From positions 308 to 64,307 of the forward strand of contig CAYXZV010000004.1 in assembly GCA_964469645.1 (NCBI GenBank): a stretch of DNA of 64,000 nucleotides. The letters are read 5' to 3'. The notes under the pieces are model-generated. The model made no database searches and had not been told where the DNA came from. It was given only the letters and a program-made list of their open reading frames with translations. Of the stretch, positions 1 through 64,000 are shown piece by piece. The number at the start of each line of letters is the position of its first letter. Within the stretch, counting starts at the first letter, position 1. Both the position numbers and the translations under genes were made by a program. Source of the stretch: an uncultured Methanosarcinales archaeon (GTDB lineage Archaea; Nanobdellota; Nanobdellia; Woesearchaeales; GW2011-AR4).

Positions 1-160
1 AGCTTATTCGTCCTTTCTCAATCTTTAGATTTAATGTTCCGGTATAGGGATCAAATCCGAGCTTTTCTTTAATTTTGCCCTTATAATAATCTATAGACAT
101 GAAAACAGCCCCTTTCCCTAAACCTGCGGTTACAGTGCCTTCAAAAACCATATCCCCCAT
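1..160 (-). CDS. ribK: CTP-dependent riboflavin kinase (archaeal RibK type), N-terminal 53 codons only; rest lies left of the window
   Basis: Minus-strand translation from ATG at 160 gives MGDMVFEGTVTAGLGKGAVFMSIDYYKGKIKEKLGFDPYTGTLNLKIEKGRIS. This matches the GxGxG...LGFxPYxGTLN signature of archaeal riboflavin kinases. It is absent from the ORF track because it is truncated. Confidence 0.6.
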   Translation of the reverse strand, partial: MGDMVFEGTVTAGLGKGAVFMSIDYYKGKIKEKLGFDPYTGTLNLKIEKGRIS

Positions 161-201
161 ATTACTCAGGGAGATATTTTCACTTATAAAACTTTGCTAA
201 T

Positions 202-648
202 CTAGAACTTAGATTGTCTGAACAGATCCTTGAAGTTTATATTGAGCTTTTTTCCGGTTTTTACGTCTTTTGCAAAAACTTTTTTTCCAATGTTTACTAC
301 TTTAATCTTATCCCCTTTGTATTCAATTATATCTCCTTTTTTGAAGCTTGGCATGCGGAAGAGTAAATTTACGCGGTAGAGTTCTTTGCCGGTCTGCCTG
401 TGCCTTGTGTGCAGCTTTTTGCTTATAGTTATCTGGCCTCCAAAACGGCTTTGGAGCTTATTCGCAAGACTGCGCAGGGTTCTTTGCCTGGATATGTACA
501 AGTCAGAGCCGTTAGTAACTTTTTTTATCTTAGAGATAAAAGTATCTTCAGTTTTCTCTATCTCTTTTACGGCAAATTCCATTACTTCTTCTTTGACATT
601 CCTCAATTGCAGGATTCCTTCAAAGTAATTGTCGTGTTTTGGTTCCAT
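202..648 (-). CDS. NMD3-family protein, short form without N-terminal zinc-finger domain
   Basis: 148 aa. Contains FEGILQLR, GSDLYIS and GKELYRVNLLFR, which resemble the archaeal NMD3/COG1499 core. Confidence 0.5.
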   Translation of the reverse strand: MEPKHDNYFEGILQLRNVKEEVMEFAVKEIEKTEDTFISKIKKVTNGSDLYISRQRTLRSLANKLQSRFGGQITISKKLHTRHRQTGKELYRVNLLFRMPSFKKGDIIEYKGDKIKVVNIGKKVFAKDVKTGKKLNINFKDLFRQSKF

Positions 649-667
649 ATTTTACTCACCATTAAAT

Positions 668-775
668 CAGCGTCTGGGGACGTCTGCGACGTCCCTAAAC
701 GGACAACTTCTAAATGTTCAGTTTCGGGTCGTGCGGTACTTCGTACCGCACACTGTTGCACGGGTACGTGCAATA
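668..775. repeat. GC-rich modular hairpin repeat, mosaic copy (family A/B/C)
   Basis: Hairpins GGGACGTC-tgc-GACGTCCC (677-695), GTGCGGTAC-ttc-GTACCGCAC (731-751) and TTGCACG-ggta-CGTGCAA (756-773). Flanks CAGCGTCTGG and CAGTTTCGGG are shared with 16654-16779. Confidence 0.75.
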
Positions 776-813
776 ACGAAAGCTTTTTATGCTGTCCTGG
801 TGTTTTTGAGCCT

Positions 814-1485
814 ATGAATAAAAAGAAGTTTAAAAAACTAATCAAAAAAACATGGCATTTCATATGGGAAGATGATAGTATCTGGAGCTGGATCGCTAAT
901 ATAATTATCGCATTTATTCTTATAAAATTTATAGTATATCCTGGATTAGGGTTTGTTTTGAGTACGAGTCATCCTGTTGTTGCTGTTGTTTCGAGCAGTA
1001 TGGAGCATAAGACAGTATCATCCTGCATAGATGGTGATTGTAAGTATACTATGTGTGGGAATGTATATGAGGAAAGAAAGTTTTTTGAGTTAGATGAATA
1101 TTGGGAAGAGTGCGGCAGCTGGTATATTGACAATACAGATATTGATGAAAACGAATTTTCCGGATTTTCTTTTAAAAACGGTTTTGACAAAGGGGATATA
1201 ATGTTTTTGAAAGGGGCAAATGTAGAGAACATTGAAGCTGGAGATACGATAGTCTTCAGGAGCGACAGGAAAGATCCTATAATACACAGGGTTGTGAAAA
1301 AATCTGAAGATGATGGAATATATTTCCAGACAAAAGGAGATAATAATGAAGGCTCCATAAAAAGCAAGGCTTTAGACGAAACCAAGATAGGAGAAGATAT
1401 TATTATTGGGAAAGCTGTTTTTAGGGTGCCCTTTCTGGGCTACATAAAGATATGGTTTGTTGAATTCATAGAAATCATATTTTGA
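814..1485 (+). CDS. Signal peptidase I, archaeal/ER Sec11 type (S26B)
   Basis: Start taken at the internal ATG 814 (MNKKKFKKLIKK), followed by a TM helix. Motifs SSSMEHK (Ser), GDIMFL, IIHRVV (His) and TKGDNN are present. The upstream part of ORF 400..1485 only reads through the repeat. Confidence 0.8.
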   Translation: MNKKKFKKLIKKTWHFIWEDDSIWSWIANIIIAFILIKFIVYPGLGFVLSTSHPVVAVVSSSMEHKTVSSCIDGDCKYTMCGNVYEERKFFELDEYWEECGSWYIDNTDIDENEFSGFSFKNGFDKGDIMFLKGANVENIEAGDTIVFRSDRKDPIIHRVVKKSEDDGIYFQTKGDNNEGSIKSKALDETKIGEDIIIGKAVFRVPFLGYIKIWFVEFIEIIF

Positions 1486-1613
1486 GAGTATGATTTCTAG
1501 GATGCCAAAAATGTAATTGCATTTTTGTGCATGCTGAAATTGGCTGGATTTGCGTAACTTTGCAGCTAAAATGAATAAGTTATTAAATAAGAGCTAAAAT
1601 TCTGGTTTTAAAC

Positions 1614-1928
1614 ATGTTTTGTCCAAAATGCGGTTCGGTATTATTGCCAAAGAAGGAAGGCAGCAAGAAGACTTTAGTCTGCAGCTGTGGCTATAAAAGC
1701 AGTAATATGGAACAGACAAAGATAACTGAAAATGTAGCTAAGAAGAGCAAGGGTGTAGAGGTTGTAGAGAAAAAGGTCAACATACTCCCAAAAACTAAAG
1801 CCAAATGTGAGAAATGCGGCCATGGTACTGCTTTTTTCTGGACACTACAAACGAGAGCAGGAGACGAACCAGAAACTAAATTCTTAAGATGTGAGAAATG
1901 CGAACATACTTGGCGAGATTATGATTGA
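1614..1928 (+). CDS. tfs: Transcription factor S (TFIIS-like, RpoM family)
   Basis: 104 aa with two zinc ribbons (CPKCGS...CSCG; CEKCGH...CEKCEH) and the LQTRAGDEPET acidic-loop motif. Confidence 0.9.
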   Translation: MFCPKCGSVLLPKKEGSKKTLVCSCGYKSSNMEQTKITENVAKKSKGVEVVEKKVNILPKTKAKCEKCGHGTAFFWTLQTRAGDEPETKFLRCEKCEHTWRDYD

Positions 1929-2467
1929 TAAGTCCGTTGAGGTGTTGGTGGATTCTCAGTATCGTATTTTTGTGATCTAATCTGATTAGATATGTCAAAT
2001 ATTTTTTCACATCCAAATGGCCAAGGTATAACATTCTCGGGTTTTAATTCTTCATCAGGATTTGATTGTTGGCCATGGTTTAATTCTTGAATTTCAGCTC
2101 TAAGTTTCATATATCTATTTTTGTCGAGTCTGGGAATATCTATTGGAAATCTAGTAAGAATATATACTGGAGTCTTAGGAGATGATTTTTTTATCGCTAG
2201 ATATACTTCGGCTGTGGATGCTGCCGGTATATGCAAACCACCCCCAAGACAATCATAAAATATAACATCATCGTGAATAATTACACCATCATAAGGCATT
2301 TTATTTTTGACCTTTTCATTGAATTCTCTTATGCCTTCTAAACCATCTGTAATTGTAGTCGCATCTGCTCCAGTTTCCTCAATCCATTCTCCTAAAAGTT
2401 CTCCTAAGTCTGGATCAGGATCTATTACTAAAATTTCCAATCTTCCTGGTTTTTGTTCTTCTGTCAT
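1919..2467 (-). CDS. Divergent CheY-like receiver-domain protein
   Basis: LEILVIDPDPDLGELL (beta1 plus acidic pocket), YDGVIIHDDVIF (beta3 Asp) and TPVYILTRFP (beta4) are present. The C-terminal 70 aa are unassigned. Confidence 0.45.
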   Translation of the reverse strand: MTEEQKPGRLEILVIDPDPDLGELLGEWIEETGADATTITDGLEGIREFNEKVKNKMPYDGVIIHDDVIFYDCLGGGLHIPAASTAEVYLAIKKSSPKTPVYILTRFPIDIPRLDKNRYMKLRAEIQELNHGQQSNPDEELKPENVIPWPFGCEKIFDISNQIRSQKYDTENPPTPQRTYQS

Positions 2468-2503
2468 TTTTGTGTTAGAAAGAGAGATTATGATTAGAGT
2501 GGG

Positions 2504-3001
2504 CTAGATATAAGGCAATCTTGTTATAGGGAGATTTTGAGCGGCCCCATTTATAGGTTCTATTGCTATAAACTCTGGAGTTGAGTTCAACATAGTGCCA
2601 TAAAAAGTCCTAGTATAACTATGTATTACTGGAATTCTTAAATCATGTAAGGTCTCTTTGGCTTCTAAGGCGTTAGCGTTTCCTATTGGATCGAATCTAC
2701 AGCCAAAAATACCTGCATGCAAATCAGTTCTATCGGCCCCATATTTACCAACCATTTCTTCAAGAAGTGTTTTTGCAGCTTGTTCTGGGGTTACAATATA
2801 TCCATCAGGTAATTGCAGGGCAGATCTATAATGGTGTTCCATTTCAGATGGTACCGGAGCGTGAGCCAATCCTCTTAATCCCTTTCCATCATAAAGTACG
2901 ATGCCGCAACAAGTATCTAGGCTAGCCGCTAAATCGTCTTCTCTAGTTACTTCAAGCCCTCCCATCAAAATGCTTTTCCTAGACATATACTGATGCTGCA
3001 T
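2504..3001 (-). CDS. CheD-like deamidase-fold protein
   Basis: SLDTCCGIVLYDGKGLRGLAHAPVP aligns with the CheD motif LGSCVAV..D....GG.AH..LP (Cys/His). AGIFGCRF aligns with K.FGGA, and AAKTLLEEMVGKYGA with the CheD helix. Confidence 0.55.
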   Translation of the reverse strand: MQHQYMSRKSILMGGLEVTREDDLAASLDTCCGIVLYDGKGLRGLAHAPVPSEMEHHYRSALQLPDGYIVTPEQAAKTLLEEMVGKYGADRTDLHAGIFGCRFDPIGNANALEAKETLHDLRIPVIHSYTRTFYGTMLNSTPEFIAIEPINGAAQNLPITRLPYI

Positions 3002-3122
3002 ATTTCCCCTTTATAAACCTTTCTATAGTTGTTATTGTAAAGTGGTGAATATGTTGTTTATATTCAAAATAATAAACATTTAAATATAATCTTTGAAATA
3101 CTGATTAAAAAAGGGGTGTTAG

Positions 3123-5093
3123 ATGTCATTAAGGGTTATCTTTAATCTTATAGCAGTTTCTGGTGTTTTTAGTAAAAGTGATGCTGATTTAGATATATTG
3201 CCGCCTCCGCCTCCTTTTCCGGAGATAGGGGAAGAAGTAAAAAAAGCTAAAGTGAAGGAAAAAGAAAGAAAGAGGAAAAACAATAAGAAACAAAAGGAAG
3301 AGGTAAACAAGAAGAAAGAGATAGAAAAGAAGAAAAGGCAAGAAGAGCGGGAAAGAGGGAAAAAGGAGAAGGAACAGCAGAAACTCAAAAGATTGGGAGT
3401 GAAAAGGAAAGAAAAAGAGAAAATTAAGAGAGTTGAAATAAATAAGCAGAAGGCAAGAGATAGGAAGAAGAAAGTATTCGAATTCTTCCATAAAGTTGGT
3501 TTGGTTAAGACTGAAAAAGAGAAGAAAGAAAGAGGAAAGCAAAAACAGGAAGAAGGGAAGAAAAGGTTAGAAGAATTAAAGAAAGACGAAGCAGCTAAAA
3601 AAGTATTTAAAAATTTAGAAAAAAAACCCAAGGAATTGGGACAGATTAAAGAACCAGAACAGAAAAAAGTAAGGAAAAAATCAGTTTTATCTGGTATTTT
3701 TGGGAAGAAAGAAGAAAGACAGTTTAAAGAAGAATTAGAAGATCTTGAGAAAATAACTCCTAAGCCTAGAAAAGAAGAGAAAATTAAGAAACAGAAAGTA
3801 GAAGATAGTAAGAGTGAAAAACTTAATTTCTTTCATAAAGTTGGTTTGGTTAAGACTGAAAAAGGAAGGAAAGAAAGAGAAGAACAAAAACAGGAAGAAG
3901 AGAAGTTAAAGAGGAAACAAGAAGAGGAAAATAAAAAACAACAGGAGCTGCTAAGGAAAGAAGAAGAAAGGAAACGTTTAGGGGAAGAGAAGAAAAATCT
4001 AGAAGAATTAAAGAAGAAGAAAATAGAAATTCCAAAGTTTAAATTCCCTGCAAAAAAAGAAGAGGAAAAACATCACGAAGTTGTAAAGGCAGAAGATGAA
4101 ATACAAAGGGCAATTTCTGGTATTAAAAAATCGAAGAAGAAGAAAACAAGGATTATAAAAACCTTATTTAAGAAGAAAGAAGAAAAAAAAGAAAGATTGA
4201 GACAACAAGGAAGAAGGGTTGGTAAGAAGAAAACATTCAATTTCTTTCATGGATTAGGTTTGGTTAAGAGTGAGAAAGAGAAAAAATATCTAGAGGTGAA
4301 GAAACAAAGAGAAATTAAGCTTGAAAATCAACAACAGAAAAAAGCAGAGGAAGTAGAGCGGAAGGAAAGAGCAGAGAAAAAAAGGCAAGAACAAATTGGA
4401 AAAAAGAAGTACAAAGAATATCTGAAGGGAAAAGAAGAAACAAGGAAGAAAGCGGAACAGGAAAGAGTAAAGCGAAAGCCAGTTGAACAAAGAAAAGCAA
4501 AAGAACTGGAAAGAGAAGATATTTTAAAAGAACTTAAAGAATTAAAAATACCTCAAGTGGAAGTTCCTAAGAAACCTCTTTTTGGGAAGGTATTCGGCAA
4601 AAAGAAAGAGAAAACAGAGTTTGAGAAAGAGCTGCAGGATTTAGAAGAAATACAACCAATAAAAAAATCAAGGGGTGGAATAATCTCAAAAGTTCCTGAT
4701 TTTCCGGAGCTGAAAGAAATTGAAGAAGAGGTACAAAATCCAGAGCAAATAAGAAAAACAGAAGATGAGATACAAAAGGCTATTGCAGGAATAAAGGTAA
4801 AAAAGCCTTTCGTTGAGAAAAGATTATTCAGCAAGGAAAAAAGAGAAGAAATAGCGACACCGCATGTAATGCCAAGAACTTATGACAAGATAGATCATGT
4901 TGAGGATATTGAGGAGAAGATGCATAAAGCAAGGCTGGCGTTGATGGACTTTAAATTTGAAGAAGCAAAAATGATTTATATAGAGATTATGCAGGCATAT
5001 AATGCTTTGGATCCGAAAGACAGGCATAAGGTTTACAAGGACATTAAGGATTTATATTACGAAAGGAGAAGTGCTGAGAGGTTTGCTAAGTAA
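3123..5093 (+). CDS. 656-aa Lys/Glu-rich repeat protein with N-terminal polyproline motif and globular C-terminal helical domain
   Basis: SD-like aggggtg precedes the ATG. Contains DILPPPPPFPE and three FFH(K/G)(V/L)GLVK(T/S)EKE modules. An exact 31-nt DNA repeat occurs at 3489-3519 and 3834-3864. EDEIQ(R/K)AI(S/A)GIK occurs twice. Confidence 0.7.
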   Translation: MSLRVIFNLIAVSGVFSKSDADLDILPPPPPFPEIGEEVKKAKVKEKERKRKNNKKQKEEVNKKKEIEKKKRQEERERGKKEKEQQKLKRLGVKRKEKEKIKRVEINKQKARDRKKKVFEFFHKVGLVKTEKEKKERGKQKQEEGKKRLEELKKDEAAKKVFKNLEKKPKELGQIKEPEQKKVRKKSVLSGIFGKKEERQFKEELEDLEKITPKPRKEEKIKKQKVEDSKSEKLNFFHKVGLVKTEKGRKEREEQKQEEEKLKRKQEEENKKQQELLRKEEERKRLGEEKKNLEELKKKKIEIPKFKFPAKKEEEKHHEVVKAEDEIQRAISGIKKSKKKKTRIIKTLFKKKEEKKERLRQQGRRVGKKKTFNFFHGLGLVKSEKEKKYLEVKKQREIKLENQQQKKAEEVERKERAEKKRQEQIGKKKYKEYLKGKEETRKKAEQERVKRKPVEQRKAKELEREDILKELKELKIPQVEVPKKPLFGKVFGKKKEKTEFEKELQDLEEIQPIKKSRGGIISKVPDFPELKEIEEEVQNPEQIRKTEDEIQKAIAGIKVKKPFVEKRLFSKEKREEIATPHVMPRTYDKIDHVEDIEEKMHKARLALMDFKFEEAKMIYIEIMQAYNALDPKDRHKVYKDIKDLYYERRSAERFAK

Positions 5094-5132
5094 ACCAAAA
5101 ATCTTATATTGGAGTATAGATTTCTTAGTGTA

Positions 5133-5381
5133 ATGGTAATGTCTTTGATATATATGATTGACCCCACCGGGATCTATCAAATGAGTCGTATGAAGGAAAC
5201 ATTTGAAATGCTAGATCGAGAACCTACTGAAGCTGTTGAACTTTTTGCTAAGAGAAATGAACCAGGAGAAGGTCTAGTGGGTCAAATTATGAGTATGTTG
5301 GACCCTAAGCGATTTATAGATTATACTGCTGCTCAAACAATACTTCAGGAAAGGGAAAATGATCGTTTTCGCAGACCTTAG
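5133..5381 (+). CDS. Hypothetical small protein (ORFan, atypical codon use)
   Basis: ORF 5109..5381, with the first ATG at 5133. No recognisable domain. About 5 of 9 Arg codons are CGN by hand count. Confidence 0.35.
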   Translation: MVMSLIYMIDPTGIYQMSRMKETFEMLDREPTEAVELFAKRNEPGEGLVGQIMSMLDPKRFIDYTAAQTILQERENDRFRRP

Positions 5382-5435
5382 ATTCTGATTGATCTTTCCA
5401 CAAAGTTAATAAATATTCTAATTTTTTGAATTTTT

Positions 5436-6053
5436 ATGGTTAAAGGTATCTTTATTGTTCTTGACGGTCTGGATGGCAGCGGGAAAAGCGAGATGGCAAG
5501 GCTTTTGTACGAGCATTTCTCAAAAAACGACAAGTATGATGTTTTGGTGACTAGGGAGCCTACTGATGGAAAATATGGCAAGGAGATAAGGGAAAGACTG
5601 GCAAAAGAAGATGATCCAAAAATAAATGGAAAGGAAATGCTAGAGCTGTTCATACAGGACAGGGAAGATCACCTAAAAAATAAAGTAATTCCATTCTTGA
5701 ACAAAACAAATGATAAAGATGTGAATATAGTGATATGCGACAGATACTATTATTCAACTATGGCTTTTCAATCTGTACAGGGATTGGATACAAAAATGCT
5801 TATTGAGCTGAATAAAGAATTCTTGAAGCCGGAAGTTGCATTTATTCTTGATGTAAAGCCTGAGACTGCCCTGGAGAGGATAAGCGGAAGGAAAAAGGAG
5901 AAGTTTGAGCAGCTTGAGTTTATGAACAAGTTAAGGGCTAGATTTTTAGAGCTTCCTGAGCTATTAGATGATAATCTCAAGATCATAGATGCTTCTAAAA
6001 CGGCAGAAGAAGTTTTTGAAGATGTTAAGAGAGAAATAAATCAATTGCTTTGA
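5436..6053 (+). CDS. tmk: Thymidylate kinase
   Basis: P-loop LDGLDGSGKS, TREPTDGKYGKEIRE and DRYYYST are present. Confidence 0.9.
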   Translation: MVKGIFIVLDGLDGSGKSEMARLLYEHFSKNDKYDVLVTREPTDGKYGKEIRERLAKEDDPKINGKEMLELFIQDREDHLKNKVIPFLNKTNDKDVNIVICDRYYYSTMAFQSVQGLDTKMLIELNKEFLKPEVAFILDVKPETALERISGRKKEKFEQLEFMNKLRARFLELPELLDDNLKIIDASKTAEEVFEDVKREINQLL

Positions 6054-6057
6054 GGAA

Positions 6058-6135
6058 AGTGTTTAGGTGCACTAAACACTTTAAACCTCCCCATCAGTGC
6101 ACAACTAAAGTTATTAACCCACCCCTACACAGGAT
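6058..6135 (+). repeat. Conserved 3' element copy 1: hairpin plus twin C-rich motifs
   Basis: AAGTGTTTAG-gtgca-CTAAACACTT (6058-6082) is followed by CCTCCCCATCAG (6087-) and CCCACCCCTACACA (6118-6131). The same layout occurs at 33571-33655. Confidence 0.6.
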
Positions 6136-6168
6136 AATAGATGTTGCAGAACTACTAGAATATTCTTT

Positions 6169-6528
6169 TTAAGGCAGTTTTAATGTATTTTTTTCTGTTT
6201 CTTCCGGTACAGTTTCCTGATGCTCATTTTTTCTGGTAAATATTTTTCCGGATTTTAATATCATTGCTGCTATAACTATAGCTATTCCGATTATTATTGA
6301 GGGTATTACAAGATTATTCTCTATTATAGTTTTTTCTATAGTGGGAACGGGATGGCATGAAAAATCACTGCCGCAGTAATTATCAGAAGGGCATTGAGAG
6401 TCTGACCTGCATTCTTTAGCATTAAAGTTAGCAAACCATTCACCAAGTACAATTATGGATAGAACTATCAATACCACTATGATACTTATTGTTAGAATTT
6501 CTGACTTTTTATTGTTTAATAAGTTCAT
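6169..6528 (-). CDS. Small membrane protein with Cys-rich ectodomain (2 TM)
   Basis: 119 aa. N-terminal TM helix, then CRSDSQCPSDNYCGSDFSC, a second TM helix and a charged tail. Confidence 0.5.
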   Translation of the reverse strand: MNLLNNKKSEILTISIIVVLIVLSIIVLGEWFANFNAKECRSDSQCPSDNYCGSDFSCHPVPTIEKTIIENNLVIPSIIIGIAIVIAAMILKSGKIFTRKNEHQETVPEETEKNTLKLP

Positions 6529-6593
6529 TTGAGAAGGAGTTACTCGGGATGATTTTTAAATTTTTCTATAGATGACTACTTTAAAGTAAAAAA

Positions 6594-6686
6594 CTAATTC
6601 TGCTCTTCTTCGTCTTCTTCCTCTTTTTGCTCTTCAAACTCTCCAAGCTTCTTGTTCTTCATCATTGTTTTGTAACTTACTGCCAT
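6594..6686 (-). CDS. Candidate 30-aa acidic micro-protein co-transcribed with dut
   Basis: Hand translation gives MAVSYKTMMKNKKLGEFEEQKEEEDEEEQN. A strong SD (agaggtga) lies 5 nt before the ATG, in the 18-nt gap after the dut stop. Confidence 0.4.
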   Translation of the reverse strand: MAVSYKTMMKNKKLGEFEEQKEEEDEEEQN

Positions 6687-6704
6687 ACTTTCACCTCTTT
6701 GATA

Positions 6705-7139
6705 TTATCCAAGACCTGTGCTTCCAAAGCCATTATCACTTCTTGTTGTAGCAGTTAACTGTTCAGCTTCCTCGAACACAGCTTCCTCAACTTTTGTGAA
6801 TATTATTTGGCCTATTTTCTTTCCTTTCTCCACCTTATATTCCTTATCGCTTAGATTGATTAAGGGTACTTTTATTTCTCCCCTATAGCAGCTGTCTATT
6901 GTGCCGACAGCGTTAGCATGGCTTATACCATCGTGTATTGCCAAGCCGCTTTTAGGCCTTACCTGCCCTTCATAGCCATAAGGTATCTCGAGCTTTAATC
7001 CAGTCGGTATTAACTTACGTTCCATTGGCTTTAAGATATGTTCTTCAGCAGAGTAAAGATCAACACCTGAATCACCTTTATGGGCATAGCTAGGAGTGGG
7101 AATGTCAGAAATCTTCTGCATCTTTATTTTAAGAGCCAT
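6705..7139 (-). CDS. dut: dUTP diphosphatase (trimeric dUTPase)
   Basis: GDSGVDLYS, GTIDSCYRGE and the C-terminal RSDNGFGSTG motif are present. Confidence 0.9.
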   Translation of the reverse strand: MALKIKMQKISDIPTPSYAHKGDSGVDLYSAEEHILKPMERKLIPTGLKLEIPYGYEGQVRPKSGLAIHDGISHANAVGTIDSCYRGEIKVPLINLSDKEYKVEKGKKIGQIIFTKVEEAVFEEAEQLTATTRSDNGFGSTGLG

Positions 7140-7222
7140 TTTTTAGAACTAGAATTTCTATTAACAAGCTTATATTTAAAGAATATGTAAATGGAAAGTA
7201 TATGATGGAGAAACTAAAATCT

Positions 7223-7717
7223 TTATTTGTTTTCAACAAAATCCATTAGAGAGTCCAGACTGTGATACTTTATTTCTCCGTTTTCCGGACTTATCTTTAT
7301 GTTTAGGGTCTTGAATGTATGCGTGACAAGAGTTATGTTCCATACGTTGCCATATTCCTTAAGGTTTTGCAGGATTATTATTGTTTTGTTTGCTAATTCT
7401 TTTGGGTATTTTTCTTTCTGAAAGTCTTCTGCTTTTTTTAATATTTCCTTTAGGGGTAGTTTTACGTTTTTTACGTCTATTGGATTTACCTCCATATCTG
7501 GTTTTTTGAATATCTCTTCTTCTTCGTTCATTTCAATTTCCTGGTGGATTGTGAATGTTGTCATCTTATCTGTTGTTTTATGATAAAAGCCAAGATTCCA
7601 GGAATCATCATCTGGCGTTTTTAGGGCGTAAGAGAAGAATGTTTCCGGATTCTTTTTCTTCCAGTCTTTAAACTGCATGCTCTCTTCTAATTTTTTCAAT
7701 GCCTGTTTTAATTCCAT
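7223..7717 (-). CDS. Hypothetical protein
   Basis: 164-aa ORF with host-like K/E/N-rich composition and no recognised motif. Confidence 0.5.
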   Translation of the reverse strand: MELKQALKKLEESMQFKDWKKKNPETFFSYALKTPDDDSWNLGFYHKTTDKMTTFTIHQEIEMNEEEEIFKKPDMEVNPIDVKNVKLPLKEILKKAEDFQKEKYPKELANKTIIILQNLKEYGNVWNITLVTHTFKTLNIKISPENGEIKYHSLDSLMDFVENK

Positions 7718-7769
7718 ATTTTTATTGTTATAGTATAAATTTAAATATGTTTGGTTGTTACTTTAGCTT

Positions 7770-8741
7770 ATGGCGATTGCATTAAATGTTTTAGAGGAGC
7801 AGAAGGACCTTAAGGACAAGAAAAGGTTTAATGAGGGCTATAGGCTAGTGGGAAAACATTCTGCTGTTAAAGTATGCGCTTACTGCAAGAAAGCCATTAC
7901 CGGCAAGGATGTCTGCTACAAAAATACTTTTTATGGCATTGAATCATGGAGGTGTGTGCAGATGTCTCCTACATTCTTTTGTGACCATAGGTGTGTTTTC
8001 TGCTGGAGAGACATAGAATATGTGTGGCCAAAGTGGCAAGGTCCTGTTGATGATCCTAAAGATATTGTAGACGGATGCATAAAAGCGCATGTTGAGCTGT
8101 TGCAGGGCTTTAAAGGAAATTCTGAGGCTATAGCTGAAAAAGTAAAGGAGATGGGAAAGCCATTGCACTTTGCCATTAGTCTTACTGGTGAGCCTACAAT
8201 GTATCCTAAATTGCCGGAGATGATTGATTATATCAAGAGTAAGGGTATGACTGCTTTTTTGGTTACTAATGGTACAATACCAGATATGGTTGAGAAGTTA
8301 GTTGACCATCAGCCTACGCAGCTGTATATTTCCGTTTATGGTTGCAATAAGGAGATGCATCAGCGCACTGCAAATCCAATAACAAAGGATGCATGGGAGA
8401 AGTTGCAGAAAAGTTTGTCAATGATTAATAAGTTTGACAGGAATGTAATGAGGCTTACTTTAGTTAGGGGATTTAATTTCATGGATCCTAAAGGCTATGC
8501 TCAGTTGATTGATAAGTATAAACCAATGTTTGTTGAGGCTAAAGGATACAGTCATATTGGACACAGCCAAGAAAGGTTAGAAGTCCAAAATATGCCTTAT
8601 CATCATGAAATCCTGGAGTTTGCTAAGAAGATAGAAGAGAATTCTTCATATAAGGTAATTGATTCAAAAGAAGAAAGCAAGGTTGCTTTGCTTGCGAGAA
8701 AAGATTTTGATGGCCGTAAGATGGATTTCGAAGGGCTTTAG
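7770..8741 (+). CDS. taw1: tRNA 4-demethylwyosine synthase (radical SAM, Taw1/TYW1)
   Basis: Radical-SAM motif CDHRCVFCW, an N-terminal Cys cluster (CAYCKK...C) and the typical LTGEPTMYP are present. Confidence 0.8.
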   Translation: MAIALNVLEEQKDLKDKKRFNEGYRLVGKHSAVKVCAYCKKAITGKDVCYKNTFYGIESWRCVQMSPTFFCDHRCVFCWRDIEYVWPKWQGPVDDPKDIVDGCIKAHVELLQGFKGNSEAIAEKVKEMGKPLHFAISLTGEPTMYPKLPEMIDYIKSKGMTAFLVTNGTIPDMVEKLVDHQPTQLYISVYGCNKEMHQRTANPITKDAWEKLQKSLSMINKFDRNVMRLTLVRGFNFMDPKGYAQLIDKYKPMFVEAKGYSHIGHSQERLEVQNMPYHHEILEFAKKIEENSSYKVIDSKEESKVALLARKDFDGRKMDFEGL

Positions 8742-9340
8742 ATTTTTATAACCTTTCCATAAGGTCCTGGATTGAGGATATGTGTTTTCTTTATGTGGTC
8801 TTTTTTGTTGAAGTTTTCATGTAAGTGTCCGCATATGTATAAATCAATTTTATTTCTTGATACAAAATTCCTGAAAGTCTTGTTTCCGCAATGGCTTCCA
8901 ACTATAAGGTCAAGTTTTGTCTTATATGGTGGTGCATGCGTGATCAATATTATTCTCTTGTTCTTGTTTTTTCTTATTATCTTCTGGAACCTTTCTCCGG
9001 TTTTGTAGAAATCTGGCTCTATCAATGAGAAACCAGAGCCGCCGTAACCGAAAAAGAGGTGGTTATTATATTTGTAATATTTTTTGTGTATGAAAATAAG
9101 ATTTTTGTATCTTTGACATAATTTTTTCAGAACTTTATCTGTTTCATGGTTTCCATGAATCATTAATACTGTTTTGTTTAGCTTGTTTAGCTTCTTCAAT
9201 ATGAAATCCAGGCCCTGCTCAAAGATGGAAACATCTCCTGCGCATATTAATAAATCTGGTTTCTGTTTTTTTACCTTTTCTTTTATTTTTTTGAATGCAT
9301 ATGATGATAAGTGCAAGTCTGTGAATGCAAGAATTTTCAT
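8738..9340 (-). CDS. Metallophosphoesterase (calcineurin-like)
   Basis: FTDLHLS, GDVS, HGNHE and GHLHE motifs are present. Confidence 0.8.
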   Translation of the reverse strand: MKILAFTDLHLSSYAFKKIKEKVKKQKPDLLICAGDVSIFEQGLDFILKKLNKLNKTVLMIHGNHETDKVLKKLCQRYKNLIFIHKKYYKYNNHLFFGYGGSGFSLIEPDFYKTGERFQKIIRKNKNKRIILITHAPPYKTKLDLIVGSHCGNKTFRNFVSRNKIDLYICGHLHENFNKKDHIKKTHILNPGPYGKVIKI

Positions 9341-9472
9341 TTTTAAGTTTTAGTTTTCGGTTATATATAAATGTTTGTGTGATTACTAATTAATAGTGAA
9401 ATATGGAAAGGTTTATAAAGTAGTTTTTAGTGCTACATCTTATTATTAAAACAAAGTTTATGGTGGTTTGAA

Positions 9473-10954
9473 TTGACACAGGAGGATTTAGTAGAACGTG
9501 TAATGGAATTATTTAGTAGTTATAGTCCTCCTGAAGAAGGAGATAAATTAACAAACCATTTAGCTCATACTGGACTCTTAAATATCTACCTTAGTCTTAT
9601 TCAACATAATATGCAGGGTACATTTACCCCACATGAGTATCTTCCTGATGAATTCAAGCCTTTTCTTGAGGGTTTATCTGTTGGTTCATTAACGAGGGAA
9701 GAGCTAGTTAGTAACACTCTTGCACATATTACTGCAAGAGAAGATTTTGTAAGAAGGGCCAAGCGAGAGCCGGACTGGTTTAAAGCGGCTATCCAAAAAC
9801 TTCTTGGATATGAAATGGATCCTTTTAAAGACCCTGAAACAGGTATTTCGAGGGAAGATATGTCCTATGAAGAGAGACTTCATACAGAAGTTACTGCTCA
9901 GGTTGCTTCTGAGATTATGCCTGATTTGTGGAGAGATGTTTCTATTAGATTTGCAGAAAGAGGAGAAAAAGGGAAGTATCTTATTGGTTTCGGATCTTCT
10001 TGGCAGGCCATCTTCAAGAGATTAAAGGAAGCCCCAGATAATCCAGAGGCGTTTAAAAAAGCACAAGTTAACTGGAGAAACCTGGGATTTCATGCTTTAA
10101 GCTTTTTTGATTTACAATCATTGGATAGGCTCGTTCAGGATGGTGATGTTTTTGGTGATACAACTATAGTAGGGGGTTATCCCCGGATAGCAGATGCAGA
10201 TGTACATGCATATCAGCTTTTAAGATTTGGTTATGACACCGCTGAGCCACGCCGTAATCCGATTCTACATCAATTTCCTTTAATTAGAGATGGATCCAGA
10301 AAACAAAAATTATACAGGGAAGGTCAAAGCATTGCTTCAATAACCATTGTTGATCACTTTGATCCCCTTAAAGGGCTAGAATATGTTGTACGGCATGTAG
10401 ATGGTACAATAGCTGTTGGGAAAGTATTTTTGCGAGAAGAAGATTGGCGCTTTATAATTACTCATTCTAACCAAGCAAGGTATATGATTGAAAATCCTGG
10501 ATCTACTGGTGATCCCATTTTAGGTCTTGCATTGCTTGTATCTGCTATGGGTAGGGATATGATGGTCTATAATCGTAGAGAGCGTGCTTACAGAGTTGAG
10601 CGTGGAATGCAAAAACCTTCAGAGGGTAGAAGTCCAGAACCTGTTGAAATATTGTTACCATTGACAATGTATAATTATAATATTGATCCAAGTAAAGCTT
10701 CTACAGAACATCTTAGGTTAGGGGGCATAGTTAGAGAGGTAGGACCACATTATAGGAGCCCACATAAGGTGCTATTGCCAGATGGTCAAGAGCCTTCTCA
10801 AGAAGCACTTGCACGTGCTGTAAAAGAAAGGTATCCTTTGCCTCCTGGTAATTATACATATAGAAAGGGTCATGGAGTTGTGGGTGGAGATGAAAATATG
10901 GTACAACAGTTTAGAAGCCGTTCTGCTATGGCCTATCTCTTTAGTGCAAGGTAA
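9473..10954 (+). CDS. 493-aa ORFan, non-host composition and codon usage
   Basis: TTG start with ggtgg 7 nt upstream, and TATA-like tttataaa at 9412-9419. No recognised domain. Poor in K/I/N and rich in R/P/G/H. About one third of Arg codons are CGN. Confidence 0.6.
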   Translation: MTQEDLVERVMELFSSYSPPEEGDKLTNHLAHTGLLNIYLSLIQHNMQGTFTPHEYLPDEFKPFLEGLSVGSLTREELVSNTLAHITAREDFVRRAKREPDWFKAAIQKLLGYEMDPFKDPETGISREDMSYEERLHTEVTAQVASEIMPDLWRDVSIRFAERGEKGKYLIGFGSSWQAIFKRLKEAPDNPEAFKKAQVNWRNLGFHALSFFDLQSLDRLVQDGDVFGDTTIVGGYPRIADADVHAYQLLRFGYDTAEPRRNPILHQFPLIRDGSRKQKLYREGQSIASITIVDHFDPLKGLEYVVRHVDGTIAVGKVFLREEDWRFIITHSNQARYMIENPGSTGDPILGLALLVSAMGRDMMVYNRRERAYRVERGMQKPSEGRSPEPVEILLPLTMYNYNIDPSKASTEHLRLGGIVREVGPHYRSPHKVLLPDGQEPSQEALARAVKERYPLPPGNYTYRKGHGVVGGDENMVQQFRSRSAMAYLFSAR

Positions 10955-10958
10955 AAAC

Positions 10959-12185
10959 CTAAACAGAATAATAATCTTCTAACACAACTTTATCAACATT
11001 CTCAATGTTTTTAACGATGTATAGTTTACCCTGTCCTAGTTCTGTTATTTTCTCTGCTAATTTCTTTCCTTTTTCATTTAGGTTGATTCCAACCAAAGAA
11101 ATGGTTATTCCTTTGTTTCTTGCCATGGAAACTTCCTGCAAGGTTTCTTTTTCAGGCTCTTTTCCCGTGGTTGGCAAGGCATCTGTGATTAATATCAAAT
11201 GTTTTGTTATATCGTTGTTTGGAAACAATTCTATTGATTTTTTTAATGAAGCTGCCAGATCAGTCTCTCTGGATGCTTTTGCTGACGCAATGCTTTTCAA
11301 CAGATAAGAAAAGTCCTGTGTAGGCTCGACAATTGTTTTTATATCAGAACCAAATACAATCAAACCTACTTTATCTTTTTCGTCAATTGCTTTGTAAGCC
11401 AATGCTATCCCAGCACGTTTACAAGCGTCTATCTTAGCACCTTTCATAGAACCGGATGCATCGAGAGCGTAAACAATATAACTCTGGCCTTTTGATTGAC
11501 GTTCAAAAACTTTAAGGTCTTTTTCCTGTAGTTTTTTATGACCTCTTCTGATAGCAAGCTTAGCTGATTTTTTTATTGCTATGTCCCTATATCTATCACT
11601 TTTCTTGTAAGTCCTGACATCCTCTTTTCCCCCATAAATTGAAGCACGCTTATGTATTTTTTCTCCAATAATTCCTTTTGGTATCAGTTTATCAAGCTCT
11701 TCAAAATACATAACTAGAGAAGCTAATTCAATGCCCTTGTCGGTTATCTCATCATTTTTTCCCAATAATCCTTCTTCTTTTAATTTCTCTATGTTCTTTT
11801 GGATCCTGAATTTTAACTCTTTTTGAAACTCTGGAATGTTTATGTTTTTCTTAAGGTAATCTGGATTGTAGCCAGTAGCTAATTTCAGTAAAGAAGGTCC
11901 GTAGATATGCTGGGCCATAGAGTAATTTTTTACCAATTGCTGGTAGATTAAGTCAGGTGTAAAAGAATCTAAGCCTTGATTTATTGAATCCTGGATTAAT
12001 TTTCCTTTGTCAATAGTTTCCTTGTCGTTTTCCAGGACAGAATGCATTAGTTTTCTCTCTTCTTGAGAAGAAAGTTTTCCAGTCAGCTCTTCAGCTTCCT
12101 CTTTTTCATGTATCTGCTGTTGGCTGTCAAAGTAAATCACCTTTTTTATCTTCCAGAACATCACTATCAACAATATTCTTTTCAA
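10959..12185 (-). CDS. von Willebrand factor A (vWA) domain protein, partner of MoxR-type ATPase; start uncertain (12185, 12161 or later)
   Basis: MIDAS motif YALDASGSM, with LITDALPT further on. It overlaps the 3' end of the upstream ATPase gene. Confidence 0.75.
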   Translation of the reverse strand: MKRILLIVMFWKIKKVIYFDSQQQIHEKEEAEELTGKLSSQEERKLMHSVLENDKETIDKGKLIQDSINQGLDSFTPDLIYQQLVKNYSMAQHIYGPSLLKLATGYNPDYLKKNINIPEFQKELKFRIQKNIEKLKEEGLLGKNDEITDKGIELASLVMYFEELDKLIPKGIIGEKIHKRASIYGGKEDVRTYKKSDRYRDIAIKKSAKLAIRRGHKKLQEKDLKVFERQSKGQSYIVYALDASGSMKGAKIDACKRAGIALAYKAIDEKDKVGLIVFGSDIKTIVEPTQDFSYLLKSIASAKASRETDLAASLKKSIELFPNNDITKHLILITDALPTTGKEPEKETLQEVSMARNKGITISLVGINLNEKGKKLAEKITELGQGKLYIVKNIENVDKVVLEDYYSV

Positions 12186-13059
12186 ATTGGTTCCTTATGT
12201 AATCTTCCGGACTTTGGAGATATTTTATAGAAGGCTTTAATCTTATCCTATGCGCTAAAACAGAAACAACTGCTTCTTTTATGTCATTGAATGTAACTGA
12301 TTTTCTTTTGTTCAGTAATGCGTTTGATTGTGATCTTTCATATAATCCTAATGAAGCCCGAACAGATGGCTTTTTCTCCAGGTTTTTGTCTTCTCTCAAT
12401 AATCTAACAAAATGAGTCATCAATTCCAATAGACTGTCGCTAACATCAATATTATCGATTTTGTTTCCTTTATTTACTACTATTTCTTTTTCCAGCGTAA
12501 TATTTTCCGGATAATGCATGTAGATTAAATCAAACCTATCCAATAAAACGTCGGAAAGTTTTTCTGTTGATGTGTCTTCCGGATTCATTGTCCCTATGAA
12601 GATAAAATCAATGTCAAAATCAACATCATAACTTCCAATAGTGGCTTTTTTCTCTTCAAGAACCTGGAGTAAGGCATTTTGTACTTTCTCAGGACATCTG
12701 TTTAATTCATCAAAGAATAAAATACCTTTATCTGCCTTGAATATCTTTCCTTTTGTAAAAGCTTCCAGACTTAAAGGACCGTATTTTAATGCTTTAACAG
12801 GATCTATATCTCCAAGTAAATCTTCTACAGTAAGATCTGGACTTCCCTGTACCCTAACAAAAGGCGTTTTCTTCCCTAATAGTTTTGCTATGTTTTTAGC
12901 TAGAGTTGTTTTTCCAATACCTGGCGCACCCACTAATATTATGTGCCTATCAGATAATAAAGCAGATTTTACTGCCTGCTTTGCCTTATCCTGACCTATA
13001 ATGTCATTAAAATGGTTTTTTTCCTGCAATAATGTTTTTGCGAATTCTTTTGTGTTCAT
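12127..13059 (-). CDS. AAA+ ATPase, MoxR/Mg-chelatase ChlI-like
   Basis: Walker A GAPGIGKT and Walker B ILFFDELNR are present, plus sensor regions and a typical length of about 310 aa. Confidence 0.8.
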   Translation of the reverse strand: MNTKEFAKTLLQEKNHFNDIIGQDKAKQAVKSALLSDRHIILVGAPGIGKTTLAKNIAKLLGKKTPFVRVQGSPDLTVEDLLGDIDPVKALKYGPLSLEAFTKGKIFKADKGILFFDELNRCPEKVQNALLQVLEEKKATIGSYDVDFDIDFIFIGTMNPEDTSTEKLSDVLLDRFDLIYMHYPENITLEKEIVVNKGNKIDNIDVSDSLLELMTHFVRLLREDKNLEKKPSVRASLGLYERSQSNALLNKRKSVTFNDIKEAVVSVLAHRIRLKPSIKYLQSPEDYIRNQFEKNIVDSDVLEDKKGDLL

Positions 13060-13126
13060 TTTTTTACATTATAAAGACATGAGGGTAAGTCTTGCAGTTT
13101 TATAAAGGTTGGGATTTTGTTCTTGA

Positions 13127-13714
13127 CTAAATAAATACACTAATAGAACTCATAATAATGGCGGCAACTATCGGTATCAGCAGATTATCATCTACCTTAA
13201 AGCCTTTTATCTCAAAGTCAATGCCTTCAATCAACATTGAAATCAATGAAGCAATTAATGCATATAGCCAAGGCACAAAAAGTAATGCCCCAAAAAATCC
13301 GGCAATTGCTCCTGCCATCACACCTTCAAAAAATTTTTCATTGTGGAAAGGATGTTTTAAGTATCCATATGGGCCTATAAGCCTTGAGATGGAATCACCT
13401 AATGCAAGAATCATGATGGATGCCATGGCTATCTCTTTTGGAAAAATCAAGACCACTATAAAAGCGCCAATGACATAGAACACTGCCCCTTTTCCAGGAA
13501 AGCTTTCCAGGTCTTTTTTCCTGTCAAAAACCTGCAGGAAATTATGGATTACAGGGATTTTGAATTTTCTGCTTAGGAAAGATAAGATTAATCCTGCAAT
13601 AGATAGGACAAACAATGTTGTTGCATTGATTAGGTTAAAGTAAAGTAAAACCACTATTATTATTCCAAGAAGTGCGTGGATTAGCTGCCTTTTTATCTCC
13701 AGTTTAGTTAACAT
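13127..13714 (-). CDS. Polytopic membrane protein, dolichol/polyprenol kinase (CTP-transferase 1) family
   Basis: Six or more TM helices. KRQLIHAL and LGDSISRLIG are present. Paralog of 30459-31052. Confidence 0.5.
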   Translation of the reverse strand: MLTKLEIKRQLIHALLGIIIVVLLYFNLINATTLFVLSIAGLILSFLSRKFKIPVIHNFLQVFDRKKDLESFPGKGAVFYVIGAFIVVLIFPKEIAMASIMILALGDSISRLIGPYGYLKHPFHNEKFFEGVMAGAIAGFFGALLFVPWLYALIASLISMLIEGIDFEIKGFKVDDNLLIPIVAAIIMSSISVFI

Positions 13715-13717
13715 TTT

Positions 13718-14356
13718 CTATAAAATGTACTTTATAGCCAAAAATCCCCCTATCAACAGGATAATGAATATTATTGACAACCAATTGAAGTATTTATCTA
13801 TGAAATCCTTGATTTTCGGACCGTAGAAATAAAACATCAGAGCCACTAAAAAGAATCTTGCACTTCTGGATATTGCAGATGCTATGACGAACATCAAAAA
13901 ACTGATTCCAAACAGTCCTGCGCTTATTGTGATTATTTTGTAGGGGATCGGAGTGAAGCCTGCTGTGAATACTACCCAAAAATTATAGAGTTCATATTTT
14001 GCTCCGATAAGTTCAAAAACTTCAGGTGTAAACCCGGGAATATATGAAAAAAAGAAGTTTTTCATAAGAGCCCATAATTTTAATCCTATAAAATATCCAA
14101 ATATTCCACCGAGAATTGAACCTGCTGAAGAGATCGCCGCATAAAAAAACGATTTTTTTGGCTTTGAGACTGATAATGCAATTTGCAGCACATCAGGGGG
14201 TATTGGGAAGAAGGATGATTCTGCAAAAGCCAATATGAACAGTGCTAAAGAAGAATATTTCTTGTTGGCCCATGAAAGAACCCAGTCGTAAAGCTTTCTT
14301 ATCTGCCCGAATGTGTAAAAACGGAATAATCCTAGCTTTGATTTAATGGATGTCAT
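13718..14356 (-). CDS. DedA/YqaA-family membrane protein
   Basis: ESSFFPIPPDVL motif and multiple TM helices. Confidence 0.6.
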   Translation of the reverse strand: MTSIKSKLGLFRFYTFGQIRKLYDWVLSWANKKYSSLALFILAFAESSFFPIPPDVLQIALSVSKPKKSFFYAAISSAGSILGGIFGYFIGLKLWALMKNFFFSYIPGFTPEVFELIGAKYELYNFWVVFTAGFTPIPYKIITISAGLFGISFLMFVIASAISRSARFFLVALMFYFYGPKIKDFIDKYFNWLSIIFIILLIGGFLAIKYIL

Positions 14357-15374
14357 GTTGTATATTTCCTTTTAGTTTCTTATTTGGCCAGATTTTAGAG
14401 CCCGGCTTTATTTCAACATTTTGGGCTTTTACATTATCTCCAATTACTGCTCCAAACGTTCCTATTTTTATTTCTTTGTCTTTCACGATTGAATGGACAT
14501 TTTTTCCTGCAATTATATTTCCATTGAAATGAACATTTTCACCTATAATTGAATCTTCAACAATAGAATTTTCATCAATAGTGACATTATCTCCAATTAT
14601 TGAATTTTTTATTTTTCCGTTGATTGTGCAATTGTCTCCAATAGATGAATTTGTTACTTTTCCTTGTGTTTTTGTGTTCTTTCCTATTATATTCTTTCCA
14701 TTCCTTATTTCCATGTCTGTAGACAATAAATCCCATGGGAAACTGATTTGATGGCATGAAGATGTTTTTACACAATAAATTTTATTTTTTATTGAAAGGC
14801 TTTTAATTGCGTCAGTAATCTCATATTCTCCTCTCTCAGATTTTTTTACATCTTCGAGAAGATTTATTATTTCAGTGTCAAAAGAATACAAAGCACAGCT
14901 CACTAAATCTGACACAAATTCCTTTGGCTTTTCTACTATATCCACAAGAATGTTGTTTTTTTCCTTTACAACTCCGAAAAGCTCCGGGTTTTTGACTCTT
15001 TTAACAAGAAGGGAATATTGATGCTTTGCTATCTCTTTTACATCTTTTTTTGAATAGATATTGTCCCCCATAAGGAGAAGGAACCTGTCTTTTATCTTAT
15101 CCTTAAGAATTGAAATTGCATGTCCAGTTCCAAGCTGTTTGCTTTGTTCAACAAATTTTACGTTTAAATTTGGATAGTATTTTTTAATGAAATTTTTAAT
15201 CATGTCTTTCTTATACCCTACAACTAATATTATCTCTTCTGCAGTGCCTTTCAACGCTTCAAGATTGTATTCTAGAATTGTTTTGTTGGCAGCTTTAAGC
15301 AATGGTTTTGGTCTTGTTAAAGTAAGAGGGTAAGTTCTTGTTGAGCTTCCTGCTGCTAAAATTACTGCTTGCAT
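14343..15374 (-). CDS. Sugar-1-phosphate nucleotidyltransferase with C-terminal left-handed beta-helix (GlmU/RmlA-like)
   Basis: AVILAAGSSTRTYPLTLTRPKPLL, with C-terminal hexapeptide repeats (IGDN.TI...). Confidence 0.8.
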   Translation of the reverse strand: MQAVILAAGSSTRTYPLTLTRPKPLLKAANKTILEYNLEALKGTAEEIILVVGYKKDMIKNFIKKYYPNLNVKFVEQSKQLGTGHAISILKDKIKDRFLLLMGDNIYSKKDVKEIAKHQYSLLVKRVKNPELFGVVKEKNNILVDIVEKPKEFVSDLVSCALYSFDTEIINLLEDVKKSERGEYEITDAIKSLSIKNKIYCVKTSSCHQISFPWDLLSTDMEIRNGKNIIGKNTKTQGKVTNSSIGDNCTINGKIKNSIIGDNVTIDENSIVEDSIIGENVHFNGNIIAGKNVHSIVKDKEIKIGTFGAVIGDNVKAQNVEIKPGSKIWPNKKLKGNIQHDIH

Positions 15375-15375
15375 C

Positions 15376-16614
15376 TTATATCAATTCTATTTTATTTATG
15401 TTGTCCTTAACATTAGAAGTTTTGATTGTGTCCTTTACCAGATCTTTTGCGTTGGTGAATTTTCTTTTTTCTACAGCAAAGAGCTTCTTGTTTTTTATGA
15501 ATGTCTTTTTGTGCTTTTTCTTAAACAAATCTGCATGATATTTGACATTTAACGGAGGTCCTGAGACTTCTATTGTTTTCGGCAGCTTGTCATTTTCCAG
15601 AGTATAATAGAATAAAGCTGAGGTGGAATGCCATAACATATCGCTTTCTTTTATCTTAAACCCATAGGCCATTAGTTTTTGCTCTATGAAATGAAAGGCT
15701 TTCAGCATCTTAGCTCCTGCAACATCCTCTTTCTTGTTCAATGGCTTTGCTTTGAGCATTACAAGCTTGTTTTTTCGGAATTTATTTTCTATATCTTTTT
15801 CTGTCAAAGTCTTTACTTCAAAAAAATCCTTTGACGGCTTTTTTATGAATGATGTTGCGCGGTGCTTTATGATCTCGAATTTCTCTTGGTCTAAAGCTGC
15901 TGCTGCATTCCTGTCTTTCTGCACCGGATCAATTACAATCAATGGGCTTGTCAGTTTGGATTTATTGATTTCCATCAGGACATTTTTTCCTTTGTAATAT
16001 CCTTTGACATCAATGGTTTTCTTGTCTTTCCATTTGGGTATTGCTTTTATCAGTTTTGGGAAAGATCCATAATTTATTGTCAGGATTTCACAAACATATC
16101 CTGAGAAGCCGCGGATATAGCTTTCAGCACCATAGACTTTTGCTGCCTTGAAGAACTGTTTTGTGAGCCTCACTTGGTCTATTATTTTCTTGTGTTTAAG
16201 TACAAAGATTGAGTGTAACGGAGAAACGTCTGTTATATTTCTAGCTTGCTCTGCTTTTTTTATTTCCAATATAGGCACTATCTCGAAAGTAAATTTTTGC
16301 TGCTTTATCTGGAAATAATCTCTTGAGCCATGCAATCTTGTTATCTTAAAATGCTTTTTCAGGAATTTTTCAAGGATGTCTGATAATTTATCGCTTTTAT
16401 CCTTAAACTTATTGTAATTGAATTTTACAAAGATATCCGCATCAAAAGTCTTTAGCCATGTGCCTTTCGCTCCTGAGCCGGCAAGAACAGCCTTTGCATC
16501 TTTTACATCTTTGTTTATCTTTGTTATTATGCTGTTGGCTTTGTCAAGTATTTCTTTTTCGTATTTCTCAGTTGGTTTTATCTCTTCTATTACCTCTGAA
16601 AGCAGCTTTTTCAT
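15376..16614 (-). CDS. cca: CCA-adding enzyme, archaeal class I tRNA nucleotidyltransferase
   Basis: AGSGAKGTWLKTFDADIFVKF (GSxxxxT...DxD) is present, and the 412-aa length fits. Confidence 0.85.
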   Translation of the reverse strand: MKKLLSEVIEEIKPTEKYEKEILDKANSIITKINKDVKDAKAVLAGSGAKGTWLKTFDADIFVKFNYNKFKDKSDKLSDILEKFLKKHFKITRLHGSRDYFQIKQQKFTFEIVPILEIKKAEQARNITDVSPLHSIFVLKHKKIIDQVRLTKQFFKAAKVYGAESYIRGFSGYVCEILTINYGSFPKLIKAIPKWKDKKTIDVKGYYKGKNVLMEINKSKLTSPLIVIDPVQKDRNAAAALDQEKFEIIKHRATSFIKKPSKDFFEVKTLTEKDIENKFRKNKLVMLKAKPLNKKEDVAGAKMLKAFHFIEQKLMAYGFKIKESDMLWHSTSALFYYTLENDKLPKTIEVSGPPLNVKYHADLFKKKHKKTFIKNKKLFAVEKRKFTNAKDLVKDTIKTSNVKDNINKIELI

Positions 16615-16653
16615 AGGATTTTGATATACTTGTTAATATAAAAAGATTTAGTT

Positions 16654-16779
16654 TTGTGCGCACCCGCACACTAGTGTATTGGGGTGTCTACGACACCCCG
16701 AGACGGCTCAGAATGCCGCAGTTTCGGGATGTCTTTGACATCCCCAGACGCTGTTTTACGGGCACGTAAAATTTTACGA
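16654..16779. repeat. GC-rich modular hairpin repeat, longest copy (family A/B/C)
   Basis: Hairpins GTGCG-cacc-CGCAC (16656-69), GGGGTGTC-tac-GACACCCC (16681-99) and GGGATGTC-ttt-GACATCCC (16726-44). Also TACG-ggca-CGTA and the palindrome CGTAAAATTTTACG. Confidence 0.8.
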
Positions 16780-16826
16780 TAACTATTTATATGTGTTTTT
16801 TTGTAAAGAGTTGAAGAGGTGTATGA

Positions 16827-18017
16827 ATGGCTAGTGTTTTGCTACTTTTGACTTATTTGGCGGTTATATTATTGATAGGTTTATTGACTTCCATTATCAG
16901 CCAGAAATTCAAGATTCCAAATATCCTGCTGTTGCTGCTTATAGGGATTGGCTTGGGAAGGGTGGATTACAGAGGAAGTTCCCTTATAGAGTTTCCAGAG
17001 GTTTTTATGACCGGCATAAGTATCCTGGCTTTGGTCATGATAGTTTTTGACAGCTCTTCCAGATTCAGCTTAAAAAAAGTGGATTATTTTTCTTTACATA
17101 CTTTATGGCTTTCCATCGTCTTTCTTATTTTTAATCTTATTTTCCTGACATTTTTTACAATGCTTATTTTTGGTGTAGAGTCTATTTTTCTCGCTTTGAT
17201 GTTTGCAGCGTTAATGGCAGGCACAAGCCCTGCGGTTGTGCTGTCAATGTTTAAGAATGTGAAAAATAAAGTATTCGATTTTTTAGGATTGGAGTCTTTG
17301 CTAAATACTCCGTTAGTTGTATTGATACCTTTCATAATTCTTGATTTAAAAAATGCCCTTAAAGGGGAGCTTATAATTGCGACTTTCATAGATCAGCTTG
17401 TGCCGTTGCTGCAGCAGTTTGTTGTTGGTGTTGGAGCTGGTGTCTTGATTGGCCTTATCATGTTCAAGTTCATGAGGCGTGTTTATTCTGTTGTATTGTC
17501 TCCGTTGGCCGTGATTACAAGTGCTTTATTGGCCTACATCATCGCAGAGAACCTGGATGGTAATGGAGTTTTAGCTGTTACCTCAATGGGATTGCTGTTT
17601 GGCAATGTCTATTTAAAGCAAAAATTCCAACTTAAAGAATTTGCTTCGGTTTTCTCAAATTCTTTGGAAATATTGGTCTTTGTCCTTATAGGGCTTATAG
17701 TCGCTATTCCATTTTCCGGTGATTTTTTCATAAAATCCATTCTATTGTTTGCTTTGTATCTTGTAATAAGGTTTTTTTCTGTTATTTTTTCTTTGAGAGG
17801 TATGGATTTTACATTAAAAGAGAAATTATTCATGTCATTGAATGCACAGAAAGGGATTGCTGTTGCTGTTGTAGTTTTTTCACTTGCTACACTGGAGATA
17901 GAAGGAATGAGCACAATACTTAATCTTTCATTGGCATTTATGCTATATTCTATTATCTTGTCTTCTGTTGTTTTGAGGGCTGTTAAGTATTTTGTCAAAG
18001 GTGTTGAAGAGAAGTGA
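16827..18017 (+). CDS. Monovalent cation/H+ antiporter (CPA family)
   Basis: 396 aa with about 11-12 TM helices and the typical Na+/H+ exchanger layout. Confidence 0.7.
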   Translation: MASVLLLLTYLAVILLIGLLTSIISQKFKIPNILLLLLIGIGLGRVDYRGSSLIEFPEVFMTGISILALVMIVFDSSSRFSLKKVDYFSLHTLWLSIVFLIFNLIFLTFFTMLIFGVESIFLALMFAALMAGTSPAVVLSMFKNVKNKVFDFLGLESLLNTPLVVLIPFIILDLKNALKGELIIATFIDQLVPLLQQFVVGVGAGVLIGLIMFKFMRRVYSVVLSPLAVITSALLAYIIAENLDGNGVLAVTSMGLLFGNVYLKQKFQLKEFASVFSNSLEILVFVLIGLIVAIPFSGDFFIKSILLFALYLVIRFFSVIFSLRGMDFTLKEKLFMSLNAQKGIAVAVVVFSLATLEIEGMSTILNLSLAFMLYSIILSSVVLRAVKYFVKGVEEK

Positions 18018-18073
18018 GGTTTTCTTAGTTTTTAGGTAATATGTTTTTAAATGGATAAAGGCTACCTTGACTT

Positions 18074-18496
18074 ATGTCAACTAAATATGGGGCATTGGGT
18101 GCTACAGTAAAAGGAGAGACGGATAGGGTTGGCTTTACTCTAACATTCTTATCAAGACAACTGGCTGAGGCTATGGATTTCGTTTCTAGTGGGAGTCGAA
18201 ATGTTTCTGCTGGATTTAATCAATATTTTCGCAATGTTGAATCTGGTTACATATATGGGAAACCAAATCCTCCCAGAAATTCAAAAAAAGATTTGGAAAG
18301 GTTAGCTATTCTTCTGCATGCGCTTAATTTTTCAGAAAGACATCCTGAAATAATTGAGGGGGTTAGAGAACTTGATGACAGGTTTGAATATCCTCCTCCG
18401 GAAGATGATAGGGTACCATATACTCAACTTATGGAGGCATATGAAGCAGAGAATGGTGGTAGTGTACCTGAAGAATCCTTGGATGCTAGGGTTTGA
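18074..18496 (+). CDS. 140-aa ORFan, non-host composition
   Basis: TATA-like tttttaaat lies about 25 nt upstream of the ATG, suggesting a leaderless transcript. No recognised domain. Acidic, P/G/R-rich C-terminus. Confidence 0.5.
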   Translation: MSTKYGALGATVKGETDRVGFTLTFLSRQLAEAMDFVSSGSRNVSAGFNQYFRNVESGYIYGKPNPPRNSKKDLERLAILLHALNFSERHPEIIEGVRELDDRFEYPPPEDDRVPYTQLMEAYEAENGGSVPEESLDARV

Positions 18497-18507
18497 GTTG
18501 TTTCTTT

Positions 18508-19449
18508 TCAATACTCAAACAAAAAACTCTTTATTTTTCTTGAGAATTCTCTAGATGCGTAAAATATTCTTTCTACTGAGTATGTTGAGATGAATGCTGA
18601 AAATAAGATTAAAATTCCGCCTATCAGAGTGTTTAGGGAAGGACTTTCATGAAGTATTAAGAAAGACAAAAATATTGTTAATATAGGTCCTAGCAGCAAT
18701 ATCATGCTGAAAGTTGAGGATTTTACATATTTTATTGCGTAAAGCTGCAAAGTGAAAGGTATTAGAGTAAATACTGTAGCTAATAAGATCAATAAAGATA
18801 TATTAACAACAGTAAAAGAAGCAAATTCAATATTCTGGCCAAAAAATGGAATTACAGCTAAAAGTATTAAAGTATTGAATATGAAAAGCCAATTGGTTTT
18901 TTTGAAGTGGTTTATGGATTGGGATGATTTTCTGTTTATTATCACATAAAAAGAAAATAGTATTGCTGAGGTTAAAGCCATAAGCTGCCCTTTATAGTTT
19001 TGGAGTTCCAACTGGTTGGAAAACATGATTAAAAGGCCTATAAAACTTATTACCGTAACTATCATATCTGTTCTTGAAATATGTTCTTTAAGCAATATCC
19101 TGGCCAGAATTAAAGTAAAGATCGGAAAAGTCAGGAATAAGAAGGAAGCTGTGGTTACACCTATGTAATGCAGAGATTGGAAAAAAAGGAACATATTTGT
19201 CATCAGAACAGATGACAACAATAAAAGATATTTCAGCTCTTCCTTGTTTATTGAATATAGCTCTTTCAGATCAATTTTTTTTATTATCTTAATTATGTAA
19301 GGGTATGTTACAGCTACGAATGCGAACCGAAATAACAGGATATAATTTAGAGGAATGGTCTCTATTAGGTTTTTTATCAAAATCGGTGGAAAACTAAATA
19401 GAATAGCAACTATGTAAACTAACATTATTGGAGAGTTTAATCTTGACAT
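18508..19449 (-). CDS. EamA/DMT-superfamily transporter
   Basis: 10 TM helices and a duplicated EamA-like architecture. Confidence 0.7.
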   Translation of the reverse strand: MSRLNSPIMLVYIVAILFSFPPILIKNLIETIPLNYILLFRFAFVAVTYPYIIKIIKKIDLKELYSINKEELKYLLLLSSVLMTNMFLFFQSLHYIGVTTASFLFLTFPIFTLILARILLKEHISRTDMIVTVISFIGLLIMFSNQLELQNYKGQLMALTSAILFSFYVIINRKSSQSINHFKKTNWLFIFNTLILLAVIPFFGQNIEFASFTVVNISLLILLATVFTLIPFTLQLYAIKYVKSSTFSMILLLGPILTIFLSFLILHESPSLNTLIGGILILFSAFISTYSVERIFYASREFSRKIKSFLFEY

Positions 19450-19565
19450 AAGGGATTTTTATTTCTTAGTGGGTTTAAAAATGTGATGGTTTGGGAAATA
19501 ACTAAAAGGGAACGTTTATAAATTTATTACGGTTTCTTTGAAAAAATATTTAGTTGGGGATTGAT

Positions 19566-20351
19566 ATGGCAGTTGCACTTGACGATCTTACTGATGAATA
19601 TTTTGAAAAGGCAATAGCTAGAGAAGAAATTCTGTTTGACAAGCAAACAGGTTTACCGATTATTGAGTATACTTCTGTTTTGGAGCATCCTCCAATTCAA
19701 GTTACAGAAAGAGGAGATATTGCAAAGATTCTTGGAGTAATGGATGCCCCCTCACTTTATAGTAATCTTGAGAAGATTGGTTGGGTTCTTGATGAAAATA
19801 GACATACAACAACTGAACGGTTAGAACTCTATATTTATTATAGAGCTAAAGTAAATAAAATAGAACCGGAAAAACGTAAATCACAATTGAAAGAAAGTTT
19901 ACAGAGACTTCATGAGTATGAGCGTTCACACCATCCAGAACCAGGAGGTGTTGTAATTCCACTAGTTATTGGAGATGGAAAAGATGGAGAGAATACAGAT
20001 TCTGCTCGACAACATCCACCTTCAGAAAGAATAACTGTGAGTGAAGAAATACAACAAGCACCCCCTGTAAAAACTCCATCTACTAGAAGTAGATATGTTT
20101 TTGATGGGGCTTATGGTCCTGGTGAAGGGGCTCGTATTAGGGAACAGTTTCCTGGTAATGAACTTGCTTTAAGATTTGGGGCAGAGTTTGGACCTGGCAA
20201 AGAAATCGGCCATAAAGATCTGGAGGAACGTTTGCCTAGAAAGTTCGGAGTTTCTCCCGATAAAGTATATGAGCTTGCTGGGTGGTTTTTTGATAAGAGA
20301 CTTATAGTTCCTACAGAGAATGGAACATATGTTTGGAAACCTCTGCGTTAA
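19566..20351 (+). CDS. 261-aa ORFan, non-host composition and codon usage; possible C-terminal winged-helix
   Basis: ATG at 19566 is preceded by ggggat, with tttataaa at 19515-19522. The central region is disordered and P/G/H-rich. About 7 of 18 Arg codons are CGN. Confidence 0.55.
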   Translation: MAVALDDLTDEYFEKAIAREEILFDKQTGLPIIEYTSVLEHPPIQVTERGDIAKILGVMDAPSLYSNLEKIGWVLDENRHTTTERLELYIYYRAKVNKIEPEKRKSQLKESLQRLHEYERSHHPEPGGVVIPLVIGDGKDGENTDSARQHPPSERITVSEEIQQAPPVKTPSTRSRYVFDGAYGPGEGARIREQFPGNELALRFGAEFGPGKEIGHKDLEERLPRKFGVSPDKVYELAGWFFDKRLIVPTENGTYVWKPLR

Positions 20352-20383
20352 CGCTACCTTATCTTTTTCTTCAGGTTTTGATC

Positions 20384-22852
20384 TCACTCCTTCAAAATCT
20401 TAGCCACACTAACTAACTTATCATTCTCATGCAATTTAATCAATCTTACTCCTTGTGTTGCACGCCCTATGACACTGATCTGAGAAACAGACATTCTTAT
20501 TGTAATTCCGTTCTTTGATATCAGCATTATTTGGTTTTCATCGCTAACGGAATTTATTGAAACAACTTTACCATTCCTTTCCGAGCAGATTATATTCCTT
20601 ACTCCGGAACCTCCGCGGCTGATTAATCTGTATTCTTCCACTTTTGTCCTTTTTCCATAGCCGTTTTCAGTTACAGTCAATAATGTTTTTTTATTTGTTG
20701 CTACAACCATACCTATGACAGAATCATCTGCTGAAAGCCTAATTCCTCTAACACCTTGAGATGAACGACCTGTAGGACGAACATCATTCTCATTAAACCT
20801 TACTGCAATTCCATTTCTTGTGGCTAGAATGATTTCCTTATTTCCATCAGTAAGCTTTACATTGATCAAACGGTCATCAGGATCTAAAGTTATTGCTACT
20901 ATTCCACCTTTTCTTGGATTGGAATAAGCAGCAAGGCTTGTCTTCTTTATGGTCCCTTTTTTTGTTGCCATGATTAAATATTGAGTATCATCAAATGCCT
21001 TTACTGGAACATAAGCAGTTACTTTTTCATCTGACTGTAAACTAGCCAGATTAACAATGGCTTTACCACGAGCTTGTCTGGAAGCCTCAGGTATATCATA
21101 GACCTTTACCCAATGCACTTTTCCTTTATTCGTAAATAAAAGGATATAAGAATGTGTAGATGCAATGAAAATGTCCTTAACGAAATCCTCTTCTTTTGTT
21201 GTTGTTGCTATTAATCCTTTGCCGCCGCGTCTTTGCTGCCTGTAAGTTTGTAACAACTGGCGTTTGATGTAACCGGAATGAGTTATTGTAATGACACAGT
21301 TGCTTTCCTCTATTACATCTTCCATTTCAAAGCTTGTCGCTTCTGTATCTAAGATCTCTGTCTTTCGGTCATCTCCATAATTTTGTTTTAATTCTAGAAG
21401 TTCCTGCTTGATTATGTCAAGGATCTTTTGTGGTGATTGTAAAATAGCCTTTAACTCTGCTATTAATTTTAATAAATCCTGGTGCTCTTTCTTGACTTTT
21501 TCCTGTTCTAAAGAAGTTAAACGCTGCAAGCGCATTTCTAGGATAGCAACACTTTGCTCTTCTGAAAGGCTAAAATTAGATATTAAGCTTGTTTTGGCGT
21601 CCTCTACTGAACGGCTCTCTTTAACAAGTTTTATGGTCTTGTCAAGATTATTTAATGCTATGATCAATCCCTCAAGGATATGGGCTCTTTTCTGCGCTTT
21701 ATTCAAATCGAACAATGTCCTTTTCCTTACAACATCTTTACGATGGTCAATGTAATACTGGATCAGCTGGCTTAAATTCAATAGTTTTGGAACATTGTTG
21801 ACCAAAGCGACCATTATTATTCCAAATGTAACTTGTAAACGGGAATGGGCATAAAGCTGGTTCAACAGAACATCTGCATTGGCATCTTTTCTCAGCTCAA
21901 TTACAATTCTTATTCCCTGTCTGTCTGATTCATCCCTTATGTCTGATATGCCATTGATTTTCTTGTCCCTAACCATGTCAGCTATTTGAGTTATTGTTTC
22001 TGCTTTGTTTACCATGTAAGGTATTTCTGTGACTATGATTTTTTTCCTGTCTTTTACTTCTTCAATTTTTGTTTTTGCTCGGACAATAACTTTTCCTCGG
22101 CCGGTCTTGTAAGCTGATTTTATTCCGCTTCTGCCGCAGATTGTCGCTCCTGTCGGGAAATCTGGACCTTTGATGCCCTGCATCAATTCTTCTATTGTAA
22201 TGGCTGGATTGTCAATCTGCTTTATTACACCATCAATAATCTCAGGCATATTATGCGGAGGGATATTTGTGGCCATTCCTACTGCAATTCCTGATGAACC
22301 GTTAACCAGAAGATTTGGAACTTTTGATGGCAAAACAGAAGGTTCTTTTGATGTGTTATCGAAATTTGGAACAAACTTTACTGTCTTTTTTTCTATGTCC
22401 TGCATCATCTCTTCTGAAAGTTTTGTCAATCTAGCTTCAGTATAACGCATGGCAGCAGGATTATCGCCATCTACAGAACCGAAATTACCCTGGCCATCAA
22501 CTAAAAGGTATCTCATGGAGAAGTTTTGAGCCAGCCTAACTAAAGTATCGTAGATAGAAGCGTCACCGTGGGGGTGGTATTTTGCCATACAATTCCCGAC
22601 TACATTTGCGGATTTCCTGAATGGCTTATTATGCAATAATCCGGCTTCCAGCATGGTGTATAAAACACGCCTATGCACTGGTTTTAGACCATCTCTTACA
22701 TCCGGCAAAGCTCTTCCAACAATAACAGACATAGAATAATCTAGGTAAGACTGCTTCATCTCATCTTCTATAACACGTTGAATTACAGTAGTTCCAGAGC
22801 CTGTATTTTGCTCTTTTTCTGGGCTGTTTTTTTCGTCTGTTTTTTCATCCAT
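20384..22852 (-). CDS. gyrA: DNA gyrase subunit A
   Basis: Motifs DGLKPVHRR, AMRYTE (catalytic Tyr) and HPHGD are present, plus C-terminal beta-pinwheel repeats. Confidence 0.95.
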   Translation of the reverse strand: MDEKTDEKNSPEKEQNTGSGTTVIQRVIEDEMKQSYLDYSMSVIVGRALPDVRDGLKPVHRRVLYTMLEAGLLHNKPFRKSANVVGNCMAKYHPHGDASIYDTLVRLAQNFSMRYLLVDGQGNFGSVDGDNPAAMRYTEARLTKLSEEMMQDIEKKTVKFVPNFDNTSKEPSVLPSKVPNLLVNGSSGIAVGMATNIPPHNMPEIIDGVIKQIDNPAITIEELMQGIKGPDFPTGATICGRSGIKSAYKTGRGKVIVRAKTKIEEVKDRKKIIVTEIPYMVNKAETITQIADMVRDKKINGISDIRDESDRQGIRIVIELRKDANADVLLNQLYAHSRLQVTFGIIMVALVNNVPKLLNLSQLIQYYIDHRKDVVRKRTLFDLNKAQKRAHILEGLIIALNNLDKTIKLVKESRSVEDAKTSLISNFSLSEEQSVAILEMRLQRLTSLEQEKVKKEHQDLLKLIAELKAILQSPQKILDIIKQELLELKQNYGDDRKTEILDTEATSFEMEDVIEESNCVITITHSGYIKRQLLQTYRQQRRGGKGLIATTTKEEDFVKDIFIASTHSYILLFTNKGKVHWVKVYDIPEASRQARGKAIVNLASLQSDEKVTAYVPVKAFDDTQYLIMATKKGTIKKTSLAAYSNPRKGGIVAITLDPDDRLINVKLTDGNKEIILATRNGIAVRFNENDVRPTGRSSQGVRGIRLSADDSVIGMVVATNKKTLLTVTENGYGKRTKVEEYRLISRGGSGVRNIICSERNGKVVSINSVSDENQIMLISKNGITIRMSVSQISVIGRATQGVRLIKLHENDKLVSVAKILKE

Positions 22853-23014
22853 TTTTACATAGAAAAACGTAGTTTTCTCGACGATAAAAGGTATATTTAA
22901 TGCTTTATAATAGTTGTGATTTTTGATGATGTATTTTTCAAATAAAATGATATTATTTTCTATATTGAAAAGAAGTCCATTTTATTTGTGTTTTTTAGAT
23001 ATTCTTTCATAAAA

Positions 23015-23155
23015 TTAGAGTTTTTGAATGATATTTGAACGGATAGAATAGGACTTGCCACAATAAACGCAGGATTTTCTATTTTTTTCTGTTATTGGTT
23101 TTAGAGTCTGGTATTTCATCTTATGATTGCACTTTGGACATTGTAAAAGAAACAT
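23015..23155 (-). CDS. 46-aa C4 zinc-ribbon micro-protein, translationally coupled to scpB
   Basis: Hand translation gives MFLLQCPKCNHKMKYQTLKPITEKNRKSCVYCGKSYSIRSNIIQKL. Its ATG overlaps the scpB TGA (TGATG). It is below the ORF-track size cutoff. Confidence 0.5.
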   Translation of the reverse strand: MFLLQCPKCNHKMKYQTLKPITEKNRKSCVYCGKSYSIRSNIIQKL

Positions 23156-24117
23156 CATTTTTCTTCTTTCTCTTTGGATTCCTTTTTATCTTCTTGCTCT
23201 TTTTCAGGATGTAGGATCTTTTCTGCTTTCTCTTCTGCAATTTTCTCTTGTTCTTTGCTTAGCTTGATTCCAGGGCTTTCGGATTCCGGTTTTTCTTCTT
23301 TCTCTTTGGATTCCTTTTTATCTTCTTCTTTTATCTCTTGCAGTTTCTTCCTGTCTTTCTCTAATTGTTCTTCAGAAGGTTCATCAACTACATCCAAATC
23401 TCCAAGTTTTTCTTCTACAACTTCTGTTTTTGGAGATTCTTCTTTTTCCTCTTGATTTTGCTTTTCTAAATCCAATGGATTACCTTCCTCATCCAGTAAA
23501 TCTGCAGTTTTCTTTATCTCCTCATCCTTCCGTTTCTCTTCTTCAGCGCGTGCTTTCTGTTCTTCCTTGATCTGTTTGATTTCTGTCTCTTTTTCTTCAA
23601 TTGCTTTTGATATGCTTCCAAAATCCCTGAAAACCTCTTTCATTTTTTCCTGAGGAAGGTTAAAGTATTCAAAAAATTTGTCTGTAAGCTTGATCAGATT
23701 TGTACGGCCGTGCTTCTGCCGGGTTATATAGCCCATGGCTTCCAATTCTTTCAGATGATCGTAAGCTTTATTTGTCCTTATCTTAATCAGATCAGATTGC
23801 TTTATCGGATACTTAAAGGCTATAACGGCCAAAGTCTCAACTATTGTCTTGCTCAGTTCTGTCTCTGTCACTATTTTTTGCACTAAAGGCAAGAACGGCT
23901 CGCGAACAGTTAACTTCCATGAATCACCTTCATTAGCAATCATTACACTTGAGCCTTTGTCGTCATACTCTGTTTTCAGCTCGACAAGAGTGTTTTTTAT
24001 GTCGTCAGTTTTTGCGTTAGATAATCTGGAAAGTTCAATAAGGTCCATCTTTCTTCCGGAAGAAAAAAGCAATGCCTCTAGTTTACTTTTAAGAGTATTT
24101 ATCTCTTTTGTTTCCAT
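23155..24117 (-). CDS. scpB: Segregation and condensation protein B with long Lys/Glu-rich C-terminal extension
   Basis: LEALLFSSGRKMDLIELSRL and tandem winged helices are present. The tail contains an exact 38-nt direct repeat (23158-23195 and 23290-23327). Confidence 0.75.
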   Translation of the reverse strand: METKEINTLKSKLEALLFSSGRKMDLIELSRLSNAKTDDIKNTLVELKTEYDDKGSSVMIANEGDSWKLTVREPFLPLVQKIVTETELSKTIVETLAVIAFKYPIKQSDLIKIRTNKAYDHLKELEAMGYITRQKHGRTNLIKLTDKFFEYFNLPQEKMKEVFRDFGSISKAIEEKETEIKQIKEEQKARAEEEKRKDEEIKKTADLLDEEGNPLDLEKQNQEEKEESPKTEVVEEKLGDLDVVDEPSEEQLEKDRKKLQEIKEEDKKESKEKEEKPESESPGIKLSKEQEKIAEEKAEKILHPEKEQEDKKESKEKEEK

Positions 24118-24122
24118 TTTTT

Positions 24123-24710
24123 CTATCTGACTAAACTATATATTTCGTTCTCTTTTTTTATTTTGTTCTCTTTTATAAGGGCATTTAAGAATATGTCCAA
24201 TTCTTTTTCTGGGACCCCAGTAGCCTTTGAGAGCTTTTCTTTATCCAAGTTTCCAGTAGTCAATGATATAAGGATTGTGTTAGTTGCAGCTTTATTCAGA
24301 TTTTGCTTTAAAAATTCGTTTTCATTCTTTTGTTGTTTCACTATCATGTCCACTTCATGCAGCCTTGCCTGCAGATCATTTATCAAATCCTCTACGGTTG
24401 ATTTCTTCGTAATGAACTCTTCAGGCTTTATTATTTCTACAGAAGAAGGCATATAATCAAAACAGAAACCTACCAGCTTGGGTATCCCTTTAATTATCAC
24501 ATCCATCTCAACGAATGTTGCCCATAATCTGTCTTTTTCTGCAGGTTTTGAGAATTCGGAGTTGAGAACTATAAGATCTGAGTCGTTATTTATTTTATCC
24601 ACATACTCCTTCAATGTTTTTTCTACATGCTCCTTTGGTTTTCCAAGTACTTCTATTATTATCTTACACCTTATGTGTGTCTGCTCTGCAATTAACTTTT
24701 CTTCTGGCAT
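24123..24710 (-). CDS. Hypothetical protein, N-terminal alpha/beta domain plus C-terminal winged-helix-like domain; first gene of the scpB operon
   Basis: 195 aa, with a 5-nt gap to scpB. It does not show ScpA motifs. Confidence 0.5.
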   Translation of the reverse strand: MPEEKLIAEQTHIRCKIIIEVLGKPKEHVEKTLKEYVDKINNDSDLIVLNSEFSKPAEKDRLWATFVEMDVIIKGIPKLVGFCFDYMPSSVEIIKPEEFITKKSTVEDLINDLQARLHEVDMIVKQQKNENEFLKQNLNKAATNTILISLTTGNLDKEKLSKATGVPEKELDIFLNALIKENKIKKENEIYSLVR

Positions 24711-24771
24711 GCAGTTTTAGAATTGAGTTAGATTTAAAAAGGTTTCTCCATATAAATGTAAAATATAATAT

Positions 24772-26529
24772 TCATCTTCGCCATATAAGTACAATATTTA
24801 CCATAATTGACAAAATAATCAGGAATAGTGGAACTAGGTTCTTTGCTTTTTCTGTAGTTGATTCGTAGATAAATTCACTAGGCATCAAGACCTGATTGGC
24901 AGTGATTAGATTTTCGGCATTGCGATCTTCATCATTAAGATTGGTTTCCTCTTCATTATTTCTATCTAGTTTTGGGATTATTACTATGTCTTTTGTTATT
25001 TCGTTGTTCGTTTTCTGATTGTTTTTATTTACTACTACCTTGAATTTGTAGTTTCCTGGCTCTGCTTCATCTACCATGTTGTTCAATTCGACAAGATGCA
25101 ATGAATTTGCCTTCAAAATGAACTCTTTCTTGTTCTCTTCTCTGTCTCCTGAATAAGATTTTGAGCCGCGGTAGACATAGCTCCATAATTTTATAGGCAC
25201 ATTACGATCATTATTATTATCTAAGATTATTTGTGTATTGAACATCTTTCCTGCATCGATATTTTCATTAAAATCTTTGATTTCGAAATCGAATTCTTTT
25301 GCAGAGAATTCCTTTTGTTCTACAATTTTAACTTCGCACATTGAATCTGTCAAATCTTCTATTTCAACTTCTTCTTCGTCTTCAGAGTCTAAACCCTGAG
25401 CTATTATCTCGTAATCTCCGTCATCAAAATCCTCATCGCAGTTTGGCTTTATTTGTATAGGTAATGTTAAAGAGTAATTTGTATATTTTAGTTCGAGATT
25501 GGTTTTTGACTGTTTGCTTAGTTTTTTTCCATTTTTGCCTTCTATCCATACTGCAACGCTTGCTTTGTTTGTGTTTCCTTTATAGGCATTTAATTTGATC
25601 CTTATTGTCTGGCCGAACTTTGCTTTCTTATCGGAACCTAAATCATAAATTTTCTCAATATCTATTGTTGAATCTTCTGGTAAGGGTTTTCCTTTAATTG
25701 TTACAATCATTGTGTCAAAATCATTTTCAGCATTAGTGTCATTGCATTGAATAGTTATATTGGAGTCTAAAAAATAAGATTTCCCTTCTTCTAAATTTGG
25801 AGTGTATTCTGTCGATGTTCTCTGTTTAGTTATTGATTGGTTTGTAAAAGGCTTATATTCTTTTATCAGCTTGCCATTAAGGTCTTCTATTTTAGCTCTT
25901 GAAGTGAAGTTTGTTGAGGAACCAGAAACCTTAGATGTCCTAACCTTAAAAGAGAACTCAGAAGAGTTATCAAATACTGTTTTTGCAAGTATAAACCCAA
26001 CTGCGTAATCACAGCTTGATGTCAGGCTGTCATCATTAGTAAAACCTGGGGTGGGGTTTGATTTGTATAATGTGTTATTGATATATGCCCAGCTTAGGTC
26101 TTCAGTAGTCTCATTGTAGGTTTTTTTATCAATAAGATTGTTATTATTGTCATAAAGGTATATTGTCTCACCGTTATTGCTTAATCCATTTCCCATAGCT
26201 CCATCATCAACATAAAGCCTTATTGCATCTGAACTCACATTAAAATTGTTATAGACTCTTGTAGCTTCATCTGTTATTATTGCATAGCCAAATGCCTCTA
26301 TTACGGTCCCTTCATTATTGTATAGACCACCTTCTATTGTATCGTTATCCCTATCATCTCCGATAATCCAATTGCTGACATTAACGCTTGCATCCAGGTT
26401 ATTGTAGAGTTCAATCCACTCATTCAATGATTCATCTGCTATTGTATCTGCCATTATCTCATTTATTATAAGGCCATTAGAAATCTGCATTAGAAGGACA
26501 AAATATGACAAATAAAGCAAAAGCTTCAT
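24772..26529 (-). CDS. Secreted, C-terminally membrane-anchored protein with N-terminal lamin-tail domain (LTD)
   Basis: Signal peptide MKLLLYLSYFVLLMQISNG, then LIINEIMAD...NEWIELYN...NWIIGDD (LTD). Many N-x-S/T sequons. C-terminal TM helix LVPLFLIILSIMVNIVLIWRR. Confidence 0.7.
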   Translation of the reverse strand: MKLLLYLSYFVLLMQISNGLIINEIMADTIADESLNEWIELYNNLDASVNVSNWIIGDDRDNDTIEGGLYNNEGTVIEAFGYAIITDEATRVYNNFNVSSDAIRLYVDDGAMGNGLSNNGETIYLYDNNNNLIDKKTYNETTEDLSWAYINNTLYKSNPTPGFTNDDSLTSSCDYAVGFILAKTVFDNSSEFSFKVRTSKVSGSSTNFTSRAKIEDLNGKLIKEYKPFTNQSITKQRTSTEYTPNLEEGKSYFLDSNITIQCNDTNAENDFDTMIVTIKGKPLPEDSTIDIEKIYDLGSDKKAKFGQTIRIKLNAYKGNTNKASVAVWIEGKNGKKLSKQSKTNLELKYTNYSLTLPIQIKPNCDEDFDDGDYEIIAQGLDSEDEEEVEIEDLTDSMCEVKIVEQKEFSAKEFDFEIKDFNENIDAGKMFNTQIILDNNNDRNVPIKLWSYVYRGSKSYSGDREENKKEFILKANSLHLVELNNMVDEAEPGNYKFKVVVNKNNQKTNNEITKDIVIIPKLDRNNEEETNLNDEDRNAENLITANQVLMPSEFIYESTTEKAKNLVPLFLIILSIMVNIVLIWRR

Positions 26530-26632
26530 TTTTAAATACTGTTGTTGAATGATATATAAATATTTGCTACTTTACTATTTCGGAATGATAATAAAAGTTT
26601 AATAAAGAGTGGTTCTTAGTTAAATAACCGGG

Positions 26633-27358
26633 GTGTTGTATTTGGGCTTTTTAAAGTTCTTAAAGAGAAACAAGAGTAAGGAACCGAATTTTGGTCCAGA
26701 GAATATTGATGACTTAGATGTTCCTCCGCCGCCTCCTGATCTTGCAGGCAGCATTCCTGGAGACAATAATGAATTTCCTGAGCTTCCAGAACTGCCGGAG
26801 ATGCCTGGAAATGGCAAAGATGAATTTCCGGAACTTGAAGAATCTCTTCCTGAACTGGAACCTATTAAGCAAAAACCAGTTTCAGAGTTTCCTAAAATGG
26901 AGGAATTTCCAGAACTTGGGCCTGATGCAGGAATTCCTAAAGTTGAGGAATACAGGAAACCTATGTTGAGTACACAGCCAAAACCTCTTTTTGCTCAACG
27001 ACCTGTAGAGCAGAAACCTAGATCTGATTTTCCAAATGCTCCTGGGATGATATCACAAAAACCTGAGCCAGAGATAACACCTTATCAGAAATTTGAAAAA
27101 ACCGCTATGAGTCAGCAAAGGGATGTTTTAAGGCATAAGGAAACAAAAGGTCCTGTTTACATAAGAGTGGAAAAATTCAGAGAAATTTTAGGAGGAATGA
27201 GTACCATAAGGAACAATGTAAAAATTGCAGAGCAGTCCATAACAAGATTAAATGAGATAGATGAAAACAGAGACAAAGTGTTTGAAAGATGGCACGATAC
27301 AATGATGGATATGCAAAAAAAACTTATTTTTGTAGATAAGGAATTATTTAAAAAATAG
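26633..27358 (+). CDS. Proline/acidic repeat protein with C-terminal coiled-coil domain (paralog of 27375-27611)
   Basis: GTG/TTG start, uncertain. Contains DDLDVPPPPPDL, repeated EFPEL(P/E) units and C-terminal PVYIRVEKFREIL...W...LIFVDKELF. Confidence 0.6.
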   Translation: MLYLGFLKFLKRNKSKEPNFGPENIDDLDVPPPPPDLAGSIPGDNNEFPELPELPEMPGNGKDEFPELEESLPELEPIKQKPVSEFPKMEEFPELGPDAGIPKVEEYRKPMLSTQPKPLFAQRPVEQKPRSDFPNAPGMISQKPEPEITPYQKFEKTAMSQQRDVLRHKETKGPVYIRVEKFREILGGMSTIRNNVKIAEQSITRLNEIDENRDKVFERWHDTMMDMQKKLIFVDKELFKK

Positions 27359-27374
27359 ATTCGAGGTGGTTAGT

Positions 27375-27611
27375 ATGGTAAGATCAGAAGCTCCGGTTTT
27401 TGTCAAGATTGGTGATTACAAGGATATATTGGATGTATTGGACCTTATAAAAGACAAGCTTGCGGACGCAAAAAGAACATTAGCAGATATAAATGAGCTA
27501 AAGAATGACGAAGATTCAGAGCTTGAGCTTTGGGGCTCTACATTGAGTGAAATGGAAAAAAAGCTGGAAGATATTGATAGAACATTATTTCAGCCTGAGA
27601 GTACATGGTGA
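27375..27611 (+). CDS. 78-aa coiled-coil protein (paralog of the C-terminus of 26633-27358)
   Basis: SD gaggtgg lies 5 nt before the ATG. PVFVKIGDYKDIL...ELELWGSTLSEMEKKLEDIDRTLF is present. Confidence 0.6.
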   Translation: MVRSEAPVFVKIGDYKDILDVLDLIKDKLADAKRTLADINELKNDEDSELELWGSTLSEMEKKLEDIDRTLFQPESTW

Positions 27612-27617
27612 TGTTAA

Positions 27618-28007
27618 GTGGATAAAGGGAGCAAAGACATATTTTTTGTTGAAATTCATGAGCCTGCAGAAGTCAGGAGGAATATTCTGGAGTCTTTAAA
27701 AGATATAGTTGAGAACCTGCAGAGGTTTGAAAAGTTCAAGAGAATAAGGGAGGACAAAATCAAGAACATAAATGATCTTAGAAAAACCATTAAAGAAGTA
27801 AATAAGCTCATTCCAAATCTAAGGAAAGCATTGCCTGATGTGAAGGTTAGGGCTGCAAAAATTGAGAGGCATAAAGGCAGAGGAAAGAAAAAAACGAGCA
27901 GCAAGGATAAAGGCAAGGAAGAAGTGAAAGAGAAACCACTGACAGAGCTGCAGAAACTTGAATCAGAGTTGAATGAAATAGAAGGTAAACTAGGAAATCT
28001 TGGGTAA
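27618..28007 (+). CDS. 129-aa coiled-coil, Lys-rich protein, third gene of the cluster
   Basis: GTG start 7 nt after the previous stop. DIFFVEIHEPAEVRRNILESLKDIVENLQRFEK resembles the N-termini of the two upstream domains. Confidence 0.5.
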   Translation: MDKGSKDIFFVEIHEPAEVRRNILESLKDIVENLQRFEKFKRIREDKIKNINDLRKTIKEVNKLIPNLRKALPDVKVRAAKIERHKGRGKKKTSSKDKGKEEVKEKPLTELQKLESELNEIEGKLGNLG

Positions 28008-28111
28008 AGTTATAATTCTTAGTAATGTTTTTAAATTGGGATTAGTTCTAAATGCAAATAGGCGGGGACAGCTGGAAATTAAAAATTTCCTAGCCTCCTC
28101 TCACTATGTTC

Positions 28112-28272
28112 GCGGAGGTGCCGGAGTGGCCAAACGGGACAGTTCGTTTGGTATGTAGGTACTAAATGAGTCTATACTCAAGAATTTGAGTGATGAGGCC
28201 AAAAGCCGATGAAATACTCGTGGGCCATCTGTTAGCTTAGTGCTTACCCAGGTTCAAATCCTGGCCTCCGCA
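28112..28272 (+). tRNA. Class-II (Leu/Ser-type) tRNA interrupted by about 75 nt of intervening sequence; anticodon unresolved (candidate Leu-CAA)
   Basis: Acceptor GCGGAGG/CCUCCGC plus discriminator A. D arm UGCCGGAGUGGCCAAACGG. T arm CCAGG-UUCAAAU-CCUGG. Long variable region (G)UUAGC-UUAGU-GCUUAC. 161 nt total against about 86 expected. Confidence 0.75.
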
Positions 28273-28320
28273 TTTTTATAATTAACAATATTTTTAAACA
28301 TCCTTTCTTCTTATTAACAA

Positions 28321-29649
28321 ATGATAGAAATCTATGCCGTAGGAGGCTATAATGAAGTCGGGAAGAACTGTTCAGCAATAAATGTTGACGGGGAAGTTGT
28401 GGTTATAGATCTTGGGATTCATCTTGAGAACTATATTAAGCTGACAGAAGATGAAGACCTGGTGAAAATAAATGCAGACAAGCTGATGGCTGTTGGCGCT
28501 GTCCCTAATATTTCTGTTTTGGACAAGATAAAAGATAAAGTAAAAGCCATCGTGATAGGGCACGCCCATCTGGATCATGTCGGAGCAGTTCCATATATTG
28601 CAGATAAATTTAACGCTCCGGTTGTATGTGCGCCTTATACTGCAGAGGTTACAAAAAGCATTCTAAAAGATGAAGGGATTAAACTCAAAAATGAGATAAG
28701 AACAGTCAACATCAATTCTTATTATACAGTCTCAGACAATATAAAAATTGAGTTTGTACACATTACTCATTCTATACCTCAAGCGGCTTTAGTTGTTGTG
28801 CATACAAAGTACGGGGTAATTGTCTATGCTAATGACTTTAAACTGGATTTGCACCCTACCTTGGGCAAGAAACCAAATTTCAAAAGAATGGAAGAAATAA
28901 GCAAGGAAAATGTTATTGCCTTAGTAGTTGAATCCACTTATTCACCAGATCAGAGAAAGATGCCATCAGAGCAGGTTGCAAAAGAGATGCTGAGGGATGT
29001 CTTGTTGGGAACAGACAATAAGGATAATCTAATTATCGTGACTACGTTTTCATCTCACATAGCCAGGCTTAAATCAATAATTGAATTTGGCAAGAAACTT
29101 AACAGGAAGATTATTTTTTTGGGAAGATCTCTGGCAAAATATGTCAAGGCTGCAGAAAATATAGGCATAGTGAATTTTTCAAAGGATGTTGAGATCGTAA
29201 AGTACAGCAGGCAAATAGAAAGGAAACTGAAGAAAGTTGATAATAACAGGAAAAAATATCTGCTTGTTACTACAGGACATCAAGGAGAGCCAAAATCAGT
29301 CTTATATAAGATTGCAAAAAGGGAATTTAAGTTTGATTTATATCCGGAAGATAATGTTGTGTTTTCCTGCAGGACAATACCAACGCCAACAAACATAGCT
29401 AACAGGGATGCTTTGGAAAATGAATTGAAACAAACTGGAGTGAGGATTTTTAAGGATATACATACATCAGGACATGCTGCTCGTGAAGACTTAAGGGATT
29501 TTATAAATATACTGAAGCCAAGGAATATCATCCCTTCTCACGGGAACAAGAATATGAGGGATTCCCTTGCAGAGCTGGCAGTTGAGATGGGGTATAAAAC
29601 TGACCAGAATATTTTCTTGTTAAATAACGGTCAAAAGGCTAGGTTCTAA
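28321..29649 (+). CDS. rnj: Ribonuclease J (beta-CASP metallo-beta-lactamase)
   Basis: HAHLDHVGAVPY (HxHxDH) is present, with beta-CASP motifs and terminal SGHA...H. Confidence 0.85.
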   Translation: MIEIYAVGGYNEVGKNCSAINVDGEVVVIDLGIHLENYIKLTEDEDLVKINADKLMAVGAVPNISVLDKIKDKVKAIVIGHAHLDHVGAVPYIADKFNAPVVCAPYTAEVTKSILKDEGIKLKNEIRTVNINSYYTVSDNIKIEFVHITHSIPQAALVVVHTKYGVIVYANDFKLDLHPTLGKKPNFKRMEEISKENVIALVVESTYSPDQRKMPSEQVAKEMLRDVLLGTDNKDNLIIVTTFSSHIARLKSIIEFGKKLNRKIIFLGRSLAKYVKAAENIGIVNFSKDVEIVKYSRQIERKLKKVDNNRKKYLLVTTGHQGEPKSVLYKIAKREFKFDLYPEDNVVFSCRTIPTPTNIANRDALENELKQTGVRIFKDIHTSGHAAREDLRDFINILKPRNIIPSHGNKNMRDSLAELAVEMGYKTDQNIFLLNNGQKARF

Positions 29650-29706
29650 AACACAAAAATATATAAATTAAGAGCCATTTTCTAGTAGTTATTGGGGGTT
29701 AACATT

Positions 29707-30453
29707 ATGAGACTTACTCTTGCAGAACCTAGGTATCTAAAGGAAAGTGTAACTATAATTTCTGATTTGGTTAATGAGGCTAGGTTTAAAGTTAGCAAGG
29801 AAGCTATTGAACTTGTAGCTATGGATCCTGCAAATGTTGCTATGGTCATCTTTAAGCTTTTGAGCAGTTCTTTTACAGAATATGATGTCAAGAAGGATGT
29901 TGAGATTGCTATAAATCTGAGCAACCTAAAACAGATAATGAGGAGAGCAAAGCCTGATGACATGCTTACTCTTGAGCTGGATCCGGACAATAAGTTAAAG
30001 GTAATCCTAAAAGGCAATAATTTGAGGACATTTAATCTTCCTATAATAGAGCTTGATGAGAAAGAGCAGAAAATACCCGATTTAAAGTTTCCTGTAGCAA
30101 TAAATCTCCCTTCTATGGTTTTGAGTGATGCAGTTGAAGATGTGGATGTTGTGGCTGAGTCTGTGACATTTGTTGCAGAGCAAAAAAAATTCGCTATAAG
30201 TGCAGAAGGTGACCTAAGCCAGGCAGATATAGAGATGAAGGAAAATGATAACACCAAAATAAAGGTTGAAGGGGATGACAAGATAAAGTCAAAGTACAGC
30301 ATCGAGTACCTTAAGAAGATGATAACAGGCAGCAAAATAGCAGATGAAGTTTCGATTTATTTCAACAAAGATTATCCATTAAAGCTTGAATATAAGACTG
30401 TGGATAAGGTTATGCTTAGCTTTATTCTTGCTCCTAGAGTCGAGAACGAATAA
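29707..30453 (+). CDS. pcn: DNA polymerase sliding clamp PCNA
   Basis: ATG 29707 follows ggggg. The 248-aa length and the sequence MRLTLAEPRYLKESVTIISDLVNEARFKVSKEAIELVAMDPANVAMV both fit PCNA. Confidence 0.9.
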   Translation: MRLTLAEPRYLKESVTIISDLVNEARFKVSKEAIELVAMDPANVAMVIFKLLSSSFTEYDVKKDVEIAINLSNLKQIMRRAKPDDMLTLELDPDNKLKVILKGNNLRTFNLPIIELDEKEQKIPDLKFPVAINLPSMVLSDAVEDVDVVAESVTFVAEQKKFAISAEGDLSQADIEMKENDNTKIKVEGDDKIKSKYSIEYLKKMITGSKIADEVSIYFNKDYPLKLEYKTVDKVMLSFILAPRVENE

Positions 30454-30458
30454 TAATA

Positions 30459-31052
30459 TCAAATAGCCAAAAGGAGTATTTGTCCTATGAAGCCGCTTAC
30501 TATCGGAACCATAAGATTATCGTCCATTTCGTCTGTAAGTGTTTCGGTGATGGTTGCTGCAAATGCCATGATAATGGGTATGTAGAGATTGATTGAGAAG
30601 AATAAGCTTATTATCACTGCCACTATCAAATTTGTTACCAACTCGGCTACAAATCCTATTGTAGTCTTATTTCTGAAGAGTATTGCTGTTCCATATTTTT
30701 TGCCAACAATAGCAGCCATCATATCACCAAAAGTTGTCATGAGCAAGGCTGCAAGTGCGATTGCTGTATCAAAAACTGCAAGTACTATTATTGTGGATGA
30801 AAGGAAGAATATTACCCCATAGACCTTGAATTCTTCTTTCGGCCTTATGAACTTATGAAAGAAAGGGAGCTTTATGTTCAGGTCCAACCTTAGATACTCC
30901 AAAACCAAGAAGATTACCAACAACAGAACAAGGAATAGCAAAGCAGCCTGCTGTCCTGCCTGGTTCTTTATTGCGTAGAATAATATAAGGACTACTAAGA
31001 TTGTCAGATGTATTATTTTTCTGCCGATTTCCTGGAAAAAATCCCATTTCAT
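30459..31052 (-). CDS. Polytopic membrane protein, dolichol/polyprenol kinase family (paralog of 13127-13714)
   Basis: Start taken at MKWDFFQEIGRKIIHL. TFGDMMAAIVGKKYG is present. Confidence 0.5.
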   Translation of the reverse strand: MKWDFFQEIGRKIIHLTILVVLILFYAIKNQAGQQAALLFLVLLLVIFLVLEYLRLDLNIKLPFFHKFIRPKEEFKVYGVIFFLSSTIIVLAVFDTAIALAALLMTTFGDMMAAIVGKKYGTAILFRNKTTIGFVAELVTNLIVAVIISLFFSINLYIPIIMAFAATITETLTDEMDDNLMVPIVSGFIGQILLLAI

Positions 31053-31134
31053 ATTATAAATATAGGTATATTCTAATTTATATATCTTTCCTAAAAACAA
31101 AATATATTTAAATTCCGGAAAAATTGTTTATTGT

Positions 31135-31350
31135 ATGCACAAAGAAGGGCTTTTAGAGAATCTGGTTGTAACAGTAATAGCTTCGTTACTTCTCGTTGCT
31201 ATGGGTGTAGTCTATCTCATTGTAACATTATTGATTGTAAGATTCAGCACAGGGTTGATAGGCTATAGTGCTGATGCAAACTGGGTTGTTTTGTCTTCTG
31301 CAGTTATTGTGGCTGGGATTATGATTGGTTCTGCTATAAAGAATGCTTAA
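31135..31350 (+). CDS. Small membrane protein (2 TM)
   Basis: 71 aa with two hydrophobic helices. Confidence 0.4.
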   Translation: MHKEGLLENLVVTVIASLLLVAMGVVYLIVTLLIVRFSTGLIGYSADANWVVLSSAVIVAGIMIGSAIKNA

Positions 31351-31352
31351 AT

Positions 31353-31422
31353 ACGGCAGCCGGGAATCGAACCCGAATCACAAGCTTGGGAAGCTCGTAT
31401 CATACCACTAGACCACTGCCGT
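31353..31422 (-). tRNA. tRNA-Gly (anticodon CCC), no encoded CCA, A1:U72 first pair
   Basis: Reverse complement gives ACGGCAG-UG-GUCUAGUGGUAUGAU-A-CGAGC-UUCCCAA-GCUUG-GAU-UCGGG-UUCGAUU-CCCGG-CUGCCGU-A. Confidence 0.85.
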
Positions 31423-31493
31423 ATAAAAAATAAGAAAGTAAAATTCTTTTAATAATTTATTATTCTAAGAATGAAATTATAAGAAATAAAAAA

Positions 31494-31772
31494 TTACTCT
31501 GCCTTTTGCTCTTCTTCTTCTGAATATGAAGGTATTGCTGCGCGGCTAATTATCATTATATCCCCTATGGACTTTACAAGCTGATGAGGTACAATCACAC
31601 CTTTTGCAGAACCAAGAACTTTGCTTAGAAAAGAATTTTTTGTAGCTCTTACTCTCCAGCCGAATATCTTATTTTGAGTTATGATAGATTCTTCAATATC
31701 ACCAAAATATTCTCCAGTGTCAGTAAAAACCCTCATCTCGAAGGCTTCTGATATCTTCTTCATCTTAAGCAT
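31494..31772 (-). CDS. PRC-barrel-like small protein
   Basis: Start at MLKMKK follows SD aggtggtg and a TATA-like ttttatata. VFTDTGEYFGDIEESII...GWRV...VIVPHQLVKSIGDIMII fits a PRC barrel. Confidence 0.45.
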   Translation of the reverse strand: MLKMKKISEAFEMRVFTDTGEYFGDIEESIITQNKIFGWRVRATKNSFLSKVLGSAKGVIVPHQLVKSIGDIMIISRAAIPSYSEEEEQKAE

Positions 31773-31914
31773 TAAACACCACCTGTTTTTATTTCTGAAG
31801 TTATTGAGCGGTGCAAGTATATAAAATCTTCGATTTTTTAGGAAAGGATTTAGCATTACTTAGTCATTAATTTTTATAGCAAGTTTTTTAAGAGTGTATC
31901 TTGTTCTAAGAGGT

Positions 31915-32604
31915 ATGAAATACAGGAACCTCACAATAATAGGGACTTCCCATATAGCAAAACAAAGCTTGGATGATGTAGAGAAGGCAATTGTAGATGG
32001 AAAACCAGACATAGTTGCTCTGGAACTGGATAGAAGGAGGCTTTATAGCTTGTTTAATAAGCCCAATAAGATCAGAATTTATGACATAAAGAGGGTTGGA
32101 ATCAAGGGTTTTATCTTTTCTTTAATAGGAGCATGGGTCGAGAAGAAACTTGGCAAACTTGTTGGTGTAGCTCCTGGTTCTGAGATGAAAAAAGCTGTTA
32201 AGTTAGCAAAGAAGAATGGAATAAAAATAGCGCTAATTGACCAGGATATTGAAATCACTCTAAAAAGGTTCTCTAAGGCTTTGACGTGGAAAGAAAAATG
32301 GAATTTTGTTATGGATATTTTAAAAGCGATATTTATCAGGAAAAATGTTATTGAGTTTGACCTTACAAAAGTTCCTAGCAAGAAAGTTATCAAAAAATTA
32401 GTTAGCCAGGTCAAAAAAAGGTATCCTAATGTCTATAATGTGCTGATAGTAGAAAGGAATAATGTAATGGCAGAGAATCTAAGGAAGATAATGGAAATGC
32501 ATCCGGAGAAGAAAGTATTAGCGATTATCGGAGCTGGGCATGAGGAAGATATTCTGGGTTTGATAAAAAATCCAAGTATTAGCTATTCTTTTAATATTGG
32601 GTGA
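31915..32604 (+). CDS. TraB/PrgY/GumN-family protein
   Basis: IIGTSHIAKQS, ALELD and IGAGHEEDI motifs are present. Confidence 0.7.
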   Translation: MKYRNLTIIGTSHIAKQSLDDVEKAIVDGKPDIVALELDRRRLYSLFNKPNKIRIYDIKRVGIKGFIFSLIGAWVEKKLGKLVGVAPGSEMKKAVKLAKKNGIKIALIDQDIEITLKRFSKALTWKEKWNFVMDILKAIFIRKNVIEFDLTKVPSKKVIKKLVSQVKKRYPNVYNVLIVERNNVMAENLRKIMEMHPEKKVLAIIGAGHEEDILGLIKNPSISYSFNIG

Positions 32605-32632
32605 AGTTTTATTTTTCTAATATTTTAGACCT

Positions 32633-32775
32633 AGGTTGGTGCGAAAATCTAATTCGTACGTGTGCGAGGCCTTAGCATGCTTCTCAACTTCGCTTCGCTC
32701 AGGTCGAACAGTACAATCCTGCGGAGCTATAAGAATTGGCAAATTACGCACAAGCATCGACTTTCGCACCAACCT
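32633..32775 (+). ncRNA. 143-nt GC-rich rod-like hairpin, candidate structured RNA (or MITE-like element)
   Basis: Closing stem AGGTTGGTGCGAAAATC / GACTTTCGCACCAACCT pairs 16 of 17. Inner stems are CGTGTGCG/CGCACAAG and GCTTCG-cu-CAGG/CCTG-CGGAGC. Apical loop is TCGAACAGTACAAT. The G-U pairs favour the + strand. Confidence 0.5.
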
Positions 32776-32821
32776 CTTTAAACCAATAATTATTTAAATA
32801 TAATTTTATAGGAAGGTATTC

Positions 32822-33577
32822 ATGGCAGAATTAACTGATTTAAGAGATAAGATAAAGAGATATTTTAAGTTCACACCATTAGAGATAAGAAGCTTTGTCA
32901 TAGCTGTTGTAGTCACTGCATTCATCATTTCTTTTGGGGAATGGGGATATGGCAGTGATTTTAGCGTTAGGGTTGGATTGTTCAACTGGTTCAATGCAAT
33001 ACTAATTGTTACTTTATCTTTCCTTGTGCATATCTCTATCCAGAGAATCTGGTCTTTAGGTACGGGTTACAAGCTGGAATGGAGAATGTGGAGTTTTGGG
33101 TTATTATTCGGGCTGATAATGGCGTTTTTGACTAATGGATTATTTTGGGTCATACTTCCGGGAGGATTGATTGTGCACCATATGGCAGGGCACAGGCTCG
33201 GTTGGTTTAGGTACGGAATAAATTACTGGGCTGTTGGTTTAATTGCAATAACTGGGGTTTTTGCCACAGTTTTTCTTATTGTATTGTTTAAAGTTTTAAG
33301 CGCTTTTGTGGTTAATTCCTTGATAGAGAAGGTTATTGCATTCAACATAGCATATGCACTCTATAGCTTGCTTCCATTACCTCCTCTGGACGGGAGTAGG
33401 AGTTTTTACGGCAGCAGGATGCTTTATTCCTTTTCAGTGTTTTTTGTTGTTGCAGCAGTAATCTTATTAAGCTCTAACATAGGTGTAATGGCTGCACTGT
33501 TATCATCACTTTTCATTGGAGTGCTGTTATGGTTTTTATATTATGTATTTTTTGAGCATAAAGCATGGGCATATTAG
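32822..33577 (+). CDS. M50 (site-2 protease)-like membrane protein with degenerate zinc site
   Basis: LLPLPPLDGSRSF matches the M50 motif NxxPxxPLDGG, but HISIQ replaces HExxH. Confidence 0.5.
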   Translation: MAELTDLRDKIKRYFKFTPLEIRSFVIAVVVTAFIISFGEWGYGSDFSVRVGLFNWFNAILIVTLSFLVHISIQRIWSLGTGYKLEWRMWSFGLLFGLIMAFLTNGLFWVILPGGLIVHHMAGHRLGWFRYGINYWAVGLIAITGVFATVFLIVLFKVLSAFVVNSLIEKVIAFNIAYALYSLLPLPPLDGSRSFYGSRMLYSFSVFFVVAAVILLSSNIGVMAALLSSLFIGVLLWFLYYVFFEHKAWAY

Positions 33578-33655
33578 CTAAAGCTAATATTTGCCTCCCC
33601 ATTAGCGTTATACAACGTTATAAGCCCACCCCAACACATAGATTGTGGTGGTACA
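33571..33655 (+). repeat. Conserved 3' element copy 2: hairpin plus twin C-rich motifs
   Basis: ATATTAGCT-aa-AGCTAATAT (33571-90, includes the stop codon) is followed by CCTCCCCATTAG (33595-) and CCCACCCCAACACA (33625-38). Confidence 0.6.
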
Positions 33656-33673
33656 CAACTAACTTAACACAAA

Positions 33674-34006
33674 ATGACAGAGTTTTTTTTCAGAAGCTGG
33701 GCGGAGTTTTTCTTTTTTGTACTCATGGTTGTAGGTTTCATTGTAGCTTTGTGGGCTTCCAGCTTCAGCGCAGTGATAAGCTACATCGTTGTTTTTTTAA
33801 GCGGAATGATTGGTGGAAGGTTACTGTATGAAAGGAAACATAAACTCACAATACCTTACTATCTTATAATTGGGGGATTTCTGATAGGGTATTTAATCGG
33901 AACATTTTATGGCAGCAGAAAGGTTATTGTAGTATTATTTGTTTTAGGAATCTTGTTCAGCTACCATCTTCATAAGAAAGGTTATATTAGAGATGTTGCT
34001 TTTTAG
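33674..34006 (+). CDS. Small membrane protein (3-4 TM)
   Basis: 110 aa, hydrophobic throughout. Confidence 0.5.
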   Translation: MTEFFFRSWAEFFFFVLMVVGFIVALWASSFSAVISYIVVFLSGMIGGRLLYERKHKLTIPYYLIIGGFLIGYLIGTFYGSRKVIVVLFVLGILFSYHLHKKGYIRDVAF

Positions 34007-34136
34007 TATAGCGGAGAAACTAAATATCCATAAAATTATTTAGTTTCTCTAATATAACCAAAGCATAGTTTATATGAAAATTTTAGTGCTTTTGTTATAC
34101 ATAATCTATATAAATATAGATGTATTCTCCAATAGC

Positions 34137-36356
34137 ATGGTAAATATAAGGAATTTTACTCCTCGGCTTTACCAAGAAACAATCATGGCTTCTTGTGCTA
34201 AAGGAAATTGCTTGATTATATTACCTACCGGTTTGGGGAAGACAAAAACAGCTATATTAGCAGCTGCACAAAGGCTTAATTCGTTTCCTAACTCAAAAAT
34301 ACTTTTTTTAACGGTGACAAAACCATTAGCAGAGCAGATATATAATGAGGTTGCGGAGTGTATGGATATTGATGAAGGGAACATTGCATTATTTACAGGT
34401 AGCGTTGCTCCGAAGAAAAGAGAAGAATTGTGGAAAAATTCTGTTGTTACTGTAAGTACACCTCAATGTATTGAGAATGATATAATAAATAATAGGATTG
34501 ATTTGGAAAATGTTTCTCTGGTTATTGCAGATGAGGCTCATAACGCTGTTAAGGATTATTCTTATACCTGGGTTGCTAAACAGTATCATAAAAAATCCAG
34601 ATATCCCAGGATAATTGGTTTAACAGCCAGTCCGGGATCTGATTTGGAGAAGATTCAAGAGGTCTGCAAGAACCTGTATATCGAGGAAATAGAGATAAGA
34701 ACAGATCAAGATCCGGATGTAAAGCCTTATGTGCATGATATTGATGTCAATTGGACAGAAGTTGTGCTGCCACAAGTATTTTTAGAGGCTAAAAAATATT
34801 TGCGGAGTTTTCTGAAGGATAGGCTTGAAAAATTAAAAAAATGGGGGATCTTGAGAAGGGCAAACTTAAATTATGTAAATAAAACTGAACTATTGGGTTT
34901 ACAGGCTCAGTTGCGCGGCCGTGCTTCTACTGGAGAAAAGGATTTTGTTGTGTGGACGGCAATCTCTGTTTTAGCTGAAATAATGAAAATCAGCCATGGG
35001 CTGGAGTTATTGGAAACACAGGGAGTTATTTCTTTGTATAAATATATGGAGCGGCTTAATAAAGATTCATCCAGCACAAAAGTAAAGGCCGTCAAGAATA
35101 TTGTAAAAGACTTAAATTTCCGTTCTGCTTTTGTTAAAGTTTCCAGGATGTATGAGGAAAAAGTTGAGCATCCTAAATTAATAGAGCTGCAAAAGATTAT
35201 TGAGAAAGAGGTAGAGGGGTCTGATAAAAAAATCATTGTATTCAACCAATATAGGGATAATGCAGTGGATATTGTTGAAAAATTAAATGCAATGGAAAAT
35301 ATTAAGGCGAAATTATTTGTTGGGCAATTGAAAAAAAATGGCACTGGGTTGAGCCAGAAAGAGCAGAAAGCTGTTTTAGATGATTTCAGAACTGGAGAAT
35401 TTAATGTTTTAGTTGCTACATCTATTGCTGAACAGGGTTTAGATATCCCTCAGGTAGATACTGTCATTTTCTATGAGCCTATACCGTCTGCTATTCGTCA
35501 GATACAGAGGCGTGGAAGAACAGGAAGACATGGTGAGGGAAAGTGTATTGTTTTGATGACAAAAAATACTATGGATGAAGGATATAGATGGGCAGCGCAT
35601 AATAAAGAAAAAAGGATGTATAGAAATTTAGAGAATCTTAAAGGGAAATTAAGCCTGCTCTTGGATACAAGGGAAGAAAAGATTACAAATTATGTCAAGG
35701 AAGATAAGATAAAGATTTTTGCTGATCATCGAGAGAAGGGTTCTGGAATAATAAAAGAATTGATTGAGATGGATGTTGAGTTAAAACTAGAATCTTTTCC
35801 GAACTCTGATTATATCTTAAGTTCAAGGGTTGGTGTTGAATACAAAACTGCAGAGGATTTTGTCCAGAGTATTATTGATGGAAGGTTATTGCAACAGATC
35901 AAAAACTTGAAAACTAATTTTGAGAGGCCTTTGTTGGTTATTGAGGGTGGTGAAGACATTTATTCTGTTAGGAACGTGCATGCAAACGCGATCAGAGGGA
36001 CGCTATCTGCAGTGGCAGTTGATTTTGGCGTTCCTATACTGTACACAAAAGATACTAAGGATACTGCTTCATTGCTTAAGATAATAGCGAAAAGGGAGCA
36101 GGAAGAGATTGGAGTCAGTTTTAATGTCCATCCTGAGAAGAAGAATTTAAGTATCAAAGAGCAGCAGGAATATGTTATAAGTTCTCTTCCTGGCATTGGG
36201 ACTGGATTATCAAAACCAATGCTTAAGCACTTTAAGAGTGTAAAGAATGTCATCAATGCAGAGCAAAAAGAGCTTGAGAAGGTTGAAAAGATTGGGAAGA
36301 AGAAAGCAGAGAAAATAAAGGATATAGTTGATAGGGATTATCAAACATTAGACTAA
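34137..36356 (+). CDS. hef: Hef: SF2 helicase fused to ERCC4/XPF nuclease and HhH
   Basis: Start at MVNIRNFTPRLYQ follows a TATA-like element about 25 nt upstream. Helicase motifs PTGLGKT, DEAH and QRRGRTGR are present. The nuclease region has ADHRE...ERK-type motifs (IFADHREKGSG, VEYKTAEDF). A C-terminal HhH is present. Confidence 0.85.
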   Translation: MVNIRNFTPRLYQETIMASCAKGNCLIILPTGLGKTKTAILAAAQRLNSFPNSKILFLTVTKPLAEQIYNEVAECMDIDEGNIALFTGSVAPKKREELWKNSVVTVSTPQCIENDIINNRIDLENVSLVIADEAHNAVKDYSYTWVAKQYHKKSRYPRIIGLTASPGSDLEKIQEVCKNLYIEEIEIRTDQDPDVKPYVHDIDVNWTEVVLPQVFLEAKKYLRSFLKDRLEKLKKWGILRRANLNYVNKTELLGLQAQLRGRASTGEKDFVVWTAISVLAEIMKISHGLELLETQGVISLYKYMERLNKDSSSTKVKAVKNIVKDLNFRSAFVKVSRMYEEKVEHPKLIELQKIIEKEVEGSDKKIIVFNQYRDNAVDIVEKLNAMENIKAKLFVGQLKKNGTGLSQKEQKAVLDDFRTGEFNVLVATSIAEQGLDIPQVDTVIFYEPIPSAIRQIQRRGRTGRHGEGKCIVLMTKNTMDEGYRWAAHNKEKRMYRNLENLKGKLSLLLDTREEKITNYVKEDKIKIFADHREKGSGIIKELIEMDVELKLESFPNSDYILSSRVGVEYKTAEDFVQSIIDGRLLQQIKNLKTNFERPLLVIEGGEDIYSVRNVHANAIRGTLSAVAVDFGVPILYTKDTKDTASLLKIIAKREQEEIGVSFNVHPEKKNLSIKEQQEYVISSLPGIGTGLSKPMLKHFKSVKNVINAEQKELEKVEKIGKKKAEKIKDIVDRDYQTLD

Positions 36357-36357
36357 A

Positions 36358-37086
36358 ATGGTAAAAGTAGCAGCTGCACAAATTAATGTAATAAAGAATA
36401 CTTTGAAGAATCTGGATAAGATAATTGAATATATAAAAAAAGCTGCTTCTAGAAATGTTGATGTTGTTTGTTTTCCTGAAGCTTGTTTGGTTCATTTAAG
36501 AAATAAAAAAAGAATAAAGGAGATTCCAATTAAAAAATATATTAATGATATAAAAAAAACTTGCAAAGAAAATAATATTCATTGTATTTTTGGAACTAAT
36601 ATTTTAAAAAATGATAAATTATACAATTCTGCATTCTTTATTGATGATAAAGGCAAGGTAATTTACCGATATGATAAAGTAAATCTGTGGATTAATGAAA
36701 GGAAAGAAAAAGTGACTGGAAAGAAAAACAAAGCTGTAAAGACAAAGTTTGGCAAGATCGGGATAATAATCTGTTGGGATATGGCTTATCCGGAATACGT
36801 AAAATTATTGGGAAAACAAGGCGCATGGATTATTTTCTGTCCGTCTTATGTTGTAAACTATAAACGCGAACTAGGAAGTTATGAACAGATTCCTTATGCA
36901 AGGGCTTTTGAAAACTCTGCATATTTTGTCTATAATGATGCTTATTCTAAAGATACTGTTAAGTACAGCTATATCTGCGGACCTTCAAGGATTTATTCAA
37001 AAATTAGAGGTAAAGAAGGCATGATTGTTGCTGATCTAGATCATAGAAAAGTTCTTGGGCTGAGAAAAAGGTATAGGTTGGTTTAG
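36358..37086 (+). CDS. Carbon-nitrogen hydrolase (nitrilase superfamily)
   Basis: VAAAQINV, CFPE (Glu), K and IIICWDMAYPE (Cys) are present. Confidence 0.75.
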   Translation: MVKVAAAQINVIKNTLKNLDKIIEYIKKAASRNVDVVCFPEACLVHLRNKKRIKEIPIKKYINDIKKTCKENNIHCIFGTNILKNDKLYNSAFFIDDKGKVIYRYDKVNLWINERKEKVTGKKNKAVKTKFGKIGIIICWDMAYPEYVKLLGKQGAWIIFCPSYVVNYKRELGSYEQIPYARAFENSAYFVYNDAYSKDTVKYSYICGPSRIYSKIRGKEGMIVADLDHRKVLGLRKRYRLV

Positions 37087-37934
37087 AACTTTATATTATT
37101 TAATCTCTTAATTCTTTCTTGATGATGTGGATGTGTACTTAGTAAAGACATCATTCCTCTTGTTCTGAATGGATTGCTGATGAACATATGGGCTGTTGAT
37201 TGATTACCCAACTTCATTGGATGTCTGTTTGTGTCGTTATGTAATTTCTCAAGGGCTGATGCTAAGCCACTAGAATTTTGTATTATTTTAGCTCCTGTGG
37301 CGTCTGCAAGATATTCTCTGCTTCTTGATATAGCAAGTTGAATTACCATTGCTATTAGTGGAGTTACAATTGCTAATAACAACAAACTTACCATGTTTCC
37401 GCCTTCCCTATTATCTCTACCTCCAAATCCGCCGAATATTGCTGCCCAGCGTGCCATGAAAGCGACATAAGAAATTACTCCAGCTATTGTTGCTGCTACA
37501 GATGAGATTAAAATATCTCTGTTCTTTACATGGGCTATTTCATGTGCCATTACTCCCTTTAGCTCCTCATCATCAAGTAGATTTAATATTCCTTGTGTTG
37601 CTGCTACAGATGCGTGTTTTGGATTTCTTCCTGTTGCAAATGCATTTGATGCATCAGAAGGGATGATATAAACTTTAGGCATTGGGACTTTTGCTTTCTC
37701 AACAACTTCCCTTACTATATCATAAAGTCTGTGAGCTTCTGACTCTTTAACTTCTTTAGCTTTGTACATTCTCAGAACTATCTTGTCAGAAAACCAGTAA
37801 GACCCAATATTCATTATTATTGCAAATATTAGGGCTACAGTTAATCCGGATACTCCTCCCACTAATTGGCCTACAAATAGCAATAAACCTGTCAATGCTC
37901 CAAGTAATACAACAGTTTTTAATTGATTGATCAT
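37083..37934 (-). CDS. htpX: Protease HtpX (M48)
   Basis: HEIAHVKNRD zinc motif, 4 TM helices and STHPHHQERI are present. Confidence 0.9.
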   Translation of the reverse strand: MINQLKTVVLLGALTGLLLFVGQLVGGVSGLTVALIFAIIMNIGSYWFSDKIVLRMYKAKEVKESEAHRLYDIVREVVEKAKVPMPKVYIIPSDASNAFATGRNPKHASVAATQGILNLLDDEELKGVMAHEIAHVKNRDILISSVAATIAGVISYVAFMARWAAIFGGFGGRDNREGGNMVSLLLLAIVTPLIAMVIQLAISRSREYLADATGAKIIQNSSGLASALEKLHNDTNRHPMKLGNQSTAHMFISNPFRTRGMMSLLSTHPHHQERIKRLNNIKF

Positions 37935-37995
37935 TATAAAACCACCTTATAAAATGTAAGATATTTGTATTTAAAAATTTAATGTTTTAGAATTA

Positions 37996-38571
37996 TTACT
38001 TCCATTTAATAGAACAACCTAAAGAGAATAAAAACTCGTGTTTTGGTTTTTTGCCTTCAAGAACTGCTTGTACTGCTTCGTCCATGTCATGCTCTGTTGG
38101 TTCCTGATCTGGTTCCATCTGATTGTTCAAACGACCATGATAAGCTAGGTTTTGTTCTGCATCGAATAAGAAAGGATCTGGTGTGCAACTTGCGCCGTAA
38201 GCTTTTGCTACTTCTTGCGTTTCGTCATGCAGATAAATAAAATTAAATCCTTTTTCTTTTGCAGTTTCTACCATACCTTCAAAATTGTCTTCTGGGTAGT
38301 TTTCTGATTCATTGGAGTTAATACCTACAACAACTAAACCTTTATCTTTATGTTTTTCCTGTAAATCTATTATCATTTGCTGCTTTGCTTTTACATAAGG
38401 GCAATGATTGCATATAAATATTATTAATAATGCTTTTGCGTCCTTGAAATCATTTAAAGAATGTGTTTTTCCATCTATTCCTTTGAGGTTAAAATCTATT
38501 GCTTTTTCTCCTGCTTTTAGGTTTCCTACTGATTTTGTCAATACCATATAAATTACTGGGGCATTGTCCAT
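37996..38571 (-). CDS. Thioredoxin-fold thiol-disulfide oxidoreductase (AhpC/TSA-redoxin family)
   Basis: FICNHCPYV active-site region is present. The start may be the internal MVLTK. Confidence 0.65.
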   Translation of the reverse strand: MDNAPVIYMVLTKSVGNLKAGEKAIDFNLKGIDGKTHSLNDFKDAKALLIIFICNHCPYVKAKQQMIIDLQEKHKDKGLVVVGINSNESENYPEDNFEGMVETAKEKGFNFIYLHDETQEVAKAYGASCTPDPFLFDAEQNLAYHGRLNNQMEPDQEPTEHDMDEAVQAVLEGKKPKHEFLFSLGCSIKWK

Positions 38572-38583
38572 TATTTAAAATTT

Positions 38584-39972
38584 TTGATTAATAAGCAATT
38601 ATTAAATACTGAAAAAGACTACCTAAGACATATGCTGCCGTTAAATGTAACTCTAAGCCATTATAAAAGGAGGGACATACAGGAAGAGATAATCAAGGCT
38701 GCAGAAAACAGAGAGGTTGCTGTTAGATATAATGATAAATTCGGCAATAGACCTGATGTTCTCAACAATCCTAATGATATTCTGGAACTGGCAAAGCAAA
38801 AAGCTACTTCTTTTCATTGTTCAGAAGAGCTGTGGAGGAATCCTTTGCAATTGAGCTCGAATATCAAGAAGCATGAACTAGATGAGTTGAGGACTGGCTG
38901 GGATTTGGTGCTGGATATTGACTGCAGCTTCTATGAATATTCCAAGATTGCTGCTGATTTAGTCATTAAAGCGTTAAAGTTCAATGAAGTAAAATCTATT
39001 TCATGCAAATTTTCCGGGAATAAAGGGTTTCATATTGGAATTCCATTTGAATCATTTCCAGGGAAAGTAGGGAATGATGAGACAAGAGATATGTTCCCCG
39101 ATGCTGCCAGAAAAATCGCTTTTTACATTAAAGAACTGATTAAAAAACCTTTAGGAGAAAAAATAATGGAATATGAAAAGAATGATTTCTCAAAAATTAT
39201 AGAAAAAACAAAGGAAAACCCTAATAAGATAACTTACCATGAAAAAAATAAGTTTGGGGATGATATTGCTAAATTAAATGCAGAGCCTTTCCTGAACATT
39301 GATACTATTTTAATTTCTTCCAGACATTTATTCAGGATGCCATATTCACTGCATGAGAAATCAGGTTTAGTTTCTGTTCCAATAAATCCAGATAATGTTC
39401 TGGATTTTAAAAAAGAAGATGCTGATCCTAAAAATATTAAAGTTTCTGAATTTAGATTCTTGGACAAAGATAATGTTGTAAAAGGGTGTGCAAGAAAATT
39501 ATTGATGCAGGCCTTTGATTTCTCTGCAAATAAGGAAGAAGAGATAAATATAGAAACAAAAAAAGAGTTTGAAATTCCGGAAAGCGCTATGCCTGAAGAT
39601 TTTTTCCCACCATGCATAAAAAAACTTAATAGTGGTCTAGCAGATGGAAAAAAACGTGCATTGTTTGTCTTAATAAATTTCCTTACCAGTCTTGGATGGG
39701 CCTATGATGATATTGAAAAGTATCTTAGAGAATGGAACAAGAAAAATGAGGAGCCATTAAGGGAAAATTACCTTGTAGGGCAATTGAGATATCATAAAGC
39801 CCAAAAGAAAAAGATTTTGCCTCCAAACTGCAACAATAGCATGTATTATGTTGATGTTGGAATCTGCAAGCCTGACAACTTATGCAGCAAGATAAAAAAT
39901 CCTGTGAGTTATGCGCTTAGAAAGACATTTTTTACAAGAAAGAATGTTAAGAAAAATGATGCACAAGAATAA
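38584..39972 (+). CDS. priS: DNA primase, single-chain fusion of PriS catalytic domain and PriL-type Fe-S C-terminal domain
   Basis: DLVLDIDC and FSGNKGFHIGIP are PriS motifs. C-terminal FFPPCIKKL...PPNC...C-x6-C resembles the PriL-CTD cysteines. The start is uncertain (TTG 38584 or ATG 38632). Confidence 0.75.
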   Translation: MINKQLLNTEKDYLRHMLPLNVTLSHYKRRDIQEEIIKAAENREVAVRYNDKFGNRPDVLNNPNDILELAKQKATSFHCSEELWRNPLQLSSNIKKHELDELRTGWDLVLDIDCSFYEYSKIAADLVIKALKFNEVKSISCKFSGNKGFHIGIPFESFPGKVGNDETRDMFPDAARKIAFYIKELIKKPLGEKIMEYEKNDFSKIIEKTKENPNKITYHEKNKFGDDIAKLNAEPFLNIDTILISSRHLFRMPYSLHEKSGLVSVPINPDNVLDFKKEDADPKNIKVSEFRFLDKDNVVKGCARKLLMQAFDFSANKEEEINIETKKEFEIPESAMPEDFFPPCIKKLNSGLADGKKRALFVLINFLTSLGWAYDDIEKYLREWNKKNEEPLRENYLVGQLRYHKAQKKKILPPNCNNSMYYVDVGICKPDNLCSKIKNPVSYALRKTFFTRKNVKKNDAQE

Positions 39973-41707
39973 GATCGTTGCTCTGCTTATTTTCTTTATA
40001 ATATCCTTAATATTTGTTTATCCTATTTTCCAAAATATAAAAAACTGGGGAATCCATGATTGGGACCAGCATTTGATGTATAATGGTGTACCGAAGCAAA
40101 CAATTTTGAAATTTAACCAATTTCCATTGTGGAATCCTTATTATTGCGGCGGGAATGCTATGCTTGCGAATCCTCAGAGCAGTTTTTTGAATCCTCTGTT
40201 TATTTCTGTCCTGATTTTTGGGGAAGTTTTAGGTTTAAAATTATTGATTTTGTTTTACTTAGTTATTGGATTATTTGGGATGTTTTTGTTATCTAGAAAA
40301 CTGGGCATTTCAATGATTTCTTCTTACCTAAGTTCTTTTGTATTCATGCTTAGCGGATTGTATGCAATGCACTTGTCTGTAGGCCATACGGTATGGGTGC
40401 AAATGGCTTTGATACCATATGTTTTCCTATTTTATCTGAAGAGTCTAAAACAAATCAAATATATTTTTTTGAGTTCCTTATTCATGGCATTTATTTTTTT
40501 AAGCGGAGGTGTTTATCCTCTGTTTTTTATTGCTCTTTTTTTGGTTTTTTATTCTATTTTAATGACTGTGAAGGGTTGGAAGAAGTTAAGACTAGTTTAT
40601 CTGAAAAATATACTTATGATTTTTTTATTATTTATTCTATTTAGTTCTATAAAGTTAATTCCTACGATTGAATTTACAAACGAGCACTCTTTTGTGAAAA
40701 AAGATATACAAGATAGTGATTTTAAAAAGATTTTTGATGCTTTGACCTTTAGGGATGTAGAGTTACGTATGGATTATATGTATGATTACAGCATAAACGG
40801 CCATGGAGTTATATGGGGCTGGCATGAATATCATGCTTACATCGGATTCATACCACTAATATTATTCTTATTAGGCTCTGTTTTATTGTTTAGAAAAGAG
40901 TGGCCATTAATCCTGATTGCGATTATATTTTTCTTTATAGCGTGGGGGAATAATTCCATAATAAATATTTGGGAAGTTCTTAGGCAACTTCCGTTCATGT
41001 CTGACCTGCATGGGCCGTCAAGATTTTTAACAGTATTTGTTTTTTCATCATCTTTGATTATCGGAAAGTTTACATCAATTTTCGAAAATAAAGGAATATT
41101 TTTTGATTTTGGAAAAAGGAAATTCAATGTTTTAAAGATAATTTTAGCTTGGTTTGCTTTAATAATTTTTATTGATTTGTTTTTGGTCAATTCTCAATTA
41201 TTTGAGCATTCTTTTGTAAGGGAACCTTTAGAAGTAGAAGAACAGGAATTTACCCAGGTTACTGGGGACAGAGAAAAAACACAGTACCCTATATTTTTGT
41301 CTAATTTAGGGATTGTTAATTGCTTTGAAAGAGTCAAACCAGAACTCAAAGCTATTCCGGAGTTTGATACCGGAAGTCCTGCTGCATATAGCAATTTTAT
41401 TGGCATGACTTACATGCTTGAGAACAACAAAACACAGCAGATAACTTATTTTTCTCCAAATAAGGTGATTGTTGAAACTGATCAATCCGGAACTTTGGTG
41501 TTGAATCAGAATTATGTGAAAGGGTGGAAAGTTAAAGATGGAGAGGTTAAGAATGTCAATGGTTTAATTGGAACTGATATTGAAAGAAATAAGGAAATAG
41601 TATTTTATTATTTGCCTAATAGTTTTGTTTTTGGATTTATAGTGTCGTTAATCTCAATAATTATTGGATTATTTTTATTCTATAAATATAGCAACCTTTA
41701 TAAATAA
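39956..41707 (+). CDS. Large polytopic membrane protein, possible GT-C-type glycosyltransferase
   Basis: About 13 TM helices followed by a soluble C-terminal domain and a final TM helix. No firm motif. Confidence 0.4.
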   Translation: MMHKNKIVALLIFFIISLIFVYPIFQNIKNWGIHDWDQHLMYNGVPKQTILKFNQFPLWNPYYCGGNAMLANPQSSFLNPLFISVLIFGEVLGLKLLILFYLVIGLFGMFLLSRKLGISMISSYLSSFVFMLSGLYAMHLSVGHTVWVQMALIPYVFLFYLKSLKQIKYIFLSSLFMAFIFLSGGVYPLFFIALFLVFYSILMTVKGWKKLRLVYLKNILMIFLLFILFSSIKLIPTIEFTNEHSFVKKDIQDSDFKKIFDALTFRDVELRMDYMYDYSINGHGVIWGWHEYHAYIGFIPLILFLLGSVLLFRKEWPLILIAIIFFFIAWGNNSIINIWEVLRQLPFMSDLHGPSRFLTVFVFSSSLIIGKFTSIFENKGIFFDFGKRKFNVLKIILAWFALIIFIDLFLVNSQLFEHSFVREPLEVEEQEFTQVTGDREKTQYPIFLSNLGIVNCFERVKPELKAIPEFDTGSPAAYSNFIGMTYMLENNKTQQITYFSPNKVIVETDQSGTLVLNQNYVKGWKVKDGEVKNVNGLIGTDIERNKEIVFYYLPNSFVFGFIVSLISIIIGLFLFYKYSNLYK

Positions 41708-41735
41708 GGTGCATTACCCAATTCTTAAAATCAGC

Positions 41736-41768
41736 CTGAAAAGATATCCTTTTCAGTACAGTTTTTTT
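41736..41768 (+). terminator. Hairpin plus T-tract terminator candidate
   Basis: CTGAAAAG-atatc-CTTTTCAG is followed by tacaGTTTTTTT. Confidence 0.5.
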
Positions 41769-41810
41769 AGACTGTTTTCTACAAAAGGGTATCAGTAAAA
41801 GGCTTTTTTT

Positions 41811-41845
41811 GCATAGACAATTACTTTATTCATGTTTGTCTATGC
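41811..41845 (+). promoter_or_regulatory. Perfect 10-bp hairpin in the leader of the rpl3 operon
   Basis: GCATAGACAA-(15 nt)-TTGTCTATGC lies 31 nt upstream of the rpl3 ATG and is followed by aggggtga. Confidence 0.35.
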
Positions 41846-41876
41846 ATTCAGGGGTGATTAAAGCTAACAATTTAAG

Positions 41877-42851
41877 ATGCCACAGAAAAGAAGTCCGAGA
41901 AAAGGAAGTTTGCAGTATTGGCCAAGGAAAAGGGCCAAGAGAGTTTTTGCTAGAGTCAGAACTTGGGCTAAAACAAAGGAAGCAAAACTCCTGGGTTTTG
42001 CGGGCTACAAGGTCGGCATGACTCATCTGGTGATTAGCGACAACAGAAAAACATCAACAACAAAAGGCATGGACATCTTTTGTCCGGCAACAATCATCGA
42101 ATGCCCTCCACTAAAAACTGCTTCTATAAAATTCTACAAAAACACAATTTCCGGTTCAAAGCTTGTTTCTGAGATTCCTGCTGAAAATCTTGATAAAGAA
42201 CTTAAGAGAACAATAAGTTTACCGAAGAATCAGAAGAAAGAAAAGAAATTCCCTGAAGATTTTGATTATATCAGATTGCTGGTGCATACAACTCCTGGAG
42301 TAACGGGTATTGGAAAGAAAAAGCCAGAAATTTTTGAGGTTGGTATCGGCGGTAGCAAAGAAGAGCAATTGAATTACGCTAAAGAAAAGCTCGGAAAAGA
42401 GGTTACTGTTTCTGAAGTTTTCAAAGAAGGTCAGCAATTGGACATACATGCTGTATCTAAAGGTAAAGGTGTGCAGGGTCCTGTAAGAAGATTCGGAATT
42501 GCACTTAAGCACCACAAAACAGAGAAAAGCAGAAGGAATCCTGGAAGCCTTGGTGGATGGATTTCCCAGGGGCATATCATGTGGAGACAAGCAAAAGCTG
42601 GAAAGATGGGACATCATACCAGGACAGAGCGTAACAAATGGCTTTTGAAAATCGGGAATGCAGAAGATATAACTAAAAAAGGAGGTTTTGAGAAGTACGG
42701 GGTTGTTAAAAATTCCTATATTCTTGTCAAAGGTTCTGTAATAGGGCCTAAAAAAAGATTGATAAGATTCAATAATCCTCTTGTGCCGAATAAGATCAGG
42801 CCTAGCGAGGTTCCAACTATACAACACATTAATCTAGATATTAAGGCATAA
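41877..42851 (+). CDS. rpl3: 50S ribosomal protein uL3
   Basis: Starts MPQKRSPRKGSLQYWPRKRA and heads the conserved cluster. Confidence 0.95.
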   Translation: MPQKRSPRKGSLQYWPRKRAKRVFARVRTWAKTKEAKLLGFAGYKVGMTHLVISDNRKTSTTKGMDIFCPATIIECPPLKTASIKFYKNTISGSKLVSEIPAENLDKELKRTISLPKNQKKEKKFPEDFDYIRLLVHTTPGVTGIGKKKPEIFEVGIGGSKEEQLNYAKEKLGKEVTVSEVFKEGQQLDIHAVSKGKGVQGPVRRFGIALKHHKTEKSRRNPGSLGGWISQGHIMWRQAKAGKMGHHTRTERNKWLLKIGNAEDITKKGGFEKYGVVKNSYILVKGSVIGPKKRLIRFNNPLVPNKIRPSEVPTIQHINLDIKA

Positions 42852-42853
42852 AG

Positions 42854-43660
42854 ATGAAACTGGATATTTTAGATACAACAAAGAAGAAAACTGGAGAAAT
42901 AGACTTGCCTAAACAATTTGATGAGGATATACGGCAAGATTTAGTGAGCAGGGCAGTCCTTGCTTTGCAGAGCAGTAAAATACTCCCTTACGGTGCTACA
43001 CCTGAGGCTGGTAAGAGATCTTCTGCAAATCTTTCAAAAAGGAGGAGGAAATACAGAGGTATGTATGGCTTTGGAATATCCAGGACGCCAAGAAAGGTAT
43101 TGTCAAGAAGAGGAACACGAATGTATTGGGTTGGAGCAGTCTCACCAAATACCATAGGTGGAAGGAGAGCTCACCCTCCAAAATCAGAGAAAAAATTTGT
43201 TAAAAAAATCAACAAAAAGGAGAGGAAACTGGCCATAAGAGCAGGCATTTCAGCTACAGTGGTAAGTGATCTTGTCAAGAAGAGAGGGCATATAGTCCCT
43301 GAAAATTACCCATTCATATTGGACAAAAAGTTTGAGGATCTAAGCAAGACTAGAGAAGTCATGCAATCTTTGAATGCTTTTGGATTAAGTAAAGAACTGG
43401 AAAGGGTAGATAAAAAGATTATCAGGAGTGGAAAAGGAAAACACAGAGGTAGAAAATATAAAACAAAAAAAGGTCCTTTAATTGTTGTTTCAAAGCAGGG
43501 AAAGATAATGAAAGCTGCAGATAATATTCCTGGCATAGAAATAATCAATGTAAAAAATCTAAATGCGAGTGTACTTGCTCCTGGAGAGGTTCCTGGAAGA
43601 TTGACCTTATGGACAACAGGGGCTATTGAAACTTTGGAAAAGGAGAAATTATTCAGGTAA
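42854..43660 (+). CDS. rpl4: 50S ribosomal protein uL4
   Basis: Synteny, plus ...RRRKYRGMYGFGISRTPR. Confidence 0.9.
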   Translation: MKLDILDTTKKKTGEIDLPKQFDEDIRQDLVSRAVLALQSSKILPYGATPEAGKRSSANLSKRRRKYRGMYGFGISRTPRKVLSRRGTRMYWVGAVSPNTIGGRRAHPPKSEKKFVKKINKKERKLAIRAGISATVVSDLVKKRGHIVPENYPFILDKKFEDLSKTREVMQSLNAFGLSKELERVDKKIIRSGKGKHRGRKYKTKKGPLIVVSKQGKIMKAADNIPGIEIINVKNLNASVLAPGEVPGRLTLWTTGAIETLEKEKLFR

Positions 43661-43661
43661 A

Positions 43662-43919
43662 ATGGATCCATACAAAATTGTAAAATATCCGTTGTCAACG
43701 GAAAAATCGATAAGGCTTATGGAAAGCCAGAACAAGCTGATTTTTGTAGTTGATATAGATGCTGATAAGAAGATGATAAAGAACGCGGTAGAGGATATGT
43801 TTAAAACGAAAGTTGAGAGTGTCAGTACATATATAGAAGGCGGAGAAAAAAGGGCTTATGTGAAGTTTTCAAATGAAAGTCCTGCTATTGATATTGCGAC
43901 TCAGCTTGGATTGATGTAG
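43662..43919 (+). CDS. rpl23: 50S ribosomal protein uL23
   Basis: Starts MDPYKIVKYPLSTEKSIRLME. The ATG follows the rpl4 stop immediately. Confidence 0.9.
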   Translation: MDPYKIVKYPLSTEKSIRLMESQNKLIFVVDIDADKKMIKNAVEDMFKTKVESVSTYIEGGEKRAYVKFSNESPAIDIATQLGLM

Positions 43920-43929
43920 GTGTGTAAAA

Positions 43930-44643
43930 ATGGGTAAAAACTTAATACAGCAAGCAAGGGGAAAAGGAAGCCCAAGATACAGGGCTCCAAGTTTTAGGTA
44001 CAAGGGAGAAAGCAAATATGCAAGGTATGATGGAAAAACTTTGACTGGAAAAATTGTTGATTTGGTGCACTCCCAAGGGCATAATGCCCCTCTTGCACAA
44101 ATAGAATTTGAAGAGGGCAATACTGTTTTGATGCAGGCTCCGGAAGGAGTAAGAATCGGCGAGACCGTGGAAATGGGAGACAAAGTTGATGTAAAGAATG
44201 GAAATGTGATGCCTTTGAAAAATATACCTGAAGGGATTACCATCTACAACATAGAATCTCTTCCAGGAGACGGTGGAAAATTTGTAAAATCATCAGGAGG
44301 GTCTGCAAAGATAATCACTAAGATGAGGAATATGGTTGTTGTTGAGATGCCTTCTACAAAAAGGAAGGAATTTTTACCTGATTGCAGGGCCACTATAGGC
44401 ATAATTGCAGGTAGCGGCAGAAAAGAAAAACCGTTCTTGAAAGCTGGTAAAAAGTATTATGCCATGAAAGCGAAAAATAAGTTATGGCCTCATGTTTCAG
44501 GATCATCAATGAACTCTGTTGATCATCCATTCGGAGGTTCGAGTTCGGCATCAAAAAGCGGACCGACACAAGCTTCCAGAAATGCTCCTCCAGGGAGAAA
44601 AGTGGGGAAGATTGCTCCTAAGAAAACAGGGAAGAAAAGGTAA
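43930..44643 (+). CDS. rpl2: 50S ribosomal protein uL2
   Basis: [21 protein letters not shown] and NSVDHPFGG are present. Confidence 0.95.
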
Positions 44644-44645
44644 CA

Positions 44646-45029
44646 ATGGCAAAGAAAGAATTTAGTTATAGGGGAAAATCACTTGAAGAGTTAAAGAGTC
44701 TGAGCCTGAATGAAATAGCTATGCTGCTGCCAGCAAGACAAAGAAGAAGCCTGAAAAGAGGATTGACTGATCAACAAAAAGTTTTACTCAAGAAAATAAA
44801 GAACAATGAAGAGAATGTAGAGACTCACTGCAGGGACATGATAATCCTTCCAGAAATGGTCGGAAAAGTAATAAGAGTGCATAGCGGAAAAGAGTTTGTT
44901 CCTGTAACAATCGTTGATGAAATGATAGGTCATTGTCTTGGTGAATTTGCCTTGACAAGAAAAAGAATAGCGCATTCAGCGCCAGGAATCGGTGCTACAA
45001 GATCAAGCGCAGCATTATCGGTTAAATAA
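44646..45029 (+). CDS. rps19: 30S ribosomal protein uS19
   Basis: [21 protein letters not shown] is present. Confidence 0.95.
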
Positions 45030-45031
45030 AC

Positions 45032-45523
45032 ATGGCAAACAACTATTCAGCAAAAGATTACAACAAGGAAAATATGGCCAGAGCTATTGGCAGGTCTCTG
45101 CCTATTTCATTCAAGCAAAGTATAGAGATATGCAATTTCATAAGGAACAAGAGCATAAATTATGCAAAGAATACCTTGAATGGGGTTGTTAATGAGGGCA
45201 GAGCAATTCCTTTCAAAAGATTCAACAAGGATGTAGGTCATAAGAAGAATATGGCTGCAGGGAGATACCCTAAAAAAGCTTCTAGTGAGATCCTGAACCT
45301 GATAAACAATGTTGAAGCTAATGCTCAATTTAAAGGCCTTAATACTTCGAATTTAGTCATAACACACATAAACGCAAATAAGGCATCTCTGGTCACGCAT
45401 TTCGGGAGAAAAAGAAGCAGAAGGGCCAAGAGAACTAATGTGGAGATTGTTGTGCAGGAAAAAGCAACTGAGAAGAAGCAACCAGCAAAAAAAGCAGTTA
45501 AGGAAGAAGTAAACAAAAAATGA
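45032..45523 (+). CDS. rpl22: 50S ribosomal protein uL22
   Basis: Synteny, plus ARAIGRSLPISFKQSIEICNFIR. Confidence 0.9.
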   Translation: MANNYSAKDYNKENMARAIGRSLPISFKQSIEICNFIRNKSINYAKNTLNGVVNEGRAIPFKRFNKDVGHKKNMAAGRYPKKASSEILNLINNVEANAQFKGLNTSNLVITHINANKASLVTHFGRKRSRRAKRTNVEIVVQEKATEKKQPAKKAVKEEVNKK

Positions 45524-46281
45524 TAGAAAGAAAATTTATCAGTCAGAAGATCAAGGAATATCAAATACAGGAATTTATAAGCAGCAGCCTAAAGAATGTC
45601 GGCCATAGTCATACTAAAATGGTGAAGACACCTCTTGGGGAAAAGATTGTTGTTTATGCTTCAAGACCTGGACTTATAGTAGGAAGAAAAGGGCAGAATA
45701 TAAAAGAACTTACAAAAACGTTGAAAAAAAGATTTGAGCTTGAAAATCCCCAGATAGAGATAAGCGAAGTGGAAGATGTCAATCTGGATGCCAATATTGT
45801 TGCTGAAAGAATAACAGATTCATTGGAAAGATTTGGGCCGCAGAAATTCAAGGCAATAGGCCATAAGACAATGGAGAATGTTATGAGCGCAGGAGCTTTG
45901 GGTATTGAGATAATAATCAGCGGTAAGATACCAAGCAGCCGTGCCAAATCCTGGAGATTCTATTCAGGATACCTTAAGAAATGTGGAGATATATCAATTG
46001 TTGCTGTTGATAAATCACATACGCAGGCAAAATTAAAGACTGGGATTGTAGGGGTAAAGGTTAGTATAATGCCTCCTGGGACAAAGCTTCCAGATAAAGT
46101 TGAGCTTATCAAGGAAAAAGAAGAGAAAGTTGAGGAAATCGAAGACGAAAAAGAAACTAAAGAAGAGAGTGAGAAGGAAGAGAATAAACCAAAAACGAAG
46201 AAGAAGGCTGCAGCAAAAAAGAGTGAAAAGGATGAGTCTGCTGAAAAGAATGACGAGAAAGTAAAAGAAAATGAAGGCTAA
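45520..46281 (+). CDS. rps3: 30S ribosomal protein uS3 with about 55-aa Lys/Glu-rich tail
   Basis: KH domain motif LIVGRKGQNIKELT, and synteny. Confidence 0.95.
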   Translation: MIERKFISQKIKEYQIQEFISSSLKNVGHSHTKMVKTPLGEKIVVYASRPGLIVGRKGQNIKELTKTLKKRFELENPQIEISEVEDVNLDANIVAERITDSLERFGPQKFKAIGHKTMENVMSAGALGIEIIISGKIPSSRAKSWRFYSGYLKKCGDISIVAVDKSHTQAKLKTGIVGVKVSIMPPGTKLPDKVELIKEKEEKVEEIEDEKETKEESEKEENKPKTKKKAAAKKSEKDESAEKNDEKVKENEG

Positions 46282-46504
46282 GGAAATAAGAAGTTTGGAT
46301 AAAAGCACAACTAATGAAAAGATCTTGGAGCTTAAGAAGGAGTTGGTTAAGATGAATGCACAGGTGGCAATAGGAACTGCTCTTAAAAATCCAGGACAGG
46401 TAAAGGAAGTAAAGAAGACCATTGCTAGGATGCTTACGATAGAAAATGAGAAAATGCAAAAAAGCGGGACAAAGAAGGACCCAGAAGGTGGTAAAAAGGC
46501 ATGA
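46271..46504 (+). CDS. rpl29: 50S ribosomal protein uL29
   Basis: Starts MKAKEIRSLDKST..LELKKELVK. Confidence 0.9.
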   Translation: MKAKEIRSLDKSTTNEKILELKKELVKMNAQVAIGTALKNPGQVKEVKKTIARMLTIENEKMQKSGTKKDPEGGKKA

Positions 46505-46809
46505 CTGAAATAGATCCAATAACTGGCTTACCAAAAGAGCTCGGTACGTGGGAAACAATCACAAAGGAAGGGCAGATAATAAAAATCTACCTCGAAAGGA
46601 AGAAATTCAGGAAATTTTCAACCATAATTGAAGGCATCGATGAGAAGGAGATAAGCCTCAAGGACCTTGCAAAAAAGCTTAAGGAGCAGTTTGCATGTGG
46701 CGGTACAGCAAAAAAGGGGAAGATAGAGCTGCAAGGTAACCACAAGGACAAAGTCAAGGGCTTTTTAGTCAAGATGGGTTTTGCCCCAGATACTATTGAG
46801 GTTAAATAA
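46501..46809 (+). CDS. sui1: Translation initiation factor aIF1 (SUI1)
   Basis: IKIYLERKKFRKFSTIIEGI...ACGGTAK...IELQGNH is present. Confidence 0.9.
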   Translation: MTEIDPITGLPKELGTWETITKEGQIIKIYLERKKFRKFSTIIEGIDEKEISLKDLAKKLKEQFACGGTAKKGKIELQGNHKDKVKGFLVKMGFAPDTIEVK

Positions 46810-46829
46810 TCATCAAAGAATATTGAAAA

Positions 46830-47258
46830 ATGAACAGCAAAGAAAAAACAGCAAAAAAGGAACAAAAGAGCAAGAGCAAACAGGTAAGTGAAGGAATAAA
46901 ACTCAGAGGCAGAATTTTTGTCGGAACCGTGACTGCCAGCAAGATGCAGAAAACTGTGACAGTAGAATGGGAAAGGAAAGGCTACCTGAAAAAATATGAA
47001 AGATATGAGAAAAAGAAAAGCAGGATTAAAGCCCATAATCCAGAATCAATAAGTGCGAAGGAAGGGGATATTGTTAGGATTATGGAATGCAGGCCATTGA
47101 GCAAAACCAAAAATTTTGTGGTTGTTGAAGTTTTAGGTAAGGAAAAAGGATTCAAAGAAAGAATGGAAGCTGAGGAAGAATCCAAATTTAAGAGAGAAGA
47201 GGAAAAGGAAGAATTGAAGAGCGATAATCAAGAGGATAAAGCAGAGGTGCAGGCATAA
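46830..47258 (+). CDS. rps17: 30S ribosomal protein uS17 with Lys/Glu-rich tail
   Basis: [18 protein letters not shown]...AHNP...[16 protein letters not shown] is present. Confidence 0.95.
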
Positions 47259-47660
47259 ATGCAGGCTATAAAATCAAAGATAACAAAAGGAATTCCTGTA
47301 GGGACTCAACTGGAGACATGCGATAATTCAGGAGCTAAGCTCCTTAAGGTATTTACAGTTGTTGGAAGCAAGACTACAAAAGGGAAAAATCCTGCGGCAG
47401 GGGTTGCAGATCTTGTTGTGGCATCTGTCAGGAGAGGAAGACCTGATATGAGGAAACAAGTTGTTTTTGCAGTCATAGTCAGGCAGAAAAAAGAGTACAA
47501 AAGAGCTGACGGCACGAGAATAAAGTTTGAGGATAACAGTGCTGTTGTCCTTAAAGATGATAAAGGAAATCCAAAAGGAACTATATTCAAAGGAGCTATT
47601 GCTAAGGAAGTAACTGAGAGGTGGCCAGGTATTGCTAAGATAGCGAGTATTGTGGTATAA
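47259..47660 (+). CDS. rpl14: 50S ribosomal protein uL14
   Basis: LETCDNSGAKLLKV is present. Confidence 0.95.
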   Translation: MQAIKSKITKGIPVGTQLETCDNSGAKLLKVFTVVGSKTTKGKNPAAGVADLVVASVRRGRPDMRKQVVFAVIVRQKKEYKRADGTRIKFEDNSAVVLKDDKGNPKGTIFKGAIAKEVTERWPGIAKIASIVV

Positions 47661-47662
47661 TA

Positions 47663-47747
47663 TTGTGCATGCCTGCACACTAGCGTATGGGGATATCTGA
47701 GATATCCCGAGACTGTTTCGTGCGGTAATGTAAAATCGGGCGCGTAA
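47663..47747. repeat. GC-rich modular hairpin repeat, short copy, inside the r-protein operon
   Basis: GTGCA-tgcc-TGCAC (47665-78), ACACTAGCGTAT, GGGATATC-tga-GATATCCC (47690-708) and GAGACTGTTTCG...GTAAAA. Confidence 0.8.
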
Positions 47748-47750
47748 AAA

Positions 47751-48131
47751 ATGAAAACAAAATTTTCAAGTTCGTGGATAAGGAGCAAACAATCTAGGAA
47801 ACAAAGAAAGTACAGGCACAACGCTCCGCTGCATATAAAACAGAAATTTGTAGGCGCGCACTTATCAAAAGAGTTACGAGAAAAATACAAGAAAAGAAGC
47901 ATAAATCTGAGAAAGGGGGATAGTGTTAAAGTTACGAGAGGGCAGTTTAGGGACAAAACAGGCAAGATTGATGAAGTTGATGTAAAAAAAACTCAAGTTT
48001 ATGTTGGTGGAATCGAGATTGTAAAGAGAGATGGTACAAAAGCAAGATATCCGTTAAATCCATCAAATTTGATCGTGACTGAAGTTGACGTGAATGATAA
48101 AATGAGAAACAAAATTTTTGAGAGGAAGTAA
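47751..48131 (+). CDS. rpl24: 50S ribosomal protein uL24
   Basis: KOW motif LRKGDSVKVTRGQFRDKTGKI. Confidence 0.9.
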   Translation: MKTKFSSSWIRSKQSRKQRKYRHNAPLHIKQKFVGAHLSKELREKYKKRSINLRKGDSVKVTRGQFRDKTGKIDEVDVKKTQVYVGGIEIVKRDGTKARYPLNPSNLIVTEVDVNDKMRNKIFERK

Positions 48132-48132
48132 A

Positions 48133-48822
48133 ATGGCACACCTAAAAAGACACTTTGCCCCAAAAACCTGGCAAATAAAAAGGAAGGGCATAAAATCCAT
48201 CACTAAGGCTAGTCCGGGCACTCATAAGAAAGCTATGTCTCTACCCATTAATGTCATCTTAAGAGATATTCTTGGTTACGCAGACAGCAACAGGGAAGTT
48301 AAATTTATACTTCAAAAAAGAGATGTAAAAGTTGATGGAATCACGAGAAAGGACCATAGATTTCCAGTAGGGTTATTTGATATCTTATCGTTAAACGATG
48401 CAGGTGAACATCTTAGGGTTGTTTTGGATAAAAAAGGAAAACTCTCTCTTGTTAAAATAGACAAAGGAGAAAGCAAGATTAAACCATGCAAGATTATAGG
48501 AAAAACTGCTGTAAAAGGTAAGGTACAATTGAACCTGCATGACGGCAGAAATATATTTGCAAAAGAAGAGGTATATAAGGTTGGGGATTCAATATTTTTG
48601 GATCTTGGGAAGAAAAATGATATCAAGGAAAAAATAAGTCTTGATAAGAATATTATGATATGCCTTACAGGCGGAAGGCACATTGGCCAGATAGGGAAAG
48701 TTCAGGATATAATCGGGAATAGAATCCTATACAACACAGAAACGGGAGATACTATTGAGACCCTAAAAGAATATGCATTCCCAATAGGGAAAGATAAACC
48801 ATTGATAAAACTATCAGATTAA
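48133..48822 (+). CDS. rps4e: 30S ribosomal protein eS4
   Basis: Starts MAHLKRHFAPKTWQIKRKG. Confidence 0.95.
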   Translation: MAHLKRHFAPKTWQIKRKGIKSITKASPGTHKKAMSLPINVILRDILGYADSNREVKFILQKRDVKVDGITRKDHRFPVGLFDILSLNDAGEHLRVVLDKKGKLSLVKIDKGESKIKPCKIIGKTAVKGKVQLNLHDGRNIFAKEEVYKVGDSIFLDLGKKNDIKEKISLDKNIMICLTGGRHIGQIGKVQDIIGNRILYNTETGDTIETLKEYAFPIGKDKPLIKLSD

Positions 48823-48823
48823 A

Positions 48824-49333
48824 ATGAATCCGATGAGGCAGATAAGTGTGGAAAAGGTAACCTTAAACATAGGTGCAGGTAAAGATCAGACTAAGTTAGA
48901 TAAAAGTGTCAAGCTTATTAACAATATCACAGGGTATAAGCCTGTCAAAACCTTTGCAAGAAAAAGAATCCAGGAATGGGGCCTGAGACTTGGACTTCCA
49001 ATAGGGTGCAAGCTGACATTGAGGAAAGAAAAGGCAATAGAACTGTTAAAAAGATTGTTCGAAGCAAAAGATAATACCTTACAAGAGAGTAATATAGACA
49101 ATGAAGGGAATATCTCATTTGGGATTGGAGAGTACATTGACATTCCAGGAGCAAAGTATGATCCAGATATAGGGATTATGGGCCTTCAAGTATGTATAAC
49201 ATTAAAGAGAAGCGGATTCAGGATAAAGACAAGAGCGTTGAAAAGAAGGGTCATACCAAAAAATCACAGGATAAAAAAAGAAGAAGCTATGGATTTTATG
49301 AAAAATAATTTTAATCTTAAGGTGGGGGAGTAA
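48824..49333 (+). CDS. rpl5: 50S ribosomal protein uL5
   Basis: VEKVTLNIGAG is present, with synteny. Confidence 0.9.
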   Translation: MNPMRQISVEKVTLNIGAGKDQTKLDKSVKLINNITGYKPVKTFARKRIQEWGLRLGLPIGCKLTLRKEKAIELLKRLFEAKDNTLQESNIDNEGNISFGIGEYIDIPGAKYDPDIGIMGLQVCITLKRSGFRIKTRALKRRVIPKNHRIKKEEAMDFMKNNFNLKVGE

Positions 49334-49335
49334 AA

Positions 49336-49566
49336 ATGACTTACAGTAATTATAGGAAGGTATTCAAACAACTTAAAGCTAAACCGGTAAAACTGCAAAA
49401 ATACATTAAACATAACACTCCTAAAAAAAGGAGTTGCGGAAAGGCAACGAAAAGGTGCCGTATGACTGGACGTATAAGCGGTCATATAAGCCAGTACGGC
49501 CTAGACTTATGCAGGCAGGCTTTCAGAGATACTGCAACTAAACTTGGTTTTAAAAAGTATAATTGA
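49336..49566 (+). CDS. rps14: 30S ribosomal protein uS14, extended and with incomplete CxxC pairs
   Basis: ...KRCRMTGRISGHISQYGLDLCRQAFRDTATKLGFKKY is present. Confidence 0.85.
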   Translation: MTYSNYRKVFKQLKAKPVKLQKYIKHNTPKKRSCGKATKRCRMTGRISGHISQYGLDLCRQAFRDTATKLGFKKYN

Positions 49567-49574
49567 GGTTAAAA

Positions 49575-49967
49575 ATGTCACTAAACGATCCATTGGCAAA
49601 TGCATTATCATCTATTTTGACAGATGAGAAAGCAGGAAGAAAGGAAAGCATAATCAAACCTTCTTCAAAAATCATAAAGAAAGTCCTCGAAGTTATGAAA
49701 GAAGGCAGTTATGTTGGAGATTTTGAGGAGATGAAAGAGGCAGAAGGATCTGCATTAAAATTAAATCTCTTAGGCAACATAAACAAATGTGGTGTCACAA
49801 AACCAAGGCATAGCATAAAAAAGGACCAATTTGAAAGGTTTGAAGAGCGATATCTTTTAGCGAGAGATATGGGGATGCTGATTGTATCTACACCTATGGG
49901 CATTATTTCGCATGTAGAGGCAAAGAAAAAGAATGTTGGAGGAAAGCTTCTGGCTTATTGTTATTAA
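49575..49967 (+). CDS. rps8: 30S ribosomal protein uS8
   Basis: Starts MSLNDPLANALSSI. Confidence 0.9.
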   Translation: MSLNDPLANALSSILTDEKAGRKESIIKPSSKIIKKVLEVMKEGSYVGDFEEMKEAEGSALKLNLLGNINKCGVTKPRHSIKKDQFERFEERYLLARDMGMLIVSTPMGIISHVEAKKKNVGGKLLAYCY

Positions 49968-49969
49968 AG

Positions 49970-50527
49970 ATGAAAGGCAAAGAGAAGAAAACTTTGAGAG
50001 TGGAAATAAAATTACAGGACAAAGTAAGTACGCAGCTAGAGGGAGATGTATTGACATTAAAAGGTACGAAAGGGGAAGCTAAAAGGGAGTTTTCAAATAA
50101 GAATATTACAATAGAGCATAAAGACGGTGCAATCATACTCACTGCTTCCAAATCAAATAAAGTGAATAAGAAAGTCATTAAATCATATGCATCCCATGTA
50201 AGGAATATGATGGATGGATGCTTAGAAGCACATAAGTATATGTTAAAGATATGCTCCGGGCATTTCCCGATGAACGTGGTTGTAAGTAATAATGAGCTAA
50301 TTGTAAAAAATTTTCTTGGAGAAAAGGTCCCTAGAACACTTAAATTAAAGCCTGGCGCTGATGTAAAAGTGGAGGGTGATAATATTACTGTAGAAAGCCC
50401 GGTTAAAGAGATTGCCGGACAGGTAAGTGCAGATATAGAGCTTCTTACTAGAAGGACAGGATACGACGCAAGAATTTTCCAGGATGGGCTTTGGATAATT
50501 ATGAAAGACAACAAGGAGATTAAATAG
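49970..50527 (+). CDS. rpl6: 50S ribosomal protein uL6
   Basis: Synteny and a two-domain uL6 pattern. Confidence 0.9.
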   Translation: MKGKEKKTLRVEIKLQDKVSTQLEGDVLTLKGTKGEAKREFSNKNITIEHKDGAIILTASKSNKVNKKVIKSYASHVRNMMDGCLEAHKYMLKICSGHFPMNVVVSNNELIVKNFLGEKVPRTLKLKPGADVKVEGDNITVESPVKEIAGQVSADIELLTRRTGYDARIFQDGLWIIMKDNKEIK

Positions 50528-50529
50528 AA

Positions 50530-51102
50530 ATGCTGCCTACAAAAGAACTGCTAGAGCTACGAAAGCAAATTAAGGACAAAAAACCTGATTTTATCAGGCA
50601 GGACACCCATAAAAAGAAAAGGCTGGAAAGAAGATGGAAACGGCCGACAGGATTACATTCGAAGATAAGATTGAAGCTTAAGGGCAGGGCAAGAGGAGTA
50701 TCACAAGGATACAGGAGCCCAAAGAGTGTAAGAGGGCTATATAAGACTGGACTGGTGCAATCAAAAATTAGTTCATTGAAAGATATGGAGAGATTAGATT
50801 CGAAACAAAGCTGCATTATAATCTCATCGTCTTTAGGCAACAAAAAACGGTTGGGTATCTTGAAAAAAGCTAAAGAAAAAAGCTTTGTGATTTCAAATAT
50901 AAAAAACACTGATGAGTTTATAAAAAAGATAGAAGAAGATATCAATTCAAGGAAAAAGAAAAAGGATGAATTAAAGAACAAGAAAAAAGATGTAAAAGAG
51001 GAAAAGAAAGAGGGAAAACTAACCGAAAAAGTAAGTGATGATGGTAAGAAAGAAGCAGAGAAAAAAGAAAAAGACAAGGTTTTGACTAAAAAAGGAAGAT
51101 AA
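50530..51102 (+). CDS. rpl32e: 50S ribosomal protein eL32 with Lys/Glu-rich tail
   Basis: FIRQDTHKKKRLERRWKRPTGLHSK is present. Confidence 0.9.
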   Translation: MLPTKELLELRKQIKDKKPDFIRQDTHKKKRLERRWKRPTGLHSKIRLKLKGRARGVSQGYRSPKSVRGLYKTGLVQSKISSLKDMERLDSKQSCIIISSSLGNKKRLGILKKAKEKSFVISNIKNTDEFIKKIEEDINSRKKKKDELKNKKKDVKEEKKEGKLTEKVSDDGKKEAEKKEKDKVLTKKGR

Positions 51103-51103
51103 A

Positions 51104-51565
51104 ATGCAATTAAAGATACAAAAAAGGCTTGCCGCGCAGTTGTTGAAAGCGTCTGAAAATGACATTTGGCTAGATTCAAATAGGTTGGACGAGATAAAAG
51201 AGGCTATAACAAAGGCAGATATAAAATCCCTAATAAAAGATAAAGCCATTAAGAATAAAAAAATTAGGGGAATTTCAAGATACAGGATCAGGCAGAGAAA
51301 ACAACAGAAAAGTAAGGGAAGAAGGGGTGGTGCAGGATCTACAAAAGGTGGCAAGCGGGCAAGATTAAGTAAAAAAAGAAAATGGATTAACAGTGTCAGG
51401 ATACAAAGAAAGTTTTTGCAGAATCTCAGAGACAAAGAAGTTATTGATGTATCTTCTTACAGGTCTTTGTACATGAAAAGTAAAGGTGGGTTTTTCAGGA
51501 GTAAGAGACACATAAAACTATTCATAGAAGAACGTGGGATTAAAAATGAAAAAACAAATCACTGA
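51104..51565 (+). CDS. rpl19e: 50S ribosomal protein eL19
   Basis: Starts MQLKIQKRLAAQLLKASENDIWLD. Confidence 0.9.
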   Translation: MQLKIQKRLAAQLLKASENDIWLDSNRLDEIKEAITKADIKSLIKDKAIKNKKIRGISRYRIRQRKQQKSKGRRGGAGSTKGGKRARLSKKRKWINSVRIQRKFLQNLRDKEVIDVSSYRSLYMKSKGGFFRSKRHIKLFIEERGIKNEKTNH

Positions 51566-51605
51566 TTTATTTTTTCAATGTAAAAATTTGAGGAAATTTT
51601 AACGA

Positions 51606-52193
51606 ATGAAAAAAACTAAGATTTATACTCTACAGTTAAGAAGAAAGCGGGAAGGATCTACTAATTACAGGAAAAGACTTAAGATACTTGCGTCCAGAAA
51701 GCCAAGACTTGTAGTCAGGAGATCATTAAAGAATATACAAGCCAGCATAACAGAATATGATAAAAAAGGGGATTTGGTTAGAGTCTCTGCTCATTCGTCC
51801 AGCTTAAAAAAAATTGGGTGGAAATATAATTCCGGAAATTTGCCTGCGGCTTATCTGGTTGGGTTTTTACTAGGAAAGCATGCCGGTGAAAAGTTTGGAG
51901 AAATTATTTTTGATATAGGCCTTAATAAATCCATAAAAGGTTCCAGAATATATGGAGTTTTGACTGGAGCTTTAGATGCAGGATTGAAAATACCTCATAG
52001 CAAAGAAATCCTTCCAAGCAAAGAGCGAGTTATGGGAAAACACATAGCAGATTATGGAGTGACATTAAAAAAAGATGAAGTATCATTTAAAAAACAATTT
52101 GGATTTTATGCAAAGAACAATACAGATCCAGTAGATATTGTCAAAAATTTTGAAGAAGTAAAAAATAACATCGATAAAAAATCAACTAAATAA
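51606..52193 (+). CDS. rpl18: 50S ribosomal protein uL18
   Basis: RRKREGSTNYRKRLKIL..RKPRLVVRRS is present. Confidence 0.9.
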   Translation: MKKTKIYTLQLRRKREGSTNYRKRLKILASRKPRLVVRRSLKNIQASITEYDKKGDLVRVSAHSSSLKKIGWKYNSGNLPAAYLVGFLLGKHAGEKFGEIIFDIGLNKSIKGSRIYGVLTGALDAGLKIPHSKEILPSKERVMGKHIADYGVTLKKDEVSFKKQFGFYAKNNTDPVDIVKNFEEVKNNIDKKSTK

Positions 52194-52194
52194 A

Positions 52195-52998
52195 ATGGCA
52201 GAAGATAAATCAAATAGGGATAAAGGTAAGGGCCCTTCTAAAAGGGGCAAGGCTAATTGGAATAGGGGAAACAGGGTGGACAAACCCAAAGAATTCGATA
52301 AAGAAGCGTGGAAACCAAAAACATCCCTTGGAATGAAAGTGAAGACTGGAGAAATTGATAATATAGACCATATACTGGACAATAGGTTAAAAATTCTGGA
52401 ACGTGAGATTGTGGATATACTGATGCCAGATTTAACCACAGATCTTCTGCTTGTTGGACAATCAAAAGGTAAGTTTGGCGGCGGCCAGAGGCGTGTTTTC
52501 AGACAAACACAAAAGAAAACACAGGAGGGAAACAAGCCTAAATTCGGAACTTTTGCGATAGTTGGTAATGGTGACGGTTACGTGGGCATAGGTTATGGCA
52601 AGAGTAAAGAAACAGTACCTGCAAGAGAAAAAGCCACAAGAAATGCAAAACTGAATATAATTAAGATTATCAGAGGAAATGGCTCGTGGCAGGATGTCAG
52701 TTCTGAGCCTAATTCAATCCCTTTTGCCATTGAAGGTAAATGCGGCTCTTCGAAGATAAGACTTATTCCAGCTCCAAGAGGCACTGGATTATGCATAGAA
52801 GGGGAATGTGGTAAAGTCCTTAAGATTGCAGGCATAAAGGACATATGGTCCGAGACTTTTGGCCAGACTGGTACAAAAACAAACCTAATCTGGGCTTGTT
52901 TCGATGCTCTTAAGAAACTTTCTGATGTGAAAATACAAAAAGAAACTGCTGAAAAACTAGGTGTCGTAGAAGGGAAGGGTGTATCACAAGATGAATAA
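52195..52998 (+). CDS. rps5: 30S ribosomal protein uS5
   Basis: VGNGDGYVGIGYGKSKE is present. Confidence 0.95.
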   Translation: MAEDKSNRDKGKGPSKRGKANWNRGNRVDKPKEFDKEAWKPKTSLGMKVKTGEIDNIDHILDNRLKILEREIVDILMPDLTTDLLLVGQSKGKFGGGQRRVFRQTQKKTQEGNKPKFGTFAIVGNGDGYVGIGYGKSKETVPAREKATRNAKLNIIKIIRGNGSWQDVSSEPNSIPFAIEGKCGSSKIRLIPAPRGTGLCIEGECGKVLKIAGIKDIWSETFGQTGTKTNLIWACFDALKKLSDVKIQKETAEKLGVVEGKGVSQDE

Positions 52999-53410
52999 GG
53001 AGAATAAGGAAGAAAACGCTAAAGAAGAAGTTGGCAAAAAAGCAGCAGAGACTTCTGAAAGGTTTGCAATTGTTAGGGTTAGAGGAGTTACTGGAATAAA
53101 ATATGATATTGATGGTACTCTTGAAAAGCTGAATTTGCATAAAAAAAATTATTGTGTTGTTGTTCCAAAGAATGCCAGCTATGTCGGCATGATTAAAAAA
53201 GTTAAGGATTATGTCACGTGGGGAGATATAGATGAGAAGACATATGGTGCTTTAGCAGACAAAAGAAAAGCTGGATCAAAGAAAGTCTTCAGATTAAACA
53301 GCCCGAGAAAAGGATATGGAAGAAAAGGGATAAAAGCTTCGTTTCAAAATGGAGGGGCTTTGGATTATAGAGGAGATAAGATTAATGATCTTATAATGAG
53401 GATGATTTAA
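52991..53410 (+). CDS. rpl30: 50S ribosomal protein uL30
   Basis: FAIVRVRGVTGI is present. The ATG overlaps the rps5 end by 8 nt. Confidence 0.85.
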   Translation: MNKENKEENAKEEVGKKAAETSERFAIVRVRGVTGIKYDIDGTLEKLNLHKKNYCVVVPKNASYVGMIKKVKDYVTWGDIDEKTYGALADKRKAGSKKVFRLNSPRKGYGRKGIKASFQNGGALDYRGDKINDLIMRMI

Positions 53411-53848
53411 GTGACAGTAAATAAAAGAAAGAAAGTTTCAAGGTATAGGGGAAGTATGACTCATGGAGGAGGCTCTAAAAAAAAGCGTAGAGGTTCCGGA
53501 AATAGAGGAGGTAAAGGAATGGCTGGAAGTGGTAAAAGATCAGATAGTAAAAAACCTTCTATATGGAAACAAAAATATTTTGGGAAACATGGATTTACAA
53601 GCAAAAATAGAAGAGACATTAAGGCAGTAAATATAGATTATTTAGATGAGAATATATTAAGACTGCCAAAAGATATAGTGAACAAAGAAAATGACTCATT
53701 TTCTGTTGATCTTGGGAAACTAGGCTTTAACAAACTTTTAAGCAAGGGAAAAGCATTAAATAAATACAAAATAAAGATTCCTCACGCTTCCAAGAAGGCC
53801 GTTGAAAAAATAAAAAATAGCGGTGGGGAAGTTATCCTATTAAAATAA
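53411..53848 (+). CDS. rpl15: 50S ribosomal protein uL15
   Basis: GTG start. RYRGSMTHGGGSKKKRRGSGNRGGKG is present. Confidence 0.9.
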   Translation: MTVNKRKKVSRYRGSMTHGGGSKKKRRGSGNRGGKGMAGSGKRSDSKKPSIWKQKYFGKHGFTSKNRRDIKAVNIDYLDENILRLPKDIVNKENDSFSVDLGKLGFNKLLSKGKALNKYKIKIPHASKKAVEKIKNSGGEVILLK

Positions 53849-53861
53849 ATTTTGCACTAAA

Positions 53862-55277
53862 ATGTCTATTTGGAAATCTATTTTAAATAATTTGCCGGAA
53901 GTTGAGGCTCCATCTCAAAAATTCTTGTCATTTAAAGAGAAGTCTAAGTGGACTCTGATTGTTTTGGTTATCTTCTTTATTCTTGGAGTAATGCCTTTGT
54001 TTGGCCTGGGACAAAACCAATTAGAGAGGTTCCAGTTCTTTTCGGTCATTCTTGGAGCTGAATTTGGAAGCATCATCAGCTTGGGAATAGGCCCTATAGT
54101 TACTGCCTCTATTGTATTGCAACTGCTTAATGGATCCGGGATTTTGAAGCTTGACCTTACTCAACCTGAGGGGAAAAAGACCTTTCAGGGGCTGCAAAAG
54201 TTGATGGCTATATTTTTTATAATATTTGAGGCTGCAATTTTTGTTTTGATGGGTGGTTTGTCACCTGATGCCGGATTTATTGGCACACCCATATACGGTC
54301 AACTTCAGCTAATCTTGATTTTTCAGCTTTTCTTAGGGGGCATAATGATCTTATTTATGGATGAGGTTGTCAGCAAGTGGGGCTTTGGTTCAGGTATAGG
54401 ATTATTCATAGCTGCAGGTGTCAGCAAAGGAATATTTGTGCAGGCTTTTAACTGGCTTCCGGGGCCTAGCGGCATAGCAGGCTTGACTTATTCTGCCGGT
54501 GCGGTTCCTGCACTATTCCAGAGCCTGGCTGCAAGGGATCCTGTAACTGCAGGAATTATGGTATCTGCCTTGCTGTTTACTGCTTTAGTTTTTGTTATGG
54601 TTGTTTTTGCCCAGGCAATGAAAGTAGAAATACCTTTATCCTTTGGTATGGTTAGAGGTCATGGTGTTCGCTGGCCACTGTCCTTTTTTTATACAAGCGT
54701 TATACCTGTGATATTAGTCTCTGCGCTTATAGCAAATTTTCAATTATTGGGAAGTTTTCTTGACAATAGGGGAATTCCATTGTTAGGTACTTTCAATGCT
54801 TTAGGACAGCCAAGCAGCGGATTTGTTTATTGGGTACAGCCAATAAATCTGGTAAGGTCCATTATTCAACAGCAAACTCTCTTTATTGGAATGGCTCCAT
54901 ATCTACAGGCTTTAGTTTATGTACTGTTTCTTATGCTAGGAGCTATGGTGTTCAGCATTTTCTGGGTCCAAACTGCAGGGATGGATGCAAGGAGCCAAGC
55001 GAAACAGATGATGTCCTCAGGATTGCAGATTCCGGGATTTAGACGGGATGAAAGGGTTCTTGAAACACTTCTGAAGAGATATATCTGGCCTTTGACAATA
55101 ATGGGAGGACTGTCTGTCGGATTTTTAGCTGGATTTGCAGATATAACCGGGACTTTGAGTTCTGGTACTGGTATTTTGCTGGCAGTAATGATTATATATA
55201 AGCTATACGAAGAGATTTCAAAACAACACATGATGGACATGAATCCGATGATGAGAAAGTTTATGGGTGGCGGGTAA
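53862..55277 (+). CDS. secY: Protein translocase subunit SecY
   Basis: 10 TM helices, with synteny after rpl15. Confidence 0.95.
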   Translation: MSIWKSILNNLPEVEAPSQKFLSFKEKSKWTLIVLVIFFILGVMPLFGLGQNQLERFQFFSVILGAEFGSIISLGIGPIVTASIVLQLLNGSGILKLDLTQPEGKKTFQGLQKLMAIFFIIFEAAIFVLMGGLSPDAGFIGTPIYGQLQLILIFQLFLGGIMILFMDEVVSKWGFGSGIGLFIAAGVSKGIFVQAFNWLPGPSGIAGLTYSAGAVPALFQSLAARDPVTAGIMVSALLFTALVFVMVVFAQAMKVEIPLSFGMVRGHGVRWPLSFFYTSVIPVILVSALIANFQLLGSFLDNRGIPLLGTFNALGQPSSGFVYWVQPINLVRSIIQQQTLFIGMAPYLQALVYVLFLMLGAMVFSIFWVQTAGMDARSQAKQMMSSGLQIPGFRRDERVLETLLKRYIWPLTIMGGLSVGFLAGFADITGTLSSGTGILLAVMIIYKLYEEISKQHMMDMNPMMRKFMGGG

Positions 55278-56024
55278 ATGGGCTTTGAAAATATATTAGA
55301 CCCTATTTTTTCGCCCTTGCTCAATCTCCCTACTCTTTGGGCTGTAATTATACTGTCTTTCTTGATTTCGTTGGTTATAACTGTTGTTTACAAGTACACT
55401 ACAAATCAAGATCTGATGAAGCGATTAAAGGAAGAGATGAAAGAGTTCCAAAGGGAAGTCAAAGAATTGAAGAAAGAACCTGATAAGGCTATGGCAGTTC
55501 AAAAAAGAGCTATGCAGACTAATATGAAATACATGATGCAATCTATGAAGAGTACTTTGTATTCAATACTTCCAATAATAATAATTTTCAGCTGGATGAG
55601 TGCGAATTTTGCTTATGATCCTATCACAGCAGGAAAAGATTTTACAACTACTGTAACTTTTGATAAGAACGTCAAAGGGGCAATAGAATTAAGTGTTCCT
55701 GAGGGAATTATAGTTGATGGGAGCGAAATAAAAGAAATCAAGGATGGGCAGGTTAAATGGATCTTAAATGGTGAAAATGGAGAATATCTTCTTGAGTATA
55801 TTTTTGATGGGGAAAAATACAATAAGGAAGTTTTAATTTCTGAGAATAAGTACAAGGAGCCAATAAAGAGGGTAAATGACGGTGTTGTAAAAACCATTGA
55901 GATTGAACACGAACCTAAGAAACTGCTTAACCTCTTTGGCTGGAAGATAGGGTGGCTGGGAAGCTATATAATATTCTCAATACTGTTTAGTATCATTATA
56001 AGGAAGATCATCAAAGTCTATTAA
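55278..56024 (+). CDS. DUF106/EMC3-TMCO1-like membrane insertase homolog (archaeal Oxa1-superfamily) with inserted beta-rich ectodomain
   Basis: LDPIFSPLLNLP...TM...coiled coil KRLKEEMKEFQREVKELKK...TM. It occupies the usual post-secY position. Confidence 0.7.
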   Translation: MGFENILDPIFSPLLNLPTLWAVIILSFLISLVITVVYKYTTNQDLMKRLKEEMKEFQREVKELKKEPDKAMAVQKRAMQTNMKYMMQSMKSTLYSILPIIIIFSWMSANFAYDPITAGKDFTTTVTFDKNVKGAIELSVPEGIIVDGSEIKEIKDGQVKWILNGENGEYLLEYIFDGEKYNKEVLISENKYKEPIKRVNDGVVKTIEIEHEPKKLLNLFGWKIGWLGSYIIFSILFSIIIRKIIKVY

Positions 56025-56031
56025 GTTTTTT

Positions 56032-56517
56032 CTAACATGCCTTGATATTGCTTGCTTTAATGGAATTTCTTGCACAAAGCTCTATAGAATCGTCAGTTTT
56101 TACTTTTGGGAAGAATTGAATCTGCTTTATAGCTCCATAAGCGCTAAGGTCATACTTTATCGAATTGTCTTTAATATCTCGGAGTTCTCCCTTTTTGATT
56201 GAAAAATCGTTGAAGTCCAGCAGTTTCGTTCCTTTTTCTCCAGTAACCCATATGCCAAGCCCATCAATGTTTTTGCTTCCATCATTATCAATGATGAAGT
56301 TGATGTAAGCGTTTTCCCCCTGTCCAGAATAACATATTTGTGAATCCCCTACGTTCCTTATTTTCATGCTTATACCTGTGCAGATGTCGCCGGGCTTTGC
56401 AATGTCAAGGTTTCTTCCCCAGTTAAGCACCACAGAGCCAAGAGCTACAGCAAAAGAAATTAGCAAAACTGTTGCTATTAACGGACTTACACCTCTTTTA
56501 TCGTATCTAGCTCTCAT
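56032..56517 (-). CDS. Archaeal type IV pilin-like protein (class III signal peptide)
   Basis: Starts MRARYDKRGVSPLIATVLLISFAVALGSVVLNW. Confidence 0.8.
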   Translation of the reverse strand: MRARYDKRGVSPLIATVLLISFAVALGSVVLNWGRNLDIAKPGDICTGISMKIRNVGDSQICYSGQGENAYINFIIDNDGSKNIDGLGIWVTGEKGTKLLDFNDFSIKKGELRDIKDNSIKYDLSAYGAIKQIQFFPKVKTDDSIELCARNSIKASNIKAC

Positions 56518-56624
56518 TGTCCTAAGAGTTCCAATGGTCTTGTTTTATATATAAAGATTTCTATACTAAATGGTAAGATTTTTTAGGCAAAAGATTTATA
56601 AAAGGATTTTGATTTCCAAAGAGC

Positions 56625-56891
56625 ATGTCAGAACCATACAAAAGGTCCAGAAGCCTGAGGAGATTGCAGATAAAAGTTCCTGGTGGACAGACTAAATCTC
56701 ATTATAGGGAAAGAAAGCACAAGTTAGGCAGATGTCATGTTACTGGACAGACTTTAAAGGGTGTTTTAAGAGAAAGGCCGGATGATATGAAGAGATTTTC
56801 TAAATCGAAGAAAAGGCCTTCCAGACCGTATGGGGGAAACTTAAGTTCTAGTGCTATGAGGGACGTTTTCAAAAAAAAGACAAGAGAATAA
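56625..56891 (+). CDS. rpl34e: 50S ribosomal protein eL34
   Basis: RSRSLRRLQIKVPGGQTKSHYRERK...CHVTGQ is present. Confidence 0.85.
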   Translation: MSEPYKRSRSLRRLQIKVPGGQTKSHYRERKHKLGRCHVTGQTLKGVLRERPDDMKRFSKSKKRPSRPYGGNLSSSAMRDVFKKKTRE

Positions 56892-56943
56892 TCTCATGGG
56901 GTTTTGGCGACAGATCCTAAAAAATTGAGATTGGAGAAATAAA

Positions 56944-57450
56944 ATGATTGAAGTTGGAAGATTATGTTTAAAGATTGCTGGCAGAGATGCTGGCTTAAAG
57001 TGCGTTATTGTAGATATTCTTGATGATAAGCTCGTGTTAATAGATGGCGAGACTAGGCGTAGAAAATGTAATATCCTACATATTGAGCCTTTGAAAGACA
57101 TGATAAAAATAAAGAAAAATACTTCTCACGAGGATATAAAGAAAGAATTCGAGAAACTTGGCTTAAAAGTCATGGAAACGAAGCCAAAACAAAAAACAGA
57201 AAGGCCAAGGAAGAAAAGAAAGACTCCTGATCAGTTAAGGGAGCAAAAAGAAGAGAAGAAGAAATTAATGGATATTTTCAAGAGAAAGAAAGAAGAGGAA
57301 AAAGTTGAGAAGAAAGAAGGTTCCAGCCTAGAAGAGAAAGCGGGCTTGGTTGAAGAGAAAAAGGAAGTTAAGACAAAAGAAAAAAGTAAAGAACCTAAAA
57401 AAGTTAAAAAGGAAGACTCTAAGAAAGAGACAAAAACAGTTAAGAAGTAA
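56944..57450 (+). CDS. rpl14e: 50S ribosomal protein eL14 with about 90-aa Lys/Glu-rich tail
   Basis: Starts MIEVGRLCLKIAGRDAGLKCVIVDILDD (KOW). Confidence 0.85.
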   Translation: MIEVGRLCLKIAGRDAGLKCVIVDILDDKLVLIDGETRRRKCNILHIEPLKDMIKIKKNTSHEDIKKEFEKLGLKVMETKPKQKTERPRKKRKTPDQLREQKEEKKKLMDIFKRKKEEEKVEKKEGSSLEEKAGLVEEKKEVKTKEKSKEPKKVKKEDSKKETKTVKK

Positions 57451-59092
57451 CAATCTCATATAACTCTGTCAGATTCAGCTCAAAAGCAGATACCGGAACT
57501 TCTAATTCCCAGTTTTGCAGAACTATAGGATTTAACTCTCCTATATAAGCTATTTTCTTCCCGTTTACTATGACTCTTGCGACTCTTCCTGGAATAAAAG
57601 AACTATGTTCAACCTCTGCTATTTGATATTTTAATCCTAAACTTCTGAATAAATAATCAAGGATTTGCCTGACTTCTGTGTAGTCTGTGTTTTCTGAGGC
57701 TATTGCAACAGCTAACCTCTGATCTTCTCCTATATTTGTATCCGAGCTGCTGTCTTTTTTGAAGACTGTCCCTATTGTGAATATTTTTTGCGGGTACTCG
57801 TGGTGTTTATTATTGTTCAGTATCTCCATCAATGAGGGTACAATCCAGGCTCTTAGCATATCATAATCAGAAGATATTGAGTTTGCAAGCCCAATCAATT
57901 GCAGCTGTGCATTCATCTTTTTGCATTGGAATTCTTTATTGGTGAGATTGTAAGTGCTGGTTTCCATCAAATCAAGACCTATCAATAAGGAAGATATCTT
58001 GCTCTTGAAGATTTCAAACTTGTCTTCCTGGGCAATTGTTGCTACATTGGGTATTGTGGAATGGAAGTTTTCATAACCATATGCTATTGCTATGTCTTCT
58101 GCTAAATCTGATTGATGGATTATATCTGTCCTGTAAGCAGGTATCAGGACTTTTTTGTTCCTGTAGCCATAACCCATTCTTTCGAAGAGCTTTTTGATTT
58201 CACTTTCTTTAAGGCTGAGCCCAAGTAATTTATTTATGTAATCAATGTCTACTTTCATCTCTTCTGGCCTTAGGTCTGGTGTTGTGTATTTTTTGCTTCC
58301 ATAGGCTAATTCCATTGAATATACTTTTCCACCCATCTCATATAATGAGGTTACGATCATGTTAAGGCATTTCTTCAAGACATTGAAATCAAATCCTGAG
58401 CATTCTATGAAAATTTCTTTGGTGTTTTCATTTATCTTTCCAGTCTTATGGGAATTTATTATTGGAGGTACTGAAAGTACTTCATTATTAGCATCTCTGA
58501 AAACAGGAAATTTTTTCATTCCTTTCAGTAGAGGTCCATAAGCTCTTCCAGCTGGGTGCTTATCAAGGATTTCTAACATATTCATTTTTTTATTGGATTC
58601 TAGTGGTTGGAATACTATGTCTTTTGGGTTTTGTGCCAGAAATTTTATCGGAGTCTTTATTTTTTCGAATGGGTAGATTCCTATGGCTGCCTTTTTTCTG
58701 TTCCTTCCATAGGTTATATGCAATTTTTCCTGTATATCTATGACTTCCTTAATCTTTTCATCATCAAAATGCATATCCTTAACTATAGCGCAAGCTGTGT
58801 ATGGTCTTACATCTGCTACAGATCTGTCAACAATCATCTTTTCTTTTGAGTTTTCAGCTTTGTATTGCCTTAATCCTGTCTTTGTGCCTGTAAAAGATGA
58901 GAAAGCTCTGGCAAGTCCTTGAACAGAAAGTAAATCCGGTCTGTTGGGGAATATCTCTACGATAATCTCTTTTTCATTTACATCTTCCAGGTCTGTACCA
59001 AGCATTGATATTCTGTCCTTTAGTTTTTCTATTGGGAGCTTTTTTCCAGCAAGTTTTTCGAAGACTTTTTTGTTGATGTTTATTGTTGGCAT
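57440..59092 (-). CDS. pheT: Phenylalanine--tRNA ligase beta subunit
   Basis: MPTININKKVFEKLAGK..., the archaeal 550-aa form, adjacent to pheS. Confidence 0.9.
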   Translation of the reverse strand: MPTININKKVFEKLAGKKLPIEKLKDRISMLGTDLEDVNEKEIIVEIFPNRPDLLSVQGLARAFSSFTGTKTGLRQYKAENSKEKMIVDRSVADVRPYTACAIVKDMHFDDEKIKEVIDIQEKLHITYGRNRKKAAIGIYPFEKIKTPIKFLAQNPKDIVFQPLESNKKMNMLEILDKHPAGRAYGPLLKGMKKFPVFRDANNEVLSVPPIINSHKTGKINENTKEIFIECSGFDFNVLKKCLNMIVTSLYEMGGKVYSMELAYGSKKYTTPDLRPEEMKVDIDYINKLLGLSLKESEIKKLFERMGYGYRNKKVLIPAYRTDIIHQSDLAEDIAIAYGYENFHSTIPNVATIAQEDKFEIFKSKISSLLIGLDLMETSTYNLTNKEFQCKKMNAQLQLIGLANSISSDYDMLRAWIVPSLMEILNNNKHHEYPQKIFTIGTVFKKDSSSDTNIGEDQRLAVAIASENTDYTEVRQILDYLFRSLGLKYQIAEVEHSSFIPGRVARVIVNGKKIAYIGELNPIVLQNWELEVPVSAFELNLTELYEIVTS

Positions 59093-59099
59093 TTTCTTT

Positions 59100-60629
59100 T
59101 TATTTCATCCAGATTTTTGATTCTTTTAATTGTTTCAAATCATTCTTGTAGACATCTCTTACATCTTTGATATTGTAATACTCCATTATGGTCCTTTCCA
59201 TGCCAAGACCCCATGCAAGCACAGGAACTTCCATTCCCAGTAGAGGTTTGACCATTTCCGGCCGGAATATTCCAGATCCTCCTAACTCGACCCATTGTTT
59301 TTTTACAGGATGCCATACATCCACCTCTGCAGATGGTTCTGTATAAGGAAAATGAGCAGGTCTTATCCTCACATCAGGAAATCCCATCTTTGCAAAGAAT
59401 TCTTTTAGGTAACCTTTAAGATTCTTGAAGTTTGCATTTGGATCGACAACAATCCCCTCTACTTGTATAAACTCAAATAAGGATTTCCATGATAAGGTTT
59501 CGTTTCTGAATACTTTTCCTACTGAGAAAAATTTTGCAGGTAAATCTTCTTTCTTTAATTTTGCTAATGTTTGTGCGGATAGGACTGTTGTGTGTGTCCT
59601 TAGTAAGTTTTCCTTTGCTATATCTTCTGACCAGTTATATTGCCAACCTTTGCTTCCTGTTGTATAGCCGTTTTCATGTGCAGCTTTTACTTTTTTTACA
59701 AATTCTTTCGGAAGTTTTCCATGTTTTGGGTCTTTAATGTAGAAAGTATCCTGCATATCTCTTGCCGGATGATCTTGTGGCACAAACAAAGCATCTAAGT
59801 CCCAGAAAGAGGTCTGGACATTATTGCCAGTCATTTCCTTGAAACCCATGTCAAGCCATATACGTTTTATGTATTGAATAGCTTGGTTGACAAAATGCTG
59901 TTTCCCTCCAGAAATATTTGGTACGTTGATTTTTACATCATAGCTTCTCAGTTTCTTGTTCTTCCATTCTCCTGACTTTAAAGATTTTGGAGTTAATCTA
60001 TCTAATATGTCTTTTTCTTTTATCCCGTGCTGTATAATTTTCTTTCCTATCTCTGTCAGTTCTGCAGTTATTATTTTTACAATGCTGACTTTTATAACTT
60101 TATTTCGTTTCTTTAAATTTTCGAATAAAAGTTTATCTAGGTCTACTAATTCAGAAGTATTCATTGGAAATTTCTTTTTTAGAAATTCTTGTTCTGGATA
60201 AGGTTCGTCGTGGATTTTTCTTCCATTATCTGTAATTGAAATGATTAATTCTTTGTCTTTTTTGATTTCTATTGCGTTTTTGGATTTGAGAATCCCAAGG
60301 CTTATGCCCAATTCCTGTTTGCTTAAATGAGATCTTTTTTCAATAATACTTAAGGGTGTTGGGTGTTTTATTTCTCCCAAAAAATTTCTTTCTGGTAAGC
60401 CATTTGCTCTATACTTTAGTCCATTTTCATCAAGACTAATAGCCTCTTTTAATGCCTTATTTACCCTGATGATTTTTTTATTTTGAAGCCATTGCAACGC
60501 TCTCATTACCTCAACTTTCTGCAATCCTGTTTTTTCAGCTATTTTTTCGAATGAGTTTGTCTCTTTTAAAACAGGAAGCACTTTCCTCTCAAAAGTGTGT
60601 AAAGTTGATATTGTCTTGTCTATTTCCAT
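59100..60629 (-). CDS. pheS: Phenylalanine--tRNA ligase alpha subunit
   Basis: Class II motifs (FVPQDHPARDMQDTFY; GLGMERT) are present. Confidence 0.95.
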   Translation of the reverse strand: MEIDKTISTLHTFERKVLPVLKETNSFEKIAEKTGLQKVEVMRALQWLQNKKIIRVNKALKEAISLDENGLKYRANGLPERNFLGEIKHPTPLSIIEKRSHLSKQELGISLGILKSKNAIEIKKDKELIISITDNGRKIHDEPYPEQEFLKKKFPMNTSELVDLDKLLFENLKKRNKVIKVSIVKIITAELTEIGKKIIQHGIKEKDILDRLTPKSLKSGEWKNKKLRSYDVKINVPNISGGKQHFVNQAIQYIKRIWLDMGFKEMTGNNVQTSFWDLDALFVPQDHPARDMQDTFYIKDPKHGKLPKEFVKKVKAAHENGYTTGSKGWQYNWSEDIAKENLLRTHTTVLSAQTLAKLKKEDLPAKFFSVGKVFRNETLSWKSLFEFIQVEGIVVDPNANFKNLKGYLKEFFAKMGFPDVRIRPAHFPYTEPSAEVDVWHPVKKQWVELGGSGIFRPEMVKPLLGMEVPVLAWGLGMERTIMEYYNIKDVRDVYKNDLKQLKESKIWMK

Positions 60630-60693
60630 ATTGACTAGAAAGGATTAGAATTAATTTAAATATATTGTTGTTTTAGGGGAAAATAAGGATTAT

Positions 60694-61353
60694 TTATTTC
60701 TTCTTAAGCTCTTTCTGCAGCTTATCCCAGTCATCCAAAAATTGTTTTATACCTTTATCTGTTAATTTATGGTTGAACATCTCCTGGAATACTTTGTAAG
60801 GCATTGTAGCTATATCTGCACCCATCATAGCTACTTCCTTGACATGCTCTGTATTTCTTATGCTTGCTGCAAGAATCTGGCTCTTGAATCCATAGTTATC
60901 ATAAATTGTCCTTATCTCTTTTATTATGTCTGTGCCTTTTTCTCCTATGTCATCCAATCTCCCAAGGAAAGGGCTTGTAAGGTAAGTTCCTGCTTTTGCT
61001 GCTAGTAAAGCCTGGTTTGCTGAGAAAATTAATGTGGTGTTGATTTTTATTCCTGATTTTGACATAATCCTGCAGGCTTTCATACCTTCAGGAGTCATTG
61101 GAACTTTTATTACGATGTTTTTGTGTATTTTTGCAAATTCTTTTCCTTCTTTGATCATTCCTTTTGAGTCTAAAGAGATAGTTTCCGCGCTTATTGGGCC
61201 GTTGACTATCTTTGCTATTTCTCTTAGCGTTTCAACGTAATCGCGACCTTCTTTCATGATTAATGTTGGATTTGTTGTTACGCCGTCTAGTGGAATTATG
61301 TCGTTTGCCGTCTTTATATCTTCGACGCTTGCTGTATCTAGGAATAATTTCAT
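60694..61353 (-). CDS. tal: Transaldolase / fructose-6-phosphate aldolase (short type 3B)
   Basis: [22 protein letters not shown] and the active-site KVP are present. Confidence 0.85.
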
Positions 61354-61366
61354 TTTTGTATATCAA

Positions 61367-62305
61367 TTAGTTTTTCTTTTTAATAACTTTTCCTACTTTC
61401 TCTGCAACATGCTTTGCACTTAAGCCATATTTGTCGTACAATTCCTCAGGCTTTCCAGATTCTGCATATTTGTCTTCTACACCAATCCTTTTCATTATGC
61501 ATGGGTAATTTTCTGACAGAACTTCTGCAACTGCGCTTCCCAGGCCTCCTATTATATTATGGTCCTCTGCTGTTATTACGCAATTTGTCTTTTTTGCTAA
61601 ATCTATGATTAATTTTTCATCAATAGGTTTTATTGTATGGATGTTGACAACATAAATGTCAATCTTATCTTTCTTTAAGATTTCTGCTGCTTTTAATGAT
61701 TCGTGAACCATGGTTCCTGTTGCAAAAATTACTGCGTCATTTCCCTTTCTTAGTATCTCTCCTTTTCCTATTTTGAATTTGTAATTTTCATTGTGGATAA
61801 TTGGTAATGGATTTCTTAATAATCTCATAAAGCTCGGACCGTTATAATTTGCAAGAGCATGGACTGCCTTTTTTGTTTCTGTATAATCACAAGGTTGTAT
61901 AACTACCATATTTGGCAATGTCCTGTAAATAGAAATATCTTCTATTGCCTGTGCGCTTTTGCCGTCTTCTCCTGTATGTATTCCTGCATGGCTTCCTGCA
62001 AGCTTTACATTTAACTTATTTCTTGAGACAATGTTTCTAACAAATTCAAATGCCCTCTCAGTAAAAATTGCGAAAGTACTGGCAAAAGGTATTTTACCCG
62101 ATACTGAAAGCCCTGCTGCAATTCCGACAAGGTCCTGCTCTGCGATTCCTGCAGTGATGTACCTATCAGGAAATTGCTTTCCAAAACTTTCTGCTTTGGT
62201 TGAATCTCCAAGATCCGCATCTACTACAACTACATGAGGGTTTTTCTTCCCTATCTCTACTAATGCGTCTCCGTATCCTTCTCTTGTTGCTTTTTCCTCA
62301 GTCAT
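61367..62305 (-). CDS. Transketolase, C-terminal (pyrimidine-binding) subunit
   Basis: Split-tkt architecture. GIAEQDLVG is present. Confidence 0.9.
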   Translation of the reverse strand: MTEEKATREGYGDALVEIGKKNPHVVVVDADLGDSTKAESFGKQFPDRYITAGIAEQDLVGIAAGLSVSGKIPFASTFAIFTERAFEFVRNIVSRNKLNVKLAGSHAGIHTGEDGKSAQAIEDISIYRTLPNMVVIQPCDYTETKKAVHALANYNGPSFMRLLRNPLPIIHNENYKFKIGKGEILRKGNDAVIFATGTMVHESLKAAEILKKDKIDIYVVNIHTIKPIDEKLIIDLAKKTNCVITAEDHNIIGGLGSAVAEVLSENYPCIMKRIGVEDKYAESGKPEELYDKYGLSAKHVAEKVGKVIKKKN

Positions 62306-63122
62306 TTTTATTTAACTCTTCCATTGCTTTTTCGAATTGCTCGTCGTCAGGAGCTTTGCCGTGAAATTTGTGATTCAGTTCCATAAAGGACACTCCTTTT
62401 CCTTTGATCGTATTAGCTACTATCATCACTGGTTTTCCTTTTACATCGTCGGCTTTGTCGAGAGTGTTGATAATTTCCCTCATATCATGGCCATCAATAT
62501 CAAAAACATGGAAGTTAAATGCTTTCCATTTATCCGGTGCAGGGTCTATGTTCATTACATCTTTTGTTTTTCCGGTTTCCTGTACTTGGTTCTTATCAAG
62601 AATAACGACTAGATTGTCAAGCTTATGGTGGGCAGCGGCCATGGCAGCTTCCCAGACAGCTCCTTCTTGTGCTTCTCCATCTCCTATTAAAACATAAACC
62701 TTGTAATTTTTCTTGTCAAGCTTTCCGGCTATAGCGATGCCGTTTGCAAAGCATACCCCTTGTCCTAAACTACCACCAGCAAAATCAACTCCAGGAACTT
62801 TAAGTTCTGGGTGTCCTTGCAAGCGACTATTTATTTTTCTGAATGTCTCTAATTCTTTTTTCGGGAAGAATCCTTTCATAGCAAGAGTTGCATAGTAACC
62901 AGGAGATGCATGCCCTTTGCTTAACACAAACCTGTCACGATCTTCCCAATGTGGTTTTTTTGGGTTTGTGTTTAGTTTGTAGAAATATAATGCTGCTAGA
63001 ATGTCTGCTTCAGATAAAGAACCACCGGGATGACCCGATTGTGCACGGTGCGTTATGATTATTGATTCTTTTCTTATCTCGTTTGCTATTTTCTTTAATT
63101 CCTTGGTTTTATCTTTATCCAT
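62298..63122 (-). CDS. Transketolase, N-terminal (TPP-binding) subunit
   Basis: GHPGGSLS and GDGEAQEG are present. Confidence 0.9.
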   Translation of the reverse strand: MDKDKTKELKKIANEIRKESIIITHRAQSGHPGGSLSEADILAALYFYKLNTNPKKPHWEDRDRFVLSKGHASPGYYATLAMKGFFPKKELETFRKINSRLQGHPELKVPGVDFAGGSLGQGVCFANGIAIAGKLDKKNYKVYVLIGDGEAQEGAVWEAAMAAAHHKLDNLVVILDKNQVQETGKTKDVMNIDPAPDKWKAFNFHVFDIDGHDMREIINTLDKADDVKGKPVMIVANTIKGKGVSFMELNHKFHGKAPDDEQFEKAMEELNKND

Positions 63123-63199
63123 TTTGAAAATACTAGAAATATTAATACTATTTATTTTATAAGTCTTTTGTTTAGTAATTTAAAGAAAATAAAAAAAAA

Positions 63200-64000
63200 T
63201 CAGTGTTTCTTGAGCGCTTCGGCTGCTGGTTTCATACTCTTCCAAGCGATATTGAATAAGTTCTCTAATGCGCTTGAAAAGAATGGAGTATTTACCCATA
63301 TGCCAACATCATATGTTGGGTGTACAGAGTTGTCGTCCATTATCATAAAGATGATTTCTTTTCCATCAACAATTACGAACCTGGCTTTTGAGTCTATGTT
63401 CCTAACCTCTGCAACTCCGGATATGTCTTTTACTGCTGCTGCTGTTTCTTTTGTCAGGGGTGCTGCTATCTTTATTTTTACACCGCGCTTCTTTAATCTC
63501 TCGAAAGTTGGCTTAAAGCCCTCTATCTTTCTTATTAAACCTTGGCTTGTAGTCATTATAGATACAGATTCTTCTGCATTTCTAATGGTCAATTCAAGAT
63601 GGTTGTATAGATTATGTCGCCCCTTTAAAGAACCAGAAAGATCTGCTGGCTCTACAAGCTCGATACCTTGTGTGTGGAGAGTATTTAATTCGTCTATGAC
63701 CTCTGTCTTCTTAAGATCCTCAAGTTTTGTTATTTGCTCTTTTGCATCCTCGTTAACATTTTTCTTAACTCTTTCCAAGACCTCTTTAGGAGGTACTGCG
63801 AGGTATTTGATCGGTTTGCCTAGCTTCATAACGACAAAACCTTTCTTTTCTAAACTTTCAAGAACATCGTAGCTTCTACTTCTTGGTACGTTAGCTATAT
63901 CTGATAACTCTCCTGCTGTTGAAACTCCTCTAGAGAGTAAAGCTGTCCATATCTTAACTTCATACAAATTTAAAGAAAAATACCTTCTCAGTTTGCTTAA
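63200..64000 (-). CDS. TrmB-family transcriptional regulator; N-terminus runs past the right window edge
   Basis: LYEVKIWTALLSRGVSTAGELSDIANVPRSRSYDVLESLEKKGFV (wHTH) is present. The frame stays open upstream to 64000 (LSKLRRYFSLN...). Confidence 0.8.
   Translation of the reverse strand, partial: LSKLRRYFSLNLYEVKIWTALLSRGVSTAGELSDIANVPRSRSYDVLESLEKKGFVVMKLGKPIKYLAVPPKEVLERVKKNVNEDAKEQITKLEDLKKTEVIDELNTLHTQGIELVEPADLSGSLKGRHNLYNHLELTIRNAEESVSIMTTSQGLIRKIEGFKPTFERLKKRGVKIKIAAPLTKETAAAVKDISGVAEVRNIDSKARFVIVDGKEIIFMIMDDNSVHPTYDVGIWVNTPFFSSALENLFNIAWKSMKPAAEALKKH

What the first reader, a model, noticed from the sequence alone, without database searches (positions are those of the whole stretch)
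9473..10954. 493-aa ORFan with foreign-looking composition and arginine codon usage wedged between housekeeping genes
The protein is poor in Lys/Ile/Asn and rich in Arg/Pro/Gly/His/Asp, unlike its neighbours. Local GC is visibly higher (a 60-nt sample was 27/60 G+C). By hand count about 13 of about 40 Arg codons are CGN. In contrast, the Arg codons at the start of rpl3 are all AGA/AGG, and secY shows only isolated CGC/CGG. It has its own TATA-like box (tttataaa, 9412-9419) and a ggtgg SD, so it looks expressed. I recognise no domain. Three other + strand singletons share the signature (5133-5381, 18074-18496, 19566-20351). Together they look like a dispersed set of recently acquired genes or genes unique to this lineage, which in an episymbiotic DPANN-type genome are candidates for host-interaction functions.
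Basis: partly seen in the sequence, partly recalled or inferred. Interest (0 to 1): 0.62.

Follow-up and report, generated by a model that had tools for sequence, protein, structure and literature searches.

The report
Nuclease-less relative of Mrr-fused proteins
The 493-codon gene is not a foreign orphan. It is an inherited, fast-evolving protein of DPANN archaea, and two thirds of it is an undescribed module that bacteria fuse to restriction-type nucleases.

Summary
The "foreign" reading fails. The extra G+C lies only in codon positions 1 and 2 (0.54 and 0.40), and GC3 is low (0.25). Overall synonymous usage is typical for the window (z +0.12). The gyrase A homologue (DNA_topoisoIV/DNA_gyraseA_C in the syntenic loci) uses more CGN (38%).

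It is not an ORFan. Orthologues at 43-71% identity occur in Woesearchaeota, Nanoarchaeota and Aenigmarchaeota MAGs. Three related genomes (four fetched loci) keep the same slot (metallophosphoesterase | gene | VWA | MoxR), the same promoter core and the same SD. All orthologues share the odd amino-acid composition, so it is a family trait.

There is no match in Pfam, NCBIfam, PHROGs, PADLOC, PDB sequences or Foldseek. Residues 195-493 are homologous (hhalign 99.9%, E 1.5e-36) to the central module of about 750-aa bacterial "restriction endonucleases". There the module sits just before an Mrr_cat nuclease domain, or follows an N-terminal NucS_C domain, in variable islands. The archaeal protein has no nuclease domain.

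It is the fastest-diverging gene of its syntenic block. My best reading is a nuclease-less nucleic-acid-recognition protein derived from a conflict-type system, but its biochemistry is unknown.

The parts
9365..9420 (.). Core of the bidirectional promoter between the metallophosphoesterase gene (-) and the 493-aa gene (+). It holds 'tatatataaa' (a TATA box for the - strand gene) and 'gaaagg tttataaa' (BRE-like plus TATA, 9406-9419) for the + strand gene.
   Evidence: About 55 nt are nearly invariant in four genomes, although the encoded 493-aa proteins are only 43-71% identical. The TATA box lies 47-61 nt upstream of the start in all four. That it is an archaeal promoter is inferred; no transcript data exist.
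9462..9466 (+). Shine-Dalgarno-like GGTGG, 6 nt before the TTG start
   Evidence: 'TGGTGGTTT' is invariant in the window, L004, L006 and L007, while the leader before it varies.
9473..10954 (+). Coding sequence, 493 aa, with a TTG start
   Evidence: Open frame. The orthologues begin at the aligned position with TTG (L007, L004), ATG (L006) or GTG (L001). There are 67 invariant columns among 10 sequences at 43-71% identity.
9473..10054 (+). N-terminal domain, residues 1-194: all-alpha and acidic (pI 5.0). It is specific to the archaeal proteins and is the most divergent part.
   Evidence: AF2 pLDDT is 80-90 over residues 1-160, all helices. pI. It is 33% identical to P0009 where the C-terminus is 57% identical. 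It lies outside the hhalign match to the bacterial family.
10055..10951 (+). Conserved module of about 300 aa, residues 195-493, shared with bacterial Mrr_cat- and NucS_C-fused proteins
   Evidence: hhalign of A3 against A4: probability 99.94%, E 1.5e-36; archaeal residues 195-493 align with bacterial residues 365-641. There is no recurrent Pfam family in 57 members and no PDB sequence hit.
10319..10507 (+). Beta-rich sub-domain, residues 283-345: four antiparallel strands followed by a helix
   Evidence: AF2 with a 57-sequence alignment gives pLDDT 77-95 here. Foldseek gave only weak hits to beta-sheet-plus-helix folds (NTF2-like, Pur-alpha; probability at most 0.38).
10508..10951 (+). Basic C-terminal sub-domain, residues 346-493 (pI 9.6), carrying the family motifs. 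The window versions are GRDMMVYNRRER, LLPLT..YNYN, PHYRSPHKVLLP, PSQEALARA, PPGNYTYRKGH and FRSRSAMAYLF.
   Evidence: Family consensus: RDFwVvEeRE ... YLPR ... pHxVsgHlRr ... PSxxQLxLA ... vPxGyTFVRPHeRG ... YRSRSAL. D362 and T462 are invariant, and R361, P396, H431, G459, S482 and S484 nearly so, over 57 diverse members. Residues 432-462 have pLDDT 97-98. pI.

Best explanation
The gene encodes a cytoplasmic protein that has been inherited vertically within DPANN archaea. It has two parts. The first is a lineage-specific, acidic, all-helical N-terminal domain (residues 1-194). The second is a module of about 300 aa (residues 195-493) that no searched domain library describes.

In bacteria, homologues of this module sit directly in front of an Mrr-type PD-(D/E)XK nuclease domain. 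More rarely they follow an N-terminal NucS-type nuclease domain. These bacterial proteins are single genes in variable, mobile-element-rich islands.

From this I infer that the module is the nucleic-acid-recognising or sensing core of a nuclease-based conflict (restriction or defence type) protein family. I infer further that the archaeal proteins are nuclease-less derivatives that keep the recognition core. They would then bind DNA or RNA without cutting it, or act through the N-terminal domain or a partner supplied in trans.

The unusual composition (Arg/His/Pro/Gln-rich, Lys/Ile/Asn-poor, hence high GC1 and GC2) is a conserved property of the protein family. It is not a trace of foreign DNA.

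Shown: the gene is real, it has orthologues, synteny is conserved, the composition is a family trait, the module is homologous to the bacterial one, the nuclease fusions exist, and the gene diverges fast. Inferred: nucleic-acid binding, the defence ancestry, and the absence of catalysis.
For: - The ORF has orthologues at 43-71% identity with 67 invariant columns.
- The slot Metallophos(-) | gene(+) | VWA(-) | MoxR(-) is kept in L004/L005, L006 and L007. The promoter core and SD are conserved.
- In each of six genomes the orthologue shows lower K+I+N and, in five of six, clearly higher GC1/GC2 and R+P+G+H+D than its own neighbours (L014 differs little). GC3 tracks or falls below the host in five of six (L004 is slightly above).
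- Synonymous codon usage is typical for the window.
- The exhaustive profile search found 217 hits. Of the best 158, 71 carry the module directly followed by Mrr_cat, 56 carry the module without it, and 31 are the full archaeal type. NucS_C lies at the N-terminus of P0065 and P0129.
- hhalign gives 99.94% probability over about 270 columns.
- The bacterial members lie next to an integrase, an IS110 transposase, RES, a helicase-PLD protein and XRE genes. The archaeal clade-2 members L016 and L017 lie among ParE/MazE, PIN/RHH, NYN and Pol-beta NTase genes.
- The C-terminal sub-domain is basic (pI 9.6). Many relatives carry a Lys/Arg-rich loop between RDxxV and LPR (sequences).
- The gene is 71/59/43% identical to its orthologues where its neighbours are 72-89% identical.
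Against: - There is no direct evidence of nucleic-acid binding. Foldseek against PDB and BFVD found no significant match for either model, so the fold gives no functional anchor.
- The universally conserved polar residues (R361, D362, H431, T462, S482, S484) could equally mark a catalytic site.
- The bacterial fusion proteins are themselves uncharacterised. PADLOC recognises only their Mrr part, so the 'defence' label is inferred from context alone.
- In the window's own clade the gene sits among housekeeping genes, not in an island.
- No transcript data exist. The two metatranscriptomes from a sample that holds this DNA contain nothing from this organism.
Confidence: 0.45

Rival explanations
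1. One reading: the gene was recently acquired by horizontal transfer, from a donor richer in G+C or from a mobile element or virus.
For: G+C is higher (0.395 against 0.358) and the CGN fraction is higher (32% against 15%, p = 0.0045). Homologues of the larger part of the protein exist in bacteria, so an ancient transfer between domains is possible.
Against: - GC3 is below the window mean and synonymous usage is typical (z +0.12).
- Housekeeping genes show equal or higher CGN fractions.
- The signature recurs in orthologues from genomes of 32-49% G+C.
- Synteny and promoter are conserved across genomes whose copies differ by up to 57%.
- There are no flanking repeats, tRNA or integrase, and no relative in viral contigs.
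- In the module tree the archaeal forms make their own deep clades, separate from the Mrr-fused clade.
Confidence: 0.04
2. The module is an enzyme, not a binding domain. It could be a hydrolase or transferase that uses the invariant D362, H431 and S482/S484, with R361 and T462. The archaeal protein would then be a stand-alone enzyme, and the bacterial proteins would be two-enzyme fusions.
For: A small set of polar residues is invariant or nearly so across all clades. S484 lies at the start of a predicted helix directly after a strand. That geometry is known from nucleophile elbows; this is my own recall, not a test. The archaeal clade has many further invariant polar residues.
Against: No known catalytic family or fold matches. 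hhalign of the module against Mrr_cat gives only 15% probability. Fusion to interchangeable nuclease effectors at either end is more typical of a sensing or targeting core.
Confidence: 0.2
3. The protein is a client, adaptor or regulator of the neighbouring MoxR AAA+ / VWA pair.
For: The gene abuts the VWA gene, with the two stop codons 4 nt apart, in the window and in L004-L007. Substrates of MoxR-VWA pairs are mostly unknown (general knowledge).
Against: The genes converge, so they are not one operon. More distant members (L001, L014, L015, L016, L017) have no MoxR or VWA gene nearby. The adjacency is part of a 12-gene block conserved as a whole. VWA and MoxR are 82-88% identical where this gene is 43-71% identical, so the two do not co-vary.
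Confidence: 0.08
4. The conserved frame is real, but the protein is under relaxed constraint and has no important function, being a decaying remnant of a defence gene.
For: It is the fastest-evolving gene in its block, it has lost the nuclease part, and there is no expression evidence.
Against: The full-length open frame is kept in every orthologue found, in AT-rich genomes where stop codons arise easily. There are 67 invariant columns. The promoter and SD are conserved. The sequence is identical in two independent marine metagenomes. Reduced DPANN genomes seldom keep 1.5 kb of useless sequence (general knowledge).
Confidence: 0.08

Closest known systems
Uncharacterised bacterial proteins of about 700-800 aa annotated 'restriction endonuclease', with a C-terminal Mrr_cat domain (PF04471). 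Examples are P0228 from Azospirillum thiophilum, P0231 from Ralstonia soli and P0209 from Nevskia sp.
   Same: They share a homologous module of about 280 aa with the same motifs: RDxxV, LPR, HxVxxHxR, PSxxQ, GxTFV and (Y/F)RSRSA. hhalign gives 99.94% probability.
   Different: The bacterial proteins add a C-terminal Mrr_cat nuclease domain and an unrelated N-terminal region of about 360 aa, and they lie in variable islands. The window protein ends with the module, has its own 194-aa helical N-domain, and sits in a conserved housekeeping neighbourhood.
Mrr-type (type IV) restriction endonucleases, which combine a recognition domain with Mrr_cat
   Same: The relatives have the same two-part logic: a non-catalytic part joined to a PD-(D/E)XK Mrr_cat effector. 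The comparison with Mrr itself rests on general knowledge of type IV enzymes.
   Different: The window protein has no Mrr_cat domain. Its module is not the winged-helix Mrr N-domain, since Pfam gives no hit. Nothing shows dependence on DNA modification.
Conserved lineage-specific hypothetical protein families of archaea and DPANN (Meheust et al. 2022, PMC9258230; Castelle et al. 2021, PMC8204110)
   Same: It is a family without functional annotation, restricted to one archaeal group, and encoded in small genomes dominated by hypothetical proteins.
   Different: Here the larger part of the protein can be linked by profile comparison to a bacterial nuclease-fused family. That gives a testable lead. 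I did not check whether those papers list this family.

Membership tests
Mrr-like restriction endonuclease (Pfam Mrr_cat, PF04471) | A PD-(D/E)XK catalytic domain detectable with the Mrr_cat profile | tested here: not met
   P0001 has no Pfam hit even at E = 1. An HMM built from the Mrr_cat domains of the relatives finds nothing in any ORF of the window. hhalign of the module against Mrr_cat gives 15% probability.
Undescribed module family (archaeal residues 195-493 = bacterial residues 365-641) | A profile-profile match over the whole module | tested here: met
   hhalign of A3 against A4: probability 99.94%, E 1.5e-36, 268 aligned columns. hmmsearch of the module profile against the window ORF gives E 1.4e-48.
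Undescribed module family (archaeal residues 195-493 = bacterial residues 365-641) | The signature residues R-D at the end of the long helix, LP(R), the second His of HxVxxHxR, GxT(F/Y)V and SxSA | tested here: met
   R361, D362, P396, H431, G459, T462, S482 and S484 are present in P0001 and are invariant or at least 90% conserved in 57 members.
Undescribed module family (archaeal residues 195-493 = bacterial residues 365-641) | A fused PD-(D/E)XK nuclease, either Mrr_cat at the C-terminus or NucS_C at the N-terminus | tested here: not met
   This holds for 71 of the 158 best hits plus at least 2 NucS_C fusions. It is absent in P0001 and in all 38 archaeal-type members. So it is not a universal feature of the family, but it does mark a sub-type to which the window protein does not belong.
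Recently transferred (genomic-island) gene | Atypical silent-site composition or synonymous codon usage | tested here: not met
   GC3 is 0.249, below the window mean. The synonymous-usage z score is +0.12, rank 40 of 65.
Recently transferred (genomic-island) gene | Absence from the syntenic site in relatives, and mobility marks such as a tRNA, an integrase or flanking repeats | tested here: not met
   The gene is present at the same site in L004/L005, L006 and L007. There are only chance-level repeats and no tRNA within about 20 kb.
Known anti-phage defence systems (PADLOC-DB v2) | A match to a defence-protein model | tested here: not met
   P0001 has no PADLOC hit. The bacterial relatives hit only through their Mrr_cat part: PDC-S02, ZorD, mREase_IV.
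Partner of a MoxR-VWA system | Consistent co-occurrence or an operon with MoxR and VWA across the family | tested here: not met
   Adjacency holds only in the close syntenic clade and the orientation is convergent. It is absent in L001, L014, L015, L016 and L017.

The most novel reading that the evidence does not exclude
The module of about 280 aa is a new kind of nucleic-acid sensor or new catalytic core. Bacteria use it as the front end of single-protein, nuclease-armed immunity. DPANN archaea have domesticated it without the nuclease. The resulting protein is fast-evolving and its variable N-terminal domain adapts to a changing partner, such as viral or host DNA or proteins. That would make it a conflict or host-interaction factor of an episymbiont.
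Probability: 0.2. Interest if true: 0.6.

Novelty: new variant of a known kind. Interest (0 to 1): 0.38.

Why it matters
As a case of gene transfer the finding is ordinary. It is a useful warning that high GC1/GC2 with low GC3 reflects protein composition, not foreign DNA.

What remains is modestly interesting. A protein module absent from every searched library (Pfam, NCBIfam, PHROGs, PADLOC, PDB) links a conserved hypothetical family of DPANN archaea to bacterial proteins that carry interchangeable PD-(D/E)XK nucleases.

That gives a concrete, testable lead for one of the many unknown proteins that dominate DPANN genomes. It also points to a candidate bacterial single-gene nuclease system that has not been characterised.

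The gene's unusually fast divergence inside an otherwise conserved block fits a role in genetic conflict, but this is not shown.

Tried and rejected
I used the window's 65 ORFs instead.
- P0001 has no hit in Pfam, PHROGs, NCBIfam or PADLOC.
- The PDB sequence search with profiles A1 and A2 found nothing.
- The AF2 full-length model (pLDDT 65.7) gave no Foldseek PDB match.
- The AF2 model of residues 283-493 with a 57-sequence alignment (pLDDT 80.1) gave no significant match. Foldseek PDB had a best E of 0.13 (NTF2-like, Pur-alpha). BFVD had a best E of 0.016, to a 75-aa uncharacterised phage protein.
- A Pfam scan of all 57 module sequences at E up to 5 found no recurrent family.
- I considered the module as a degenerate copy of the Mrr_cat fold. 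hhalign gives 15% probability, so I rejected it as unsupported.
- I considered an AbrB-like swapped hairpin, a His-Me finger and tyrosine-recombinase motifs from memory. None has tool support. The would-be Tyr is Phe in the window protein, so I dropped all three.
- The second word-index search with the 38-sequence alignment added no new members.
- The GTDB contig scan found only 2 loci, because the pattern method has low sensitivity.
- The viral contig scan found none.
- The two metatranscriptomes hold nothing from this organism.
- Rfam found nothing in 8500-11500. The sigma-70 and terminator scan is uninformative for an archaeon.
Full report
**1. The observation**

The frame 9473-10954 (+) is open for 493 codons from a TTG.
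- There are 41 Arg codons, 13 of them CGN.
- K+I+N is 0.122 and R+P+G+H+D is 0.310, both near the extremes of the window's ORFs.
- 'tttataaa' is at 9412-9419 and 'ggtgg' at 9462-9466.

The CGN share (32%) is higher than in the other 64 ORFs (14.7%; binomial p = 0.0045).

The DNA is not 'foreign-looking' once codon positions are separated. GC1 is 0.544, the second highest in the window after orf19554, and GC2 is 0.396. GC3 is 0.249, below the window mean of 0.33 +/- 0.05. The likelihood of its synonymous codon choices under the window's usage is typical (z = +0.12, rank 40 of 65).

Housekeeping genes have as much CGN or more. The gene at 20384-22852 has 38%; its counterparts in the syntenic loci carry the gyrase/topoisomerase A families DNA_topoisoIV and DNA_gyraseA_C. 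The gene at 23155-24117 has 50%.

As a group their GC3 is lower than that of the rest (p = 0.003).

The whole genome could not be loaded. These statistics therefore rest on one 64-kb window.

**2. It is not an ORFan**

The word-index search found ten proteins at 43-71% identity. Two are named by their sources as hypothetical proteins of Woesearchaeota and Nanoarchaeota MAGs. Their alignment has 67 invariant columns.

The exhaustive profile search over 1.84 billion representatives gave 217 hits: 44 below 1e-10 and 14 below 1e-30. Further members are named Aenigmarchaeota, Woesearchaeota or 'archaeon'.

In three related genomes (four fetched loci: L004/L005 carry the same gene, L006, L007) the gene lies in the same slot as in the window. 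The order is wyosine radical-SAM enzyme, metallophosphoesterase (-), the gene (+), VWA (-), MoxR (-), and onward to the CCA-adding enzyme.

The intergenic region in front of it has a core of about 55 nt that is almost invariant in all four genomes. This core includes 'gaaaggtttataaa' 47-61 nt before the start. 'TGGTGGTTT' just before the start codon is invariant too, while the leader between them varies. The start codon is TTG in the window, L007 and L004, ATG in L006 and GTG in L001.

More distant members sit in other contexts.
- L001: between a GINS gene and ribosomal protein genes.
- L014: next to SHMT in a 791-kb contig.
- L015: next to a NYN gene.

**3. The composition is a family trait**

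In each of six genomes (locus G+C from 32 to 49%) the orthologue has lower K+I+N than its own neighbours. In five of the six it also has clearly higher GC1, GC2 and R+P+G+H+D; in L014 the difference is small. GC3 follows or falls below the local value in five of six, and is slightly above it in L004. The signature therefore reflects what the protein must be made of, not where the DNA came from.

No mobility marks flank the gene. Repeats are at chance level, and the only tRNA of the window is 20 kb away. A scan of viral contigs found no relative. The same sequence, without a single difference, occurs in contigs of two independent marine metagenomes.

**4. What the protein is**

No library recognises it. 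That covers Pfam, PHROGs, NCBIfam, PADLOC and the PDB sequences.

The profile search showed that most hits match only the C-terminal part. Of the 158 best hits:
- 31 are full-length relatives of the archaeal type;
- 71 have the module directly followed by about 115 residues that Pfam calls Mrr_cat;
- 56 have the module without Mrr_cat.

Two of the last group (P0065, P0129) start with a NucS_C nuclease domain.

A profile-profile comparison of 38 archaeal-type proteins with 30 bacterial Mrr_cat fusions gives 99.94% probability and E 1.5e-36 over 268 columns. Archaeal residues 195-493 correspond to bacterial residues 365-641.

The shared motifs are RDFwVvEeRE, YLPR, pHxVsgHlRr, PSxxQLxLA, vPxGyTFVRPHeRG and YRSRSAL. 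D362 and T462 are invariant, and R361, P396, H431, G459, S482 and S484 nearly so, across 57 diverse members.

The window protein thus consists of two parts. The first is an acidic all-helical N-domain (residues 1-194, pI 5.0). The second is this module, whose last 148 residues are basic (pI 9.6). It has no nuclease domain, and no Mrr_cat is encoded anywhere in the window.

**5. Structure**

The full-length model has pLDDT 65.7. The N-terminal part is confident and the C-terminus poor. Re-modelling residues 283-493 with a 57-sequence alignment raised pLDDT to 80.1. That model shows a four-stranded sheet plus helix, a long helix ending in R-D, and a small mixed alpha/beta C-terminal part.

Foldseek found no significant match for either model in the PDB, nor for the second model in BFVD. 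The module is also not a detectable copy of the Mrr_cat fold (hhalign 15%). The fold therefore gives no functional anchor.

**6. Context of the relatives**

The bacterial fusion proteins are annotated only as 'restriction endonuclease' or 'hypothetical' (Azospirillum thiophilum, Ralstonia soli, Nevskia, Kofleriaceae). They lie in variable regions.
- L011: RES and DUF5677 genes, a NYN/OST-HTH gene and an IS110 transposase.
- L012: a helicase-PLD protein and XRE regulators.
- L013: a phage-type integrase and a family-A polymerase.

In a tree of the module the Mrr-fused forms make one clade (75 leaves, support 0.91). The nuclease-less archaeal forms make two deep clades of their own.

Members of the second archaeal clade lie among toxin-antitoxin genes, NYN and Pol-beta nucleotidyltransferase genes (L016, L017). 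One lies downstream of HTH and HATPase_c_3 genes (L014).

**7. Rate of evolution**

Within the conserved block the 493-aa gene is 71%, 59% and 43% identical to its orthologues in L007, L006 and L004. The well-conserved neighbours are much closer: Tyw1 78-89%, metallophosphoesterase 72-79%, VWA 82-88%, MoxR 84-87% and the CCA enzyme 73-82%. Only two other unannotated genes come near its divergence: 7223-7717 at about 60% and 13127-13714 at 47-49%.

The N-domain diverges most. Against P0009 it is 33% identical where the C-terminal sub-domain is 57% identical. Fast, uneven divergence in a fixed position is what conflict-related genes show, but it also fits weak constraint.

**8. Explanation**

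Best reading, confidence about 0.45 for the functional part. The module is the recognition or sensing core of a family whose bacterial members are armed with interchangeable PD-(D/E)XK nucleases. The DPANN proteins are nuclease-less derivatives that bind nucleic acid or act through their own N-domain or a partner.

Three observations support this reading:
- the effector-swapping architecture;
- the island contexts;
- the basic C-terminal part with Lys/Arg-rich loops in many relatives.

It is an inference, not a demonstration. That the gene is real, old, vertically inherited and not foreign I hold at about 0.9.

Rivals:
- an enzyme using D362, H431 and S482/S484 (0.2);
- a MoxR-VWA client (0.08);
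- a weakly constrained remnant (0.08);
- recent transfer (0.04).

**9. Verdict**

The numbers of the observation are right, but the 'foreign ORFan' reading is wrong. The gene belongs to an uncharacterised, DPANN-restricted family whose larger part is a module not described in Pfam, NCBIfam, PHROGs, PADLOC or the PDB. That module is shared with bacterial nuclease fusions.

General context for such lineage-specific hypothetical families in archaea is given in PMC9258230. I did not check whether that work lists this family.

Interest is moderate to low. There is a new, testable domain lead, but no demonstrated new mechanism.

Noticed in passing
window 18074-18496; L019 782-1159: orf18074 has a syntenic counterpart in metagenome contig L019. 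It is only 35% identical, while the flanking Na+/H+ exchanger and gyrase A homologue are 83% and 87% identical. It is a very fast-evolving small gene at a fixed position.
   Followed up: partly
window 18508-20351: In L019 only about 1 kb separates the orf18074 counterpart from the gyrase A homologue. This stretch of about 1.8 kb seems to vary between close relatives. No relative of orf19554 was found in metagenome contigs.
   Followed up: partly
window 9365-9420: About 55 nt of the intergenic region between the metallophosphoesterase gene and the 493-aa gene are almost invariant in four genomes. That is more conserved than either flanking protein. Between the two TATA boxes lies 'tgtgattactaattaatagtgaa', with a TAATTA centre, which could be a regulator site.
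   Followed up: partly
window 7223-7717 (-) and 13127-13714 (-): Two further proteins without any Pfam, PHROG or NCBIfam match (164 and 195 aa) are conserved in the same syntenic block, at about 60% and 47-49% identity. They too are lineage-restricted unknowns.
   Followed up: no
L011 10723-11496; L015 8474-9034; L017 8723-9316: NYN-domain (RNase-type) genes lie next to or near members of the module family in one bacterial and two archaeal loci. This may be chance in TA-rich regions, or a recurrent partner.
   Followed up: no
L014 3257-8416: In a 791-kb archaeal contig the family member is the last of five same-strand, closely spaced genes. The others are an HTH_26-like gene, a HATPase_c_3 (MORC-type ATPase) gene and two unknowns. 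The layout looks like a defence-type operon.
   Followed up: no
L016 2806-5830 and L017 3-3445: Both clade-2 archaeal loci have a divergently transcribed pair of large unannotated genes (632+374 aa and 492+654 aa) just upstream of the family member, together with ParE/MazE or PIN/RHH pairs.
   Followed up: no
window 10952-10961: The stop codons of the convergent 493-aa and VWA genes are 4 nt apart. In L007 the two genes overlap by 4 nt. There is no room for terminators between them.
   Followed up: no
window 20384-22852 and 23155-24117: The gyrase A homologue (19 of 50) and the gene at 23155-24117 (5 of 10) have the highest CGN shares among Arg codons in the window. CGN use here is gene-specific and not a marker of foreign genes.
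   Followed up: yes

What the first reader, a model, noticed from the sequence alone, without database searches (positions are those of the whole stretch)
16654..16779. Archetype of a modular GC-rich hairpin repeat family whose stems co-vary between copies
Intergenic DNA here is otherwise AT-rich, yet three short GC-rich islands (668-775, 16654-16779, 47663-47747) share one module order. That order is HP1 (GTGCG-cacc-CGCAC), ACACTAGTGTAT, HP2 (GGGGTGTC-tac-GACACCCC), GAGACGGC..CAGTTTC, HP3 (GGGATGTC-ttt-GACATCCC), then CAGACGCTGTTTTACGGGCACGTAAAA. The single-stranded flanks are conserved, while the stems change on both arms at once. Examples are GTGCG/CGCAC vs GTGCA/TGCAC vs GTGCGGTAC/GTACCGCAC, and GGGGTGTC/GACACCCC vs GGGATGTC/GACATCCC vs GGGATATC/GATATCCC vs GGGACGTC/GACGTCCC. 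So pairing is preserved rather than sequence. That is the signature of a structured RNA or of a protein-recognised DNA/RNA hairpin (REP/BIME-like), not of neutral decay. No TnpA/RAYT-like, Cas or other obvious partner gene is in the window. This copy fills the divergent gap between cca and a cation antiporter.
Basis: seen in the sequence. Interest (0 to 1): 0.72.

Follow-up and report, generated by a model that had tools for sequence, protein, structure and literature searches.

The report
REP-like hairpin repeats in marine Nanoarchaeota
The GC-rich island is one copy of a dispersed, fast-changing family of small hairpin-forming DNA repeats in marine DPANN archaea, resembling bacterial REP/BIME elements; it is not a known RNA gene, and its copies sit unusually tightly against gene starts.

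Summary
Three intergenic islands (650-773, 16654-16771, 47663-47750) are 48-55% GC against 28% background and share hairpin modules far beyond chance.

The repeating entity is a 51-nt unit: GTYTC, an 8-3-8 hairpin, a 9-nt linker (CAKACGCTG) and a 7-4-7 hairpin. The flagged copy is two such units tail to tail. Copy A lies on the opposite strand and copy C is truncated.

Twenty-two distinct units from several marine Nanoarchaeota/Woesearchaeota contigs align without gaps. 97% of stem cells pair and 8 of 15 pairs show double changes.

No Rfam family matches. No transposase, RAYT or Cas gene lies in the window.

The family is unstable. At the rpl14-rpl24 junction, strains with 99.5% identical rpl24 either carry a 140-nt element or have a 7-nt spacer. 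Strains with 95-98% identical rpl24 carry different internal modules, and units are found nested inside units.

Single units always point toward the downstream gene. Their last hairpin ends 0-2 nt before the ATG, or 8-14 nt before a TATA box.

Best reading: a REP/BIME-like mosaic palindromic repeat with an unknown mobilising enzyme, possibly co-opted as a 5' leader. REP/RAYT membership is unproven. Novelty is moderate.

The parts
16654..16771 (.). Copy B: a complete dyad of two inverted 51-nt units, lying between the divergent cca and Na+/H+ exchanger genes.
   Evidence: Sequence read. The model matches 16654-16704 (-) at 70.2 bits and 16721-16771 (+) at 73 bits. Flanking genes were identified by Pfam.
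16655..16670 (+). Outer short hairpin of the left unit: TGTGCG-CACC-CGCACA. On the minus strand the loop reads GGTG.
   Evidence: helix 2.
16681..16699 (+). Long hairpin of the left unit: GGGGTGTC-TAC-GACACCCC.
   Evidence: helix 1, 100% paired over 22 units.
16700..16725 (+). Centre of the dyad: GAGAC, then the small hairpin CGGC-TCAGAAT-GCCG, then GTTTC. GAGAC and GTTTC are the conserved inner tags of the two units.
   Evidence: GTYTC is nearly invariant.
16726..16744 (+). Long hairpin of the right unit: GGGATGTC-TTT-GACATCCC.
16745..16753 (+). Conserved linker CAGACGCTG. Its mirror image in the left unit is ACTAGTGTAT at 16670-16679.
16754..16771 (+). Outer short hairpin of the right unit: TTTTACG-GGCA-CGTAAAA.
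16637..16644 (-). TATA box (TTTTTATA) of the leaderless cca gene, at -30..-23 from its ATG. The left outer hairpin ends about 10 nt upstream of it.
   Evidence: Read. The spacing matches the other leaderless genes of the window. Assigning it as a TATA box is an inference.
16786..16793 (+). TATA box (TTTATATG) of the Na+/H+ exchanger gene, 14 nt downstream of the right outer hairpin. GAGGTG and the ATG at 16827 follow.
   Evidence: inference.
650..773 (-). Copy A: a dyad in the opposite orientation. Its parts are a degenerate outer hairpin at 650-668 that now contains GGTGA and abuts the ATG (648) of an NMD3-domain gene; the long hairpin GGGACGTC-TGC-GACGTCCC at 677-695; a 9-bp hairpin GTGCGGTAC-TTC-GTACCGCAC at 731-751; and the outer hairpin TTGCACG-GGTA-CGTGCAA at 756-773.
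   Evidence: I1; 650-700 minus strand at 63.6 bits; 721-773 plus strand at 28 bits.
47663..47750 (+). Copy C, between rpl14 and rpl24. The left unit is intact: TGTGCA-TGCC-TGCACA at 47664-47679 and GGGATATC-TGA-GATATCCC at 47690-47708. The right unit is reduced to a remnant ending GGGCGCGTAAAAA directly before the rpl24 ATG (47751).
   Evidence: 47663-47713 minus strand at 71.7 bits. The orthologous full dyad is seen in L138. The same truncated form occurs in three other samples.

Best explanation
**What it is.** The island is one copy of a dispersed, non-coding, hairpin-based repeat family of marine Nanoarchaeota (Woesearchaeota-like DPANN archaea). It behaves like bacterial REP/BIME/REPIN elements.

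**Building block.** The 51-nt unit reads 5'-GTYTC / 8-3-8 hairpin (GGGNNNNN, usually a GNA loop closed by C-G) / CAKACGCTG / 7-4-7 hairpin (GGNR loop)-3'. Units occur in four arrangements:
- alone;
- as tail-to-tail dyads, as at 16654-16771;
- nested inside one another;
- in arrays up to about 270 nt, together with two further hairpin types.

**Shown.**
- The copies are gained, lost and rebuilt from a shared pool of modules much faster than the flanking genes change.
- The linkers and loops are conserved while the stems differ in sequence.
- The unit is polar with respect to genes. Its short hairpin faces the downstream gene. It ends 0-2 nt before the start codon, or 8-14 nt upstream of the BRE/TATA box.

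**Inferred.**
- The family spreads or recombines through single-stranded hairpin intermediates. These would be recognised by an enzyme encoded elsewhere in the genome, with an HUH/Y1 transposase of the RAYT or IS200/IS605 kind as the obvious candidate.
- The stems co-vary because whole hairpin alleles are copied between loci, and because only self-complementary variants fold and are propagated. RNA-level selection at each locus is not the cause.
- Copies inside operons are co-transcribed. The start-proximal hairpin is then at least tolerated, and perhaps used: as a 5' barrier to RNase J-type 5'-3' decay, or as a presenter of a GGG Shine-Dalgarno-like loop.
- The opposite orientation would put a T5-7 run, an archaeal terminator signal, into the transcript. 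That could explain the polarity.
For: **Family and structure.**
- 22 distinct canonical units from at least 8 contig lineages align without gaps.
- The model finds further degenerate and nested units.
- The window lineage has about 4 loci in about 84 kb.

**Mosaic and nested arrangements.**
- L126 820-1100 is a 270-nt array of alternating hairpins.
- L136 12700-12800 and L035 3763-3818 carry a unit or short hairpin inside the long hairpin.

**Turnover at the rpl14-rpl24 junction.**
- L142 (140-nt element) and L143 (spacer TAAACAAAAAATG) share 99.5% identical rpl24 and 49/52 identical rpl14 ends.
- L138, L142 and L144 have 95-98% identical rpl24 but different internal modules.
- L141 and L145 are empty, and L139 carries an unrelated hairpin.

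**Cross-lineage conservation.** The window and L138 have synonymous-site identity of only 58-71%. Yet the 26-nt outer hairpin plus linker is identical between them.

**Repeat behaviour in assemblies.** Several contigs end in or next to elements: L004, L123, L125, L126 and L144.

**Polarity.**
- All roughly 10 single units are sense to the downstream gene.
- The short hairpin ends 0-2 nt from an ATG at about 12 loci. Pfam alignments starting at residues 1-11 confirm those N-termini.

**Position relative to promoters.** Dyads B, L129, L126 and L127 lie between divergent promoters and so are not obviously transcribed. This argues for a DNA-level element.

**Loops.** 18 of 22 loops are GNA and 21 of 22 are closed by C-G. 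That motif is known to give very stable DNA mini-hairpins (PMC3201870, PMC13037366).

**Exclusions.** There is no Rfam match.
Against: - No mobilising enzyme was found. There is no Y1/HUH, TnpB, integrase or Cas gene in the window or its 20-kb flanks (Pfam lists). There is no RayT-like hit in about 370 kb of related DNA. The genes next to elements are housekeeping genes.
- The defining REP tags (GTAG or CGTC) are absent.
- No target-site duplication or clean element boundary could be defined from the single filled/empty pair.
- The polymorphism could reflect deletion or recombination rather than transposition.
- The very tight juxtaposition to start codons suggests function rather than pure selfishness. 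So does the over-representation of ribosomal and ribosome-biogenesis genes downstream (7 of about 20). So does a conserved BRE/TATA-like AAAACCGTAAAATA upstream of single units.
- The four non-Watson-Crick stem pairs that are wobbles are all G.U on the unit-sense strand and none is A.C. This is a weak hint (p about 0.06) of a strand-specific, possibly RNA-level, constraint.
Confidence: 0.55

Rival explanations
1. The unit is mainly a functional cis-acting cassette for gene expression. It would combine a promoter-like AAAACC-GTAAAATA box, a palindrome centred on the predicted transcription start, and a start-codon-proximal hairpin with a GGG (Shine-Dalgarno-like) loop. In this reading it acts as a 5' leader, processing site or stabiliser for highly expressed genes, and mobility is secondary or absent.
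For: - The short hairpin ends 0-2 nt before verified start codons at about 12 loci, always in sense.
- The downstream genes are enriched for r-proteins and biogenesis factors: S19e, L31e, L18e, L24, S8e, NMD3 and fibrillarin.
- AAAACCGTAAAATA is conserved 4-6 nt upstream of 6 single units. It resembles the local BRE/TATA motifs AAAACC-TATATATA and AAACCC-TTATAAAA.
- Where the element replaced the native spacer, the essential rpl24 gene must still be translated.
- G41 and G42 of the loop are invariant. Local SD-like motifs are GGGG(T).
- The wobble asymmetry is 4:0.
Against: - The same gene (rpl24) does without the element in a 99.5%-identical strain and in three other lineages.
- Internal modules are swapped freely between close strains.
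- Dyads occur in either orientation inside operons: in L122 the other end faces the ATG.
- Several dyads lie upstream of both flanking promoters.
- Using the local TATA-to-start spacing of 30 nt, the predicted transcription start falls inside the long hairpin, so that hairpin would not be in the RNA.
- No expression data are available.
Confidence: 0.25
2. The stems co-vary with no selection on structure and no dedicated enzyme. In this reading the hairpins are created and kept perfect by intra-strand template switching during replication. The family spreads only by homologous recombination or gene conversion between existing copies.
For: - Stems are almost perfectly Watson-Crick. The long hairpin is 100% paired, with only 2 wobbles in 176 cells.
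- Only about 7 recurring stem alleles exist.
- Differences between close strains are block replacements.
- Template switching is documented to create and maintain perfect hairpins (PMC8794818).
Against: - It does not explain new loci: the filled versus empty rpl14-rpl24 site, or units at unrelated genes in different genomes.
- It does not explain the conserved unpaired linkers and GNA/GGNR loops across lineages whose synonymous sites are near saturation.
- It does not explain the strict polarity toward gene starts.
Confidence: 0.1
3. The islands are independent small structured RNA genes, that is, paralogous sRNAs of about 90-125 nt.
For: - The predicted folds are strong: z of -7.0 and -4.7 on the strands on which B and A align.
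- The islands are GC-rich in an AT-rich genome, as with known archaeal ncRNAs.
- Stem co-variation is present.
Against: - There is no Rfam match, even at E of 10 or less, apart from chance hits far below threshold.
- The elements have no promoter of their own. The TATA box next to B is positioned and oriented for cca.
- Both strands fold equally well, because the element is a dyad.
- Copies are truncated, nested, rearranged or absent between close strains.
- Half-units occur alone.
Confidence: 0.05
4. The palindromes are double-stranded operator sites for a dimeric transcription factor acting on the adjacent promoters.
For: - The 8-3-8 and 7-4-7 inverted repeats have operator-like geometry.
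- Many copies lie 8-14 nt upstream of a BRE/TATA box.
Against: - Half-site sequences change freely while remaining self-complementary. There are 7 alleles of the long stem and at least 4 of the short stem. That is incompatible with base-specific recognition by one factor.
- Many copies lie inside operons directly before an ATG.
Confidence: 0.05

Closest known systems
REP / BIME / REPIN elements of Proteobacteria with their RAYT (TnpA-REP) transposases (PMC2817692, PMC3116915, PMC3333891, PMC3733652)
   Same: - Short GC-rich extragenic palindromes in many copies.
- Inverted pairs (REPIN-like dyads) and mosaic clusters with alternating orientation and conserved linkers (BIME-like).
- Singlets that look like halves of dyads.
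- Stem variants within one family.
- Copies located inside operons.
   Different: - Found in DPANN archaea rather than bacteria.
- No GTAG or CGTC tag; the conserved tag is GTYTC.
- Each unit has two different hairpins joined by a conserved 9-nt linker.
- No RAYT was found.
- Copies face the 5' ends of genes and abut start codons, rather than lying mostly 3' of genes.
CGTC-type REPs (PMC3733652)
   Same: - 8-9 bp stems with short loops.
- Mostly head-to-head dimers.
- No associated transposase gene identified.
   Different: - In CGTC REPs the first two stem pairs are A-T, loops are 4-5 nt, and there is a CCA tail.
- Here stems start with GGG, loops are 3 nt, and a second hairpin follows.
- Membership was not demonstrated.
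Modular intergenic repeats such as pneumococcal BOX elements and neisserial Correia/NEMIS elements (from my own knowledge, not checked here)
   Same: - Modular or mosaic build.
- Strong secondary structure.
- Insertion close to gene starts.
- Co-transcription with the downstream gene, with effects on promoters and mRNA processing.
   Different: - Correia elements have 26-bp terminal inverted repeats and a TA duplication; neither is seen here.
- BOX modules are unrelated in sequence.
IS200/IS605-derived non-autonomous elements (PATEs of Haloquadratum; from my own knowledge) and the IS200/IS605 end hairpins (PMC3333891, PMC6006769)
   Same: - Subterminal hairpins.
- No target-site duplication.
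- No classical terminal inverted repeats.
- An archaeal precedent exists.
   Different: - No TnpA or TnpB is nearby.
- No defined left and right ends or target tetranucleotide.
- The elements are much shorter.
Large-scale MITE census reporting a Woesearchaeal genome with 105 MITEs per Mb (PMC11602168), and generic palindrome counts in archaea (RepRanger, PMC12306157)
   Same: Both indicate that DPANN/Woesearchaeal genomes can be dense in short inverted-repeat elements.
   Different: - Those surveys give counts only.
- This family, its unit structure, its polarity and its polymorphism are not described there.
- I could not check whether their sequence sets contain it.

Membership tests
REP/REPIN-RAYT system | Short extragenic palindromes repeated many times per genome | tested here: inconclusive
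   The family is certainly multi-copy and intergenic. There are 4 loci in about 84 kb of this lineage, and 2-3 loci per 8-14 kb in L035, L126 and L129. The genome-wide copy number is unknown because no complete genome was available.
REP/REPIN-RAYT system | Conserved unpaired GTAG (or CGTC) tag at one foot of the hairpin | tested here: not met
   The tag next to the long hairpin is GTYTC (GTCTC 12, GTTTC 9, GTTTA 1 of 22). There is no GTAG. CGTC occurs only incidentally within CCGTCTC or inside stems.
REP/REPIN-RAYT system | Inverted doublets (REPINs) and mosaic clusters (BIMEs) | tested here: met
   Tail-to-tail dyads are seen in B, A, L066/L129, L124, L138, L142 and L144. L126 holds a 270-nt alternating array.
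REP/REPIN-RAYT system | A cognate single-copy RAYT (Y1 HUH transposase) gene, usually flanked by REPs | tested here: inconclusive
   None is present in the window or its flanks (Pfam lists). None was found next to element clusters, and there is no tblastn hit to E. coli RayT in 370 kb. Less than 10% of any one genome was examined, and tblastn is insensitive at this distance.
MITE (classical) | Terminal inverted repeats plus target-site duplication | tested here: not met
   The two ends of the dyad are only about 50% identical as inverted repeats; they are structurally but not sequence equivalent. No duplication is seen at the filled versus empty rpl14-rpl24 site, nor consistently at the other left and right flanks.
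IS200/IS605-derived non-autonomous element | Subterminal hairpins, no duplication, insertion 3' of a fixed short target, and TnpA in the genome | tested here: inconclusive
   Hairpins and the lack of duplication fit. A possible preference for the A-run before start codons was observed. No fixed target could be defined and no TnpA was seen.
Any Rfam RNA family | Score at or above the family's gathering threshold | tested here: not met
   The whole window gives only tRNA-Gly. In E-value mode on 16600-16850 the best hit is 28 bits against a gathering score of 50, to a flavivirus element, which is a chance match.
CRISPR array | Regularly spaced identical direct repeats with unique spacers of about 30-40 nt, usually with cas genes | tested here: not met
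   Only two hairpins 45 nt apart, in inverted unit context. There are no arrays and no cas genes.
Structured cis-regulatory RNA (riboswitch or leader) | Conserved at orthologous positions upstream of the same genes, with independent compensatory changes | tested here: not met
   At rpl24 the element is present, absent or rebuilt among close relatives. Changes between strains are block replacements.

The most novel reading that the evidence does not exclude
The 51-nt unit could be a mobile gene-start cassette. It would be a transposable module that lands directly in front of start codons of highly expressed genes in genome-reduced, mostly leaderless DPANN archaea. It would supply a BRE/TATA-like box, a hairpin at the transcription start and a start-proximal hairpin with an SD-like GGG loop. 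Repeat spread would then rewire transcription, translation initiation or mRNA 5' stability. Mobilisation would be by an enzyme unrelated to known RAYTs.
Probability: 0.15. Interest if true: 0.75.

Novelty: new variant of a known kind. Interest (0 to 1): 0.5.

Why it matters
- **A gap in what is described.** DPANN archaea have tiny, streamlined genomes in which selfish repeats are expected to be rare. REP/BIME-type elements have been characterised only in bacteria. A conserved yet rapidly reshuffled hairpin-repeat family shared by several marine Nanoarchaeota lineages shows that such elements persist there.
- **Practical use.** The family gives a marker for strain typing. It also explains some assembly breaks in these MAGs.
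- **An open question.** What mobilises the elements, given that no RAYT is in sight?
- **A possible regulatory role.** The elements are welded to start codons and promoters of ribosomal and other core genes. They may therefore influence gene expression in organisms that have few regulators.
- **A caution for RNA discovery.** Co-varying stems in dispersed repeats are not by themselves evidence for a structured RNA.

Tried and rejected
**Known RNA families.**
- Rfam gathering scan of the whole window found only tRNA-Gly.
- Rfam E-value mode on copy B gave only chance hits.
- ARAGORN found one tRNA.

**Collection scans.**
- My first scan of genome contigs used too loose a pattern (TCNNNGANNNCCCCAKACGCTR).
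- Three patterns on viral contigs gave 0 hits, so there is no sign of a viral vehicle.

**Partner enzyme.**
- tblastn with E. coli RayT against 370 kb of related DNA gave only chance hits inside the rpl5 gene.
- Pfam on 20 genes flanking elements found only housekeeping genes.

**Readings considered and rejected.**
- CRISPR remnant: no array and no cas genes.
- Integron attC site: no cassette context and no GTTRRRY/RYYYAAC ends by eye.
- Origin-recognition boxes: one copy lies upstream of cdc6 in L124, but the others are unrelated to cdc6.
- C/D or H/ACA sRNAs: no boxes.
- Intrinsic terminator: the T-run is not adjacent to the GC hairpin.
- Canonical promoter for leaderless transcription of the abutting gene: the sequence at -30..-23 from those ATGs is GC-rich linker, not a TATA box.

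**Unresolved.** I could not define exact element ends or a target site from the one filled/empty pair.
Full report
**1. Check of the observation**

The other two islands share its modules.
- The window is 35.8% GC. Intergenic DNA outside the islands is 27.6% GC. The three islands are 55% (B), 51% (A) and 48% (C).
- The degenerate long-hairpin pattern GGGRYRTCNNNGAYRYCCC occurs four times, only in these islands, against 0.01 expected.
- B folds with z = -7.0 (plus strand) and A with z = -4.7 (minus strand, the orientation in which it aligns with B); the opposite strands give -6.5 and -5.1.
- The flanking genes are a CCA-adding enzyme (15376-16614, minus) and a Na+/H+ exchanger (16827-18017, plus).

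Four corrections apply.
- Copy A is inverted relative to B.
- The 'tail' TTTTACG-GGCA-CGTAAAA is a fourth hairpin.
- The whole element is a quasi-palindrome.
- C is truncated.

**2. Anatomy**

The repeating entity is a 51-nt unit, read 5' to 3':
- GTYTC;
- a long hairpin (8 bp, 3-nt loop, always starting GGG);
- a 9-nt linker (CAKACGCTG or close variants);
- a short hairpin (7 bp, 4-nt loop GGNR).

Copy B is two units tail to tail (16654-16704 minus, 16721-16771 plus). The inner GAGAC and GTTTC tags flank a small central hairpin. Because the two long hairpins of B are similar, the minimum-energy fold cross-pairs them. In A they differ, so only the local hairpins are the conserved feature.

**3. 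The family beyond the window**

The window is from a marine DPANN archaeon.
- Identical contigs occur in Tara Oceans and other marine assemblies.
- The closest named rpl24 relatives are Nanoarchaeota/Woesearchaeota MAGs.

Recovery of further copies:
- A specific pattern found 11 metagenome loci.
- The over-loose genome scan yielded four true loci in two MAGs.
- nhmmer and a covariance model then recovered 22 distinct canonical units. They align without a single gap. Degenerate and nested units were found as well.

In the window the model finds nothing beyond A, B and C. One more element lies about 1 kb beyond the left edge of the window, before ribH (L136 12700-12800).

**4. Co-variation**

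Results on the 22 units:
- 97% of stem cells form standard pairs. The long hairpin is 100% paired.
- 8 of 15 pairs show changes on both sides.
- 42 cells are double-changed, against 11.8 in column shuffles (0 of 500 reach it).
- At most 7 cells are double-changed when the partner is slid.

Three caveats apply.
- The long stem exists in only about seven alleles (ATGTC, ATACC, ACGTC, GTATC, ATATC, GTGTC, ATGCT). These recur across loci and genomes, so the number of independent events is small.
- Stems are almost purely Watson-Crick, with four wobbles in 330 cells.
- Between close strains the elements differ by replacement of whole modules (section 6).

Pairing is thus preserved, but this does not by itself show selection on an RNA structure.

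**5.

- All roughly 10 single units are in sense orientation to the downstream gene.
- At about 12 independent loci the short hairpin ends 0-2 nt before the start codon, as ...CGTAAAA(A)ATG.
- The genes concerned encode S19e, a PDCD5-like protein, L31e, L18e, L24, an NMD3-domain protein, RibH, PurQ, PyrI, an ABC ATPase and fibrillarin.
- Pfam alignments begin at residues 1-11, and the L24 N-terminus is conserved in element-free relatives. These ATGs are therefore real starts.

In the remaining cases the short hairpin ends 8-14 nt upstream of a BRE/TATA box. This holds for both sides of B, both sides of the L129 dyad, and L120, L126 and L127.

Most genes of the window that have their own promoter are leaderless, with the TATA box at -30..-23 from the ATG. 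By that ruler:
- B lies between the two divergent core promoters and has no promoter of its own;
- copies inside operons (C, L138, L122, L035) must be co-transcribed.

Six single units also carry AAAACCGTAAAATA 4-6 nt upstream of GTYTC. This motif resembles local BRE/TATA boxes. Its CCGTAAAA is complementary to the 5' arm of the short hairpin. Its meaning is unresolved.

**6. Dynamics**

The rpl14-rpl24 junction gives a natural series.
- The window lineage has the truncated copy C, identical in four samples.
- L138, L142 and L144 (rpl24 95-98% identical to one another, 84% to the window) have full dyads at the same place, with different internals.
  - Relative to L138, L142 has a different long-hairpin allele and loop on the right.
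  - On the left of L142, a broken outer hairpin is followed by a different unit.
- L143 has rpl24 99.5% identical to L142, and its last 52 nt of rpl14 match at 49/52. It has only TAAACAAAAAATG between the genes.
- L145 and L141 are also empty. L139 has an unrelated hairpin.
- Between the window and L138, synonymous sites are 58-71% identical. The 26-nt outer hairpin plus linker is 26/26 identical.

Units also occur inside the long hairpin of other units (L136, L035 3763). L126 holds a 270-nt array with two further hairpin types, NNNNGTGC-AAA-GCACNNNN and GGTAC-NNN-GTACC. Several contigs end in or beside elements.

This is the behaviour of an active or recombinogenic repeat family, not of a fixed regulatory site.

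**7. What it is not**

- No Rfam family matches.
- No CRISPR-like array is present.
- There are no hits in viral contigs.
- No transposase, RAYT, TnpB, integrase or Cas gene lies in the window or its flanks or next to clusters elsewhere.
- There is no RayT-like tblastn hit in 370 kb. This is a weak negative.

**8. Most likely mechanism**

Shown:
- a polar, modular hairpin repeat;
- conserved unpaired parts and variable self-complementary stems;
- turnover far faster than that of the flanking genes;
- tolerance directly in front of essential genes.

Inferred:
- Propagation or recombination goes through single-stranded hairpins recognised by an unidentified enzyme, by analogy with REP/RAYT and IS200/IS605 (PMC3333891, PMC2817692).
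- 18 of 22 long-hairpin loops are GNA, and 21 of 22 long hairpins are closed by C-G, on the unit-sense strand. This is the motif of exceptionally stable DNA mini-hairpins (PMC3201870, PMC13037366). It fits a single-stranded DNA stage but does not exclude RNA.
- The polarity may come from a target preference for the A-run preceding start codons. It may also come from counter-selection of the reverse orientation, which would place a T5-7 terminator-like run in the transcript.
- Co-transcribed copies may protect the 5' side of cistrons. An RNase J gene is present at 28321-29649.
- Alternatively they may present a GGG loop where local SD-like GGGG(T) motifs normally lie.

Rivals are listed separately. 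The main one is that the unit is chiefly a functional gene-start cassette. That reading overlaps with domestication of a mobile repeat.

**9. Comparison with known systems**

- The family works like REP/BIME/REPIN elements: dyads, mosaics, singlets and stem variants.
- It fails one defining membership feature, the GTAG or CGTC tag (PMC3733652). A second, the cognate RAYT, could not be established.
- It lacks the terminal repeats and duplications of classical MITEs.
- A MITE census noted a Woesearchaeal genome with 105 MITEs per Mb (PMC11602168). A palindrome survey counted 'REPs' in Euryarchaeota and Crenarchaeota (PMC12306157). Neither describes this family.

**10. Verdict**

- The feature is real.
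The structured-RNA half is not.
- It is best classed as a new variant of a known kind.
- Interest is moderate (0.5). It would rise if the start-codon coupling proves functional or if a new mobilising enzyme is found.

Noticed in passing
window 28112-28272 (+): An intron-containing tRNA gene, missed both by the default ARAGORN run and by Rfam. The acceptor, D and T arms are clear (GCGGAGG...CCTCCGCA). With introns allowed, ARAGORN calls a 79-nt intron, which contains a box C-like GTGATGA. The 'Gly(ccc)' assignment is doubtful because the gene has a long variable arm.
   Followed up: partly
window 32634-32778 (+): A GC-rich intergenic island closed by a 14-bp long-range helix (AGGTTGGTGCGAAA ... 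TTTCGCACCAACCT), about 145 nt long. There is no Rfam hit even at E of 1 or less. It is a candidate structured RNA unrelated to the hairpin family.
   Followed up: partly
window-wide, upstream regions: Most genes with their own promoter have a TATA box at -30..-23 from the ATG and no Shine-Dalgarno motif, so they look leaderless. Genes that do have leaders use GGGG(T)/GAGGTG-like motifs 4-8 nt before the ATG.
   Followed up: partly
L141 7131-7252 and 19270-19746 (related Woesearchaeon, r-protein operon): A different, AT-richer set of hairpin repeats sits in operon spacers: GAAAATC-AAA-GATTTTC and GGAAATGC-AAA-GCATTTCC, flanked by CAGTGTAC/GGTACAC. L139/L140 have yet another hairpin (GGAAAGCG...CGCTTTCC) at the rpl14-rpl24 junction. 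Intergenic hairpin repeats seem general in this group.
   Followed up: no
L144 1-61: In this contig the rpl24-proximal dyad is preceded by sequence that is not the 3' end of rpl14. This is either a rearrangement at the element or an assembly join at a repeat.
   Followed up: no
window 3123-5093 (+): A 656-aa, extremely Lys/Glu-rich ORF with internal repeats of about 125 nt spaced 345-414 nt apart (families D1-D3). A related strain (L135) has a 439-aa version.
   Followed up: no
window 23158-23195 and 23290-23327: A perfect 38-nt direct repeat 132 nt apart inside the 3' part of the ScpB-like gene (D11). It corresponds to a duplicated acidic/lysine-rich C-terminal segment.
   Followed up: no
L124 866-987: One dyad lies 53 nt upstream of an Orc1/Cdc6 gene, the usual neighbourhood of archaeal replication origins. 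The other copies show no such link.
   Followed up: no

What the first reader, a model, noticed from the sequence alone, without database searches (positions are those of the whole stretch)
47663..47747. Hairpin-repeat copy embedded between rpl14 and rpl24 inside the ribosomal protein operon
Every other junction in the uL3...uL15 cluster is between a 37-nt overlap and a 40-nt gap, and most junctions are within a few nt. The rpl14-rpl24 junction is 90 nt, filled almost exactly by a short-form family copy (HP1, ACACTAGCGTAT, HP2, GAGACTGTTTCG...GTAAAA). It must be transcribed as part of this highly expressed polycistron. The element is therefore tolerated at the RNA level, or used there. Plausible roles are an endonucleolytic processing site, a 3'-exonuclease barrier setting differential mRNA stability (as bacterial REPs do), or an internal promoter/terminator module.
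Basis: partly seen in the sequence, partly recalled or inferred. Interest (0 to 1): 0.65.

Follow-up and report, generated by a model that had tools for sequence, protein, structure and literature searches.

The report
Hairpin repeat inserted before rpl24
The odd 90-base gap between two ribosomal protein genes of this marine DPANN archaeon holds a decayed copy of an undescribed family of small hairpin-forming repeats, which was inserted there, displaced the usual ribosome-binding site, and whose family members nearly always point at gene starts.

Summary
The uL14-uL24 spacer (47661-47750) is the only long junction in the operon and is filled by a repeat-family copy.

The family unit is about 52 nt: AGTYTC, an 8-bp hairpin (mostly a GNA loop), CAKACGCTR, a 7-bp hairpin (GGCR loop), then an A-rich tail. 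Units occur alone, as head-to-head pairs, or fused around one shared hairpin.

The finding is a fused copy. It has an intact unit on the minus strand (55 bits) and a decayed plus-strand half whose tail touches the rpl24 ATG.

Stems covary strongly, and no Rfam family matches.

It is an insertion. Three related lineages carry an element at this junction. Six have 11-29-nt spacers, five of them with an obvious Shine-Dalgarno-like GAGG/GGTGAT motif. The sister copy at 16.6 kb has a clean empty site in a relative.

Unlike bacterial REPs, units face gene starts. The tail lies 0-2 nt from an ATG, or directly before a BRE/TATA promoter, and never 3-32 nt away.

Best reading: a REP/MITE-like mobile element co-transcribed with the operon. 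Its 3' end may serve as a portable gene-start context. No RNA data exist, so RNA-level roles are untested.

The parts
47661..47750 (.). Whole uL14-uL24 spacer, which equals the fused 'short-form' element. It starts directly after the uL14 TAA (47658-47660) and ends directly at the uL24 ATG (47751).
   Evidence: Identical in four independent assemblies.
47663..47714 (-). Intact repeat unit (beta subfamily, type B second hairpin), read on the minus strand: AGTCTC-GGGATATC TCA GATATCCC-CATACGCTAG-TGTGCA GGCA TGCACA-A. It is antisense to the operon and its tail points into the uL14 stop codon.
   Evidence: Covariance model R1 hit 47659-47714, minus strand, 55.4 bits, E about 8e-22. Aligned with 44 other units in A4.
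47690..47708 (.). First hairpin (HP-I), 8 bp with a 3-nt loop, shared by the minus-strand unit and the decayed plus-strand unit.
   Evidence: Pairing is kept through compensatory changes across the family.
47664..47679 (.). Second hairpin (HP-II, type B) of the minus-strand unit: TGTGCA-TGCC-TGCACA on the plus strand, 6 bp with a 4-nt loop.
47680..47689 (-). Conserved linker, CATACGCTAG on the minus strand. Part of it can pair with the AGTCTC flank to extend HP-I.
47709..47750 (+). Decayed plus-strand half-unit: GAGACTGTTT, then an odd 18 nt (CGTGCGGTAATGTAAAAT), then CGGGCGCGTAAAAA. It keeps the loop, the 3' arm of HP-II and the A tail that abuts the ATG, but the 5' arm (TTTTACG) is gone.
   Evidence: CM hit 47684-47753, plus strand, only 26 bits. 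Compared with the intact short form L014 761-839 and the long form L049.
47259..47660 (+). uL14 gene, upstream neighbour.
   Evidence: Pfam PF00238, E 7e-34
47751..48131 (+). uL24 gene, downstream neighbour. It has an ATG start with no Shine-Dalgarno motif upstream.
   Evidence: Pfam PF16906. The start is conserved in relatives.
16650..16775 (.). Sister copy: a head-to-head pair with units at 16650-16705 (minus) and 16720-16775 (plus). It lies between the back-to-back promoters of the CCA-adding enzyme and the Na+/H+ exchanger. A relative has a clean empty site here.
646..777 (.). Sister copy: a head-to-head pair. The minus-strand unit 646-701 abuts the ATG of an NMD3-like ORF (202-648, minus). 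The weaker plus-strand unit 720-777 is followed by a BRE/TATA-like motif and an ORF at 814-1485.

Best explanation
The spacer holds a decayed, fused copy of a non-autonomous, hairpin-forming intergenic repeat, in the style of REP/REPIN or MITE elements. The family populates a clade of marine and groundwater Woesearchaeota (DPANN).

Shown:
- The unit has two hairpins maintained by compensatory changes.
- Copies sit at unrelated loci in several genomes.
- Presence or absence differs among close relatives, including one clean empty site.
- Where the element is present at uL14-uL24, the Shine-Dalgarno spacer is absent.
- Units are polar. Their A-rich 3' tail lies 0-2 nt from the ATG of a same-strand gene, or immediately upstream of a BRE/TATA promoter.

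Inferred:
- The element arrived by insertion, probably as a head-to-head pair that later lost part of its plus-strand unit.
- It is transcribed as part of the operon mRNA and folds into two stable hairpins there, leaving the rpl24 AUG open.
- The family survives in very compact genomes because the 3' end of a unit (second hairpin plus A tail) can stand in for the normal upstream context of a gene, so rpl24 is translated without a Shine-Dalgarno motif. Possible routes are cleavage at the foot of the second hairpin to give a leaderless cistron, or display of the invariant loop GG as a minimal ribosome-binding site.

In this particular copy the gene-facing half is degraded, so here the element is most likely a tolerated passenger.
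For: Family and structure:
- The covariance model hits the copy at 55 bits.
- 45 units come from the window, two GTDB MAGs and about 20 metagenome contigs.
- 95.9% of stem cells are paired, 8 of 15 pairs show compensatory changes and there are 97 double-change cells; 0 of 500 shuffles reach this.
- Loops are GNA in 31 of 40 intact triloops, and start with GG in 43 of 44 HP-II loops.

Insertion:
- The Na+/H+ exchanger to CCA-enzyme spacer is 94 nt in L053. The window has identical flanks plus a 118-nt pair placed exactly between CGTAAAA and AACTAAATC.
- The uL14-uL24 junction is occupied in the window, L043 and L049-51. It is empty in L044/45, L046-48, L055, L056, L057 and L058.
- A relative in run X3 lacks the unit before eS19 and has GAGG there instead.
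- 41 kb of GCA_030740675.1 (L046-48 and L053) holds no unit.

Polarity:
- The distance from tail to a same-strand ATG is 0-2 nt in 19 units, about 15 independent sites. It is 33-65 nt with BRE/TATA directly after the unit in 12. No unit has a distance of 3-32 nt.
- Of 17 solo units, 15 face a gene start and 2 do not. My arithmetic gives a binomial p of about 0.001.
- All 19 abutted starts are ATG.

RNA folding: P(unpaired) around the rpl24 AUG is 0.56-0.69, no lower than at empty junctions.
Against: - No transposase or other mobilising enzyme was found.
- Copy-specific target-site duplications are not supported (permutation p = 0.19).
- Copies within one genome are not near-identical, as recent transposition would predict.
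- Elements persist at orthologous sites across about 75-86% protein identity, with stems kept by compensatory change. That fits selection for a function as well as it fits selfish persistence.
- At uL14-uL24 the old spacer is missing rather than split, so this site is not a simple clean insertion.
- No transcript data exist, so every RNA-level statement is inference.
Confidence: 0.62

Rival explanations
1. Functional cis-acting RNA module. The unit, read in its forward orientation in an mRNA, is a processing or initiation signal. An endonuclease, or the RNA itself, cuts at the foot of the second hairpin, so the downstream cistron begins at or within 2 nt of its AUG. It is then translated as a leaderless mRNA, which makes a Shine-Dalgarno motif unnecessary. 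Mobility is secondary.
For: - The tail-to-ATG distance is 0-2 nt, which is the range of leaderless mRNAs, in about 15 independent sites. None lies at 3-32 nt.
- The Shine-Dalgarno motif is absent where the unit is present and present where it is absent.
- All abutted starts are ATG.
- Promoter-proximal genes in these genomes look leaderless, with the TATA end 21-22 nt before the ATG (sequences).
- G.U pairs outnumber A.C in the forward orientation, 11 to 4. A further 17 U.G pairs appear in the possible lower stem.
- Downstream genes are mostly highly expressed housekeeping genes: eS19, eL31, eL33, eL18, eS8, uL24, RpoK, aIF2beta and Rrp41 (identified by eye).
- Endonucleolytic processing in archaeal ribosomal protein operons that raises translation is documented (PMC5499594).
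Against: - In the window's own uL24 copy the gene-facing half has lost both its first hairpin and the 5' arm of the second (26 bits), yet the gene must still be expressed.
- Sister lineages lack the family entirely.
- About a third of units lie upstream of promoters, where they should not be in the mRNA.
- The well-kept unit at this junction is antisense to the operon.
- There are no RNA ends to look at.
Confidence: 0.2
2. DNA-level regulatory site. The unit is the operator or upstream activating site of a transcription factor controlling a growth or translation regulon. It sits just upstream of BRE/TATA or over the start of transcription.
For: - In 12 units a BRE/TATA follows within a few nt of the unit.
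- Downstream genes are enriched in translation and replication functions.
- Many solo units are preceded by a TATA-like GTAAAATA 3-4 nt upstream.
- C-GNA-G triloops are known as unusually stable DNA mini-hairpins (my own knowledge).
Against: - Symmetric compensatory changes in both palindrome arms are not expected for a protein-read palindrome.
- Units that abut an ATG leave no room for a promoter. Positions -30 to -23 from the ATG read CCCCAGAC (sequence).
- Related genomes do without the family.
- The uL14-uL24 site lies inside an operon.
Confidence: 0.08
3. Internal promoter or terminator module. The element ends the uL3-uL14 transcript and/or starts a new one for uL24 onward.
For: - A-rich TATA-like strings exist in the spacer: GGTATAATATT at 47655-47665 and AATGTAAAAT at 47727-47736.
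- Long-form pairs carry a conserved ATTCAAAAG-like centre.
Against: - The spacer has no run of four or more T, which is the usual archaeal termination signal.
- The TATA-like strings are 14 nt and about 86 nt from the ATG, not the 21-22 nt seen at bona fide promoters in these genomes.
- Type B tails have no AT-rich box at all.
Confidence: 0.05
4. Independent small antisense RNA gene. The intact minus-strand unit would be transcribed on its own and act on the 3' end of the uL14 message.
For: The best-conserved unit is on the minus strand. It is a GC-rich structured island in a 35% GC genome.
Against: - No promoter-like motif lies upstream of it on the minus strand, where the uL24 coding sequence begins.
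- Elsewhere the same arrangement is explained by head-to-head pairs in which each unit faces a gene.
Confidence: 0.03

Closest known systems
Bacterial REP / BIME / REPIN elements, including the GTAG- and CGTC-tagged REP superfamilies (PMC3733652, PMC3116915)
   Same: - Short GC-rich stem-loops with an 8-bp stem in an AT-rich background.
- Extragenic and multi-copy.
- Units occur as singletons or, predominantly, as head-to-head dimers with a conserved spacer.
- Stems are heterogeneous while flanks are conserved.
- Distribution among related genomes is patchy.
- They are co-transcribed with neighbouring genes.
- On the reverse strand the alpha subfamily reads CGTC-TG-stem, reminiscent of the CGTC tag.
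   Different: - Archaeal (DPANN) host.
- Each unit has two hairpins.
- No GTAG tag.
- The stem starts GGG, not AT.
- The loop is 3 nt, not 4-5.
- Position is opposite. REPs lie near the 3' end of the upstream ORF, between unidirectional or convergent genes. These units lie at the 5' end of the downstream ORF and often in divergent spacers (about 10 divergent, 14 unidirectional and 1-2 convergent sites).
- No RAYT has been seen.
Bacterial MITEs that are co-transcribed and alter expression (Correia/NEMIS, ERIC, BOX, RUP); reviewed in PMC10969869 and PMC3184786
   Same: - About 90-140 nt in the paired form, with imperfect terminal inverted repeats.
- Inserted in intergenic spacers, including within operons.
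- Modular and truncated variants exist.
- Predicted to fold in mRNA.
   Different: - No demonstrable target-site duplication.
- The termini are themselves hairpins.
- Solo units are common and polar.
- The tail abuts start codons and replaces the Shine-Dalgarno motif.
Endonucleolytic processing sites in archaeal ribosomal-protein operons (Methanolobus psychrophilus, PMC5499594)
   Same: Intergenic and 5'-UTR sites in ribosomal protein operons, close to translation starts. Processing there raises stability and translation. This is a functional analogue for the processing reading.
   Different: Those sites are defined by a uridine signature rather than a repeated two-hairpin module, and they lie upstream of ribosome-binding sites rather than replacing them. 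No processing has been shown here.

Membership tests
REP/REPIN (RAYT-associated) | Short imperfect palindrome, extragenic, many copies per genome | tested here: met
   Hairpins of 19 nt and 18 nt. All copies are intergenic. There are 3 sites (6 units) in 64 kb of the window and 4 units in 16 kb of B44T1L10. Whole-genome counts were not obtainable.
REP/REPIN (RAYT-associated) | Conserved GTAG (or CGTC) tetranucleotide at one end of the palindrome | tested here: not met
   No GTAG. CGTC occurs only on the reverse strand of the alpha subfamily (CAGACG); beta has CATACG. Stem and loop rules of the CGTC families (AT first pairs, 4-5-nt loop; PMC3733652) are not met.
REP/REPIN (RAYT-associated) | A RAYT (Y1/HUH transposase) gene in the genome, flanked by the repeats | not testable with these tools
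   Only partial contigs were reachable, and no gene noted next to a unit looked like a transposase.
REP/REPIN (RAYT-associated) | Location mainly downstream of genes (unidirectional or convergent spacers, near the upstream ORF's 3' end) | tested here: not met
   Units face downstream gene starts, 0-2 nt from an ATG or directly before BRE/TATA. About 10 sites are in divergent spacers. Compare PMC3733652.
MITE | Terminal inverted repeats | tested here: met
   Long forms are head-to-head pairs of units, for example 16650-16775, L049 10403-10524 and L005 3139-3249.
MITE | Target-site duplication flanking each copy | tested here: inconclusive
   Flanks are A-rich (GTAAAA-like) on both sides, but own-copy matches are no longer than cross-copy matches (p = 0.19). 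At the clean empty site the A-run makes a 0-2-nt duplication unresolvable.
MITE | Presence/absence polymorphism with precise boundaries | tested here: met
   L053 is empty while the window and L052 are occupied at identical junctions. The eS19 site is empty in a relative.
Any described structured RNA (Rfam 15) | Match to a curated covariance model | tested here: not met
   No hit at gathering score in the window other than one tRNA. With E up to 10 there were only weak generic hairpin matches far below their cut-offs.
Self-cleaving ribozyme or nuclease processing site | RNA ends at a fixed position of the element | not testable with these tools
   No RNA run holds the window or its relatives. 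The only 'metatranscriptomic' runs are contigs of a whole-genome-amplified library.

The most novel reading that the evidence does not exclude
The unit is a portable 'gene-start cassette'. It would be a mobile two-hairpin RNA module that is cut, by itself or by a host nuclease, at the foot of its second hairpin. That cut would turn whatever ORF lies behind it into a leaderless mRNA. The element could then insert directly in front of essential genes, even inside the ribosomal protein operon, and make their Shine-Dalgarno sequences dispensable.
Probability: 0.15. Interest if true: 0.85.

Novelty: new variant of a known kind. Interest (0 to 1): 0.55.

Why it matters
DPANN archaea have some of the most compact genomes known, and repeat elements in them are essentially undescribed. 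This family shows that small structured repeats can colonise even the core ribosomal protein operon of such a genome.

Its placement rule is unusual. The tail sits flush against start codons or promoters, and the ribosome-binding site is lost. That links a selfish element to the mechanics of archaeal translation initiation, specifically leaderless versus Shine-Dalgarno-led starts.

If the tail really supplies a start context or a processing site, it gives a natural, compact, testable module for studying how internal cistrons are translated in archaea without a Shine-Dalgarno motif. That question is still open.

On the practical side, the covariance model can flag these elements in DPANN MAGs, where they inflate intergenic gaps and may confuse start-codon calling.

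Tried and rejected
- Exact or near-exact repeat search with the whole element found only itself, because the stems differ between copies. The family emerged only from linker motifs.
- Rfam: nothing.
- Viral contigs: no copy.
- RNA evidence: no RNA run holds the window or L026. Runs X3 and X4 are contigs of an amplified library and gave only an empty-site variant, not RNA ends.
- Coding reading of the unit: rejected. The distance to the ATG varies by 0-2 nt, stems covary, and some copies have in-frame stops (sequence).
- Promoter inside the unit for a leaderless start at the abutting ATG: rejected. Positions -30 to -23 read CCCCAGAC, whereas real promoters here end 21-22 nt before the ATG.
- Copy-specific target-site duplication: not supported.
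- Occlusion of the rpl24 start by the hairpins: not seen.
- Single origin of the occupied uL14-uL24 junctions: unresolved. The neighbour-joining tree is star-like and L049 does not group with the window and L043.
- Bulge-helix-bulge splicing motif, integron attC site, CRISPR-like repeat, replication-origin ORB: considered from memory and dropped, because the defining architecture is absent.
- A crude longest-ORF gene caller mis-called genes in the purine-rich operon. It was replaced by a codon-usage scorer.

Full report
**What is there.** The window is a 35% GC archaeal genome segment. Pfam confirms uS17 (46830-47258), uL14 (47259-47660), uL24 (47751-48131) and eS4 inside a uL3...uL15-SecY cluster. 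Every other junction in the cluster lies between a ~35-nt overlap and a 40-nt gap, while uL14-uL24 is 90 nt. The spacer begins right after the uL14 TAA and ends right at the uL24 ATG. It reads TAT-TGTGCA TGCC TGCACA-CTAGCGTATG-GGGATATC TGA GATATCCC-GAGACTGTTTCGTGCGGTAATGTAAAATCGGGCGCGTAAAAA. The identical sequence is found in four independent marine assemblies that encode the same uL14. uL14 and CCA-enzyme homologues are labelled Candidatus Woesearchaeota or Nanoarchaeota, that is DPANN.

**The family.** Whole-element searches fail because the stems differ between copies. Linker motifs reveal two longer copies in the window, at 16650-16775 and 646-777.

A genome scan and a metagenome scan with degenerate patterns found copies in the following sources:
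- two GTDB MAGs (B44T1L10, and a MAG labelled Methanosarcinales that shares sequence with Woesearchaeota-like contigs)
- 30 metagenome loci (about 20 distinct contigs) from marine and groundwater samples

A covariance model built from seven copies that exclude the finding defines a 52-nt unit. It consists of AGTYTC, an 8-bp hairpin HP-I, CAKACGCTR, a 7-bp hairpin HP-II, and an A-rich tail.

Across 44 distinct units, 95.9% of stem cells pair. Eight of 15 pairs show compensatory changes, with 97 double-change cells against 31 expected, and 0 of 500 shuffles reach that. HP-II exists as type A (TTTTACG-GGCR-CGTAAAA), type B (GTGTGCA-GGCA-TGCACAA) and intermediates, which differ by three compensatory pairs.

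HP-I loops are GNA in 31 of 40 intact triloops, and HP-II loops start with GG in 43 of 44. G.U pairs outnumber A.C pairs 11 to 4 in the forward orientation. A possible four-pair extension below HP-I adds 17 U.G pairs in the alpha subfamily but is a C.U mismatch in the beta subfamily. No Rfam family matches.

**What the finding is within the family.** The model hits the spacer on the minus strand (47659-47714, 55.4 bits) and only weakly on the plus strand (47684-47753, 26 bits). Both hits use the same central hairpin.

The long forms are head-to-head pairs of units: a reversed beta/type B unit, a conserved spacer, and a forward alpha/type A unit. The 'short form' is a fusion of the two around one hairpin, as in L014 761-839 and L005. 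Compared with L014, the window's plus-strand half carries an odd 18 nt in place of the 5' arm of HP-II, so that hairpin cannot form.

**Insertion, shown by relatives.** At uL14-uL24, three lineages carry a homologous element with the same outer boundaries (TAA|TTGTGCATGCC... and ...CGTAAAAA|ATG):
- the window, 90 nt
- L043, 140 nt
- L049-51, 122 nt, a full pair

Six lineages have short spacers. Five of them carry an obvious Shine-Dalgarno-like motif; L058 has only a partial GTGAT:
- L044/45: AGATTTTGAGGTTTTTGATGAAAAA
- L046-48: AATTTAAGGTGATTAT followed by a GTG start
- L055: ACGTTTGAGGAAAAA
- L056: 27 nt ending GAGGAAAAA
- L057: ATGAGGATCAT
- L058: 29 nt ending GTGATGAAAAA

Occupied junctions have no Shine-Dalgarno motif.

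A neighbour-joining tree of uL14+uL24+eS4 is star-like. The window and L043 are sisters, but L049 is not with them, so one old insertion versus repeated insertion cannot be decided.

The sister copy gives a clean case. The Na+/H+ exchanger to CCA-enzyme spacer is 94 nt in L053. In the window the flanks are the same, and a 118-nt pair sits exactly between the two back-to-back BRE/TATA promoters. L052 (B44T1L10) has a degenerate pair at the same junctions.

A relative seen in run X3 lacks the unit in front of eS19 and has ...CAATTGAGGAATAA-AAAATG instead. The occupied genome keeps a decayed version of that spacer upstream of the unit. The 41 kb reached from GCA_030740675.1 holds no unit at all.

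**Polarity.** With a codon-usage gene caller, unit contexts sort into three groups:
- Tail to same-strand ATG is 0-2 nt in 19 units (about 15 independent sites), all with ATG starts.
- Tail to start is 33-65 nt in 12 units. In these a BRE/TATA-like motif follows the unit within a few nt and ends 21-22 nt before the ATG, which is the geometry of leaderless genes.
- Eight units point into a gene's 3' end, mostly as the outer member of a pair.

No unit lies 3-32 nt from a start. Fifteen of 17 solo units face a gene start (my arithmetic gives a binomial p of about 0.001). Sites split into roughly 10 divergent, 14 unidirectional and 1-2 convergent spacers. This is the opposite of bacterial REPs, which lie near the 3' ends of upstream genes in unidirectional and convergent spacers (PMC3733652).

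Downstream genes are housekeeping (identified by eye): eS19, a PDCD5-like protein, eL31, eL33, eL18, eS8, uL24, RpoK, aIF2beta, Rrp41, PyrI, FtsZ, Orc1, DNA ligase and others.

Many solo units have GTAAAATA 3-4 nt upstream. A test for copy-specific target duplications was negative (p = 0.19).

**RNA-level checks.** Folding the junction with 60 nt of coding sequence on each side gives two stable local hairpins and leaves the rpl24 AUG as open as at empty junctions. P(unpaired) is 0.56-0.69, against 0.43-0.53 at empty junctions. The spacer has no run of four or more T, and no TATA 21-22 nt before the ATG, so read-through transcription is the reasonable inference. No public RNA run holds this organism or the relatives that could be queried.

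**Interpretation.** The patchy distribution, the clean empty site, the modular and decayed variants, and the lack of any need for the element in sister lineages make a non-autonomous mobile element the best reading (confidence 0.62).

Its placement rule is not explained by mere tolerance. A different hairpin insert in L058 (uL23-uL2) sits upstream of a retained GGAGG, whereas units of this family sit flush with the ATG and the Shine-Dalgarno motif is gone. I therefore infer that the unit's 3' end provides a workable start context. The two most plausible routes are:
- cleavage at the foot of HP-II, giving a leaderless cistron; archaeal ribosomal protein operons are known to be processed near starts, PMC5499594
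- display of the invariant loop GG 9-11 nt before the AUG as a minimal ribosome-binding site

This remains untested. In the window's own copy the gene-facing half is degraded, which argues that here the element is now a passenger.

**Rivals and caveats.** The rivals are a purely functional RNA module, a DNA operator, an internal promoter or terminator, and an antisense sRNA. They are listed with their tests in the rival explanations. No transposase was identified, whole-genome copy numbers are unknown, and every statement about transcripts is inference.

Noticed in passing
L054 9722-10000 (GCA_016180235.1): A different inverted-repeat element of about 190 nt (ends AGGCTTTGTTGAAAAT ... ATTTTCAACAAAGCCT). 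It occupies the same spot between the Na+/H+ exchanger and CCA-enzyme promoters where the window carries its hairpin pair.
   Followed up: no
L058 7563-7682, 6171-6310, 19702-20176: In a relative whose uL14-uL24 junction is empty, other junctions hold unrelated hairpin clusters. uS19-uL22 (120 nt) has GAAAATC-AAA-GATTTTC and GGAAATGC-AAA-GCATTTCC types. uL23-uL2 (140 nt) has an insert upstream of a retained GGAGG. A 475-nt stretch after eL34 holds more. Hairpin inserts in ribosomal protein operons therefore recur in this clade with different families.
   Followed up: partly
L001, L005, L006 (CAZTBE01) versus L010, L008/L027/L032, L025 (Ga0187833 and others): The MAG labelled 'uncultured Methanosarcinales archaeon binchicken_co48_555' (30-35% GC) is sequence-identical, around its repeat units, to contigs of the metagenome that also yields the Woesearchaeota-like ribosomal protein contig Ga0187833_10000032. 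The taxonomic label is probably wrong.
   Followed up: partly
L011 65-159; L022 800-853; L002 3762-3823: Some units carry nested inserts inside the loop of the first hairpin. One is a 40-nt extra hairpin; the others are an HP-II-like GTGCGGGTACGCAC. This suggests insertion of family hairpins into one another.
   Followed up: no
window 3200-4320: A coding region full of AAG/GAA-rich direct repeats, including three copies of a 125-nt unit (3436-3560, 3781-3905, 4195-4319).
   Followed up: no
window 23158-23195 and 23290-23327: An exact 38-nt direct repeat (TTTTTCTTCTTTCTCTTTGGATTCCTTTTTATCTTCTT), with copies 132 nt apart.
   Followed up: no
window 400-1485 (+): A 361-aa ORF runs open across the repeat pair at 646-777. 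The real gene most likely starts at the ATG at 814, after a BRE/TATA-like motif, and looks like a signal peptidase by eye. The NMD3-like ORF 202-648 (minus) lies on the other side. Automatic callers could mis-annotate this region.
   Followed up: partly
L028 1222-1277 versus window 16650-16705: These are orthologous units with the same flank upstream of the CCA-adding enzyme. Their first hairpin differs by two compensatory pairs (GGGGTATT/AATACCCC versus GGGGTGTC/GACACCCC).
   Followed up: partly
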